This document shows positions 1 through 30,372 of a DNA stretch of 30,372 nt, one piece after another; the stretch's first letter is position 1, and the number at the start of each line of letters is the position of its first letter. Below the pieces are notes generated by a model. That model did not search any database. It was not told the origin of the DNA and saw only the letters and a list, made by a program, of their open reading frames with translations. Origin of the DNA: Candidatus Thorarchaeota archaeon. GTDB lineage: Archaea > Asgardarchaeota > Thorarchaeia > Thorarchaeales > Thorarchaeaceae. Position numbers and translations under genes: made by a program. Location of the stretch: contig JBHLQM010000011.1 of NCBI GenBank assembly GCA_048884785.1, positions 1 to 30,372 on the forward strand. Direction: 5' to 3'.

Positions 1-281
1 GCTATGATATGCTCCTTTCCTGTCGCAAGTTCCACAACAACTCTTTGAACAAGGGAGGGGTCTCGAGCGCGGGCTGCCAAATCACTGTAAGAAGACTTCG
101 GGCCAACAATGTACGCGGCTGTCACTCTAGATAAAGCATAGACCAGAACGGCTGCAAAGGCAAAAAGAACAATCGGCAACGTATTAATTCCGAAGAGAGC
201 TGTCATGAAAAATAATGTAATAATGCTCAGTGGAAATAGGCAAAAAGCAAGTATATTCCCTTTTTTCCGACCACCTGACAA
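1..281 (-). CDS. Partial membrane protein (5' end; runs off the window), two N-terminal hydrophobic helices
   Basis: Hand translation from TTG at 281 gives MSGGRKKGNILAFCLFPLSIITLFFMTALFGINTLPIVLFAFAAVLVYALSRVTAAYIVGPKSS..., open to the window edge. A GGTGG SD-like motif lies ~10 nt upstream. Not in the ORF track because it is truncated. Confidence 0.65.
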   Translation of the reverse strand, partial: MSGGRKKGNILAFCLFPLSIITLFFMTALFGINTLPIVLFAFAAVLVYALSRVTAAYIVGPKSSYSDLAARARDPSLVQRVVVELATGKEHII

Positions 282-341
282 AGAACTCCACCACCGAACT
301 TCAAGTACACCATGTATTGAGGCTTAATATCCTTTCATATA

Positions 342-1187
342 TTGAATCAGGATGTGACACCATGTTTTTCTGGTTCATACGCCGAATCCACCATGATAGT
401 ATTGATTGAAATAGTCGATGAAAGCAACAATATAGAAGTTCTAGAAATAATTGGTAGCTCTCCTCTCGAGAATATCATACTAATTGCAGATGTCACGCAA
501 CTCAAAGACTGGTGCACGGTTCGTCTTCTCAGGAAGAGGGGAAGGATCCAGAGTATTTTTTCGCTCTATCGTGACTTGGATTTTTTGGCCGGAGCATTTT
601 GGAGTAAGAATCTTGATTCCTTAAGGAGATTAATTGCCAGCTTTGGGACAACTCTCCGGGGATCCATGATGGTATTCATTTGCACTTCACAGCAGCTCGA
701 AATTCTCACCAGCATAGCAGCTGATGTAGAGCCCTTCAAGGAGCGACAAATGGTAATGGAAGATCCGTCAAAACTGATTTGCGATGATGTTTCTCCTGTT
801 CATCGTTTGTCAATGGAAGATGCAGAAGAGCTTCGTGAGCTATACAGAGTCTGCGGTACGCCTGCCTGGACTCCAAATGCACTGAATCTTGGACCTTTCT
901 TCGGAGTGCGAGATGAGAGAGGTACGATTGTATCAGTTGCAGGAGTCCATTTCGTCACGGAGTATGGCGCAGAAATAGGGAACGTTGCCACCCATCCTAA
1001 TCATCGTCGCAAAGGCTATGCTATGTGCTGCATTGCAGCGGTGACGAAGGAATTACTTGAGGATTCTCAAAGAGTAATACTCCATTTCTTCGAAGAAAAC
1101 GTCGCTGCTCGGCAGTTGTATGAACGGATGGGTTTCGAATATTCTGAAGCGGATCCTGTATACTTTGCAAAAGCAAAGCTACCATGA
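342..1187 (+). CDS. GNAT-family N-acetyltransferase (FR47-like C-terminal domain); true start may be ATG 393 or later
   Basis: Acetyl-CoA motif A 'IGNVATHPNHRRKGYA' and motif B 'NVAARQLYERMGF'. Confidence 0.85.
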   Translation: MNQDVTPCFSGSYAESTMIVLIEIVDESNNIEVLEIIGSSPLENIILIADVTQLKDWCTVRLLRKRGRIQSIFSLYRDLDFLAGAFWSKNLDSLRRLIASFGTTLRGSMMVFICTSQQLEILTSIAADVEPFKERQMVMEDPSKLICDDVSPVHRLSMEDAEELRELYRVCGTPAWTPNALNLGPFFGVRDERGTIVSVAGVHFVTEYGAEIGNVATHPNHRRKGYAMCCIAAVTKELLEDSQRVILHFFEENVAARQLYERMGFEYSEADPVYFAKAKLP

Positions 1188-1194
1188 AATGAAA

Positions 1195-1228
1195 CACAAA
1201 AAAAGTGGTAGAGGGGACAGTTCCCCTC
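1195..1228 (-). terminator. Hairpin plus T-run terminator after SBP paralog 1 (between convergent genes)
   Basis: GAGGGGA-cagt-TCCCCTC at 1211-1228, followed on the minus strand by a T7 run. Confidence 0.6.
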
Positions 1229-1237
1229 ATTCATAGT

Positions 1238-3070
1238 CTATCTGTTACGCATTAAGACATAGCCACCAATAAGGATGACAACAGCAGCGCCTAGACCACC
1301 GACAACAAGTACAAGGGTGAGGTCAGTTCCTCCAGGGCCAGGAGTGGTCGGAGTAGTGGGTGTTGCGCTTCTATCCAAGCCATAGAAATAGTTTGGATTT
1401 CTGGTTAGCTCAACAAACTCTCCAGCAATGTACTCGGACACATAGAATGGACCAGAGGTGACCATTGGAGTAGTGGGTGGATCTGGTTGATATTGTTGCC
1501 AGTCATCTGGGTCAAGACTTTCAAAGACATGCTTTGGAATGATCTCATCATATCCAGCAAGATGAAGGTTCCAATATGACTCACTTGAGTACTCAATAAT
1601 GACTTGGTAGGTAGTTGGAGCGTAGGCTGCAACCATGTTCACCAAATCAGGACCATACGGATTGCCTGCACCATCCTTGTAGTAGTTGAATGTGAAGGCG
1701 ACATCTTCTGCAGTCAGTGGAGTTCCATCGGACCAAGTTGCATTTTGAATCAAATCGAAAGTGATCCTCATGTGACCATCTGGAATAGCACCATTGTCGT
1801 CATGTGTTTCGACAGTCCAAGACTCTGCTAGCCAAGGAATATCATAGCCATCAGGCCCAACCTTGATCAGTTGGTCAAATAGACCATCCAGAACCTGCTG
1901 AGTATAGCCTGATCCTGCAGCCATGTGATTGAAAGTGTCAATATCCTCTGAATTGCTCCAGACAAGTGTACCTCCAAAGGGACCCCCAAGCTCAGGCTTC
2001 AAGTGTACCTTATGGTTTGTCCAAAAGCCAGGAATTCCATCGATTACGGATTCAGTCCATCCATCGAACTTGTCAGTTCTGTAGGGGTAGAGCTGAATGT
2101 TGTTGTAGAGAATAATCTCAGGACTTTCATAGATGAGAATCTTCTGCATCTCAATTGCTGCCTCATAGACTTCCTCAAAGGTTGTACCTGTTGTTAGCTG
2201 GGGAATCCATGAATCAAATGTGGCATTGTTGAAGTTTGGTAGATTCAGGTATGGTTCACCCAAGTAGATTCCACCAAAGTTGGTTTCTAGCCAGTTTACA
2301 TCCAATGTGGTGAAGCTAGTACCCAAGAAGACAATATCATAATCTCCATGGAGGTAAAGCCTATTCAGGTAATCATAGAAGTCTGTTGCTTCGGAATTCC
2401 CATCAATATTCAAGGCAAGTAATGCTTGCTCAAGTATTTCTCCACTCTCAATTGCAATGTTTGACACTGATGCACACTCAACTAGAATGTCAAAATCAGA
2501 TCCGTCAGGAGCCTCTCTGAACCCATCCTCATCTATGTCAAGGAAGCCAGCTTCATCAAGGAGCTGATTACCGTATGCGACATTGGCCTCATAGTAGGTG
2601 TAGGGTAATTGACCCTCAATGCTGAAGACATTGTCAGGAGGAACAGGACTATCTAATGGCTGTGAGAGACCCTCCCAGACATCATCAGAGATGGCCTGCT
2701 TGTCCAGTGCAAAAGCAATGGCTCTGCGAAGAGCAGTTATATTCAACGGATACTTTGCACAGTTTATTTCTACATACCCATAGCCTAGTCTGGGCTTGTG
2801 GAACACCTCAACATTCTCTGCTTCAATTAGTGCCTCTAAGAAGGACGGGTCGAGCTGATCGTCAATCAGATCAATGTCGCCATCCTGCAGGGCAATAACC
2901 CGTTGGTCTTCCTGTGTAATGACATCAAAGACAATCTTGTCAATATATGGACCGCTTTTCTCATGTCCTGGAACAGTTTGCGCCGAAACAAGAAGGGGAG
3001 AAACCGCCATTAAAAGAAAAGCAGCAACCATTGTCATTGCTAATACACGTTTTGTGTTGCTTGACAACAT
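1238..3070 (-). CDS. ABC oligopeptide/dipeptide-binding protein (SBP family 5, OppA/DppA-like), circularly permuted, with signal peptide and C-terminal TM anchor
   Basis: Motifs PWLAESW, WSDGTPLTAEDVAFT, SGPFYV..LTRNPNY, LRRAIAFALDK, LLDEAGF. N-terminal signal peptide, then a Thr/Pro linker, hydrophobic helix and basic tail at the C-terminus. Confidence 0.9.
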   Translation of the reverse strand: MLSSNTKRVLAMTMVAAFLLMAVSPLLVSAQTVPGHEKSGPYIDKIVFDVITQEDQRVIALQDGDIDLIDDQLDPSFLEALIEAENVEVFHKPRLGYGYVEINCAKYPLNITALRRAIAFALDKQAISDDVWEGLSQPLDSPVPPDNVFSIEGQLPYTYYEANVAYGNQLLDEAGFLDIDEDGFREAPDGSDFDILVECASVSNIAIESGEILEQALLALNIDGNSEATDFYDYLNRLYLHGDYDIVFLGTSFTTLDVNWLETNFGGIYLGEPYLNLPNFNNATFDSWIPQLTTGTTFEEVYEAAIEMQKILIYESPEIILYNNIQLYPYRTDKFDGWTESVIDGIPGFWTNHKVHLKPELGGPFGGTLVWSNSEDIDTFNHMAAGSGYTQQVLDGLFDQLIKVGPDGYDIPWLAESWTVETHDDNGAIPDGHMRITFDLIQNATWSDGTPLTAEDVAFTFNYYKDGAGNPYGPDLVNMVAAYAPTTYQVIIEYSSESYWNLHLAGYDEIIPKHVFESLDPDDWQQYQPDPPTTPMVTSGPFYVSEYIAGEFVELTRNPNYFYGLDRSATPTTPTTPGPGGTDLTLVLVVGGLGAAVVILIGGYVLMRNR

Positions 3071-3179
3071 TATTCATTTATCTCCATCTGCCGAGTCGAA
3101 GGCAGATAATTGTCAATAAGACAATCACAATGAGGTTCAGAAATTTTGATTTATAGGAGGCAATGCACTTGAAGCTATA
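3071..3179 (-). promoter_or_regulatory. Promoter and structured 5' leader of SBP paralog 1
   Basis: TATAAAT at 3155-3149 (minus), conserved TATAGCTTCA at 3179-3170, hairpins at 3109-3125 and 3086-3107, GGAGAT before the start. All are positionally conserved with 5111-5218. Confidence 0.6.
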
Positions 3180-3237
3180 CGTGAAATTGGTTATAGTTTC
3201 TTGCGTTAATAGAAATCGCGCTGAAGCGGAATTGCAT

Positions 3238-3271
3238 CAAAAGAAAAAGAGGAGAGGGGAAATTCCCCTCT
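3238..3271 (-). terminator. Hairpin plus T-rich terminator after SBP paralog 2
   Basis: AGAGGGGA-aat-TCCCCTCT at 3253-3271, followed on the minus strand by TCTTTTTCTTTT. Confidence 0.6.
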
Positions 3272-3280
3272 GATTTTGGT

Positions 3281-5110
3281 TTATCTATTGCGCATGATTA
3301 CATAGCCGCCAACTAGAATCACAACAGCTGCACCAATGCTTCCTACAACCAATACAAGCATAAAGTCTATGCCAGTAGTGGGAGTTGTTGGTGTTGGGCT
3401 TGATGTTGTCCTATCTAGACCATAGAAGAAGTCCTCGTAATAGGTCAGTTCCACGAACTCACCAGGAATGAATTCAGTCACAATAAATGGACCTGAAGTC
3501 ACCATTGGAGTAGAAGGTGGATCTGGCTGGTACTGTTGCCAGTCATCAGCGTCGAGCTCCTCGAATATATGCTTTGGTATGATAGCATCATACCCAGCAA
3601 GATGAACATTCCAAAATGACTCAGTGGAAAACTCAACAACGACCTGGTATGTAGTCGGAGCATATACTGCAACTACATTCACAAGGTCAGGACCATATGG
3701 ATTTCCAGCGCCTTCCTTGTAGTAGTTAATTGTAAAGGCGACATCCTCTGCAGTCAACGGAGTTCCATCGGTCCAGGTTGCATTTTGAATCATGTTGTAG
3801 GTGATTTTCATGTGTCCATCAGGAACAGCACTGTTATCATCGTGGGTCTCAACTGTCCAAGACTCTGCAAGCCAAGGAACATCTGCCCCATCAACGCCAA
3901 CGGTTATCAAAGAGTCTAGAAGCATCGATAGGACTTGCTGAGTGTAACCTGAACCAGCAGCCATGTGATTGAAGGTGTCTACATCCTCTGAATTGCTCCA
4001 GACAAGTGTACCTCCAAAGGGACCTCCAAGTTCTGGTTTCAGATGAACCTTCATGTTGGTCCAATAACTGGGAATGCCCGCAAGGACATCCTCCTGCCAC
4101 CCATCGAACTTATCGGTTCTATATGGGTAGAGCTGAATGTTGTTGTAAAGAATGATCTCAGGACATTCATAGACGAATATCCTCTGCATCTCAATCGCAG
4201 CCTCATAGACCTCCTCAAAGGTTGTTCCAGTCTTCAGCTGAGGAATCCATGAGTCAAATGACGCGTTATTGAAGTTTGGTAGATTGAGATATGGTTCAGT
4301 TGCATATTCTGACCCAAACTGTGTTTCGAGCCAATCAACATCAAGTGTTGTGAAGCTTGTGCCCAAAAAGACCATGTCATAATCGCCATGGAAGTAGAGA
4401 CGGTTCAAGTAGTCATAGAAGTCTGTAGGCTGTGAGTCCCCATCAATGTCAAGGGCAACCAATGCTTCAGCAAGAATCTCACCACATTCAATAGCAATGT
4501 TGGATGTTGAGGCACACTCAACGAGGATGTCAAAGTCACTCCCATCAGGAGCCTCTCTGAACCCATCTTCATCTATGTCAAGGAAGCCAGCTTCGTCAAG
4601 GAGCTGATTACCGAATGCGACATTGGCCTCATAGTAGGTGTATGGCAATTGACCCTCAATACTGAATATCGAGCCAGAGGGAATGCAACTGTCCAAAGGT
4701 TGTGAAAGTCCATCCCACACGTCATCAGATATTGCCTGCTTGTCCAATGCAAAAGCAATTGCACGACGAAGAGCAGTAATATTCAGAGGGTATTTTGCAC
4801 AGTTGATTTCAACATAACCATAACCCATTCTGGGCTTGTGAAATACCTCAATATTTTCGGCTTCTACTAATGCCTCCAGAAATGCAGGGTCTAGCTGATC
4901 ATCGATCAGATCAATGTCGCCGTCCTGCAATGCGATAACGCGCTGGTCTTCCTGCGTGATGACATCAAAGACAATTTTGTCAAGATATGGGCCACTCTTA
5001 TAATGTCCCGGAATTGTCTGTGCTGACACCAGTGCAGGTGAAACGGCCATGAACAAAAAGGCAGTGACTAGCGCTATCGCTAGGAAGCGTTTCATATTAT
5101 TTGACAGCAT
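3281..5110 (-). CDS. ABC oligopeptide/dipeptide-binding protein (SBP family 5), circularly permuted; tandem paralog of 1238-3070
   Basis: Colinear and highly similar to the adjacent ORF at a ~2040-nt offset, with the same motifs and anchor architecture. Confidence 0.9.
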   Translation of the reverse strand: MLSNNMKRFLAIALVTAFLFMAVSPALVSAQTIPGHYKSGPYLDKIVFDVITQEDQRVIALQDGDIDLIDDQLDPAFLEALVEAENIEVFHKPRMGYGYVEINCAKYPLNITALRRAIAFALDKQAISDDVWDGLSQPLDSCIPSGSIFSIEGQLPYTYYEANVAFGNQLLDEAGFLDIDEDGFREAPDGSDFDILVECASTSNIAIECGEILAEALVALDIDGDSQPTDFYDYLNRLYFHGDYDMVFLGTSFTTLDVDWLETQFGSEYATEPYLNLPNFNNASFDSWIPQLKTGTTFEEVYEAAIEMQRIFVYECPEIILYNNIQLYPYRTDKFDGWQEDVLAGIPSYWTNMKVHLKPELGGPFGGTLVWSNSEDVDTFNHMAAGSGYTQQVLSMLLDSLITVGVDGADVPWLAESWTVETHDDNSAVPDGHMKITYNMIQNATWTDGTPLTAEDVAFTINYYKEGAGNPYGPDLVNVVAVYAPTTYQVVVEFSTESFWNVHLAGYDAIIPKHIFEELDADDWQQYQPDPPSTPMVTSGPFIVTEFIPGEFVELTYYEDFFYGLDRTTSSPTPTTPTTGIDFMLVLVVGSIGAAVVILVGGYVIMRNR

Positions 5111-5218
5111 AGTATTCTATCTCCATCTTCCGAGTCGAAGATGTATAATTGTCCAATGACAATTAACGATGAGCAAATCTATTCTAGATATATAGCAATC
5201 AATGGCTCTGAAGCTATA
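5111..5218 (-). promoter_or_regulatory. Promoter and structured 5' leader of SBP paralog 2
   Basis: TATATAT at 5194-5188, TATAGCTTCA at 5218-5209, hairpins at 5146-5165 and 5124-5143. Confidence 0.6.
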
Positions 5219-5338
5219 GGTGAGAACGAGCATAGAAATGTGTGCAATCCAACACATGCAAACAGGCAATAAGTCATGTGGCGCCTTCAGCAAGCTATAT
5301 GTTGGTGTTCGCGAGCACAGAAATAGAGGTTGTATATC

Positions 5339-6400
5339 ATGGATTCCAGAATTGAGCAACATGCAAAGATCCTAGTAAATTGGAGCACTGAAATAAAAAG
5401 AGGCGACAATGTTGTGATTGTTGCCAGTCCCCTGGCACACGATCTTGCTGTTGCAGTTACCAAGGAAGTTGCCCGCGCAGGAGGGAACCCAATGACCCTC
5501 ATGAACAGCGAGGAGGTGACCAGAGCATTCTTTGATGGTGCTGATGATGAGACCCTTAAAACAGAACCTCGTCATATGAGAGCTCTAGTGGAAGTTATGG
5601 ATGCTTTCATCTTCATACGATCGCCAATGAATACAACAGCTCTAGCCAATGTTGAGATACCTAGATCTATTATGTATAACAAAGCCAACCAAGAAATAAC
5701 TTCAATACGGCTGTCAAAGAAATGGGTTCTGACAGTACATCCATGTTTGACACTGGCACAGCAAGCCAATATGAGCATGGACGAGTACCAGAATTTTGTG
5801 TATGGTGCAACACTGGTCGACTGGAAAGAAGAGAGCAAGAATCTATTCCTTGTAAAAGAGCATCTTGAAAATCACAAGGATATCCGATACATTGGCCCAG
5901 AAACTGATCTTTATGCTAAGACAGAAGGACGAGTCTGGATAGCATCGGATGGAAAGAAAAACATGCCCAGTGGAGAGGTTTTCACGGCTCCCATCGAAGA
6001 CAGTGTTGAGGGTAAGATATACTTTGATATCCCATTTCTGCAGATGGGCAAAGTCATCGAAGGCGTCAGATTAACTTTCGAGAAGGGGGAAGTTGTTGAC
6101 TTCTCAGCGGAAAAATCACATGATACTCTAAAAGCAATTATCGAGACCGATGATGGATCACGCAGACTGGGAGAGATGGCAATGGGAACAAATAGGGGCA
6201 TCAAGCAATATACTCTGAACATGCTATTTGATGAGAAGATTGGCGATACAATTCACTGCGCACTTGGAAAAGCTTACGCAGAATGTAACGGCATAAATGA
6301 ATCAGCAGTACATGTTGATATGATCAAAACTATGAATGATGGCGAAATATTAGCCGGTGATGAGGTGATCTATTCGAAAGGAAGATACTTCTATGAATGA
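5339..6400 (+). CDS. Aminopeptidase, peptidase M29 (AmpS/PepS/aminopeptidase T) family
   Basis: Motifs NMPSGEVFTAP, LGEMAMG, LFDEKIGDTIHCALG, NESAVHVDM. ATG 5339 (MDSRIEQHAKILV) is preceded by GAGG; the ORF track starts at TTG 5330. Confidence 0.92.
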   Translation: MDSRIEQHAKILVNWSTEIKRGDNVVIVASPLAHDLAVAVTKEVARAGGNPMTLMNSEEVTRAFFDGADDETLKTEPRHMRALVEVMDAFIFIRSPMNTTALANVEIPRSIMYNKANQEITSIRLSKKWVLTVHPCLTLAQQANMSMDEYQNFVYGATLVDWKEESKNLFLVKEHLENHKDIRYIGPETDLYAKTEGRVWIASDGKKNMPSGEVFTAPIEDSVEGKIYFDIPFLQMGKVIEGVRLTFEKGEVVDFSAEKSHDTLKAIIETDDGSRRLGEMAMGTNRGIKQYTLNMLFDEKIGDTIHCALGKAYAECNGINESAVHVDMIKTMNDGEILAGDEVIYSKGRYFYE

Positions 6401-6491
6401 TAGGATCACACGAATACTATTCCCCCTCAAACTTGATGAGTAGCTCAATACAAAATCGAAGAAACGCAGTATACACCTCTAAAAACTTCAT

Positions 6492-6941
6492 ATGCTGAGA
6501 CTTCGGGAGTACATTAGGAAAGTGAGCAAATTGTCAGACTCAAACGATGAACCAAATATGCTCGGATTATGTGCAGGCATGGCAATAATAATGATCTTCT
6601 TTTTCGGAGGGTTCATCTCGATGTTCATGTTTGACATCTGGGAGATGGGTGTTGGTGCAATTCTTTTCTTCATGATGGGAATACCAATGATAGGTGCAAT
6701 TATCGGAATCGCAATCATAATTAAAACAAATGGAGCGTTCGGTATTATGCGGCCTTTCTTGAGCCAAGCTAGATATGGAACAGGAAGGACAGCCGAAAGG
6801 AGTTATGTTCATGAGCCTCCTTCCTTTTGCTCCAGCTGCGGCGGGAGTATCTCTGCCGAGAATATTGAATGGGTTGGACCACTCTCTGTCAAGTGCCCAT
6901 ATTGTGGCGCTACATTGCCAACAGCCAAGAGAGAAGTCTAA
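6492..6941 (+). CDS. Small membrane protein (2 TM) with C-terminal zinc ribbon
   Basis: Two hydrophobic segments, then CSSCGG...CPYCG (2x CxxC). The start may be GTG 6522 or TTG 6531. Confidence 0.7.
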   Translation: MLRLREYIRKVSKLSDSNDEPNMLGLCAGMAIIMIFFFGGFISMFMFDIWEMGVGAILFFMMGIPMIGAIIGIAIIIKTNGAFGIMRPFLSQARYGTGRTAERSYVHEPPSFCSSCGGSISAENIEWVGPLSVKCPYCGATLPTAKREV

Positions 6942-7044
6942 GGCACCCTAAGGACTGTGCCACACCTTCATTTCACTGAAACATAGCACAGAATTTTTAC
7001 AGGATTAATCCAATTGCTTAGGTGCAAAGGACGGAGGAAGAAGA

Positions 7045-7635
7045 TTGTCAAAAAGAATCTACACACGCGCAGGTGATAAAGGGACCACAGGGCTCTTCTC
7101 AGGTGAGAGGATTGAGAAGGATAACATACGCGTAGAAGCATATGGGACAGTTGATGAACTAATCGCAAGTCTTGGTGTGGCGAAGATTCATTCAGGTGAA
7201 AGAATTGAATCGTTGATTCACGAGATACAACAGACATTGTTTCTTATAGCGGCAGATTTAGCTACAAATCGCGATTCAGTAAAAGATGAGAGTCTACTCG
7301 CAAAGATAAGAAGAGTTGGGAAAGAAGACGTCACTCGACTTGAAGTTGTTTCTGATGAATTGGTTGAAGAACTGCCTCTACTAAAGAATTTTGTAATCCC
7401 AGGAGGGACCAAGGGATCTGCTTTCCTGCATGTTGCACGTACAGTATGCAGACGTGCTGAGAGGAGAATTATCTCATACGCAAATGTCAATGAAGTGAAT
7501 CCGGAAATTATTCGATATATGAATAGACTCTCTGACCTGCTGTTTGTCTTTTCAAGGTACGAGAATTTGGAATCAGGGACAGGTGACAATATAATATCAA
7601 GAGATGGCACCAGCAAGCAAACAAAGGATGAATAA
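7045..7635 (+). CDS. pduO: ATP:cob(I)alamin adenosyltransferase, PduO type
   Basis: IYTRAGDKGTTGL, EAYGTVDEL, FVIPGG, LHVARTVCRRAER, YMNRLSDLLF. Confidence 0.95.
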   Translation: MSKRIYTRAGDKGTTGLFSGERIEKDNIRVEAYGTVDELIASLGVAKIHSGERIESLIHEIQQTLFLIAADLATNRDSVKDESLLAKIRRVGKEDVTRLEVVSDELVEELPLLKNFVIPGGTKGSAFLHVARTVCRRAERRIISYANVNEVNPEIIRYMNRLSDLLFVFSRYENLESGTGDNIISRDGTSKQTKDE

Positions 7636-7643
7636 TGTTCAAA

Positions 7644-9236
7644 TTACTGGATTTGCTCTGCGTGCATTCGAATATATTCTCTAAGTCCCTCTGAGAGCTT
7701 GATACGCGAATCCTCCACAGAACCCGTACCTGCTGTATTGATTTCAATTCCAATCTTCTTGATCTCTTTTCTAATCCGCTCCAAATCAACACTATTGGTC
7801 TTTCTCCCTATGCGAAGTGCTTTCAGAATCTCAAATCCATAACTTGCTTCCCAAAGTGGAAGTAAATCAATATCCTCTTCGATTGCCATAAGGTGTACTT
7901 TCTCCAGTTCTTGTTTCCTCAGCTCTAATACCTTGGACGTAATGATAGCTAATTCAGGAATTCGTCTTGACATCCTAACATCGATGAAGTGTGTTGACCC
8001 TCCAGAGTTAAGCTGCTCAATTAGTGCATGACTAACATCGCGTTTCAACTTGTCTTGAACATCACCATAGGAGTGTGTTTCATCTATCTCTTCAAGAATA
8101 GCCATAACATCCCCATCGAATCCTATCAGAAAACTGAGATCAAATGCTTGAAGTATTGCAGCGTTCAGAAAGAATTCTCCCAATGGATTTAGAGTCTTTC
8201 TCAGCTGCTGAAGGCGTCGTGTCAGATTCAAAGTTCCCTCATTTGCAATTATTGATGCAATATCAACACTGCGGGTTTGTGATTTGAATGGCTCAAGACC
8301 TCTTGACCATTTTAGTTTCAATGGAGGGCCAATTAACGGTAGATTTGTGATTCTTGATAGCCCCAGTTTATTTAAAGCAGGCAAGCAGAATAGAGGCGTG
8401 ATATCAATCTCCGCAGCTTTTACACCGCTTAGATCAATTACCTCGATTCGTGAGCAGTTGATCAGCGGATGAAAGTCTATGTTTTCAAGACGATTATTGG
8501 AAACTCCCAATTTCGTTAGATTTTGACAAGCAGACAATGGGGTTAGGTCAAGCTCGGCTATTTGTGTCCAATCAAGGCTTAAAAATGTCAAAGAAGTACA
8601 TCCTTGTAAGGAGGATAGATCCAATTCCGATAGAGGATTTTCGCTCAAATCAAGAACCTGCAGTGCCTTATGGTTTTCAAGAGCTGAAAGATTCACTTCT
8701 CGAATCCAATTATGAGAAAGGTCAAGCTTCTGAAGATTTCTTGCATCCTTTATCGGATCCAGGTCAATTTCGTTCAGTTGATTATTGCTCAGGTTCAATT
8801 CAGACAGATTAGAACATGTCTGGAGTGGTTCTAGGTTAATGTGATGAATATGATTCTGAGCCAGGTTAAGATTCTCGAGTTGAAGACAGCCTCGAAATCC
8901 AGACAGATCGAAGCTCTGTACCAAGTTCTCTGAGAATTGGAATTCACGAAGATTCTCAAAAGTGCCCAACAGAGAGGCGTCAAATCTAAATATCACATTC
9001 TTACGAAGGTCTATCCTTTCAAGATTCTCACTTCCAATCAAGAATGATAGATCGATCTCCTCTAGTTTATTGTCACTAAGATCAACAATATGGAGATTGG
9101 AGAGTTTGCCAGCCTTGATTAAATCAATTTCAAGGATACCCTTTCCGGAGAGATCTATCTTGGTCGTATCTGGTTTGTAGCTGGTAACCTCCTTTAATCG
9201 AGGGCCTCGCTGGAATTCAATAACTACATCTGTCAT
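7644..9236 (-). CDS. Leucine-rich repeat protein (about 11-12 22-aa LRRs plus helical C-terminal domain)
   Basis: Repeated LxxLxLsxNxLxxIDLxxL units, e.g. LSELNLSNNQLNEIDLDPI and LQKLDLSHNWIREVNLSAL. Confidence 0.9.
   Translation of the reverse strand: MTDVVIEFQRGPRLKEVTSYKPDTTKIDLSGKGILEIDLIKAGKLSNLHIVDLSDNKLEEIDLSFLIGSENLERIDLRKNVIFRFDASLLGTFENLREFQFSENLVQSFDLSGFRGCLQLENLNLAQNHIHHINLEPLQTCSNLSELNLSNNQLNEIDLDPIKDARNLQKLDLSHNWIREVNLSALENHKALQVLDLSENPLSELDLSSLQGCTSLTFLSLDWTQIAELDLTPLSACQNLTKLGVSNNRLENIDFHPLINCSRIEVIDLSGVKAAEIDITPLFCLPALNKLGLSRITNLPLIGPPLKLKWSRGLEPFKSQTRSVDIASIIANEGTLNLTRRLQQLRKTLNPLGEFFLNAAILQAFDLSFLIGFDGDVMAILEEIDETHSYGDVQDKLKRDVSHALIEQLNSGGSTHFIDVRMSRRIPELAIITSKVLELRKQELEKVHLMAIEEDIDLLPLWEASYGFEILKALRIGRKTNSVDLERIRKEIKKIGIEINTAGTGSVEDSRIKLSEGLREYIRMHAEQIQ
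8350..9170 (-). repeat. Tandem 22-aa leucine-rich repeats (coding; boundaries approximate)
   Basis: 22-residue periodicity in the translation. Confidence 0.8.
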
Positions 9237-9328
9237 GTGTACAATCCTGCAAAGGCAAATTCAGTTTTAGAGTCTTTCACAGCTGCCAAATGAAACTGTT
9301 TGAATCCCGTTTCCAAGATAGTGAAGTA

Positions 9329-9619
9329 CTAGGGCCGCCAACCCATGCCTGTTGGTGGTGCTCGAATGACAGTATCTAGACCATATTCCATCAAAACTGG
9401 TTTGGCTCTCTCAGCGTCAATGAAATATAGTGGTTTTCTCATATCGCCAAGATTGGCCATCTTCTTGCAGAGCTTGTTTTCAGTCAATGTCCCTAAAGCC
9501 AAAGTAACGGTTCTTGGTGACAACTCCACTCTCTCGCAAATCTCATGCGGACTAATCGGACCATGTGCCGCAATGATTTGCAGCACCGTTAAAACTCCGG
9601 CTGAGAACTGCTGCGCCAA
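9329..9619 (-). CDS. Small winged helix-turn-helix protein (MarR/ArsR/TrmB-like)
   Basis: VLQIIAAHGPISPHEICERVELSPRTVTLALGTLTENKLC...DMRKPLY fits the wHTH pattern. TTG start with GAGG upstream. Confidence 0.75.
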   Translation of the reverse strand: MAQQFSAGVLTVLQIIAAHGPISPHEICERVELSPRTVTLALGTLTENKLCKKMANLGDMRKPLYFIDAERAKPVLMEYGLDTVIRAPPTGMGWRP

Positions 9620-9883
9620 GATACCGTGACCTCTCTTCCCTCTATACTCGGGAATATGTATAGTAAAGTCTTTCCAATCGTGTAATGTTGATGCAGGCTA
9701 TTACTTTCCTTTGTGTATTTGGATACACATAGCTGCAGTTATTCGAATTACCTCACTATTGTTACGGTTTTTCTATTCAATCACGAGTCATAGGGCACAA
9801 TTACATTGCGGCATATGCTCATTATTATACGCAACCTGATGATAAGTATTTGATTGGGAAAGTTAACTTTCAAGAAATGTAGA

Positions 9884-9901
9884 GGGGTCTGAAAAGACCC
9901 C
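9884..9901 (-). terminator. Hairpin 16 nt downstream of nuoN, likely the operon 3' end
   Basis: GGGGTCT-gaaa-AGACCCC perfect 7-bp stem. Confidence 0.55.
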
Positions 9902-9917
9902 CAAAAGAATACATTCG

Positions 9918-11417
9918 CTACGGCACAAGTACTGCCGCTGCAGAATTTGCCAAGTCAAGAATTACTCCAGGATAAAGGAATAACACTATCATGCTGATCA
10001 CACAGATTAGTGCGGCAATCATCGGAATCCTTGGTAATGTTATTCTTTCTGTCGATGTAGACTCTGAGAAATACATCACTCTGAGCACTCGCAGGTAGTA
10101 ACCGAGTGAGAATACCACATTCAGGAATCCAATAAGACCCAGCCACCATAGACCGACTTCAGCTGTACTCATGAAGACCATGAATTTGGGAGTAAATCCA
10201 GCGGTTGGAGGGAACCCAGCAAGTGAGAGCATTAGGATACCCAACATAGCGGCGATGATAGGAGACCTCTGACTCAGACCGGATAATTCAGTATATGTGA
10301 TTCGCTTACCCAATGCTATAGACATGGCAAAGATAATGATGAATGCTCCTGCCTTCATTAAGGCATGAATAAATGCGAGGAAGAATGCGGACGATATACC
10401 ATAAGTTGTACTCACCGCAAAGCCAATGAAGACATACCCCATCATAGCAATGCTGCTAAAGGCCAACATTCTGAGAATATCCTTCTGAGCCAAAGCTAGG
10501 AAATTGCCAATTACCATCGTAAGAATAGAAACGACAATGATTAGTCCCAGCCATTCGAAGCGAGCTATGATGAATCCAACCATTAGAATTCGCACCAGCG
10601 CACTGATGCCAGTCTTCTTTGTGGCTCCAGCAAGGTATGCAGTAACACTTCCATCAGCAGTAGCATATGCATCAGGAACCCACATCCAGCCCGGAAATAT
10701 TCCAACCTTGAATCCAAAAGCAATTACAAACAATACCATTGCCAAAAGCAATGTGTATGCTTCTGTAGCAAGAGAAATGGGATCTGCCCAAACTTCTTCT
10801 ATACCTGATGCAACGGCTGAGAGTGCCGTCACACCGGTTATACCATAGACAAGTGCGATACCAAAAATCATGAACATGGTTGATATGAGACCCATGACAA
10901 AATACTTTGTTGCTCCATCAAGAGCTCCTCTATCAGGACTTAATGCAACCAAGATGTAGGTTGGCGTACTCATCAATTCCCAAGCCAAGAAAAGGGCCAC
11001 AAGATCAGTTGCCATTACAACCCACAAGGCTCCTGCAAACGAAATCATGAGCAGAAAATTGTAAGGTCCTTTATCCCCGCCATACTGGGTTGCGGATAGG
11101 AGAACCAAGAATGCAACCACTAATATCAAGTAAATGAAGAAGTCTGCGAATGCATCACGTATGAACAGTCCCCCAAACGAAGAACCATACAAATTGGGAT
11201 TGAGAATCATAACTTCGATGAAGGTGATTATTATCCCAATGATGCTAACTGGTAGTGGGTTGAATCGCATACCAACGACCAGTGCTATGATTGCAAACGC
11301 AATTAGTGTGAGAACTGGCAGCGACCCATACCAAGACTCGGGAAAGAGTAGCAAGAGGTCTCTCAAAGGAGTCATTAACGCCATAAATGCGTTGTATATT
11401 GCATCGAGCTGAAGCAC
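9918..11417 (-). CDS. nuoN: Complex I-like antiporter subunit N
   Basis: AWELMS, ATKYFVMG, GFKVGIFP..MWVPDAY, LRMLAFSSI, LSLAGFPPTAGFTPKF, YYLRV. GTG start overlaps the nuoM TAG. Confidence 0.9.
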   Translation of the reverse strand: MLQLDAIYNAFMALMTPLRDLLLLFPESWYGSLPVLTLIAFAIIALVVGMRFNPLPVSIIGIIITFIEVMILNPNLYGSSFGGLFIRDAFADFFIYLILVVAFLVLLSATQYGGDKGPYNFLLMISFAGALWVVMATDLVALFLAWELMSTPTYILVALSPDRGALDGATKYFVMGLISTMFMIFGIALVYGITGVTALSAVASGIEEVWADPISLATEAYTLLLAMVLFVIAFGFKVGIFPGWMWVPDAYATADGSVTAYLAGATKKTGISALVRILMVGFIIARFEWLGLIIVVSILTMVIGNFLALAQKDILRMLAFSSIAMMGYVFIGFAVSTTYGISSAFFLAFIHALMKAGAFIIIFAMSIALGKRITYTELSGLSQRSPIIAAMLGILMLSLAGFPPTAGFTPKFMVFMSTAEVGLWWLGLIGFLNVVFSLGYYLRVLRVMYFSESTSTERITLPRIPMIAALICVISMIVLFLYPGVILDLANSAAAVLVP

Positions 11418-12979
11418 TAGACCACACCTCCAATAATGAAAACAACAACTTTCATGACCAAATCCAAAATAAGGTCAGGCCAGATGCCTAGGAGTAGAAC
11501 TGGTATCATCATGAGGATTGGTGCGACTAGATCACTCCATGGTGCCTCTTGAACCTCTTTCTCAGGATCAGGGTCACTGAATACTATTCTGTTTAGAGTC
11601 CACAGCAAATAGCCAACTGTAAGGAATATTCCAAGCCCAATCAAACCCGTCCAGATATATCCCTCCACAGATACAGCACCGAATAATGTCAGTGCCTCTG
11701 CAATGAATCCGCTGAATCCAGGAAGTCCAAAGGCAGCGAGAGATGCAAGGATGAAGACTGCTGACATCTTTGGTGCCTTTGACATTAGCCCTTGTATCTG
11801 CGGAATCTCACGCGTGCCAGCAGCATATTTCAGCTGTCCGGCCATAAGGAACATCACAGATATGATGGTTCCATGGCTGAACATCATGAATATGGCACCA
11901 TTTAGTGCAAGACCAGCTGCAGCCTTAACAGCTGCACTCGTACTACCGATACCAACTGCACCAATGGCAACACCCAGCAGGACCCACGACATATGGTTGA
12001 TTGAAGTATATGCTACCATGCTCTTCATATCAGTCTGGGCCATCGCAGTGAAGGCCGCATAGACACATGTGAATACTGCTAATGCTGCGAAGGGGATTGC
12101 AAGTCGGACAAAACCATCAGGGACCATCCACAGACCTAATCTGATGAATGCATAGCCACCCATCTTCAGAAGTATTCCCGCCAAAATGACTGAACCAGGA
12201 GTTGGAGCTTTGACATGAGCCCACGGCAACCAATTGTGTAGTGGGAATACTGGTAGCTTTACACCAGCGCCCATAAAGACTGCGAGAGCGAAACCAATCT
12301 GAACATCAACAGGGAGTCCCATTGCTCTGAGTTCAACCATATTGAAAGTTGGAGTCGGAGCAAGGAAGAATAGAACAAAGAACGAGATTGCCATGACGGC
12401 GGAACCTAGATGCGTGTAGATGACAAACTTCATTGCTGCATGCTCACAGCCCTGCTCCCCATACCTTCCGACGATGAAGAACATCGGGATGAGTACAAGT
12501 TCCCAGAATACAAAGAATCCGAATAGGTCAATTGACATGAAGACTCCCAGAAGGCCTGTCTGCATAAACAGGAACAGAGAGTAATACATGCTTTGGGCTT
12601 TCTTGATATGATTGGAGCTTATCGCTGCTATGAAGACAACTAGATTGGATAGAACAATCATCACTACAGAGAGACCATCAATTCCTACAAGGAGCTGAAG
12701 AACCGGTGAATCAGCTGCAGTACCAAGCACTGCGATAATGAAACTCCATCCATATGTTCCACCAGTTGGATCAGTTAGTTGATAATTGGGATCAATCGCC
12801 CCTGCAAGCAATAGTGATAGGACTAGCTCAATGAATCCTATAACCAATGTCAGCCAGCGGGCTCCTCTCCCTCCGGCGACAAGAGCAAGAAATGCTCCAA
12901 TGACTGGAAGTAGAAGCATGAATGGCAGGATTCCAAAGGGAATCATCGAGATAAGGGATTGAGCAAATTCAAGCTGCAT
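11417..12979 (-). CDS. nuoM: Complex I-like antiporter subunit M
   Basis: GIDGLS, FWELVLIPMF, VKLPVFPLHNWLPWAHVKAPTPGSVILAGILLKMGGY, GLPGFSGFIAE. Confidence 0.92.
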   Translation of the reverse strand: MQLEFAQSLISMIPFGILPFMLLLPVIGAFLALVAGGRGARWLTLVIGFIELVLSLLLAGAIDPNYQLTDPTGGTYGWSFIIAVLGTAADSPVLQLLVGIDGLSVVMIVLSNLVVFIAAISSNHIKKAQSMYYSLFLFMQTGLLGVFMSIDLFGFFVFWELVLIPMFFIVGRYGEQGCEHAAMKFVIYTHLGSAVMAISFFVLFFLAPTPTFNMVELRAMGLPVDVQIGFALAVFMGAGVKLPVFPLHNWLPWAHVKAPTPGSVILAGILLKMGGYAFIRLGLWMVPDGFVRLAIPFAALAVFTCVYAAFTAMAQTDMKSMVAYTSINHMSWVLLGVAIGAVGIGSTSAAVKAAAGLALNGAIFMMFSHGTIISVMFLMAGQLKYAAGTREIPQIQGLMSKAPKMSAVFILASLAAFGLPGFSGFIAEALTLFGAVSVEGYIWTGLIGLGIFLTVGYLLWTLNRIVFSDPDPEKEVQEAPWSDLVAPILMMIPVLLLGIWPDLILDLVMKVVVFIIGGVV

Positions 12980-12980
12980 C

Positions 12981-15332
12981 TTAGATTACCCCCATAGTGA
13001 TGAGAATGACAAGAATCATAATTCCGAATCCAAACATAATCACAGAAACATAGTCATTCACACGGCCTGTTTGCATTGCCTGTCCGCTCTCAGATGCACC
13101 AACACTACGTGTTGATACTCCCTCTGCGAAGCCATCTACCACATTGTCATCAAACCAACGGATTCTCCTGGAGAGTTCTTTGGCAGTATCTGCAGACTTG
13201 AAATCTATTCCATCAATGATATTGTTGTCAACTCTGACACGATACCACTCTGCAAACTTTAGGAACTTGTTCAGTACCCAATAGTAGAACTCATTGATGT
13301 ACCAGCGATGCTTAAGGAAGTTGTAGATTCTCCTCTTGAAGCCACTTTCAGGAATGATTGCATTTGGCTTGTCCCCACGCTTGATGTAGATGAGATAGCC
13401 TGGAATTCCACCAACTGCAAGTGCGAGCAGTGTAATAGTGAAGGGTACAATTCCCAGCTCACTGAATTTGACTGCAATCATCTCAGTGAGGATTTCAGTC
13501 CATGTGTGCTCTGAACCAATGGCAAGCATCTCCACATAGGGGAATACTAGAAACGCAATCAGTGTGAATGCTGCCAGAAGGTATAGAGGAATCATCATGG
13601 CAGGACCAGGATCATGCGGGTCACTGTGGTGTTCTTCTGAAGTGCGCTCTTCGTGGTGCTCGTCAGAGTCCACAAGATGATTATCCACGGTAGTGTCATG
13701 TTCTTCATGATGTCCAGAATCATGACTATCATGATTACCGTGACCGGCCTTGCCGGGGCCGTAGAAGGTTAATCCCATTAATCTAAAGCTGTAGAATATT
13801 GTGCATGCGGCTGCAATTATAGCAAACAAAAATACAAGCCAGCCAACAGACGCTATTAGAATTCCACCATGAGATACTATCTCTCCCTCGACAATCATCA
13901 ACTCATATGCATACTCGATGATTGAGTCTTTTGACCAGAAGCCTGAGAACGGAGGAATTCCGGCTAGAGCCAAGACACCAATCCACATCACTATGAAGGT
14001 CTTTCGCATGTGTTTCCTGAGGCCACCCATCTTTGAGATATACTTCGTATGAACTGCATGAATTACTCCTCCTGAGGCAAGGAATAGTAGTGCCTTGAAT
14101 GCACCATGGGATATCACATGCAGCACACTTGCAAGATAGGCGGATTCATACGCAATATGAGTGGTTAATCCAAGGTCGTGAGCATAAAGACCGTAGAATG
14201 CGAGGAGTCCAGCGGCCCCCAGTCCAAGCATCATGTAGCCGAGCTGGCTGAGTGTCGAAAACGCCAGTATTTGTTTGAGCTCGTTTGAGGTTATACCCAT
14301 TGTTGCTGTCATGAGGGCGGTGACCGCACCTATGACCGCAACAACAATGAAGAAGAATGTAATAGCGTCAGCACCTGAAACCTGTAACAAGTTGAACGCG
14401 TGTTCCCCACCATTGTGATCTCCAGCAGCCGCTGCCTGCGCATCAACCATTGTGAGCAGGAATCGTGCTGTGATGTAGATGCCAGCCTTTACCATAGTAG
14501 CTGCGTGAATTAGTGCGGAAACTGAGGTCGGGCCTGCCATTGCCTCTGGCAGCCACACCTGTAGCGGTGCCTGTCCAGATTTACCAATGGCACCCATGAA
14601 GATCAGAAGGAATGTTGGAATCAGCATTCCAAGTCCAGCCATGGTAGTCCACCACTGCTGGTAGTTCTCTGCCATAAGGCTGAAGGAGAATGTGCCAGTG
14701 AAGGCAAATAATAGAAGGATACCTCCAAGCATGAAAGCATCGCCAATTCGTGTGACTATGAATGCCTTAGTTCCACAATGAGAGTTGTATTGACCTTCGG
14801 TCGTGAATTGAAGTAGAGGATTCTCGTATTCAACCTCGCCAGGTGCAGTCTCAGGTGGATTCCGCTTGTCGTTCCAGAAGCCAATAAGACCGTAGGAGCA
14901 GAAGCCCATAATCTCCCAGCCAATGAACGCAATCAGCAAGTTGTTGCTTAGGACCAGTGTAAGCATTCCACCACCGAAGGCCAGCATCAGGAAGAAGAAC
15001 CTGTCGCGGTCGCCCTCATGTGCCATATACTCTGTGCTGTACACGTAGATTAAGAAACACAACGTGCTTGCGAGTACAGCCATGATAACTGAGAGTGGGT
15101 CAAGGAGGACCTCGAAGCTAATACCCAGGTAGTCAATCCATACCCACGAAGTCGTACCAACTGGATTATCCACTTCCAGAAGAAGGGACCAACAAAGAAC
15201 CATTGCGATACCCATCATGATTGCAGGAGTCCAGTCTCGGAGTTTCTCACTGAACCTACCAACAATAGGCACTAGCAGAGCTCCAGCCAATGGGATTACA
15301 AGGATTAGGTAGTAGGGTAGTCCGAACAGCAT
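12981..15332 (-). CDS. nuoL: Complex I-like antiporter subunit L, long form (783 aa) with His-rich loop and extended lateral helix
   Basis: GWEIMGFCSYGLIGFW, KAFIVTRIGD, GKSGQAPLQVWLPEAMAGPTSVSALIHAATMV, HGAFKALLFL, GFWSKD, QTGRVNDY. Confidence 0.93.
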   Translation of the reverse strand: MLFGLPYYLILVIPLAGALLVPIVGRFSEKLRDWTPAIMMGIAMVLCWSLLLEVDNPVGTTSWVWIDYLGISFEVLLDPLSVIMAVLASTLCFLIYVYSTEYMAHEGDRDRFFFLMLAFGGGMLTLVLSNNLLIAFIGWEIMGFCSYGLIGFWNDKRNPPETAPGEVEYENPLLQFTTEGQYNSHCGTKAFIVTRIGDAFMLGGILLLFAFTGTFSFSLMAENYQQWWTTMAGLGMLIPTFLLIFMGAIGKSGQAPLQVWLPEAMAGPTSVSALIHAATMVKAGIYITARFLLTMVDAQAAAAGDHNGGEHAFNLLQVSGADAITFFFIVVAVIGAVTALMTATMGITSNELKQILAFSTLSQLGYMMLGLGAAGLLAFYGLYAHDLGLTTHIAYESAYLASVLHVISHGAFKALLFLASGGVIHAVHTKYISKMGGLRKHMRKTFIVMWIGVLALAGIPPFSGFWSKDSIIEYAYELMIVEGEIVSHGGILIASVGWLVFLFAIIAAACTIFYSFRLMGLTFYGPGKAGHGNHDSHDSGHHEEHDTTVDNHLVDSDEHHEERTSEEHHSDPHDPGPAMMIPLYLLAAFTLIAFLVFPYVEMLAIGSEHTWTEILTEMIAVKFSELGIVPFTITLLALAVGGIPGYLIYIKRGDKPNAIIPESGFKRRIYNFLKHRWYINEFYYWVLNKFLKFAEWYRVRVDNNIIDGIDFKSADTAKELSRRIRWFDDNVVDGFAEGVSTRSVGASESGQAMQTGRVNDYVSVIMFGFGIMILVILITMGVI

Positions 15333-15343
15333 TTTTGATCACC

Positions 15344-16891
15344 TCATGGAATGGGAATCAGATCTTTGAAGGGAATCAAGTTCGGTATTGCGTCCACTGC
15401 GGGCACTATGATATCAAGCGCTATTCCTGGGAATATTCCAAAGAACACGATGAGGAACCCGAGAATTATCATTGGGATTGTCATTGATCTCGGCCCTTCT
15501 GTCACTCCATCGAGTTCTTGGGGATGTGGTCCTAGAAACACTTTCCAGAAGAAGCGCAGCATATATCCTGCACTCATTATGGTGCTGGATACTGCAAGTA
15601 CAGAAAGTATCAGGAAGTTCATGAACACGGTTTCTGAACCTGGAGGCGCAGCTGCATGGAATCCACCAAGGAACATCATCCACTCGCTCGCAAACCCAGA
15701 AAGCGGGGGGCTACCAGCAATGCTCATCATACCTATCGCTGCCATGAAGGCAGTAATGGGCATCTTGTTTGAGAGACCACCAAGCTCGTCAATATTCCGT
15801 ATATGTGTCTGATGCATAACCGTCCCGGCAGTCATGAACAACAGACCTTTGGAGAATGCATGATTGATAAGATGGAAGAGACCACCTGATACGCCATAAA
15901 CAGTGAAGACTCCTAGGGCAAACAGGACATAGCCCATCTGAGACACAGACGAGTATGCTAAGAGACGTTTGATATCTTTCTGAACAAGTGCCATGAAACC
16001 TCCATAAAACATGGTTATGACACCAATGGTTGCAATCCAGAAAGATAGGCTGGCTGCTGCAGGTCCAAGTGTGATTGTCCCAAACCGGACAAGTGCATAC
16101 GCTCCGGTTTCAATCATTGCACCTGATAGCAGAACTGAGATGGGGGTTGGAGCTTCAGCATGAACTGGAGGAAGCCACCAATGAATCGGGAATACTGCCA
16201 TCTTGACCAGAAATCCTGCGGCAAGAAGAATGAAGATTAACTTCAGAAGATCAGTGGCACCAACATATGTTGACAAGAGAAGCTGTATTGTAGCAAGGTC
16301 AAATGTGCTTGCCCCGCTCAGGAAGTAGAGAAGTCCGAAGCCTATCAGAATACAGACTGCTCCGCTCTGAGTATATAGCCAGAATTTCAAAGCAGTGCGC
16401 TTTCGTGATTCAGGCAGTCCCCAAAGTAGGATGAGGAAATACGAAGGCACAAGCATGAGTTCCCAGGCGATGAAGAACTCAATCATATTTGTGGCCAATG
16501 TGACCCATTGCATACCCATTAGAAAGAACAGTTGATTCGCAAAGAAGGCAGGTTTACTGTGTTCGTGTGAGGTGTAGCCAACTGCGTAGACAACAGAGAG
16601 AAAGCCAAGCACGACAACTGCAAATGTGATCGGAAATGCAATGCCATCAAGATATAACCCGAATGCGCCAAGTAGAGAAGACCAAGTCATTCCTTCATAC
16701 GCTGGTCCACCCTCAACCATAATTCGGAAGAAGGGTGGAATCATTAGGATTACTGAAACACCTGAAAAGGCAACAGCAATCTTTCCAGCACGGTCTCCAA
16801 TTCTATTTTTGAACAGGTAAATTAGAAGGCCACCAACGAAGAGGACAATAAGTGAGAGGGCCATAAATGGCGGTTCGAATGTTGCCTGCAT
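15344..16891 (-). CDS. nuoM: Second NuoM/MrpD-like antiporter subunit (extra 'M2')
   Basis: AWELMLVPSYFLI, VKMAVFPIHWWLPPVHAEAPTPISVLLSG, DIKRLLAYSSVSQMGY, GFASEW (TM12 Glu as in NuoM). No lateral helix. Confidence 0.85.
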   Translation of the reverse strand: MQATFEPPFMALSLIVLFVGGLLIYLFKNRIGDRAGKIAVAFSGVSVILMIPPFFRIMVEGGPAYEGMTWSSLLGAFGLYLDGIAFPITFAVVVLGFLSVVYAVGYTSHEHSKPAFFANQLFFLMGMQWVTLATNMIEFFIAWELMLVPSYFLILLWGLPESRKRTALKFWLYTQSGAVCILIGFGLLYFLSGASTFDLATIQLLLSTYVGATDLLKLIFILLAAGFLVKMAVFPIHWWLPPVHAEAPTPISVLLSGAMIETGAYALVRFGTITLGPAAASLSFWIATIGVITMFYGGFMALVQKDIKRLLAYSSVSQMGYVLFALGVFTVYGVSGGLFHLINHAFSKGLLFMTAGTVMHQTHIRNIDELGGLSNKMPITAFMAAIGMMSIAGSPPLSGFASEWMMFLGGFHAAAPPGSETVFMNFLILSVLAVSSTIMSAGYMLRFFWKVFLGPHPQELDGVTEGPRSMTIPMIILGFLIVFFGIFPGIALDIIVPAVDAIPNLIPFKDLIPIP

Positions 16892-17323
16892 TTACCTGAA
16901 CCTCCTTCCTCGCCATTCCAATGGCTCTCTGTCCAGGTTCTCAATCTTATCAGGACCAAATAGCAGATCTTCGCGCTCTCCTTCAGAGAGGTCAACAATA
17001 GGAGTGTGGAATAGAGCATCGAACCTGCAGGCATCAACGCAGAGTCCGCAGAAGATACAGCGTGTATAATCGAAATACAATGCTGCGTCTTTCTCGTACA
17101 TCTTATCCTCCTTATCAATTCGAATTGCCACAACTGGGCATGCACGGACGCACTGAGCGCACGCAGTGCAGGCATGACGCACATGTATGTGTCTTCCGCG
17201 AGTTCTCTCAGGATAGTATCTATCCTCAAATGGAAAGAGATTCGTGACAGGTCGCTTGAAGATCTGTCTAAAGACATGTCTAAGTACCTTGAAGATATCG
17301 CCTAGATTTCCAAAGAATCCCAT
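16892..17323 (-). CDS. nuoI: Complex I subunit I, 2x[4Fe-4S]
   Basis: PVT..P.E....ERTRGRH, CTACAQCVRACP, CIFCGLCVDACR. Confidence 0.92.
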   Translation of the reverse strand: MGFFGNLGDIFKVLRHVFRQIFKRPVTNLFPFEDRYYPERTRGRHIHVRHACTACAQCVRACPVVAIRIDKEDKMYEKDAALYFDYTRCIFCGLCVDACRFDALFHTPIVDLSEGEREDLLFGPDKIENLDREPLEWRGRRFR

Positions 17324-17327
17324 CTCA

Positions 17328-18452
17328 TTAACCTCCTATAACAAAGCCTGCTAATCCTGGCACGTAGACTATTGCAAACATAGCCAGAAGGACATTCAAC
17401 ATTGATAATGGAAGGAGATACTTCCAACAGAAGTATACAATCTGATCTTGCCTGAGCCTGTGGAATGATGAACTTACAAACACAAACAAGAATAGAACAA
17501 TCAGGAACTTGATGAGGAAATTGACAACACCGGGCAAAAATGGAATTCCATTGAATCCGCCCAAGAAGAATGTGACAATAAGAGCTGAGTAAAGCATCTG
17601 CTCCGCAAACTCAGCGAAATATGTCAAAGTGAAATAGATACCGGAAAATTCTGTTCTCCACCCAAAGATGATCTCTGAGTCAGCAACCGGTGCATCAAAT
17701 GGAAATGTGCCAACAGATGCAATTGCTGCAGCAAGGAATGTTACGCAGTTGATTGGAAGCAGAACGATATACCAAATTGCACTCTGGGCTTGTGTAATAG
17801 CCATTACACTCAATGATCCAGCCAGCATTGCAGGTCCAACTGAAGAGATAATCATGGGAATCTCAGCGGCGAACTGATTGTTGGCTGCTCTGAAGCCTCC
17901 GATGAGAGAATACTTCGAACCGCTAATCCAACCCGAAAGCAGAGCAATCACAGGGACCGCAGTAAGAAACGCGAAAATCAATACAAGACTCACAGAGAGA
18001 TCAGCAATGACCCACGTTGTATCCCAGGGAATAAATGCAAAGGGTAACAATACAATTACCAGCAATAGCGATGGCAAAAACCTGTACATCCATCGGCTTG
18101 CGTTTCGAGGGATAATTGTTTCCTTCGCCACTAGTTTGATTGCGTCAGCGAAGAGCTGCAAACCACCATACTTGCCCAAATGGAATGGACCGCGTCGCAT
18201 CTGAATACGGCCCCATAACTTTCTTGTCGCCCACACAAAGAAGATGAGCGTCATAACAATGAATATGAGACCTGGGAAGAGCACTGTCTTAAATAGAAAC
18301 CAGAAGTTTTGAACTACAAGAAGCCAAATGAAATCAACGACACTTTCTATCCAGAGTACCACCTGATGAAGGAAGTTCCAAATTATTGCAATTATGTTCC
18401 ATATCCACTGAGGAATTCCTGCAAGCCATTCAAAGAAATCAAACTGCAACAT
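17328..18452 (-). CDS. nuoH: Complex I subunit H, with Trp-rich N-terminal extension
   Basis: RKLWGRIQMRRGP, GLQLFADAIKLVAKE, SKYSLIGGFRA, PFDAPVADSEI..G..TEFSG, RLRQDQ. Start reassigned to ATG 18452 (GGAGGTGG upstream; avoids the overlap with nuoD). Confidence 0.92.
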   Translation of the reverse strand: MLQFDFFEWLAGIPQWIWNIIAIIWNFLHQVVLWIESVVDFIWLLVVQNFWFLFKTVLFPGLIFIVMTLIFFVWATRKLWGRIQMRRGPFHLGKYGGLQLFADAIKLVAKETIIPRNASRWMYRFLPSLLLVIVLLPFAFIPWDTTWVIADLSVSLVLIFAFLTAVPVIALLSGWISGSKYSLIGGFRAANNQFAAEIPMIISSVGPAMLAGSLSVMAITQAQSAIWYIVLLPINCVTFLAAAIASVGTFPFDAPVADSEIIFGWRTEFSGIYFTLTYFAEFAEQMLYSALIVTFFLGGFNGIPFLPGVVNFLIKFLIVLFLFVFVSSSFHRLRQDQIVYFCWKYLLPLSMLNVLLAMFAIVYVPGLAGFVIGG

Positions 18453-18466
18453 TATTCCACCTCCCA

Positions 18467-19603
18467 TCATCGATCCCACCATCCCACGTATGGATCTAGA
18501 CTGCCAAATATTGCAATGAAATCTGCAAACCTTGATCCGGGAGTCAAATACTTGAGTGCCTGATAGGAATTCAGGCAAGATCCGCGTATCTTTGCACGGT
18601 AGGGTGTTTGTGCCTTGTCCTCTGTTTTCAGCCAGAGTCCAAGTACACCTCGTGTACCTTCTACACGTCCATAGGCCTCACCGGCTGGAAGTCGGTTCGC
18701 TTTAGCGCGAGCCTTTGGATCTGCAATCTCTCCTTCGGGGACCTGGGGGAGTAGCTGTCGTATAATATTGATTGATGTTCGGACTTCCTTGAACCTTTGA
18801 ACCATTCTGTCATATGCGTCACTCTCCCCGGGATGATTGGGATTCTCAGTGATCGGAACCTCCCAATCAACCAGGTCGTATGCAAGATTGGGGTCTGGCA
18901 TATCTTTCCTGAGATCCATTGGTAATCCACATGCCTTGACATTGGGTCCTGATAGACCCCATTTGAGAGCCTGCTTGGCGGAATACTGTCCGATACCTTC
19001 AGTTCTCCTTCTGAAGAGAGGACTACCCATTAGCATATCCTCAAACTTTGACATGTTTGCCTCCATATGAGCAATCGCCTTTTCCAGGGTTTGCACTGAT
19101 TTCTCAGTAAAATCATACTTCACGCCACCAGGAGTATTGTATGATACTGTATGTCTGGAACCAGTAAGCTCCTCAAATGCATTCAAGAAGAATTCACGGT
19201 CAATCCATGGCCAGATGAGCATGGCAAAGAAACCCAGCTCTGCTGAGAACTGCCCCCACCAGAATTGAATTGAGTGGATCCTACTTGCTTCCATCATTAT
19301 TGTACGCATGACTTTCGCTCTATCAGGAACCTCTAATTCCGCAATCTGCTCTACCGCAGAGATATAGGGATATTCAGAGAGAAACGCTTCAAGCATGCAT
19401 AATCTCTCCATGACCAATGAACCTTGTCTGAAATTGCGAAATTCAAGAACCTTCTCTGCGGATCTATGAAAGTACCCAGCATGCGGATCACATTCAACAA
19501 TGAAGTCACCGACAACTTTCAGTTTTGCAGCCCATCCATGAGCTGACACATGCTGAGGTCCAAACCAAACATCAACTGATTCATCAACAATATCCGGACT
19601 CAT
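18467..19603 (-). CDS. nuoD: Complex I subunit D-like large subunit, no [NiFe] ligands
   Basis: FGPQHVSAHG, GYFHRSAEK, EASRIHS, DAYDR, VEGTRG.LG, PYRAKIRG, GSLDPYVGWWDR. Lacks both CxxC motifs of hydrogenase large subunits. Confidence 0.9.
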   Translation of the reverse strand: MSPDIVDESVDVWFGPQHVSAHGWAAKLKVVGDFIVECDPHAGYFHRSAEKVLEFRNFRQGSLVMERLCMLEAFLSEYPYISAVEQIAELEVPDRAKVMRTIMMEASRIHSIQFWWGQFSAELGFFAMLIWPWIDREFFLNAFEELTGSRHTVSYNTPGGVKYDFTEKSVQTLEKAIAHMEANMSKFEDMLMGSPLFRRRTEGIGQYSAKQALKWGLSGPNVKACGLPMDLRKDMPDPNLAYDLVDWEVPITENPNHPGESDAYDRMVQRFKEVRTSINIIRQLLPQVPEGEIADPKARAKANRLPAGEAYGRVEGTRGVLGLWLKTEDKAQTPYRAKIRGSCLNSYQALKYLTPGSRFADFIAIFGSLDPYVGWWDR

Positions 19604-20127
19604 TCGCTGGCACCTCCTCTCTCTGGGCGTGGTTTTGGAGTCGCCAGACCAGATTCGTCAACCCGACTTCTGTCGATTACAAAGCTCTTTCGAAGTGGGT
19701 ATTGTCCCTCAAGCTCATCTGGAAGAAGCAAGAGCCTTAGGTCAGGATGGCCCTGAAAATGAATACCGTACATTTCGTGCGTTTCTCGTTCATGCCATTC
19801 AAATGCAGGGAAGATGTCAGATGTTGTATCTATTGATGGCTCAGGACCTGAGAGTTCAACGCGGATTTGACAAATGAAATTGTTCAGGTGCGAATAGAGA
19901 ATGTAAATCACCTGATACTTGTCCTCTCCAAGGTCAACTCCAAAAACACACTCTGGGAATATCATCTGAACGGATTCATCAAAGAGGGCAATGAGATCTC
20001 TAATCTGTTCTTTCCTGGGAGAGAATTCCGCACGGTTTTCGTTAATCATGTTAATTGTAATGTCGGGAAAGCGAGCTTGTACTGTTCTCACAAGAGCTGA
20101 GAGAGAGATCAAATCGATAGCATCCAT
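19600..20127 (-). CDS. nuoC: Complex I subunit C
   Basis: FPAFEWHERETHEMYGIHFQGHPDLRLLLLP..YPLRK. Start reassigned to ATG 20127 directly after the nuoK stop (AGGAG upstream). Confidence 0.92.
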   Translation of the reverse strand: MDAIDLISLSALVRTVQARFPDITINMINENRAEFSPRKEQIRDLIALFDESVQMIFPECVFGVDLGEDKYQVIYILYSHLNNFICQIRVELSGPEPSIDTTSDIFPAFEWHERETHEMYGIHFQGHPDLRLLLLPDELEGQYPLRKSFVIDRSRVDESGLATPKPRPERGGASE

Positions 20128-20128
20128 T

Positions 20129-20440
20129 TTACACAGACTCCTCCTTAATTGGACGGCCAAGATCGACCGTTCCATACCTTCGATTATACATCAACATCAG
20201 AACAAGTGCAAGTGCCGTGTGAGCAGCGGCTACTGATATAACAAGAATAATGAGACCCTGAGGTGTGAATGAAAAAACACCTCCGTAAACAGCAAAAGCG
20301 ACCAGTGCCAGATTGACGCCATTACCCATTATTTCAGCACCAATAAGGATTCTAATTAGATTCCGTTTCACGATCATTCCGTAGGCTCCCAGACCCACCA
20401 ACATGAACGCAACAACGAGATACCAACTGAGAGGAACCAT
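20129..20440 (-). CDS. nuoK: Complex I subunit K
   Basis: GAYGMIVKRNLIRILIGAEIMGNGVNL, three TM helices. Confidence 0.9.
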   Translation of the reverse strand: MVPLSWYLVVAFMLVGLGAYGMIVKRNLIRILIGAEIMGNGVNLALVAFAVYGGVFSFTPQGLIILVISVAAAHTALALVLMLMYNRRYGTVDLGRPIKEESV

Positions 20441-21078
20441 TACTCTTCAGCCTCCTCAGTTTCACTGGATATCTCATCAGCCTCAACTTCAGGCTGAGGT
20501 TCAGCTTCTATACCGAACTCTCCGGTAATGCCAACCAATGCTTCAGCCTTGTCCATCTTCATCATAGCGATGGCACCTACTAGTGTAGTAAGAATAAGCA
20601 AAGCTACAATTTGAACATAGATTCCATGATCACTCCATAGCCATTCGGCTAGCCCTTGAAGGCTTTGTGAAAGCTCCGGTACTCCCTCTACAATATATTC
20701 GGGCCAGGGGAAGGCCAGTGCAAGCCCGGCTGAAATTGCCATAACCACAGCTGCAATTAATCTACCAACTTGACGAGCTCGCGCAGATTCAAACACCTCC
20801 AATGACCTGTCTTGCGCTCTTGGGAGCAGGAGAACACCGAAGATTATCAAGGCGCTAATGCCTCCCGTGTAAACAGCTATCTGCATACCGGCAATGAAAG
20901 GTGCATCAAGCAATAGAAAGAAGCCAGCAACAAAACTAGCCATAAATCCGAAGAAGAATACAGCATAGACAATATCCTTGTGTTCAAGGGCAAGATATGC
21001 AAGGATGAGCACAACACCTGCAATAAGTAGGAATTCAACCTGCTCAAATAATTCCAGTACGGGTTCTATCTCCTGCAT
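20440..21078 (-). CDS. nuoK-adjacent nuoJ: Complex I subunit J
   Basis: LDAPFIAGMQIAVYTGGISALIIF, five TM helices, acidic tail. Start reassigned to ATG 21078 (GAGG upstream, 16 nt after the nuoA stop). Confidence 0.88.
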   Translation of the reverse strand: MQEIEPVLELFEQVEFLLIAGVVLILAYLALEHKDIVYAVFFFGFMASFVAGFFLLLDAPFIAGMQIAVYTGGISALIIFGVLLLPRAQDRSLEVFESARARQVGRLIAAVVMAISAGLALAFPWPEYIVEGVPELSQSLQGLAEWLWSDHGIYVQIVALLILTTLVGAIAMMKMDKAEALVGITGEFGIEAEPQPEVEADEISSETEEAEE

Positions 21079-21094
21079 CTTAGTAACCTCTATT

Positions 21095-21523
21095 CTAATG
21101 ATGGATCTCTTTTCTAGCTGCTTTCGCTTGGAGATACGCCTCCACTGTTTCCTTTCCATCTAGGGATGCTTGGGGCAAACGTTTCATGACAAACGAGATC
21201 CCGCCCATGATGACAAGCACAAAGAGAAGTGTCTGCCACAGAATGAGAGCCTCCAATCTCAATGTTGATGCAGATAGTAACCAGAGAAAAGCACCCATTA
21301 CATCAACAACGACAAAGAGAATTGTATACACAATGTAGTTGTACGGATAGGATATCCTTGCCGGACCAATGGGCTCTTCACCACATTCGTAGGTAGATGT
21401 CTTCTCCGAATTCTGAAGGACGTGGGGGCGCAAGACCCACGACGCAAGGAGCATCACAACTACCAGAACCATAGCAAGTAATGCCCAAACCAAAACGGGT
21501 ACGAAATCTACGAATAATCTCAT
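21095..21523 (-). CDS. nuoA: Complex I subunit A
   Basis: EKTSTYECGEEPIG, YTILFVVVDV, three TM helices. Confidence 0.92.
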   Translation of the reverse strand: MRLFVDFVPVLVWALLAMVLVVVMLLASWVLRPHVLQNSEKTSTYECGEEPIGPARISYPYNYIVYTILFVVVDVMGAFLWLLSASTLRLEALILWQTLLFVLVIMGGISFVMKRLPQASLDGKETVEAYLQAKAARKEIHH

Positions 21524-21845
21524 GATATGGTGCCATCCTTTTGTATCTTGTTTGCTAATCCTTGTGGATAAGTATGGTCTAGGGAAACGAGTTTCTCTCC
21601 TATGTAAATGTGTCCCCTTGCCATGATTGGTTTAACCCTTCTTCGTTTTCTTGTTACAGAAATAGATAGATATCGAATCATTCAGATTGATGATTGATAT
21701 TTTTGCATCAAAGGGTAATGCATATTCTGTAACTTGAGGGCGGCGGTAATTCCTCCCATATTAAAAACGCTTCGAATCTTCAGAAGAAGAAGTTAAATAT
21801 CGTATGTATTCCTCGATGCTCTAGAATTCCCTTGACATATAATAG

Positions 21846-22205
21846 GTGATAAGCTTGAATACAACCGAAGAGGGTGGTTTCTTCTATTATCTCGCGCTCC
21901 TCATAGGTATGGTCTTTGTCGGAGCATACCTATGGCACATCATGACTACTCCCACATCTAGTCAGATATTCCAATTCATTTTAGTAATGTCTGGAATACT
22001 GCTTGTGGCAAGCTCTTTCATGTTTGCCTATAGCAATACGCGCTCAATGAGAATAGGCATGACGATGGCCTCAGGAATTCTTGGTGGAATCCATGGATTC
22101 TTGACGCTTACGTTGTTCGATCTCATAACAGGAATAATACTCTTTGCCTGGATGGCATTCGGTATCCTCCTTGCATTTGCAGCCTTCAATTGGCTTCATG
22201 AGTAG
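21846..22205 (+). CDS. Small integral membrane protein (about 4 TM), function unknown
   Basis: Four hydrophobic segments in 119 aa; divergent from nuoA. The start may be TTG ~21856 after a GGTGA SD. Confidence 0.7.
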   Translation: MISLNTTEEGGFFYYLALLIGMVFVGAYLWHIMTTPTSSQIFQFILVMSGILLVASSFMFAYSNTRSMRIGMTMASGILGGIHGFLTLTLFDLITGIILFAWMAFGILLAFAAFNWLHE

Positions 22206-22219
22206 AATGATAGGAATCC

Positions 22220-22765
22220 TCAATCGGTAGTCTCAGAAGAGGCTGCCGATGATTCCTTAGTTTCTGAGGCCTGTTCTTCAGTTGCCTTTTCTGCAGGAGA
22301 TTCGCTCTCTGGTTTGGTAGTTTCGTCTTCAGGTACTTCCAAAGGAGGACCATACTTCAATTTTGAAACATCCATTATCCCAGGGGTCATTGCCTCTTCA
22401 GTATACTCCTTTGAACGAATCATGGCAAATCCTCCAGCTACAAGAATAACAGAGCCAATTGACCAGCTCGAGAGAAATGCTGTGTCACTGAGAGGCGAGG
22501 AGTTAATCACGAAATACAGCATGTAAAACATTGAGAAGACAGCGGCAATCGCAAGCATGGTAAGTTTTGACCTACCTCGTTCCACAGCAAAATACCTGTA
22601 GAAAAATGGGAGGGACAGAATAGGCCAAATCATCAACCAGAAAGACTGATCCCAGGTTGTCAAAGCTTGCAGCAATTGGTATAGGAAGCTGAAGTAATAT
22701 GCGCTGAGGAGGAGGATGCCCAACCAGACAAGACAATATGGTTCACTATCTTCCCGCAGCTTCAT
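22220..22765 (-). CDS. Membrane protein (about 4 TM) with acidic low-complexity tail, translationally coupled to the FAD-NuoB fusion
   Basis: ATGA overlap at 22762-22765; hydrophobic helices followed by an E/S/T-rich tail. Confidence 0.75.
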   Translation of the reverse strand: MKLREDSEPYCLVWLGILLLSAYYFSFLYQLLQALTTWDQSFWLMIWPILSLPFFYRYFAVERGRSKLTMLAIAAVFSMFYMLYFVINSSPLSDTAFLSSWSIGSVILVAGGFAMIRSKEYTEEAMTPGIMDVSKLKYGPPLEVPEDETTKPESESPAEKATEEQASETKESSAASSETTD

Positions 22766-24702
22766 TGGATCATCCCCATCGCATCTTGATTCTCATATTT
22801 CCTCTGCCAATGAGTTGTTCCGGCACGAATCTTGTTCTGAAGAATTAGATGTGCTCTTACAAAGTCAGCTGGCTTTGGCGGACACCCTGGCAAGTAGACG
22901 TCTACAGGGACAACCTTCTCAGGCGGTGTCATTAGAGAGTAGCCATCCCAGAACAAACCACCACTTGCAGCGCACTGTCCAAATGAGATGACATACTTGG
23001 GCTCTGGCATCTGCTCGTAGATCCGTCGCAATCTTGGTGCCATCTTCTTGGTGAGGGACCCGGATATCCAGAGAACATCAGCCTGACGAGGACCAAAGAG
23101 AGGTAGCATTCCAAACCGTTCAATATCCCATCGTGATGCCACAGCGGCCGCACCATCAGCCATGCAGCAACCTAAACCATACTGAACAGGCCATGGACTG
23201 TGAGCCCGTCCCCAGCGAAGCATCCATTTGAGTGGAGGCAGATTTTGCAGCCACTTCAGCAGTATTGGAGCTATCCGGCCAAAACCGTTCCTAAAGAGGT
23301 CGTAGAATATCCACATGAAGTATTTACCAAACTTGAGAATCATGGGCAGCCAGAATGCAAAGATCTTGCCGGGATTGGATATCTCATTCTTGTCATACTT
23401 GAGTTTGGCACCACGAATCTTTGCGAGCCGTCGTTTGCCAAAGTACGTAGGTGCGTAATTTGCAAACCAAATCCCTGTGCTGTGTGGGTGGCCACCATGA
23501 CGCTGAGCAATCTTGAATATAACGAAGCTCTGTGACCAAGAGAGCATGAAGAAGTGACGGCGTTCGTCCTCCAAGAAGTAGCCCATCATGGTCACTCCTG
23601 TCTTTGATGTTACATAGCCATCTATCCCTGCTTCAGCAGAAGCTTGCTCAAACTGGAAATCATCCAAAATGGCTTCAAGGGTCTCAAGAGGTGCAAAGGC
23701 CTGCCCAACAACAAGAGTCGGTCCTGCCTTCTTTACTCGCATTGGATAGAACCTGTCATGCCACTCATGTGCAGCAATATGCTCGTCGTAGAGCTGCCCC
23801 TTGTATTCCTCTGTGACACGTCGTACTACATCAAAACCTTCCTCAATCTCTTCCTCAGTTCCCTCATATGCCACAAGTACTGTCCCATGATGGACAGGGA
23901 ATGGAAAGGGCTCTTCTGGATTCCAGATCTTCTTCTTGAGGTCAGTGTATTTACTCTCTTCAAACTTAATCGTGAATGGAAGTGGACCATCATGCATCAT
24001 CTTTTCCATTGCCATTACCATGAGATAATTCTCAGGAAAACTTGCGACAATAGGTTTGATTGGCATTAGAGGTTTTATCTTCAATTTGATCTTTGTAATG
24101 ATTCCAAGAATACCTTCAGTATCACAGAAGAGGTCAGTATCGGTACTCTTGACCAGCTTCCCTGTTGGAAGGACAACTTCAAACTCTAGCACATTCTTGT
24201 TAATATTCCCATATTTCAGGGATCCAATTCCATCGCCACCCTGAGCTACCCATCCTCCAACAGTTGCTGCCAATCCAGATGATGGATAGCAGCGCAAGTC
24301 CATCCCGTTTCTATTCAATTCATGCTGCAGATTCGACCAGGAGATTCCAGGTTCCACCAGAACAAAATGATTCTCCTTATCTATCTCAAGAATCCTATTC
24401 ATTGGCCGAATATCAACGATGATTCCTCCCTTGCGAGGAATCGCACCTCCGTAACCCGAAGTTCCTGCGCCACGAGGAACAAGAGGAATCTTTTCTTCAT
24501 TAGCGAACTTGTAGAGGGCAACAATTTCCTCTGGGGTATGTGGTTGAACTAGCGCATCCGGCTTGTTGTTCATCAACCATCCTACTTGCTTAGGAAGTGC
24601 ACCTACGTCTGTGGATAAGATGAGCCGCTCATGCTTCTCAGTGATGAGTCGGTCGCCAAAGATTTCAGACAGCTTCTCGATCTGCTTTTTCTTTAGTCCC
24701 AT
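22762..24702 (-). CDS. nuoB: Fusion: FAD-binding oxidoreductase (GlcD/D-lactate dehydrogenase/VAO-PCMH fold, aa 1-~448) plus complex I subunit B (aa ~490-646)
   Basis: N-part: PDALVQP, PLVPRGAGTSGYGG, VLVEPG, ATVGGWVAQGGDG..SLKYG, TEGILGIITK, NPGKIF. C-part: WGRAHSPWPVQYGLGCC, PRQADVL, MAPRLRRIYEQMPEPKYVISFGQCAASGG, VPVDVYLPGCPP. Single uninterrupted frame. Confidence 0.93.
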   Translation of the reverse strand: MGLKKKQIEKLSEIFGDRLITEKHERLILSTDVGALPKQVGWLMNNKPDALVQPHTPEEIVALYKFANEEKIPLVPRGAGTSGYGGAIPRKGGIIVDIRPMNRILEIDKENHFVLVEPGISWSNLQHELNRNGMDLRCYPSSGLAATVGGWVAQGGDGIGSLKYGNINKNVLEFEVVLPTGKLVKSTDTDLFCDTEGILGIITKIKLKIKPLMPIKPIVASFPENYLMVMAMEKMMHDGPLPFTIKFEESKYTDLKKKIWNPEEPFPFPVHHGTVLVAYEGTEEEIEEGFDVVRRVTEEYKGQLYDEHIAAHEWHDRFYPMRVKKAGPTLVVGQAFAPLETLEAILDDFQFEQASAEAGIDGYVTSKTGVTMMGYFLEDERRHFFMLSWSQSFVIFKIAQRHGGHPHSTGIWFANYAPTYFGKRRLAKIRGAKLKYDKNEISNPGKIFAFWLPMILKFGKYFMWIFYDLFRNGFGRIAPILLKWLQNLPPLKWMLRWGRAHSPWPVQYGLGCCMADGAAAVASRWDIERFGMLPLFGPRQADVLWISGSLTKKMAPRLRRIYEQMPEPKYVISFGQCAASGGLFWDGYSLMTPPEKVVPVDVYLPGCPPKPADFVRAHLILQNKIRAGTTHWQRKYENQDAMGMIQ

Positions 24703-24950
24703 TTAGTATCGCTCCGTTTGAAGGTCCGGATGCCTGTGTCAGGGGTTGGCATCTTCGGGGCATAAAAACCTAGCGAGCTGCTGATTGTCCCATTCAATTG
24801 GGAATTACTGGCAATTATTGTGTATATGCTAAATAATCTTGCTTCGGGTTCTCAGAACTTCTTAGTTGCATTGTGTAAACAAGATATCGTTATTAGTCTC
24901 TTTTTGAAGCCATTCGAAGAACCGGGACTCTGCATGGGAGACAAAGCCGC

Positions 24951-27900
24951 TTGACCAAACTAAAGAAGAGAACCAAAATCAAGATACTGCTAGGCTTCGT
25001 TGGTTGTATGATTCTTTTTACCGCAGCCTACAGTGTAGTTGGACGCCCCGCATATACTGCCGAATGTGGTAATTGTCATACCACAACCCCTAGTCCACTA
25101 GTCATTTCCTCTAACGCAACTGGCACAGTAAATGCAGCTGTAGGAACACCATTCACATTGATTGTTGACGCATCAGGCAGTACCTCCAACAAAGATGGCG
25201 ATTTTGCCGTCAGCGTTCAGGCCGGATGGGCAGACAATGACCAGTTCTCATTCACACCTCACGCGGTCTTGGACCAAGCTGGGGATGATTTGAATTTGGT
25301 GCAAAAGCAAATACAGGCATCTTTTACATTCACACCTTTGGCTGCTGGATCGTGGACATTACGAATTTGGTCAGCTGCAAAGGGCGGGTTATCGAAGAGT
25401 CTGGATGTGAGTGTTTCAGCAGTTGTTTCAGACACTACACCTCCTACAATTGACAGCCCAAATGATAAATCAATTTCAGAGGGCCAGGCGGCCAATGTAA
25501 CTTGGAATCCTTCGGATGCGAATCCTGATAGATACGTGATATTTGATGATGAAAGTTCTTGGTTAAGTGGACCATGGGATGGGTCAGCAATACTTGCTCC
25601 TCTACAGACCCTTTCGCTTGGTACACATAACATTACATTAGCTGTGTTCGATGTGAACAATAATTGGGCATCAGACCAAGTCAATGTAACAGTGTACGAT
25701 GGAACAGCTCCAACGATTGATACGCCCGATGATGTTCTGTACAACGAAACACAAATAGGATACACAATCAGTTGGAACCCTGCTGACTTGCATCCCGCAA
25801 GCTATGAAATCTATCGGAATACGACTCCAGTTAGATCGGGATTATGGAATTCAAGTGTTGAAACGATTTCTATTTCTGTCGATGGTCTATTGGTTGGAGC
25901 CTACAACTATACCATTGTCGTAACGGATGTTGGTGGCAATAGTATACGAAATGAAGTGAATGTTATAGTATCAGATGGCACTCCTCCAACAATTGACAAT
26001 CCTTCTGACATAGACTACAACGAAGGTCAAATCGGCAATTCTATCACATGGAATCCTTCCGATGCATATCCGGTTGGCTATACAATCTACAGAGATAATA
26101 CACCCATAAAATCAGGTCCATGGAACTCCACATCGGAATCAATTTCCATTTCAGTTGATGGACTCAGTCCAGGAACTTATAGTTTCAGACTGGAAGTGAC
26201 GGACATAGGTGGAAATACGGCAACTCATACAGTAGTTGTCACGGTAAATGACATAACACCTCCCACGATCAACGACGTATCCAATTTTAGCTATGCAGAA
26301 TATTCGACTGGAAATAACATCACATGGTCACCAAACGACCTGCATCCAGTGAGTTATATAATTTATAGAAACGGTGTTCATATCAAGAGTGGACTGTGGA
26401 ACTCCAGTTCTGAGCTTATAGTTCTCACAATCGATGGCTTACCTTTGAATGTCTATGTCTTTACTATCCTTGTTTTTGATATTGGGTTAAACAACGCTAC
26501 GGATTCTGTAACAGTAACGGTCTACGATGGGACTGCACCCACAATTGACCGTCCAATTGATACTTCATATCCAGAAGGTGTAGACGGCAATTCAGTCGAT
26601 TGGACTCCTTTCGATTACCATCCTTCGAATTATACAATCTATATGAATGAAGTGGCAATGAGAAGCGGATCATGGAACTCAAGCTCTGAAGTGATATCAG
26701 TACTCATGGATGGTCTTGCCCTGGGAGAATATAATTTCACTATAATTGTGTTCGATAACGCAGGATTAAGTGTGGTGGATCAGGTACTAATCACAATATT
26801 TGATGGAACAGATCCAACCACTACACATCCAGATGATGTATTCTATCCAGATGGACAAATCGGGGATACAATAACATGGCAAATGTTCGATCTGCACCCG
26901 GTGAGCTACATCATCAAGAAGGATAATGTCACTATTCTGTCCGGTTTATGGAATTCAACTGGTGAAACCATTACGATAAATGTCGAAGGCCTTGTCATTG
27001 GAGAATACAACTACACTATCCTAGTCACGGACATAGGTGGAAATACTGCACTGGATTGGGTATTGGTAACAGTCTACAATGCGGAGGTACCAACAATCAA
27101 CGAGCCGCAGGATAAGAACATTGCAGAATTTTCTACAAATAACACAATTCAGTGGCATCCTCTTGATCTCAATCCATCCAACTATTCTGTCTACAGGAAT
27201 GGTCAGCTGGTCAGAGCCGGACTCTGGAATTCTAGCGCTGAACTCATCACAGTATCAATTGACGGGCTAAGTATTGGTGGATACACATTCTTTGTAGTTG
27301 TCCAAGACCTGGACGGCAATACTGCGAACGACACTGTCCTGGTCACAGTTTTTGATGGAACAAATCCGGTTCTAGATTCTCCTGATGACGTGACCTATAA
27401 CGAATTCGACCTTGGAGCAACAATTACGTGGAATGCCACTGACTCGCATCCTGTGTCTTATTCTATTTACAGAAACGATACAATGCTTCCTATACAATCA
27501 GGACCTTGGAATGCAACATCCGAATTAATCTCAATTAGTGTTCAGGGGCTTTCTTTTGGAGTATACAACTATACGATTATCATCACCGACATGGGAGGTA
27601 ATAGTGCCAAAGATATGGTTCTGGTTTTTGTCGAAGATGGAACTCCTCCAGTTATTGATTTACAGTTAGATATCCAATACAATGAAACAACCGGAGGTGC
27701 AATAATCAACTGGACTGCATCTGACTTGCATCCCTATTACTATTCAATCTATAAAGATGGCAATCTTGCAAAATCAGGGCTCTGGAATTCCAGCTCTGAA
27801 ATAATCTCAATCTCTGTGGCAGGTCTTCCTGCAGGAGTCTTTGTCTACACTCTTGAAGTTATGGACCTGGGAGGTAATGTGAACTCTAGTCAGGTTACCA

Positions 27901-28943
27901 TATCAGTGAATGATGTGACAAAACCAATTCTGAACCATCCCGGTGATGTGACTCTGAACGAGGGTGAGAATGGCGGAACAATCTCTTGGACTCCGTTTGA
28001 CCTGCACCCTGCAAGTTATATCATCTACAGAAATGGGAATCTGGTTCGAATAGGAGCATGGAATACTAGCGCAGATGTCATATCAATATCATTGGGATTC
28101 CTGCAGTATGGTTGGTATAACTATACTATTGTTGTCCAGGACGAGAGCAGCAATATCGCAAATGATTCGATATACGTGATTGTAAAGGATAATATCGCGC
28201 CGCTGCTAGAATCTCAAAATGACATCGTTCTTAGCGAAGGAACTATCGGTGAGGTGATCACCTGGAACGCATCAGACACCAACCCGTATCTTTACCAGGT
28301 TTTTCGAGACGGTGTATCTATTATCAGTGGGTATTGGAATACTAGCGCAGAACCATTCTTAGTGAATCTGGATGGCCTTGGACTAGGAGTGTATAACTAT
28401 ACTCTACTTGTCTTTGATGTGGATCTTAATTCAGCAAATGATACTGTGATTGTTACAGTGGAGGATATAACTCCTCCATTATTGAATAGTCCAAGTGATA
28501 TCACATTTGAAGAGGGAGAAACTGGTCTTTCGATAGAATGGCTGGCAGAAGACCTACACCCAGCGTCCTTCACAGTATATAAGGGTGGACAGCAAATCAA
28601 TACAGATGTTTGGTTCAGAGGAAGCAATATTTCGGTGCCATTGGATGGCATGCTACCTGGGTCATATACATTTACACTATTTGTATATGACACATCCTCA
28701 AACTTCGCTATGGATCAAGTTTCAGTCATTGTGACTGACAAAGATGATACAACCACAACTACAACAACAACTACAACTAGTACAACTACCACGACTACCA
28801 TCACGACAACGTCCCCAACGGCTCCAAGAAACATAACTCAAGAAGCTGCTTTCACAATAATGCTCTCGTTTCTTGTTCTACCGGCGTCTCTATTCTTGCT
28901 TCTGATAGTAGCTGAAGCGATAGTGCGCAGGCGACGTAGATAG
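24951..28943 (+). CDS. Large cell-surface protein: signal peptide, single CxxCH (putative heme c), 12 Ig-like repeats, Thr-rich linker, C-terminal TM anchor
   Basis: Basic/hydrophobic N-terminus, CGNCH at aa 39-43, ~92-aa repeats, poly-Thr tract, TM helix followed by RRRR. Confidence 0.88.
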   Translation: MTKLKKRTKIKILLGFVGCMILFTAAYSVVGRPAYTAECGNCHTTTPSPLVISSNATGTVNAAVGTPFTLIVDASGSTSNKDGDFAVSVQAGWADNDQFSFTPHAVLDQAGDDLNLVQKQIQASFTFTPLAAGSWTLRIWSAAKGGLSKSLDVSVSAVVSDTTPPTIDSPNDKSISEGQAANVTWNPSDANPDRYVIFDDESSWLSGPWDGSAILAPLQTLSLGTHNITLAVFDVNNNWASDQVNVTVYDGTAPTIDTPDDVLYNETQIGYTISWNPADLHPASYEIYRNTTPVRSGLWNSSVETISISVDGLLVGAYNYTIVVTDVGGNSIRNEVNVIVSDGTPPTIDNPSDIDYNEGQIGNSITWNPSDAYPVGYTIYRDNTPIKSGPWNSTSESISISVDGLSPGTYSFRLEVTDIGGNTATHTVVVTVNDITPPTINDVSNFSYAEYSTGNNITWSPNDLHPVSYIIYRNGVHIKSGLWNSSSELIVLTIDGLPLNVYVFTILVFDIGLNNATDSVTVTVYDGTAPTIDRPIDTSYPEGVDGNSVDWTPFDYHPSNYTIYMNEVAMRSGSWNSSSEVISVLMDGLALGEYNFTIIVFDNAGLSVVDQVLITIFDGTDPTTTHPDDVFYPDGQIGDTITWQMFDLHPVSYIIKKDNVTILSGLWNSTGETITINVEGLVIGEYNYTILVTDIGGNTALDWVLVTVYNAEVPTINEPQDKNIAEFSTNNTIQWHPLDLNPSNYSVYRNGQLVRAGLWNSSAELITVSIDGLSIGGYTFFVVVQDLDGNTANDTVLVTVFDGTNPVLDSPDDVTYNEFDLGATITWNATDSHPVSYSIYRNDTMLPIQSGPWNATSELISISVQGLSFGVYNYTIIITDMGGNSAKDMVLVFVEDGTPPVIDLQLDIQYNETTGGAIINWTASDLHPYYYSIYKDGNLAKSGLWNSSSEIISISVAGLPAGVFVYTLEVMDLGGNVNSSQVTISVNDVTKPILNHPGDVTLNEGENGGTISWTPFDLHPASYIIYRNGNLVRIGAWNTSADVISISLGFLQYGWYNYTIVVQDESSNIANDSIYVIVKDNIAPLLESQNDIVLSEGTIGEVITWNASDTNPYLYQVFRDGVSIISGYWNTSAEPFLVNLDGLGLGVYNYTLLVFDVDLNSANDTVIVTVEDITPPLLNSPSDITFEEGETGLSIEWLAEDLHPASFTVYKGGQQINTDVWFRGSNISVPLDGMLPGSYTFTLFVYDTSSNFAMDQVSVIVTDKDDTTTTTTTTTTSTTTTTTITTTSPTAPRNITQEAAFTIMLSFLVLPASLFLLLIVAEAIVRRRRR
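25431..28736 (+). repeat. 12 tandem ~92-aa Ig-like (Big/HYR/FN3-like) domains
   Basis: Consensus DxTxPxixxPxDxxYxE..G..IxWxxxDxhPxxYxIYrng....sGxWNs..exIxisvdgLxxGxYnytixVxDxxxNxaxDxVxvxv, counted 12 times. Confidence 0.85.
28749..28811 (+). repeat. ACN codon (Thr) low-complexity tract
   Basis: aca acc aca act aca aca aca act... encoding a run of Thr with single Ser/Ile interruptions. Confidence 0.85.
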
Positions 28944-28951
28944 AATGCATT

Positions 28952-28994
28952 CATGGAGGAGGCAGAATGAGGAAGACGCCCCCTCCATGTTTTC
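28952..28994 (+). terminator. Hairpin plus T-run terminator after the surface protein gene
   Basis: CATGGAGGAGGC (28952-28963) pairs with GCCCCCTCCATG (28978-28989) at 11/12 positions, followed by a T-run. Confidence 0.6.
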
Positions 28995-29078
28995 AATTTT
29001 CTTGTGGATATCACAAAGAGTAAAAGTATTATTGGGGAATGTTTGCGAATCACATAACAACGACATCATCTTTGAGGT

Positions 29079-30311
29079 GTGCCCCAAATGAAATTTCCAC
29101 TCCTTGAATCTTTCAATCTCCAAAACATGCCTTTTACGTGTGCACAATGTAGTTTCTGCCAAGTAGGCAATGGTGCCTGCCCCACTTACAAGGTCAAGCG
29201 CAAAGATAGCTACTCTGGCAAGGGCAAGATGGTACTGGCCCGGAATCTCATGCAGGGACGAATAAAGCCCTCCGAAGGGCTTAGCGGCCTGAGAGACGCA
29301 ATCTTCGGATGTACTCTCTGTGGAGGTTGCGAAGAAATATGCCAAGTGGATATACCCTTTGTTAAAATCTACCAGCTGATGAGAGCCGAGTTCCTGAAGA
29401 GAGGTATGTGGCCTGAGGGACTCAATATGGCAAGAGATACACTTCTTAAGGCGAATAATATCCAAGGTCAGTCCCAGATGGACAGAATTGAGGGGTGGTC
29501 ATACTGGCATCCCGATGAAGACATGGTTCTTGATTTGCAAGGACAAAAAGCAAAGACTGCTTTCTTCGCGGGTTGCTCCTCCTCCTACAAGGGTGTTTCA
29601 ATCCAAGGCACTATAGCCTCGACACTGATCATGAATAAAGCAGGCGAAGAATTCACTATGCTTGGCGAAGATGAGTACTGTTGCGGAGCTCCCATGATCA
29701 TGACCGGCGATTTCGAAACCGCCAAGAAGTTCGCCTTGCATAATATTGAGAAATTCAAATCACTAGGTGTGGAGCGCATTTTCACTAATTGCCCAGGCTG
29801 CTATAAGATGTGGTCTCATGAATATCATGAGTTTCTGGATATCGATCATGAGTTTGAAATCTTGTACGGTGCTGAGTATCTAGTTGAGCTGATTGACAAC
29901 GGCAAGTTGGAGATGAATACTCCGCTAGATTTGACCGTTACATTTCATGATGGATGTGATGCTGGCAGGAATTCAGGATTCTATGAAGAGCCTCGAAAGG
30001 TTTTGGAACACATTCCAGGAATAACATTCGAAGAACTCCCTCATAACAAGAACAATAGCTTCTGTTGTGGTTCTGGAGGAGTTCTGCGAGCAGTAGATGA
30101 TGGATTCGCTCAGAGCATAAACAAACTAAAAGTCCAAGATATTGAGGCTACTAATGCAGATGTTGTCGCGTCCCATTGCCCAGCCTGTGTAGACTTCATG
30201 CATAATCAGCTACCTAAAGCTGGATCGAGTAAGGTGTCAAAGGACTTGGTTGTCCTCGTGGCGCAAGCACTTGGGTACGAATGGGACGGCTTAGAAGAGA
30301 TTTACTCCTAG
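29079..30311 (+). CDS. Fe-S oxidoreductase, GlcF/HdrD/GlpC family (2x[4Fe-4S] plus two CCG domains); start GTG 29079 or ATG 29088
   Basis: CAQCSFC...CP, CTLCGGCEEIC, FFAGC..YCCG..TNCPGC, FHDGC..FCCGSGG..HCPAC. Confidence 0.9.
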   Translation: MPQMKFPLLESFNLQNMPFTCAQCSFCQVGNGACPTYKVKRKDSYSGKGKMVLARNLMQGRIKPSEGLSGLRDAIFGCTLCGGCEEICQVDIPFVKIYQLMRAEFLKRGMWPEGLNMARDTLLKANNIQGQSQMDRIEGWSYWHPDEDMVLDLQGQKAKTAFFAGCSSSYKGVSIQGTIASTLIMNKAGEEFTMLGEDEYCCGAPMIMTGDFETAKKFALHNIEKFKSLGVERIFTNCPGCYKMWSHEYHEFLDIDHEFEILYGAEYLVELIDNGKLEMNTPLDLTVTFHDGCDAGRNSGFYEEPRKVLEHIPGITFEELPHNKNNSFCCGSGGVLRAVDDGFAQSINKLKVQDIEATNADVVASHCPACVDFMHNQLPKAGSSKVSKDLVVLVAQALGYEWDGLEEIYS

Positions 30312-30372
30312 GGTGCTTTCGATAGTGAAATAAGAGCTGATGTTATCTAGAGAGCGATGTCATCAAATGCTG

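Follow-up and report, generated by a model that had tools for sequence, protein, structure and literature searches.

The number of ion pumps in a complex-I-like enzyme sets the energy kept per electron pair. In the “2M” complex I of Chadwick, Hemp, Fischer, and Orphan (2018, ISME J 12:2668), as it is described in citing papers, the nuo cluster contains a second NuoM-type subunit (PMC6606698, PMC9040806, PMC7300363, and PMC7419157), the lateral helix (HL) of NuoL is longer by about 26 residues, NuoE/F genes are absent, and a fifth ion per 2 electrons is proposed (PMC6606698 and PMC9040806). Heterotrophic marine Thaumarchaea also carry a 2M complex I, “clade 2” (PMC7300363). Two further enzymes exceed three pumps, namely, the rhizobial “green” complex I with four and Complex_I_3 of Manganitrophaceae with five (PMC9040806). 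In Asgard archaea, group-4 [NiFe]-hydrogenase complexes contain an L-like subunit bearing an HL (PMC11291895; bioRxiv 10.1101/2024.07.04.601786), and no description of a four-pump enzyme in this group was found in the literature searched.

The window analyzed here, a stretch of 30,372 nucleotides from a Candidatus Thorarchaeota (Thor) archaeon, contains a minus-strand cluster of 13 complex-I-like genes (positions 24702 to 9918) ending in four antiporter-like genes, X, nuoL, nuoM, and nuoN (Table 1). The cluster probably encodes a NuoEFG-less complex-I-like ion pump with X, L, M, and N all in its membrane arm, a member of the archaeal 2M family with the order X-L-M-N. The four open reading frames (515, 783, 520, and 499 aa) agreed exactly in position with the first-pass annotation, which had described them as consecutive, tightly spaced antiporter-like genes, and profile matches and spacing bore this out. 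All four proteins matched Pfam Proton_antipo_M (E values of 1e-56 to 1e-69), and the NCBIfam assignments were NDH_I_M for X (310.7 bits; cutoff, 263.8), NuoL for the 783-aa protein, NDH_I_M for the 520-aa protein (401 bits), and NDH_I_N for the 499-aa protein. The intergenic gaps were 0 nt (I-X), 11 nt (X-L), 1 nt (L-M), and −1 nt (M-N), with a GGAGG-like site 5' of each of the four genes. Genome-wide searches of the 3.6-Mb, 91%-complete genome showed that these were its sole PF00361 genes and that it encodes only one NuoD homolog. X could therefore belong to no second complex, and neither an Mrp nor an Mbh module was indicated elsewhere in the genome; the NuoD-homolog search likewise found no Asgard-type [NiFe]-hydrogenase complex.

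Table 1. Features of the complex-I-like gene cluster (positions in the window)
Feature	Description	Position	Strand	Evidence
FAD::NuoB	FAD-linked oxidase (GlcD-like) fused to NuoB; four cluster N2 Cys present	22762..24702	-	
o181	181-aa conserved membrane protein; no family match	22220..22765	-	
NuoA		21095..21523	-	
NuoJ		20440..21159	-	
NuoK		20129..20440	-	
NuoC		19600..20175	-	
NuoD	No NiFe CxxC pairs	18467..19603	-	
NuoH	Listed TTG start; true start probably further downstream	17328..18578	-	
NuoI	Two 4Fe-4S motifs; stop codon directly adjoins X start codon	16892..17323	-	
X	515-aa M-type antiporter-like subunit	15344..16891	-	Pfam/NCBIfam, alignment, trees
NuoL	783 aa; TM12 Lys-Asp, lateral helix HL, TM16 anchor	12981..15332	-	Pfam/NCBIfam, AF2
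NuoL loop	His/Asp/Glu-rich, TM14-TM15, about aa 527-575	13608..13754	-	Alignment, AF2
HL module 1	NuoL aa 701-727, starts VDNNIIDG	13152..13232	-	
HL module 2	NuoL aa 728-754, starts DDNVVDG; additional 27-residue unit	13071..13151	-	
NuoM	520 aa, canonical type; TM8 Lys, TM12 Glu	11417..12979	-	NCBIfam, alignment, trees
NuoN	499 aa; TM12 Lys	9918..11417	-	NCBIfam, alignment, tree

The WLPxxHxxAPTPxS motif and the TM12 Glu were present in both X and the 520-aa NuoM, in agreement with the earlier proposal that two of the four subunits are M-type. In a tree that included MrpD/MrpA of S. aureus and Rhizobium and the S. meliloti pSymA genes, and no MbhH sequence, X and M fell into one M-type clade (support of 100), apart from MrpD, MrpA/NuoL, and N, so that the nuo cluster contains a second NuoM-type subunit and four antiporter-like subunits in all. 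The first-pass annotation had named the grouping of X with a stand-alone MrpD/Mbh module encoded elsewhere among the results that would speak against its reading; this grouping did not occur, and neither the tree nor the PF00361 search gave any sign of an Mrp module, whether as affinity of X to MrpD/MrpA or as Mrp partners. In the PDB, X matched the sequences of MrpA, MbhH, and MbsH' best, with NuoM behind, but an Mrp/Mbh origin was rejected in view of the position of X in the M-type clade. The pSymA MrpD-like subunits lay elsewhere in the tree, and a full NuoL with an HL is present in the Thor cluster; thus, the enzyme resembles the green complex I and Complex_I_3 in having more than three pump subunits but differs from them in keeping NuoL and in the M-type character of X, their extra subunits being MrpD-like and replacing NuoL, whose place two such subunits take in the green complex I.

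More than 100 orthologs of X, with 69 to 88% identity, were found in Thor-type MAGs. Across 129 X orthologs, the TM5 Glu, TM7 Lys, TM11 His, and TM12 Glu were invariant, and all the charged residues of a functional M-type pump were retained except the central TM8 Lys. That residue was replaced by Glu in 128 of the 129, which was counted against the four-pump reading, and the equivalent of His322 of E. coli NuoM is Gln in X. These two replacements, together with the PDB matches and the occurrence of the related X' proteins in true [NiFe] group-4 hydrogenase modules, would suit an X that is bound to the complex other than as an in-line fourth pump, i.e., distal to L, lateral, structural, or as a module for a different ion (e.g., Na+). 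We consider such an arrangement unlikely, given that the tree groups X with M-type subunits rather than MrpD or MrpA, that ammonia-oxidizing archaea build the enzyme with an X-type protein as its sole M, that the lengthening of the HL described below fits an in-line insertion, and that neither Mrp small-subunit partners nor a further PF00361 gene was indicated in the genome.

The 520-aa M lay inside the canonical NuoM clade (support of 100; three trees). A single clade of X and all canonical NuoM was not rejected (approximately unbiased [AU] test, P = 0.21), and an origin of X as a recent in-operon duplicate of NuoM was rejected (AU P = 0.0001). The first-pass annotation had taken the gene upstream of nuoL as the extra M. 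This assignment is probably reversed by comparison with the complex I (NDH-1-like) of ammonia-oxidizing archaea, whose gene order is nuoABCDHIJK-M-L-N: because X is the sole M of these K-X-L-N operons, X is probably the resident M and the 520-aa M the addition. By the same comparison, X is most likely an archaeal-lineage M-type subunit equivalent to the resident NuoM, and the canonical-type M between L and N is most likely the pump added relative to K-X-L-N operons. The ammonia oxidizers also resemble the Thor archaeon in their related L/N lineages, in a NuoD without the canonical Tyr, and in the absence of NuoEFG; they differ in having three pumps and a shorter HL.

The length of the HL, measured between fixed anchors, was 78 residues in the Thor NuoL versus 49 in E. 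coli and 54 in ammonia-oxidizing archaea. HL module 2, which neither E. coli NuoL nor the K-X-L-N operons of ammonia oxidizers possess, accounts for a 27-residue extension, close to the approximately 26 residues reported for 2M enzymes. One or more extra HL modules were present in all 16 of the Asgard four- or five-pump operons measured, and a lengthened HL was also found in 5 of 5 non-Asgard X-L-M-N operons; among X-L-type operons, the 54 residues of the ammonia oxidizers' K-X-L-N compare with 79 in the X-L-M-N of their nearest relatives. A long HL also occurred in canonical three-pump Asgard operons (eight with +1 and one with +2) and in one hydrogenase-type module (+1). Because many three-pump Asgard operons have a long HL, this feature alone proves little, and it was dropped as proof of a fourth pump. 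On the L tree, the HL state changed 7 times, with only 3 independent contrasts (sign test, P of about 0.5), too few for a link between helix length and pump number. The AF2 model of NuoL (pTM, 0.77) had a good core, and Foldseek confirmed the NuoL fold; one 72-residue helix was drawn through both HL modules with a pLDDT of 37 to 55, too low for a reliable length. The TM14-TM15 loop of NuoL is Thor family specific, is not tied to pump number, and is predicted to be disordered (pLDDT of <50, residues 529 to 569).

The long HL of three-pump operons would also agree with an arrangement in which X and the 520-aa M alternate at a single M position to give two three-pump enzymes, as do the NdhD/NdhF paralogs of cyanobacterial NDH-1. 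X and the 520-aa M are alike in being M-type and in having a TM12 Glu, and nature provides enzymes with either one, ammonia-oxidizing archaea running on X alone and canonical Asgard operons on M alone. The alternative NdhD/NdhF proteins of cyanobacteria are, however, encoded at separate, separately regulated loci, whereas X and M are single-copy genes in one translationally coupled block with gaps of 0 to 11 nt. Moreover, the two have been inherited together, with congruent trees in three archaeal phyla, and all X-L-M-N operons have a lengthened helix where K-X-L-N operons have a short one. There is thus little probability that X and M are alternating isoforms. Weak support for their association came from pair prediction, in which X-M scored 0.35 versus 0.00 for the best control, with agreement between runs in ≥82% of contacts and a partner pLDDT of ≥81. 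Of 80 solved complexes, 58 reached this score, as did 2 of 110 mismatched pairs, but scores of ≤0.60 came from only 7 of the 80, and the X-M result may stem from similarity to complex I pairs with solved structures.

Nine or more other Thor-type genomes or contigs have the full order FAD::NuoB-o181-A-J-K-C-D-H-I-X-L-M-N, the o181 gene always following the FAD::NuoB gene in Thor operons; NuoB was unfused in Heimdall-type operons. The I/K-X-L-M-N core also occurred in Heimdallarchaeum aukensis, two further Asgard families, family f12, Bathyarchaeia, Nitrososphaeria DRTY6, and a Thaumarchaeote with a 0.9-Mb genome (L116) lacking AmoA by PF12942 (PF02461 matched nothing anywhere and was uninformative). 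L116 has the order A-B-C-D-H-I-J-K-X-L-M-N and a +1 helix, and its M and X group with those of the other archaeal four-pump operons; from its small genome and lack of AmoA, we infer that it belongs to the published heterotrophic marine group. The Thaumarchaeal 2M enzyme is, like that of Thor, archaeal and without NuoEFG; it belongs to another phylum, its genes follow the classical order, and its NuoB is unfused. One Asgard family has a five-pump operon, A-B-C-D-H-I-J-K-Xa-Xb-L-M-N, with a +2 HL.

Within canonical NuoM, the M copies from every archaeal four-pump operon formed a monophyletic group (support of 92), and the X and M topologies were congruent across the three phyla. The best L tree placed L with the hydrogenase-module lineage (support of 99), and the alternative was not rejected (AU P = 0.13); a “mosaic arm,” in which that lineage supplied L and X while M and N are canonical, is therefore not claimed. 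An independent origin of the Asgard four-pump arm would agree with the repeated convergent 2M origins reported by Chadwick et al. (2018), according to the title and citing papers, and with the best tree, in which the Thor/Heimdall X clade and the Bathyarchaeia/Thaumarchaeota/f12 X clade were not sisters. Such convergence is nevertheless improbable, since monophyly of all X proteins from the operons was not rejected (AU P = 0.20), and the order X-L-M-N, the +1 helix module, and the one clade of M copies are common to the archaeal four-pump operons. The view of the first-pass annotation that this was an independent archaeal instance was consequently not supported, the more so as an archaeal 2M enzyme has already been published (PMC7300363); its 2M reading was supported by the four antiporter-like subunits (two M-type), the longer NuoL helix, and the lack of a NuoF match. 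On these comparisons, the predicted Thor four-pump enzyme is a new member of the described 2M design, with an ancestry in common with the 2M enzymes of other archaea, and not a separate invention. It departs from the design, as described in the citing papers, in that its M genes flank nuoL, that X and M are two old lineages rather than recent duplicates, that NuoB is fused to a flavoenzyme, and that A-J-K precedes C-D-H-I.

The closest nonorthologous relatives of X (43 to 46% identity) and of L were in the L'-X'-N' modules of Asgard hydrogenases, which differ from the Thor cluster in having three pumps, a NuoD homolog with NiFe CxxC (ERICGICS), and mostly a short helix. In Thor NuoD, GPQHVSAHG, ERLCM, and DPYVGWWDR stand where a group-4 [NiFe] hydrogenase has RxCGxC and DPCxxC. 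A canonical 14-subunit complex I was not indicated either: the operon contained no NuoE, NuoF, or NuoG, which thus lacks the NADH-oxidizing N-module, and the 91%-complete genome gave no Complex1_51K match for NuoF. At the quinone site, NuoD retains the ligating His but has Met (in ERLCM) in place of the canonical Tyr, where ammonia-oxidizing archaea have Ile. The missing Tyr makes the assignment of the acceptor provisional. A MenA gene passing the equivalog cutoff lies 1.4 kb past the window end, adjoining a polyprenyl synthase gene. From gene content, the donor is likely ferredoxin or the fused flavoenzyme, and the acceptor is likely a menaquinone-type carrier.

In the enzyme proposed here, the electron donors would be reduced ferredoxin, which would dock at NuoI, and/or the NuoB-fused flavoenzyme; the electrons would pass through the iron-sulfur clusters of NuoI and NuoB and reduce a menaquinone-type carrier in the NuoD/B/H pocket. 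A conformational/electrostatic wave would then drive the four pump modules and the E-channel, moving up to 5 ions per 2 electrons. The extra 27-residue module, at about 40 Å, would span approximately one subunit width and so would place L one position further out, giving a putative arm order of H/A/J/K-N-M-X-L in which the order of X and M is inferred. From textbook potentials, we calculate that transfer from a ferredoxin-level donor to menaquinone spans about 0.38 V, or about 73 kJ per 2 electrons, and that NADH to menaquinone yields about 47 kJ per 2 electrons. By this arithmetic, five ions per 2 electrons would be affordable with a ferredoxin-level donor and unaffordable with NADH to menaquinone, and a large redox gap would be a reasonable energetic rationale for four pumps.

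For annotation, a long NuoL helix should not count as proof of a fourth pump. The archaeal operons form a comparison series, from K-X-L-N with a short helix through X-L-M-N with +1 (Thor, Heimdall, Bathyarchaeia, and small Thaumarchaeota) to Xa-Xb-L-M-N with +2, that could test whether one pump equals one helix module. The Thor genome encodes no antiporter-bearing complex besides the predicted NuoEFG-less four-pump enzyme, and a MenA gene lies nearby, a combination that points to chemiosmotic energy conservation linked to quinones in a lineage that is usually modeled as fermentative. More speculatively, and with the balance of probability against it, Asgard archaea may possess a graded series of three-, four-, and five-pump enzymes, those of Thor and Heimdall being ferredoxin- or flavoenzyme-fed menaquinone reductases that move about 5 ions per 2 electrons, with pump number tuned by adding M-type subunits and 27-residue helix modules together. 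If so, the supposedly fermentative relatives of eukaryotes would be high-yield anaerobic respirers.

The complex-I-like cluster encoded, in order, a GlcD-like FAD oxidase::NuoB fusion, the conserved membrane protein o181, NuoA, J, K, C, D, H, and I, an M-type subunit designated X (515 aa), NuoL (783 aa), NuoM (520 aa), and NuoN (499 aa). The first-pass annotation had described the last four genes as tightly spaced and antiporter-like, and this was borne out: each product was a Proton_antipo_M (PF00361) protein in Pfam, the gaps ranged from -1 to 11 nt (I-X, 0; X-L, 11; L-M, 1; and M-N, -1), and a GGAGG-like site preceded each of the four. The cluster may comprise two transcription units, because the gap that parts the FAD::NuoB-o181 pair from nuoA holds an opposite-strand ORF. 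The o181 gene, which overlaps the stop of FAD::NuoB by 4 nt, directly followed the fusion gene in every Thor operon examined, and its product had no Pfam or NCBIfam match. The window's genome, a 3.6-Mb Thor-type Asgard MAG that is 91% complete, contained one NuoD homolog, no PF00361 gene beyond these four, and no detected NuoF gene; given the single NuoD homolog and the lack of other PF00361 genes, X therefore has no other complex to join.

Coordinates of the features described (positions are those of the window unless a locus code precedes them)
Feature	Coordinates	Strand	Description
Complex-I-like cluster	24702-9918	minus	13 genes
o181	22220-22765		Membrane protein, 181 aa
Gap between o181 and nuoA	21524-22219		696 nt
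ORF in the gap	21846-22205	opposite to cluster	119 aa, hydrophobic
NuoL loop, TM14-TM15	13608-13754		NuoL aa ~527-575
Block adjoining the cluster	L036:1390-9905 (G000:C11)		1.4-9.9 kb past the window end
f12 five-pump operon, G060	L053:5343-13490		
f12 five-pump operon, G110	L054:6334-14481		
f12 five-pump operon, G067	L055:455-7123		

Two of the four subunits had been proposed to be NuoM type, and profile matches, a key residue, and phylogeny all agreed. Against the NCBIfam model NDH_I_M (cutoff, 263.8), X scored 310.7 bits and the 520-aa protein 401 bits; both proteins carry the TM12 Glu, a position occupied by Lys in L and N. Across 129 X orthologs, TM5 Glu, TM7 Lys, TM11 His, and TM12 Glu were invariant, and the central TM8 Lys was replaced by Glu in 128. 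The best matches to X also included fused multi-pump polypeptides (P0122-P0128, e.g., Sporomusa carbonis WP_425059080.1), in which one chain of 1250 to 1330 aa contains three antiporter-like stretches. Because a plain sequence search returned MrpA, MbhH, and MbsH' ahead of NuoM as the best solved relatives of X, trees were built with E. coli NuoL/M/N and HyfB/D/F, the S. meliloti pSymA "green complex I," and S. aureus and Rhizobium Mrp as references. Grouping with MrpD had been the alternative to be checked; X instead joined M in a single M-type clade (support, 100), from which MrpD, MrpA/NuoL, and N each stood apart. This clade split into two old lineages, namely, canonical NuoM (support, 100), in which the 520-aa M of the operon sits with the E. 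coli and S. meliloti proteins, and an archaeal lineage containing X and X', the M-position subunit of hydrogenase-type L'-X'-N' modules. Recent duplication of the operon M as the source of X was ruled out, an exclusive clade of the two being rejected (AU P = 0.0001); a position of X as sister to all canonical NuoM was not rejected (AU P = 0.21). An exhaustive representative search yielded no relatives of X above 47% identity outside the ortholog group, and the named relatives were all archaeal.

Among 121 Asgard genomes sampled, X orthologs were present in 12, and the 520-aa M in 11, of the 17 genomes of the window's family, two genera of which have hydrogenase-type modules only. The synteny survey in Asgard genomes that the first-pass annotation had suggested found the full Thor gene order in no fewer than nine further genomes or contigs and an I/K-X-L-M-N core with unfused NuoB in Heimdallarchaeum aukensis (complete genome), one Heimdallarchaeota MAG, one sister family, and the Asgard family f12. 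Besides four-pump operons, f12 holds operons ordered A-B-C-D-H-I-J-K-Xa-Xb-L-M-N, with five consecutive antiporter-like genes, three of them M type with TM12 Glu; Manganitrophaceae are the only group for which five pumps have been reported (PMC9040806).

NuoL contains two D..hhDG modules (aa 701 to 727 and 728 to 754). Counted between two fixed anchors, its lateral helix spanned 77 to 79 residues in Thor and Heimdall four-pump operons (10/10) and 79 in those of Bathyarchaeia and Nitrososphaerota (5/5), compared with 49 in E. coli NuoL, 51 to 53 in hydrogenase-type L' (9/10), and 54 in K-X-L-N operons of ammonia oxidizers; f12 operons had 106, two extra modules (+2), with four pumps and with five. 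Every measured operon with more than three pumps had a long enough helix. The converse was false, and a long helix as proof of a fourth pump was ruled out: one extra 27-residue module (+1) occurred in eight canonical three-pump Asgard operons and one hydrogenase-type module, and +2 occurred in one three-pump operon. Among such operons, L048 (G062) and L037-L039 (f20) have no extra pump gene within the operon, and their NuoD retains the Tyr (DRLCY). The hydrogenase-lineage exception among ten modules, L024 (G061, a Hodarchaeota MAG), shows only L'-X' within 20 kb. Helix state changed seven times on the L tree, and no more than three independent contrasts were available. The helix counts as permissive evidence for a fourth pump, not proof. 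The AF2 model of NuoL (pTM, 0.77) drew one helix over residues 677 to 748, with pLDDT there only 37 to 55. NuoL also has a His/Asp/Glu-rich loop, predicted to be disordered, that is confined to the Thor family and varies in length; it may bind metal or serve in regulation.

Pair prediction for X and M scored 0.35 (best control, 0.00), graded as weak support. Of 80 solved complexes, 58 attained this mark, as did 2 of 110 mismatches, but only 7 of the 80 had scores of ≤0.60. Runs agreed in ≥82% of contacts, with partner pLDDT of ≥81, and the score may simply stem from a resemblance to complex I pairs of known structure. That the four subunits assemble together, how many ions they move, and where X and M lie relative to each other in the arm are inferred.

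NuoD lacks the NiFe cysteine pairs, and the enzyme is therefore not a hydrogenase. Its canonical quinone Tyr is Met in the Thor operon; since NuoD of ammonia-oxidizing archaea likewise lacks this Tyr, having Ile, a quinone acceptor remains compatible with the substitution. The block just past the window end encodes MenA (TIGR00751, 105 bits; cutoff, 102), a polyprenyl synthase, two GlcD-like FAD oxidases, a CCG/HdrD-like iron-sulfur protein, and a geranylgeranyl-reductase-family protein. Because no NuoF gene was found, the electron donors are likely ferredoxin and/or the FAD oxidase fused to NuoB, a route also proposed for Asgard relatives (PMC9723677). Calculated from textbook potentials, electron transfer from ferredoxin to menaquinone releases ~73 kJ per 2 electrons, enough for 5 ions, and that from NADH to menaquinone ~47 kJ, too little for 5.

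A scan of species-representative genomes found the K-X-L-N and X-L-M-N orders outside Asgard and so changed the reading of the operon. Nitrosopumilaceae and other ammonia oxidizers (L093, L091, L124, and ~35 further Nitrosopumilaceae loci) have the order A-B-C-D-H-I-J-K-X-L-N, with X as the sole M, and X-L-M-N recurred in Bathyarchaeia, Nitrososphaeria DRTY6, and a 0.9-Mb AmoA-less thaumarchaeote. In a 44-row tree, M copies from all archaeal four-pump operons formed one clade within canonical NuoM (support, 92), and ammonia-oxidizer X nested beside X of four-pump Nitrososphaerota (support, 97). X and M gave congruent topologies, and a single clade of all operon X proteins was not rejected (AU P = 0.20). 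A literature search found no paper describing a four-pump X-L-M-N enzyme in Asgard archaea; an archaeal 2M complex I ("2M, clade 2") has been published for heterotrophic marine Thaumarchaea with ~1-Mb genomes (PMC7300363). The proposed 2M reading, with two M-type subunits among four pumps, is supported, but the claim of an independent archaeal instance is not. Given the X-L-M-N order elsewhere, the shared M clade, and the published thaumarchaeal enzyme, the Thor operon belongs to a broader archaeal family of 2M enzymes. Nor does the extra M seem to be the gene upstream of nuoL: X occupies that position in ammonia oxidizers as well, whereas they have no canonical-type M between L and N, and the 520-aa M of the Thor operon is most likely the gene added relative to K-X-L-N.

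Follow-up and report, generated by a model that had tools for sequence, protein, structure and literature searches.

The nuo operon of this Candidatus Thorarchaeota genome raises the question of why the lateral helix of its NuoL subunit bears two docking motifs, and whether the long helix belongs with the fourth antiporter-like gene, M2, found in the same operon. We analyzed the whole 30,372-nucleotide stretch that holds it (the window; assembly GCA_048884785.1, contig JBHLQM010000011.1). Our data suggest that the enzyme is quite probably an Asgard "2M" complex I, with a NuoL strap lengthened by one 26-residue module for four pumps. The arrangement itself is already known: the combination of a second M with a 26-aa helix insertion was published in 2018, and the Thor operon is a further, archaeal example.

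Two later papers (PMC9040806 and PMC6606698, both citing Chadwick 2018) describe 2M complexes as having a lengthened NuoL, with a 26-aa insertion in the amphipathic helix alongside the second NuoM. Nitrospirae 2M complexes have been assigned to clade 3 (PMC6606698) and those of marine heterotrophic Thaumarchaeota to 2M clade 2 (PMC7300363). Recent Asgard surveys report complex I-like enzymes with fewer, not more, pumps (bioRxiv 10.1101/2024.07.04.601786; PMC11291895). A literature search, with Chadwick 2018 outside its reach, returned no paper linking NuoM or 2M complexes with Asgard or Thor archaea.

The operon lies on the minus strand and encodes a fusion of an FAD domain with NuoB, an unassigned 181-aa ORF, nuoA, J, K, C, D, H and I, M2, and nuoL, M and N. 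Judged by their source names, the closest homologues also put the contig in Thorarchaeota. The principal features of the operon are:

22762-24702, minus strand: FAD-domain/NuoB fusion
16892-21523, minus strand: nuoA, J, K, C, D, H and I, the upstream part of the operon, identified by Pfam matches
15344-16891, minus strand: M2, a fourth antiporter-like subunit of 515 aa directly upstream of nuoL (PF00361; TIGR01972)
12981-15332, minus strand: nuoL, 783 aa, comprising an antiporter-like core, TM15, the lateral helix HL and TM16 (PF00662 and PF00361; TIGR01974; PDB sequence and fold matches)
11417-12979, minus strand: nuoM, 520 aa, of the canonical M clade (TIGR01972, 401 bits; in a clade with E. 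coli NuoM)
9918-11417, minus strand: nuoN, 499 aa (best NCBIfam match TIGR01770; in a clade with E. coli NuoN)

Pfam matches within the operon revealed no NuoEFG, the NADH-oxidizing module, and its NuoD lacks the NiFe cysteine ligands. The match of nuoN to TIGR01770 (293 bits) fell under the 332.6 cut-off. M2 scored above cut-off for TIGR01972 (310.7 bits; cut-off 263.8) and carries E144 in TM5, K230 in TM7 and E403 in TM12, with Glu261 at the position of the TM8 Lys of NuoM. Within this conserved operon, M2 sits between nuoI and nuoL, overlapping or abutting both. The genome, 91% complete by marker genes, has four PF00361 genes in total, all adjacent in the nuo operon. As M2 is one of only four antiporter-like genes, there is therefore no other partner complex for it.

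NuoL was recognized by its domains (PF00662, 49.5 bits; PF00361, 191.5 bits) and exceeded the cut-off of TIGR01974 (427.6 bits; cut-off 407.5), while falling below that of the equivalog NF005141 (469.8 vs 556). PDB sequence search and Foldseek both gave NuoL/ND5/NdhF chains as its closest structural matches, full-length NuoL chains included. Key charged residues were also found in place, with TM5 Glu140, TM7 Lys251 and TM12 Lys468 aligning with E. coli NuoL E144, K229 and K399. The protein additionally contains lineage-specific loops, one of them a His/Asp/Glu-rich loop at residues 528-575.

Nucleotides 13077-13232 (minus strand) encode NuoL residues 701-752, which form two 26-residue units followed by MQTG. 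We used a unit register one residue later, such that unit 1 starts at residue 702 and the lateral helix divides as follows:

13230-13307, minus strand: HL unit 0, residues 676-701, RWYINEFYYWVLNKFLKFAEWYRVRV, the lateral-helix start (RWYINEFY...), with an RWY anchor invariant in the family (R676, W677)
13152-13229, minus strand: HL unit 1, residues 702-727, DNNIIDG...RIRWF, the first D..hhDG contact module, assigned by motif pattern, conservation and NdhF1 alignment
13074-13151, minus strand: HL unit 2, residues 728-753, DDNVVDG...SGQAM, the second D..hhDG module, at canonical spacing to QTG, assigned by NdhF1 and M. smegmatis alignment
12996-13073, minus strand: QTG hinge (residues 754-756) and TM16 (residues 757-779), assigned by conservation and an AF2 helix at 757-779

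The two D..hhDG motifs, D702-G708 and D728-G734, lie exactly 26 residues apart between the RWYINEFY anchor and QTG. The first-pass annotation had described two such units between WYINEFY and MQTG, and this reading extends well beyond one genome: of 119 Thorarchaeota homologues, ~114 carry both motifs 26 residues apart by a strict pattern, and the others depart from it by one residue. Across a 70-sequence alignment that included other Asgard classes, D702, D707, G708, D728, D733 and G734 were at least 90% conserved, as were Q754 and T755, and G756 was invariant.

The RWY anchor in unit 0 is placed exactly 3 x 26 residues ahead of QTG, against 2 x 26 in three-antiporter clusters. Expressed as anchor-to-QTG distance, this corresponds to 77 residues in the Thor NuoL vs 49-53 in canonical NuoL. 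The helix anchors align with those of E. coli NuoL, T. elongatus NdhF1 and M. smegmatis NuoL. The WGFD anchor and ENG of the E. coli protein are ~49 residues apart, and both this protein and NdhF1 have a single motif and a helix ~26 residues shorter. A spacing of 49-53, usually with a single motif, was likewise found at ~50 named bacterial loci and in 26 Asgard three-antiporter clusters, in agreement with the earlier statement that a typical NuoL has one such unit. Compared with these, the Thor NuoL thus carries an extra docking module. By alignment, the motif position equates with R562-D563-P564-L565-N566 of E. coli NuoL, where P564-N566 form the lateral-helix kink that touches NuoM (PMC3274701). 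Our literature search found no paper using the label E. coli D563; PMC3274701 covers the neighbouring P564-N566 contact.

An AF2 model built with the 70-sequence alignment (mean pLDDT 79, pTM 0.80) predicted a single unbroken helix at residues 678-736 holding both motifs, then a low-confidence stretch and the TM16 helix at 757-779. In this single-chain model, which lacks the partner subunits, confidence along the lateral helix was low as expected (pLDDT 38-78), and no distances were therefore taken from it. The length of 39 A per unit used below is arithmetic only (26 x 1.5 A).

We then asked whether the additional module is a copy of its neighbour. Units 1 and 2 share 5 of 26 residues in the 702 register (shuffle p = 0.005), or 6 of 26 by eye in the 701 register. 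Profile-profile comparison with hhalign aligned them in register over all 26 columns (P = 8.7e-4), while controls of unit 0 against units 1 and 2 gave P values of 0.37 and 0.9. Most of this modest similarity comes from the 8-residue motif. Using HMMER, residues 595-612 of T. elongatus NdhF1 (RRLARQVLEVDYNVVDGV) aligned to both units: on unit 1 they stand at the canonical distance to the upstream anchor, and on unit 2 at the canonical distance to QNG/QTG. This double alignment is the pattern predicted by tandem duplication. M. smegmatis NuoL 570-624 aligned at unit 2.

Two broader searches were silent. In the DNA that codes for the helix, no direct repeat was found at 78-bp spacing, and a self-similarity scan of the whole helix at all offsets did not give prominence to offset 26, which was flagged only by the unit-vs-unit tests. 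The DNA repeat being gone, the duplication event would therefore be old. The same 26-aa unit is duplicated elsewhere at 15-17 of 26 identical residues (58-65%; P0142, and locus L052 of G134) and occurs three times in P0152, a sequence with the source name Thermoproteota; such duplications in other lineages are clearly recent. Unit-to-unit identity in other sequences forms a continuous range down to 2 of 26. Taken together, the extra NuoL unit most likely arose by an old in-frame tandem duplication of 78 bp. The duplication put forward in the first-pass annotation is thus likely from the profile match and the placement of NdhF1 on both units, though 5 of 26 identities and no DNA repeat keep so old an event short of certain.

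To relate helix length to pump number, we sampled whole-genome loci, both within Thorarchaeia and elsewhere in the Asgard phylum, counted contiguous antiporter-like genes and measured anchor spacing at each locus. Within Thorarchaeia, 17 loci of the order M2-L-M-N had both motifs and a spacing of 77-78, and nine three-antiporter clusters, some in the same genomes, had a spacing of 50-52. Both cluster types were present together in three genomes (G001, G006 and G020). Asgard-wide, spacing was 24-25 for two antiporter genes (5 loci), 49-53 for three (26 loci), 76-78 for four (20 loci) and 105 for five (one locus, G088, with an internal stop in one gene). The spacings of ~200 L-type proteins fell at 24-25, 49-53, 76-81 and 102-105, that is, in steps of 26. 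Three Nitrospirae L-M-M-N loci, of the published 2M type, had a spacing of 77. Together with the literature cited above, this fits the earlier claim that a lateral-helix extension accompanies the extra M in bacterial 2M complexes. With these loci included, a two-unit helix was found in 0 of 27 clusters having at least four antiporter genes.

The converse did not hold. At least 11 bacterial loci (Acidobacteriota and Verrucomicrobiota; Vicinamibacterales, Terriglobia, Thermoanaerobaculia, Udaeobacter and others) combine a spacing of 77-78 and a double motif with L-M-N only. No spare M turned up when PF00361 genes were counted genome-wide in a Vicinamibacterales assembly of 7.1 Mb and in a complete chromosome from Thermoanaerobaculia. 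Among Asgard lineages, family f22 has four units and family f14 a long helix, each with only L-M-N; G074 has three units with L-M-N, and G150 combines three units with just two genes. In family f12, four units go with four genes. The strict co-occurrence with M2 that had been set as a test was thus borne out within Thorarchaeia (17 vs 9 loci) and in the lack of short helices in four-gene clusters, and failed in f22, f14 and the bacterial loci; a double motif in three-antiporter relatives had been named as the refuting case, and outside the immediate clade double or triple motifs with only L-M-N exist. Manganitrophaceae canonical complexes also have the helix insertion without extra pumps (PMC9040806). 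Given long helices with only L-M-N, a fourth pump therefore requires the extension in this sample, but the extension is no proof of a fourth pump. A single M gene product filling two positions may rescue the strict rule.

Spare antiporter genes were considered as a means of completing mismatched complexes and rejected. The second pair in G170 and the lone gene in G070 each belong to a cluster of their own, and with the lone gene of G176 the complex would still be one subunit short.

To trace the origin of the Thor enzyme, we placed its subunits in trees. When M- and N-type subunits were placed in one tree, NuoM and NuoN of the operon grouped with their E. coli counterparts, while M2 joined the first M-like subunit of three-antiporter clusters from Asgard archaea, sister to canonical M. 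M2 is therefore neither a duplicate nor a recent copy of the operon's M, and the operon looks mosaic. All members of the Thor NuoL clade have three units (support 94 in FastTree with 19 rows, 99 in an IQ-TREE subset with 7 rows). The clade includes sequences source-named Heimdallarchaeota and Asgardarchaeia, and every member of known context is M2-L-M-N. In the L tree it falls within the Asgard-type half, away from the sequences of E. coli, Acidobacteriota and Nitrospirae 2M.

An AU test rejected the union of the Asgard clade with Nitrospirae 2M (log-likelihood drop 252, p = 2e-77), in trees that contained no named 2M clade 1 or clade 2 sequences and with a test somewhat weakened by naming the group after the first tree was seen. 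From this separation, the origin is convergent with respect to Nitrospirae 2M, in line with the convergence proposed in the first-pass annotation: the Asgard four-pump enzyme is independent in origin from Nitrospirae 2M. In a tree built from helix-free columns (FastTree), at least 28 changes in the number of units are needed; for the three-unit state, strongly supported branches alone require at least 14. The close relatives G112 and G088, from the same genus group, differ by two units and two pump genes.

Each element of this account has an alternative. The extra 26 residues could be an insertion of unrelated origin that gained its D..hhDG later, as any segment docking to an M-type subunit would need one. 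With only 5 of 26 residues identical, similarity concentrated in the motif and the DNA-level repeat absent, there is room for this view, and some members of the same clade (G016, G084, P0125 and P0130) have a degenerate first motif. We nevertheless consider it unlikely: the insert matches the unit length exactly, the profile comparison is in register over 26 columns (P = 8.7e-4) with controls that are not significant, other lineages plainly duplicate the same unit at 58-65% identity, and NdhF1 maps onto both copies. Tandem duplication is the preferred origin of the unit. Whether the resulting long helix serves M2 is a separate matter. Perfect co-occurrence in Thorarchaeia and the wider Asgard clade (20 loci), a count of 0 of 27 four-gene clusters with a short helix, and the overlap or abutment of M2 with nuoI and nuoL in a conserved operon all run counter to a helix that is not tied to M2. 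Such a helix would be a lineage trait with a different role, such as binding a lipid or some other membrane partner or making a supercomplex contact, and M2 might work apart or replace another subunit. Many bacteria and some Asgard lineages do have long helices with only three antiporter genes, as do the Manganitrophaceae canonical complexes (PMC9040806), and a helix of this kind is, in our estimation, very unlikely for the Thor enzyme.

The history of the operon has an alternative as well, in which the Asgard four-pump operon shares a gene-transfer origin with a published 2M clade, such as an archaeal-fosmid clade or that of marine Thaumarchaeota. The abstract of the work by Chadwick, Hemp, Fischer and Orphan (2018; ISME J 12:2668) is said to mention archaeal fosmids, and an Asgard member may already have been included in that study. 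Heterotrophic Thaumarchaeota have been placed in 2M clade 2 (PMC7300363). On trees without named clade 1 or clade 2 sequences, a shared origin is rather unlikely: the Asgard L clade lies within the Asgard-type half and is separate from every named bacterial sequence, the AU test rejected a joint clade with Nitrospirae 2M, and M2 descends from an Asgard-typical M-like lineage. The preferred reading remains a 2M-type enzyme assembled separately in Asgard archaea.

In this 2M-type enzyme, the NuoL lateral helix would be built of 26-residue modules of ~39 A each, roughly the width of one antiporter-like subunit. Canonical NuoL covers the distance from the RWY anchor to the QTG hinge with two modules, the second bearing one D..hhDG; the Thor NuoL has three, the extra one being a second D..hhDG module. 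The three-module strap could then reach across four pump subunits (L, M2, M and N) where a canonical one spans three, and each of the two M-type subunits would have its own docking motif. M2 would presumably occupy a physical place in the arm. The published hypothesis for 2M-type enzymes expects an additional ion to be moved per cycle, or an additional one to be required in reverse; for the Thor complex, the stoichiometry would then be five ions per cycle.

More tentatively, the L-type lateral helix might be viewed as a modular ruler of 26-residue repeats. Whole units would have been gained and lost repeatedly (at least 14 well-supported changes on the tree; states 1, 2, 3 and 4), growth proceeding by tandem duplication of the docking module and length capping the number of pumps. 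The Asgard clade would represent a separate, mosaic origin of a four-pump enzyme, with L and M2 from an Asgard hydrogenase-like lineage and M and N canonical, and with relatives reaching five pumps (G088, four units). We regard this broader view as a real possibility, though short of probable. If it were true, bacterial three-unit L-M-N enzymes would use one M product twice or would have lost a pump.

The number of pump modules sets the ions moved per electron pair in complex I-type enzymes, and ions per electron pair determine the energy saved or the redox potential reachable in reverse. The archaeal relatives of eukaryotes are commonly seen as fermenters, and a four-pump enzyme conserved in several classes of Asgard archaea is relevant to how they are thought to gain energy. 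The step-wise, repeat-built helix also offers a simple sequence read-out of the maximum pump number in uncultured organisms, although a long helix alone is no proof of an extra pump.

Among known systems, the Thor enzyme most resembles 2M complex I, for example Nitrospira CI_1 of clade 3. Both have a fourth M-type gene in the nuo operon, a NuoL lateral helix longer by 26 residues (with a spacing of 77 also at the Nitrospirae loci) and an operon without NuoEFG. Unlike these enzymes, the Thor operon has the order M2-L-M-N rather than L-M-M-N, its NuoL belongs to a separate Asgard-type clade, and its M2 is not a recent M copy but derives from the M-like lineage found in Asgard clusters with three antiporters. 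Thor M2 further differs by a Glu at the TM8 lysine position, and Thor NuoB by its fusion to a flavoprotein domain.

With canonical NuoL/Nqo12/ND5/NdhF (E. coli 3RKO, T. thermophilus 4HE8, T. elongatus 6HUM), the Thor NuoL shares the fold and key charged residues, an RWY-type start, the D..hhDG module, the QTG hinge and TM16. It differs from them by one more 26-residue D..hhDG module (77 vs 49-53) and by extra loops. Manganitrophaceae Complex_I_3 and the rhizobial "green" complex I (PMC9040806) offer a parallel in which an altered pump number is matched by a 26-aa lateral-helix insertion in the L-type subunit (MrpD2). Unlike the Thor enzyme, they are bacterial and have five pumps, with two MrpD-like subunits replacing NuoL (PMC9040806). 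Finally, Asgard complex I-like or group 4 hydrogenase-like clusters, which combine an L-type subunit with two further antiporters, contain the L and first M-like subunits closest to Thor L and M2. These clusters have two or three pumps and helices of one or two units, whereas the Thor operon has M and N of canonical type in addition and encodes a NuoD without NiFe cysteine ligands.

In Acidobacteriota and Verrucomicrobiota, three-unit lateral helices occur in complex I operons whose only antiporter genes are L-M-N, and the NuoL proteins of these operons carry a clear double VDG-VN motif. The fetched bacterial loci that combine a three-unit helix with L-M-N include the following:

L079, L080, L085, L093, L094, L100, L103, and others

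No spare M gene for these long-helix operons was found in the two whole genomes checked. Within the Asgard family f22, three loci (L050, L051, and L058) preserve the canonical order C-D-H-I-J-K-L-M-N. The NuoL of each has three motif copies and a spacing of 104 residues between the RWY anchor and the QTG hinge, with only three antiporter genes present.

Another Asgard operon (L039; G088:C151:8000-26000) is arranged J-K-M'-M'-L-M-N and contains five antiporter-like genes, the first of which is interrupted by an internal TAA stop. Its NuoL has a four-unit helix (spacing 105). The NuoL of G112 is very near that of L039 in G088; G112 has two units and three pumps.

The 26-residue helix unit was duplicated or triplicated in tandem very recently in L027 (G150:C17:17000-36000), L052 (G134), and the homologous proteins P0142 and P0152, where tandem units are identical at up to 17 of 26 residues. 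The genome carrying L027 is 98% complete and has only two antiporter genes.

Elsewhere in the Thorarchaeota operon, one 646-aa ORF (22762-24702) fuses an N-terminal FAD_binding_4/FAD-oxidase_C domain to NuoB (PF01058). NuoD (18467-19603) contains GPQHVSAHG and ends at its C-terminus in DPYVGWWDR. The NiFe cysteine ligands are absent from NuoD, which is therefore not a hydrogenase large subunit.

Full-length NuoL homologues within Thorarchaeota range from approximately 723 to 783 aa. Between TM14 and TM15 lies a low-complexity loop rich in His, Asp, and Glu (residues 528-575, window 13608-13751; GHGNHDSHDSGHHEEHD...HHSDPHDPGP), with AF2 pLDDT below 50; it may bind metal.

The extra subunit M2 retains the Glu residues of TM5 and TM12 and the Lys of TM7. 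However, its residue 261 (window 16109-16111) is Glu at the position of the central TM8 lysine of NuoM, K265 in E. coli. In NuoL, the loop preceding the PF00361 core holds a conserved Thorarchaeota-specific insertion, NPLLQFxTEGxYNxHCGTKAF (residues 156-186, window 14775-14867), that is absent from E. coli NuoL.

Follow-up and report, generated by a model that had tools for sequence, protein, structure and literature searches.

The window analysed here, a stretch of 30,372 nucleotides from a Candidatus Thorarchaeota archaeon, encodes a homologue of NuoD whose active site has neither the four cysteines of a NiFe hydrogenase nor the tyrosine of a canonical quinone reductase, and it raises the question of what such a pocket reduces. 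The energy metabolism of Asgard archaea matters for models of how eukaryotes arose, since eukaryotes have no closer known relatives. The Nuo-like complexes of Heimdallarchaeia have been treated as active hydrogenases (10.1101/2024.07.04.601786, in part), and those of Asgard archaea as a generic "complex I lacking NuoEFG", with a route from ferredoxin through Nuo to menaquinone being proposed for Sif- and Jordarchaeia (Sun et al. 2021; PMC9723677, in part). The Thor clade is a third kind, a non-hydrogenase with full complex I architecture and a pocket in which the rule of a tyrosine at position 87 does not hold. We found no description of this site in the part of the literature on Thorarchaeota and Asgard NuoD that we consulted, and published figures and supplements may also bear on the point.

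The NuoD-like gene is a minus-strand open reading frame of 378 amino acids with an ATG start and zero internal stops (Table 1); a plus-strand reading of 18467-19603 is ruled out by stops throughout. Its structure was modelled with AF2 from an alignment, a single-sequence AF2 model (pLDDT 34.5) having been discarded. The model superposes on P. denitrificans NuoD (8qby) with a VIA-align Z of 49.0 and an rmsd of 2.0 Å over 368 residues, and on MbsL (6u8y) with a Z of 45.1, and it reaches TMq values of 0.89-0.93 against NuoD structures.

Table 1. Features of the NuoD locus, with positions in the window and residue correspondences.
Feature	Position	Strand	Remarks
NuoD-like gene, pocket-forming subunit of complex I-like enzyme	18467..19603	-	Pfam Complex1_49kDa 2e-63; AF2 model pLDDT 95.4
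beta1-beta2 loop GPQHVSAHG, residues 15-23	19535..19561	-	His18/His22 = Thermus H34/H38
ERLCMLE, residues 66-72	19388..19408	-	Cys69 = NiFe Cys1 (Thermus D86); Met70 = Tyr87 position; Glu72 = NiFe Cys2
Glu122	19238..19240	-	= Thermus D139 (H38 partner)
DPYVGWWDR, residues 370-378	18470..18496 (with stop codon 18467-18496)	-	C-terminus of Thor NuoD; Asp370 = D401; Tyr372 = NiFe Cys3 (Thermus 403, MbsL C385); Trp375 = NiFe Cys4
FAD_binding_4/FAD-oxidase_C fused to NuoB domain	22762..24702	-	GLGCCMAD tandem-Cys motif and two more Cys ligands
NuoC	19600..20175	-	4-base overlap with NuoD start
NuoH, longest ORF	17328..18578	-	true start probably ~18470-18482; membrane side of pocket
NuoI (2x[4Fe-4S])	16892..17323	-	likely ferredoxin entry point
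Four antiporter-like subunits (M-like, L, M, N)	9918..16891	-	
NuoA, NuoJ, NuoK	20129..21523	-	

The surrounding operon is best explained as encoding a complex I-like pump of Thor-type Asgard archaea that has no NuoEFG and consists of subunits A, B, C, D, H, I, J, K, L, M, N and a second M. The partners are those of complex I, namely a tandem-Cys NuoB, NuoH and genes for NuoA/J/K and L/M/N. In phmmer searches of the PDB the NuoB domain matches NdhK (5.6e-43, 150 bits), Nqo6 (2.2e-42) and then MbsJ (1.1e-30, 110 bits), and when aligned to NdhK and Nqo6 it retains all four Cys ligands, including the tandem Cys; with this motif and the two further cysteines, the FAD-fused NuoB domain would pass electrons to the NuoD pocket. 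NuoH is closest to E. coli NuoH (7.8e-50, 174 bits), followed by MbhM (1.6e-12) and MbsM (3.8e-12, 50 bits), and in its N-terminal ERK/R motif the conserved Glu is replaced by Thr. Complex I of T. thermophilus (2fug/4hea) and P. denitrificans (8qby) resembles the Thor enzyme in the fold and Complex1_49kDa domain of NuoD, in its equivalents of H38, D139 (here Glu), R350 and D401, and in its NuoA/H/J/K/L/M/N and tandem-Cys NuoB partners, whereas the Thor enzyme differs in lacking NuoEFG, in its NuoB-flavoprotein fusion, in an extra antiporter-like subunit and, within NuoD, in having Met at Tyr87, Cys at Asp86, Tyr at 403 and Trp at 406.

Cys1 and Cys3 of the NiFe site are the terminal nickel ligands, and the Yarrowia residue at the Cys3 position is presumably V460. 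In the Thermus protein Cys1 and Cys3 correspond to positions 86 and 403, and D401, R350, H38 and D139 are named as residues of the Q-chamber (PMC4758237, in part). In the HMMER alignment to Thermus Nqo4 (2fug_4), residues H18, H22, R67, C69, M70 and E72 fall on H34, H38, R84, D86, Y87 and H89, while E122, Arg318, D370 and Y372 fall on D139, R350, D401 and V403. The motifs singled out in the first-pass annotation are all present as it had read them: the GPQHVSAHG loop has both histidines, the C-terminal DPYVGWWDR runs up to the stop codon, and the segment in place of DRLDY is ERLCMLE, without a tyrosine, whose span of residues 66-72 makes its cysteine Cys69.

The ligands of a NiFe hydrogenase (RxCGxC and DPCxxC) are reduced here to one Cys of four, Cys69 at Cys1, the others being E, Y and W; in the true hydrogenases of this family of genomes the motifs are RICGICS...DPCxSCTDR. 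Quinone-reducing NuoD, for its part, would have Tyr87, His38 with its acidic Asp139 partner, and none of the four NiFe cysteines. The Thor protein has the second of these, as H22 and E122 with a conservative Asp-to-Glu change, but retains Cys69 and has Met70 at the Tyr87 position, where Met or Leu occurs in 59/59 orthologues. Degli Esposti lists ten residues of the Q-chamber; five of them persist here (S20, H22, R318, D370 and, by conservative change, E122), and the other five (D86, Y87, T135, F146, F147) have become C, M, Q, L and I (PMC4758237, in part). The protein (P0001) also scores under every NCBIfam cut-off for NuoD/FpoD (NF004739, 321 against 360; TIGR01962, 270 against 459; NF008974, 279 against 522). 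With no NiFe site, no D-Y site and strong constraint, the earlier description of the site as neither hydrogenase nor canonical quinone reductase is supported. The NiFe site has been lost, His22 and Glu122 persist as a pair together with Arg318 and Asp370, and Tyr372 stands at Cys3 next to Cys69 at Cys1. The thought that the tyrosine of the DPY motif might compensate for the missing one holds by half: Tyr372 lies exactly at Thermus 403, two residues past the Q-chamber residue D401.

This arrangement is conserved. Positions 18, 22, 69, 70, 72, 372 and 375 are all covered by 59 orthologue clusters, and 56 of these have the signature H-H-C-M-E-Y-W (four further sequences are incomplete and stand outside this count). 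The remaining three comprise two C-L-E-Y-W and one ..Y-L, and the signature is absent from all 207 non-orthologous sequences of the same alignment. Rows with Gly70 are all C-G-C-C-C except for one incomplete row. H18, H22, C69, E72, E122, R318, D370, Y372 and W376 are invariant over the 59 orthologues, as are 163/378 positions overall; one row has VAAHG in the loop that carries the two histidines. Orthologues occur in 54/76 genomes of one Asgard family. A sister clade known from a Heimdall-labelled MAG (49% identity) keeps M70, E72, E122, D370 and Y372, and has Ser69 and Glu375 in place of Cys69 and Trp375. Glu122 is invariant in both clades, where 91% of 137 canonical rows have Asp.

The reading that we favour, with a probability of about one half, is that of a remodelled quinone pocket in which Tyr372 takes the place of Tyr87 and which, judging from sequence, would still reduce a menaquinone-like quinone. 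Reduced ferredoxin would supply electrons that travel by way of NuoI and NuoB to reach a menaquinone-like headgroup bound between His22 and Tyr372, the latter serving as hydrogen-bond and proton donor, the role of Tyr87 elsewhere. Cys69 and Trp375/376 may be a Thor-specific lining of the pocket rather than catalytic residues, because Ser and Glu are found there in the sister clade. If Tyr372 does the work of Tyr87, the Thor pocket is a natural experiment on the minimum needs of a quinone site, and Thor archaea, which are pictured as fermenters, would run a quinone-linked, ion-pumping, respiration-like step; otherwise this pump, widespread among archaea of sediments, would have an acceptor yet to be found.

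The best sequence match in the PDB is MbsL from the MBS complex of P. furiosus (6u8y; 6.5e-58, 33% identity in one full-length stretch). In the HMMER alignment to 6u8y_L, R-L-C69-M-L-E72 faces R-I-C85-V-P-E88; the alignment stops at residue 384 with seven residues left on each side, which places Y372 at MbsL 385. C85 and C385 are the MbsL cysteines named in the MBS paper (PMC7684303, in part), and the statement in the first-pass annotation of a C-x-x-E pattern in MBS, with a second C-terminal Cys that is Tyr here, was therefore correct. In both proteins the Cys1 position of the NiFe site holds Cys and the Cys2 position Glu, and neither has Tyr at the Tyr87 position. These likenesses, together with trees that put the Thor clade among Mbx-like two-Cys families, would fit a chemistry like that of MBS, in which polysulfide or an organic (hetero)disulfide is reduced via Cys69; Seitz and colleagues are said to have proposed sulfur reduction for Thor archaea in 2016, which would favour the same reading. 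However, the Thor protein has only one of the two cysteines that MbsL and MbxL carry at Cys1 and Cys3, and the sister clade has Ser in place of even that one. The C85A/C385A variant of MbsL is fully active, at wild-type level, and catalysis in MBS is assigned to a three-Cys proximal cluster with a shortened MbsJ loop, next to a large subunit that lacks an equivalent of H38 (PMC7684303, in part). Thor NuoB has instead the four-ligand tandem-Cys motif (GLGCCMAD and two more Cys), His22 is kept, and the membrane arm is not of the Mrp type with an MbsM anchor, as in MBS, but of the complex I type, with NuoA, NuoJ, NuoK and an E. coli-like NuoH. A sulfur or disulfide acceptor, as the annotation had suggested, hence appears highly improbable.

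It had also been suggested that the pocket may be catalytically bypassed by the FAD and CCG modules of the locus. Electrons would then leave the N2-type cluster through the fused FAD domain and a CCG/Fe-S partner, and the NuoD cavity would serve conformational coupling only. The gene content is suggestive of such an exit: besides the FAD_binding_4-NuoB fusion, the window encodes an HdrD/GlcF-like CCG protein, and a short way downstream of it follow a further CCG gene and two further FAD_binding_4 genes. A quinol oxidiser was not found in the genome, Tyr87 is absent and half of the Q-chamber residues are altered. A precedent is also on record, as Degli Esposti (2015) relays the postulate of Lang et al. 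that an Fpo-like complex with HdrD acts as a ferredoxin:heterodisulfide system in Ca. Methanoplasma (Methanomassiliicoccales), an organism whose NuoD homologue likewise retains H38 and D139 and whose NuoB carries the tandem Cys (PMC4758237, in part). Yet the sister genome has the same Met70/Glu72/Tyr372 pocket with an unfused NuoB of 189 aa (66% identical to the Thor NuoB domain), and no FAD-NuoB gene was found beside its operon, indicating that the design of the pocket is independent of the fusion. An idle cavity would also leave the strict invariance of the pocket residues and the synteny with MenA (below) unexplained. We consider such a bypass unlikely, and a poor reason for the loss of the tyrosine.

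The genomic context also bears on the remodelled quinone pocket. A MenA-like UbiA gene (TIGR00751, 105 bits where the cut-off is 102), a gene for a polyprenyl synthase and a GGR-family gene lie on the same contig as NuoD, 12-20 kb away, and the MenA models are the best match of this adjacent prenyltransferase. As collated by hand, 28 genomes from 11 genera have MenA-like and NuoD genes on one contig, at distances of 6-34 kb. Quinone biosynthesis, raised in the first-pass annotation, is represented in part: besides the MenA-like and polyprenyl synthase genes, a full-length UbiE-like methyltransferase is present. In the 91%-complete genome MqnA was not found and no MenB scored above the cut-off. 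Searches of the same genome for cytochrome bd, NrfD, NarI/HdrE-type cytochrome b and COX1 were likewise negative, so that neither the ring pathway nor a quinol oxidiser was identified. The MenA-like gene is not exclusive to genomes with the Thor NuoD, as it also occurs in genera g12, g14 and g4, which have true NiFe hydrogenases and no such NuoD; a canonical NuoD suspected in g12 and g14 from Pfam coverage proved on inspection of the sequences to be NiFe hydrogenase.

The missing ring pathway would also suit a different hydrophobic carrier, phenazine-like or an undescribed lipid-soluble carrier of Asgard archaea rather than menaquinone, bound by a pocket of Met70, Trp375, Trp376, Leu129 and Ile130 whose character is more aromatic and more hydrophobic than that of the canonical pocket. 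Fpo shows that a family member with a different set of residues can use methanophenazine (PMC4758237, in part). FpoD from the Methanosarcina F420H2:methanophenazine oxidoreductase (P0126, so named in NCBI/UniRef) resembles the Thor protein in being archaeal, in belonging to a NuoEFG-less, 11-subunit-type complex and in having Cys at Cys1, but with Tyr87 and Cys3 present and H38 and D139 missing (PMC4758237, in part) it is the reverse of the Thor protein on all four counts. The Thor protein scores 253.5 against the FpoD cut-off of 600 (NF040602) and reads C-M...Y where P0126 reads C-Y...C; no FpoF-type F420H2-oxidising subunit is encoded in the operon, and one gene of the FrhB/FpoF family lies on another contig (C32). 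Against a carrier other than menaquinone stand the closeness of the adjacent prenyltransferase to MenA models and the absence of W375 from the sister clade, and we regard this reading as quite improbable.

A C-terminal tyrosine is also found in the TACK-type archaeal NuoD (P0141 family: Sulfolobaceae, Korarchaeum, Thermofilum, Bathyarchaeia), which also lacks Tyr87 and in whose 119 rows every C-terminal pattern among those listed contains Tyr, mostly as SLDYFPPEADR. It differs from the Thor protein, to which it is only ~35% identical, in that its tyrosine lies one residue earlier (371), its beta1-beta2 loop is one residue shorter, Cys1 is absent and the acid at D139 is replaced by I/L/M; the function of this site is described as likewise unsettled (PMC4758237, in part). 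A C-terminal Tyr (371/372) is present in 13 of 70 non-hydrogenase rows, and these 13 all lack Tyr70; of the 40 rows with Tyr70, none has it. This exclusion reflects three events only, and an independent-pairs test for it is powerless (p = 1). One might conjecture that in archaea the tyrosine that donates protons in the quinone pocket was built into the C-terminal strand, in the region of the former NiFe Cys3, in place of Tyr87, as Tyr372 in Asgard Thor and Heimdall-labelled lineages and Tyr371 in the TACK type. Quinone reactivity would then have at least two origins from Cys-retaining, hydrogenase-derived ancestors, and the invariant Cys69 and Tyr372, at the sites of the two former terminal nickel ligands, could form a redox-active or cross-linked pair in Thor, a scenario that we put forward as doubtful.

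For phylogenetic placement we used FastTree on 155 of 270 sequences (excluding those with <330 aligned residues or a gap at a motif position; of the Thor rows, 7 were retained) and a quick PMSF tree of 80 of these 155, chosen by clade. In both trees the Thor clade falls outside canonical NuoD, with the Cys-retaining half that comprises Mbx-like proteins and hydrogenases, and no backbone branch is starred. A grouping with canonical NuoD is not rejected by the AU test (delta lnL 4.9, p = 0.42), so we make no claim on the evolutionary intermediate suggested in the first-pass annotation. A further sequence, P0178, had looked like a third lineage with the C-M-x-E...Y pattern and was dropped as a lone variant, since of its 23 checked relatives 15 are two-Cys Mbx-like proteins (53-59% identity), 3 are Mbs/Mbx-like and 5 are of the canonical D-Y type. 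Its two-Cys Mbx-like relatives are encoded in small operons in all three loci inspected.

The NuoD-like product of the window (378 aa, ATG start, no internal stops) carries a real, conserved and undescribed variant of the NuoD pocket. ORF translation bears out the position and three motifs read in the first-pass annotation, and places the gene on the minus strand; a plus-strand reading of the interval was ruled out, as that frame is closed. Pfam reports Complex1_49kDa (2e-63) with a weak NiFeSe_Hases match, and this is the only PF00346 gene in the window's genome. All four cysteines of the protein are listed in the table.

Coordinates of features in the window and in related genomes (L, loci; G, genomes, G000 being that of the window; C, contigs)
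Feature	Residues	Position	Strand
NuoD-like gene		window 18467-19603	minus
GPQHVSAHG	15-23	window 19535-19561	minus
ERLCMLE	66-72	window 19388-19408	minus
DPYVGWWDR, then stop		window 18467-18496	minus
Cys38	38	window 19490-19492	minus
Cys69	69	window 19397-19399	minus
Cys225	225	window 18929-18931	minus
Cys343	343	window 18575-18577	minus
NuoH, longest ORF		window 17328-18578	minus
NuoH, probable ATG start		window near 18470-18482
PNPOx/PPOX-class gene, window's contig		L005:207-1512 (= G000:C11:30506-31811)
FAD_binding_4/CCG block		L005:3825-8752 (= G000:C11:34124-39051)
Sister operon		L003:8525-19500
Sister PNPOx/PPOX-class gene		L003:7160-7684
Sister lone NuoD paralogue		L004:9998-11101
Sister NuoB		L013:1955-2416
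MenA-like gene with in-frame TGA		G301:C64:12482-13531
MenA-like gene with in-frame TGA		G224:C405:2139-2864
MenA-like gene with in-frame TGA		G155:C5:84009-84581

phmmer matched 54 distinct PDB chains, led by MbsL from the sulfane reductase MBS of P. furiosus (6u8y_L, 6.5e-58, a single full-length stretch) and followed by NdhH (8.1e-55) and Thermus Nqo4 (2.4e-54), with MbhL (4.2e-39) and HycE (9.7e-35) weaker; the protein lies as close to NuoD as to MbsL. In the printed phmmer alignments H18, H22, C69, M70, E72, Q118, E122, L129/I130, R318, D370, Y372 and W375 correspond to Nqo4 H34, H38, D86, Y87, H89, T135, D139, F146/F147, R350, D401, V403 and D406, respectively; Cys69 and no Tyr stand in the usual DRLDY region. 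Degli Esposti (2015; PMC4758237) names S36, H38, D86, Y87, T135, D139, F146, F147, R350 and D401 as Q-chamber residues, and 86 and 403 as the first and third NiFe Cys ligand positions. Combined with the mapping, this indicates that the His-acid pair, the Arg, the Asp and Cys1 are kept, that Tyr87 is lost, and that a Tyr occupies Cys3. The MBS pattern given in the first-pass annotation, C-x-x-E plus a C-terminal Cys that is Tyr here, agrees with the alignment, where R-I-C85-V-P-E88 of MbsL lies opposite R-L-C69-M-L-E72 and Y372 falls at MbsL 385.

The homologue search returned 61 clusters at 70-88% identity, the named ones mostly from Thorarchaeota and a few from Prometh-, Hermod-, Sif- or Lokiarchaeota, below which identity steps to 48-49% (P0063-66) and then to at most 39%. 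In a single MAFFT alignment of 270 sequences, 59 orthologues cover the seven-position signature, and 56 of them read H-H-C-M-E-Y-W, the variants being C-L-E-Y-W (two) and ..Y-L (one); four truncated sequences lie outside the 59. Across these 59, 163 of 378 positions are invariant (at most one exception), including the pocket residues, with the variants above as exceptions at Met70 and Trp375. A hand count over 301 genomes from the phylum puts orthologues, taken as proteins with 70% identity or more and pieces of such proteins, in 54 of the 76 genomes that share the window's family and in no other family. Each of the four cysteines is invariant in the Thor orthologues (58-59/59). True group 4 NiFe hydrogenase large subunits occur in genera of the family without this NuoD (L006-L010; G131, G143, G027, G046, G075), and G075 has both types.

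The 48-49% clade comes from a MAG labelled Heimdallarchaeota (G025), and its signature is H-H-S-M-E-Y-E; Met70, Glu72 and Tyr372 are therefore common to both clades, and Cys69 and Trp375 are Thor-specific. This MAG has a syntenic operon, J-K-C-D-H-I-M2-L-M-N, and an unfused NuoB (189-aa ORF on a 3.9-kb contig) with the tandem Cys and 66% identity to the Thor NuoB domain. At the four cysteine sites the sister clade has L/V, S, A and S. The MAG's second, lone NuoD paralogue has an IS110-type transposase a few kb away, and a PNPOx/PPOX-class gene resembling flavin- or F420-dependent enzymes lies about 0.2 kb from nuoA.

The minus-strand operon of the window reads FAD_binding_4/FAD-oxidase_C::NuoB fusion, small membrane ORF, NuoA, J, K, C, D, H, I, extra M-like, L, M, N, with an HdrD/GlcF-like CCG protein on the plus strand. 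A tandem Cys (GLGCCMAD) and two later Cys are present in the NuoB domain, which is closer to NdhK and Nqo6 (about 1e-43) than to MbsJ (1e-30) or MbhJ (5e-27). As a match for the window's NuoH, E. coli NuoH (7.8e-50) outscores MbhM (1.6e-12) and MbsM (3.8e-12). Both comparisons indicate complex I-type partners. The AF2 model of the NuoD-like protein (106 sequences, pLDDT 95.4, pTM 0.94) matches P. denitrificans NuoD (Z 49.0), MbsL (45.1), HycE (44.1) and MbhL (41.2), with TMq 0.89-0.93 for complex I 49-kDa chains. Since NuoH, read as its longest ORF, would share 112 bases with NuoD, its true start is probably an ATG near 18470-18482; a Thr replaces the conserved Glu of its N-terminal ERK/R motif.

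The first-pass annotation had considered action on a sulfur or disulfide species. PMC7684303 describes MBS as without H38 and Y87, MbsL C85 and C385 as dispensable, and a three-Cys proximal cluster as the assigned place of catalysis. None of the three points suits the Thor protein: NuoB has four Cys ligands with a tandem pair, His22 is kept, and the sister clade has Ser69. Catalytic bypass by the FAD/CCG modules, also suggested, is weakened because the sister has an unfused NuoB. What the evidence best supports is a remodelled quinone-type pocket. Residues, conservation, partner types and synteny are observed directly; the carrier, the donor and the role of Tyr372, which would take over that of Tyr87, we infer. 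Ferredoxin is probably the electron donor, via NuoI; such a donor is proposed for related Asgard Nuo complexes by Sun et al. (2021, PMC9723677).

Quinone-related genes bear on this reading in both directions. Just outside the window, on the same contig, are a UbiA-family gene best matched by MenA models (TIGR00751, 105 bits, cut-off 102), a polyprenyl synthase and a geranylgeranyl-reductase-family gene; adjoining the first two is a block of two more FAD_binding_4/FAD-oxidase_C genes and a second 2x[4Fe-4S]+CCG gene. Of the family's 86 genomes, 65 have the MenA-like gene; by hand collation, it lies 6-34 kb from the Thor NuoD on one contig in 28 genomes of 11 genera. A full-length UbiE-like gene is also present. 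Counting against a quinone role, MqnA was not found in the window's genome, MenB models match only below cut-off (148 vs 343 bits), no cytochrome bd, NrfD or NarI/HdrE-type cytochrome b was found in this 91%-complete genome, nor COX1 in nine genomes searched, and MenA-like genes also occur in genera where a true NiFe hydrogenase (RICGICS...DPCxSCTDR) is the sole NuoD homologue. Beyond the window, the contig has PPOX- and LLM-class genes resembling F420-dependent enzymes, and a different contig carries one FrhB/FpoF-family gene. A PNPOx/PPOX-class gene, flavin- or F420-dependent-like, lies near the Nuo-MenA block. Three related genomes have a MenA-like gene with a single in-frame TGA, and in G155 MenA-like and NuoD are each split into two adjacent pieces.

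The Thor and sister sequences form a fully supported clade with a long stem (0.62-0.66). Both trees place it in the half that retains Cys, among Mbx-like proteins and hydrogenases, with backbone supports of only 84-94; constraining it with the 39 canonical rows costs 4.9 lnL and is not rejected (p-AU 0.42).

Other NuoD-type sites also depart from the canonical form. FpoD of named Methanosarcina reads C-Y...C without H38, in agreement with PMC4758237, and Mbx/Mbs-like representatives read C-V/F-x-D/E...C. Tyr87 is missing from TACK-type NuoD (Sulfolobaceae, Korarchaeum, Thermofilum, Bathyarchaeia and others), whose C-terminal motif retains a Tyr and reads SLDYFPPEADR in most of 119 relatives of P0141 (P0352-P0470), with a beta1-beta2 loop one residue shorter; PMC4758237 describes Sulfolobus NuoD as without H38, Y87 and D139. 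When 70 non-hydrogenase rows are compared, a C-terminal Tyr occurs in 0 of 40 with Tyr70 and 13 of 30 without it; the pattern reflects 3 events, and the test has no power. The literature searched held no description of the Thor site, and section 7 of the Asgard preprint covers active NiFe forms; new here are the sister clade with Ser69, Glu375 and unfused NuoB, the TACK parallel, the hydrogenase-only Thor genera and the AU result. One further sequence, P0178, reads C-M-Y-E...D-I-Y-P-G; its 15 checked relatives (53-59% identity; among L016-L038 and L065) are two-Cys Mbx-like (SDRVCVLEALN...SLNICPADMDR); at the three loci checked, their operons are small and include a single antiporter-like gene, and P0178 looks like an isolated Cys3-to-Tyr change.
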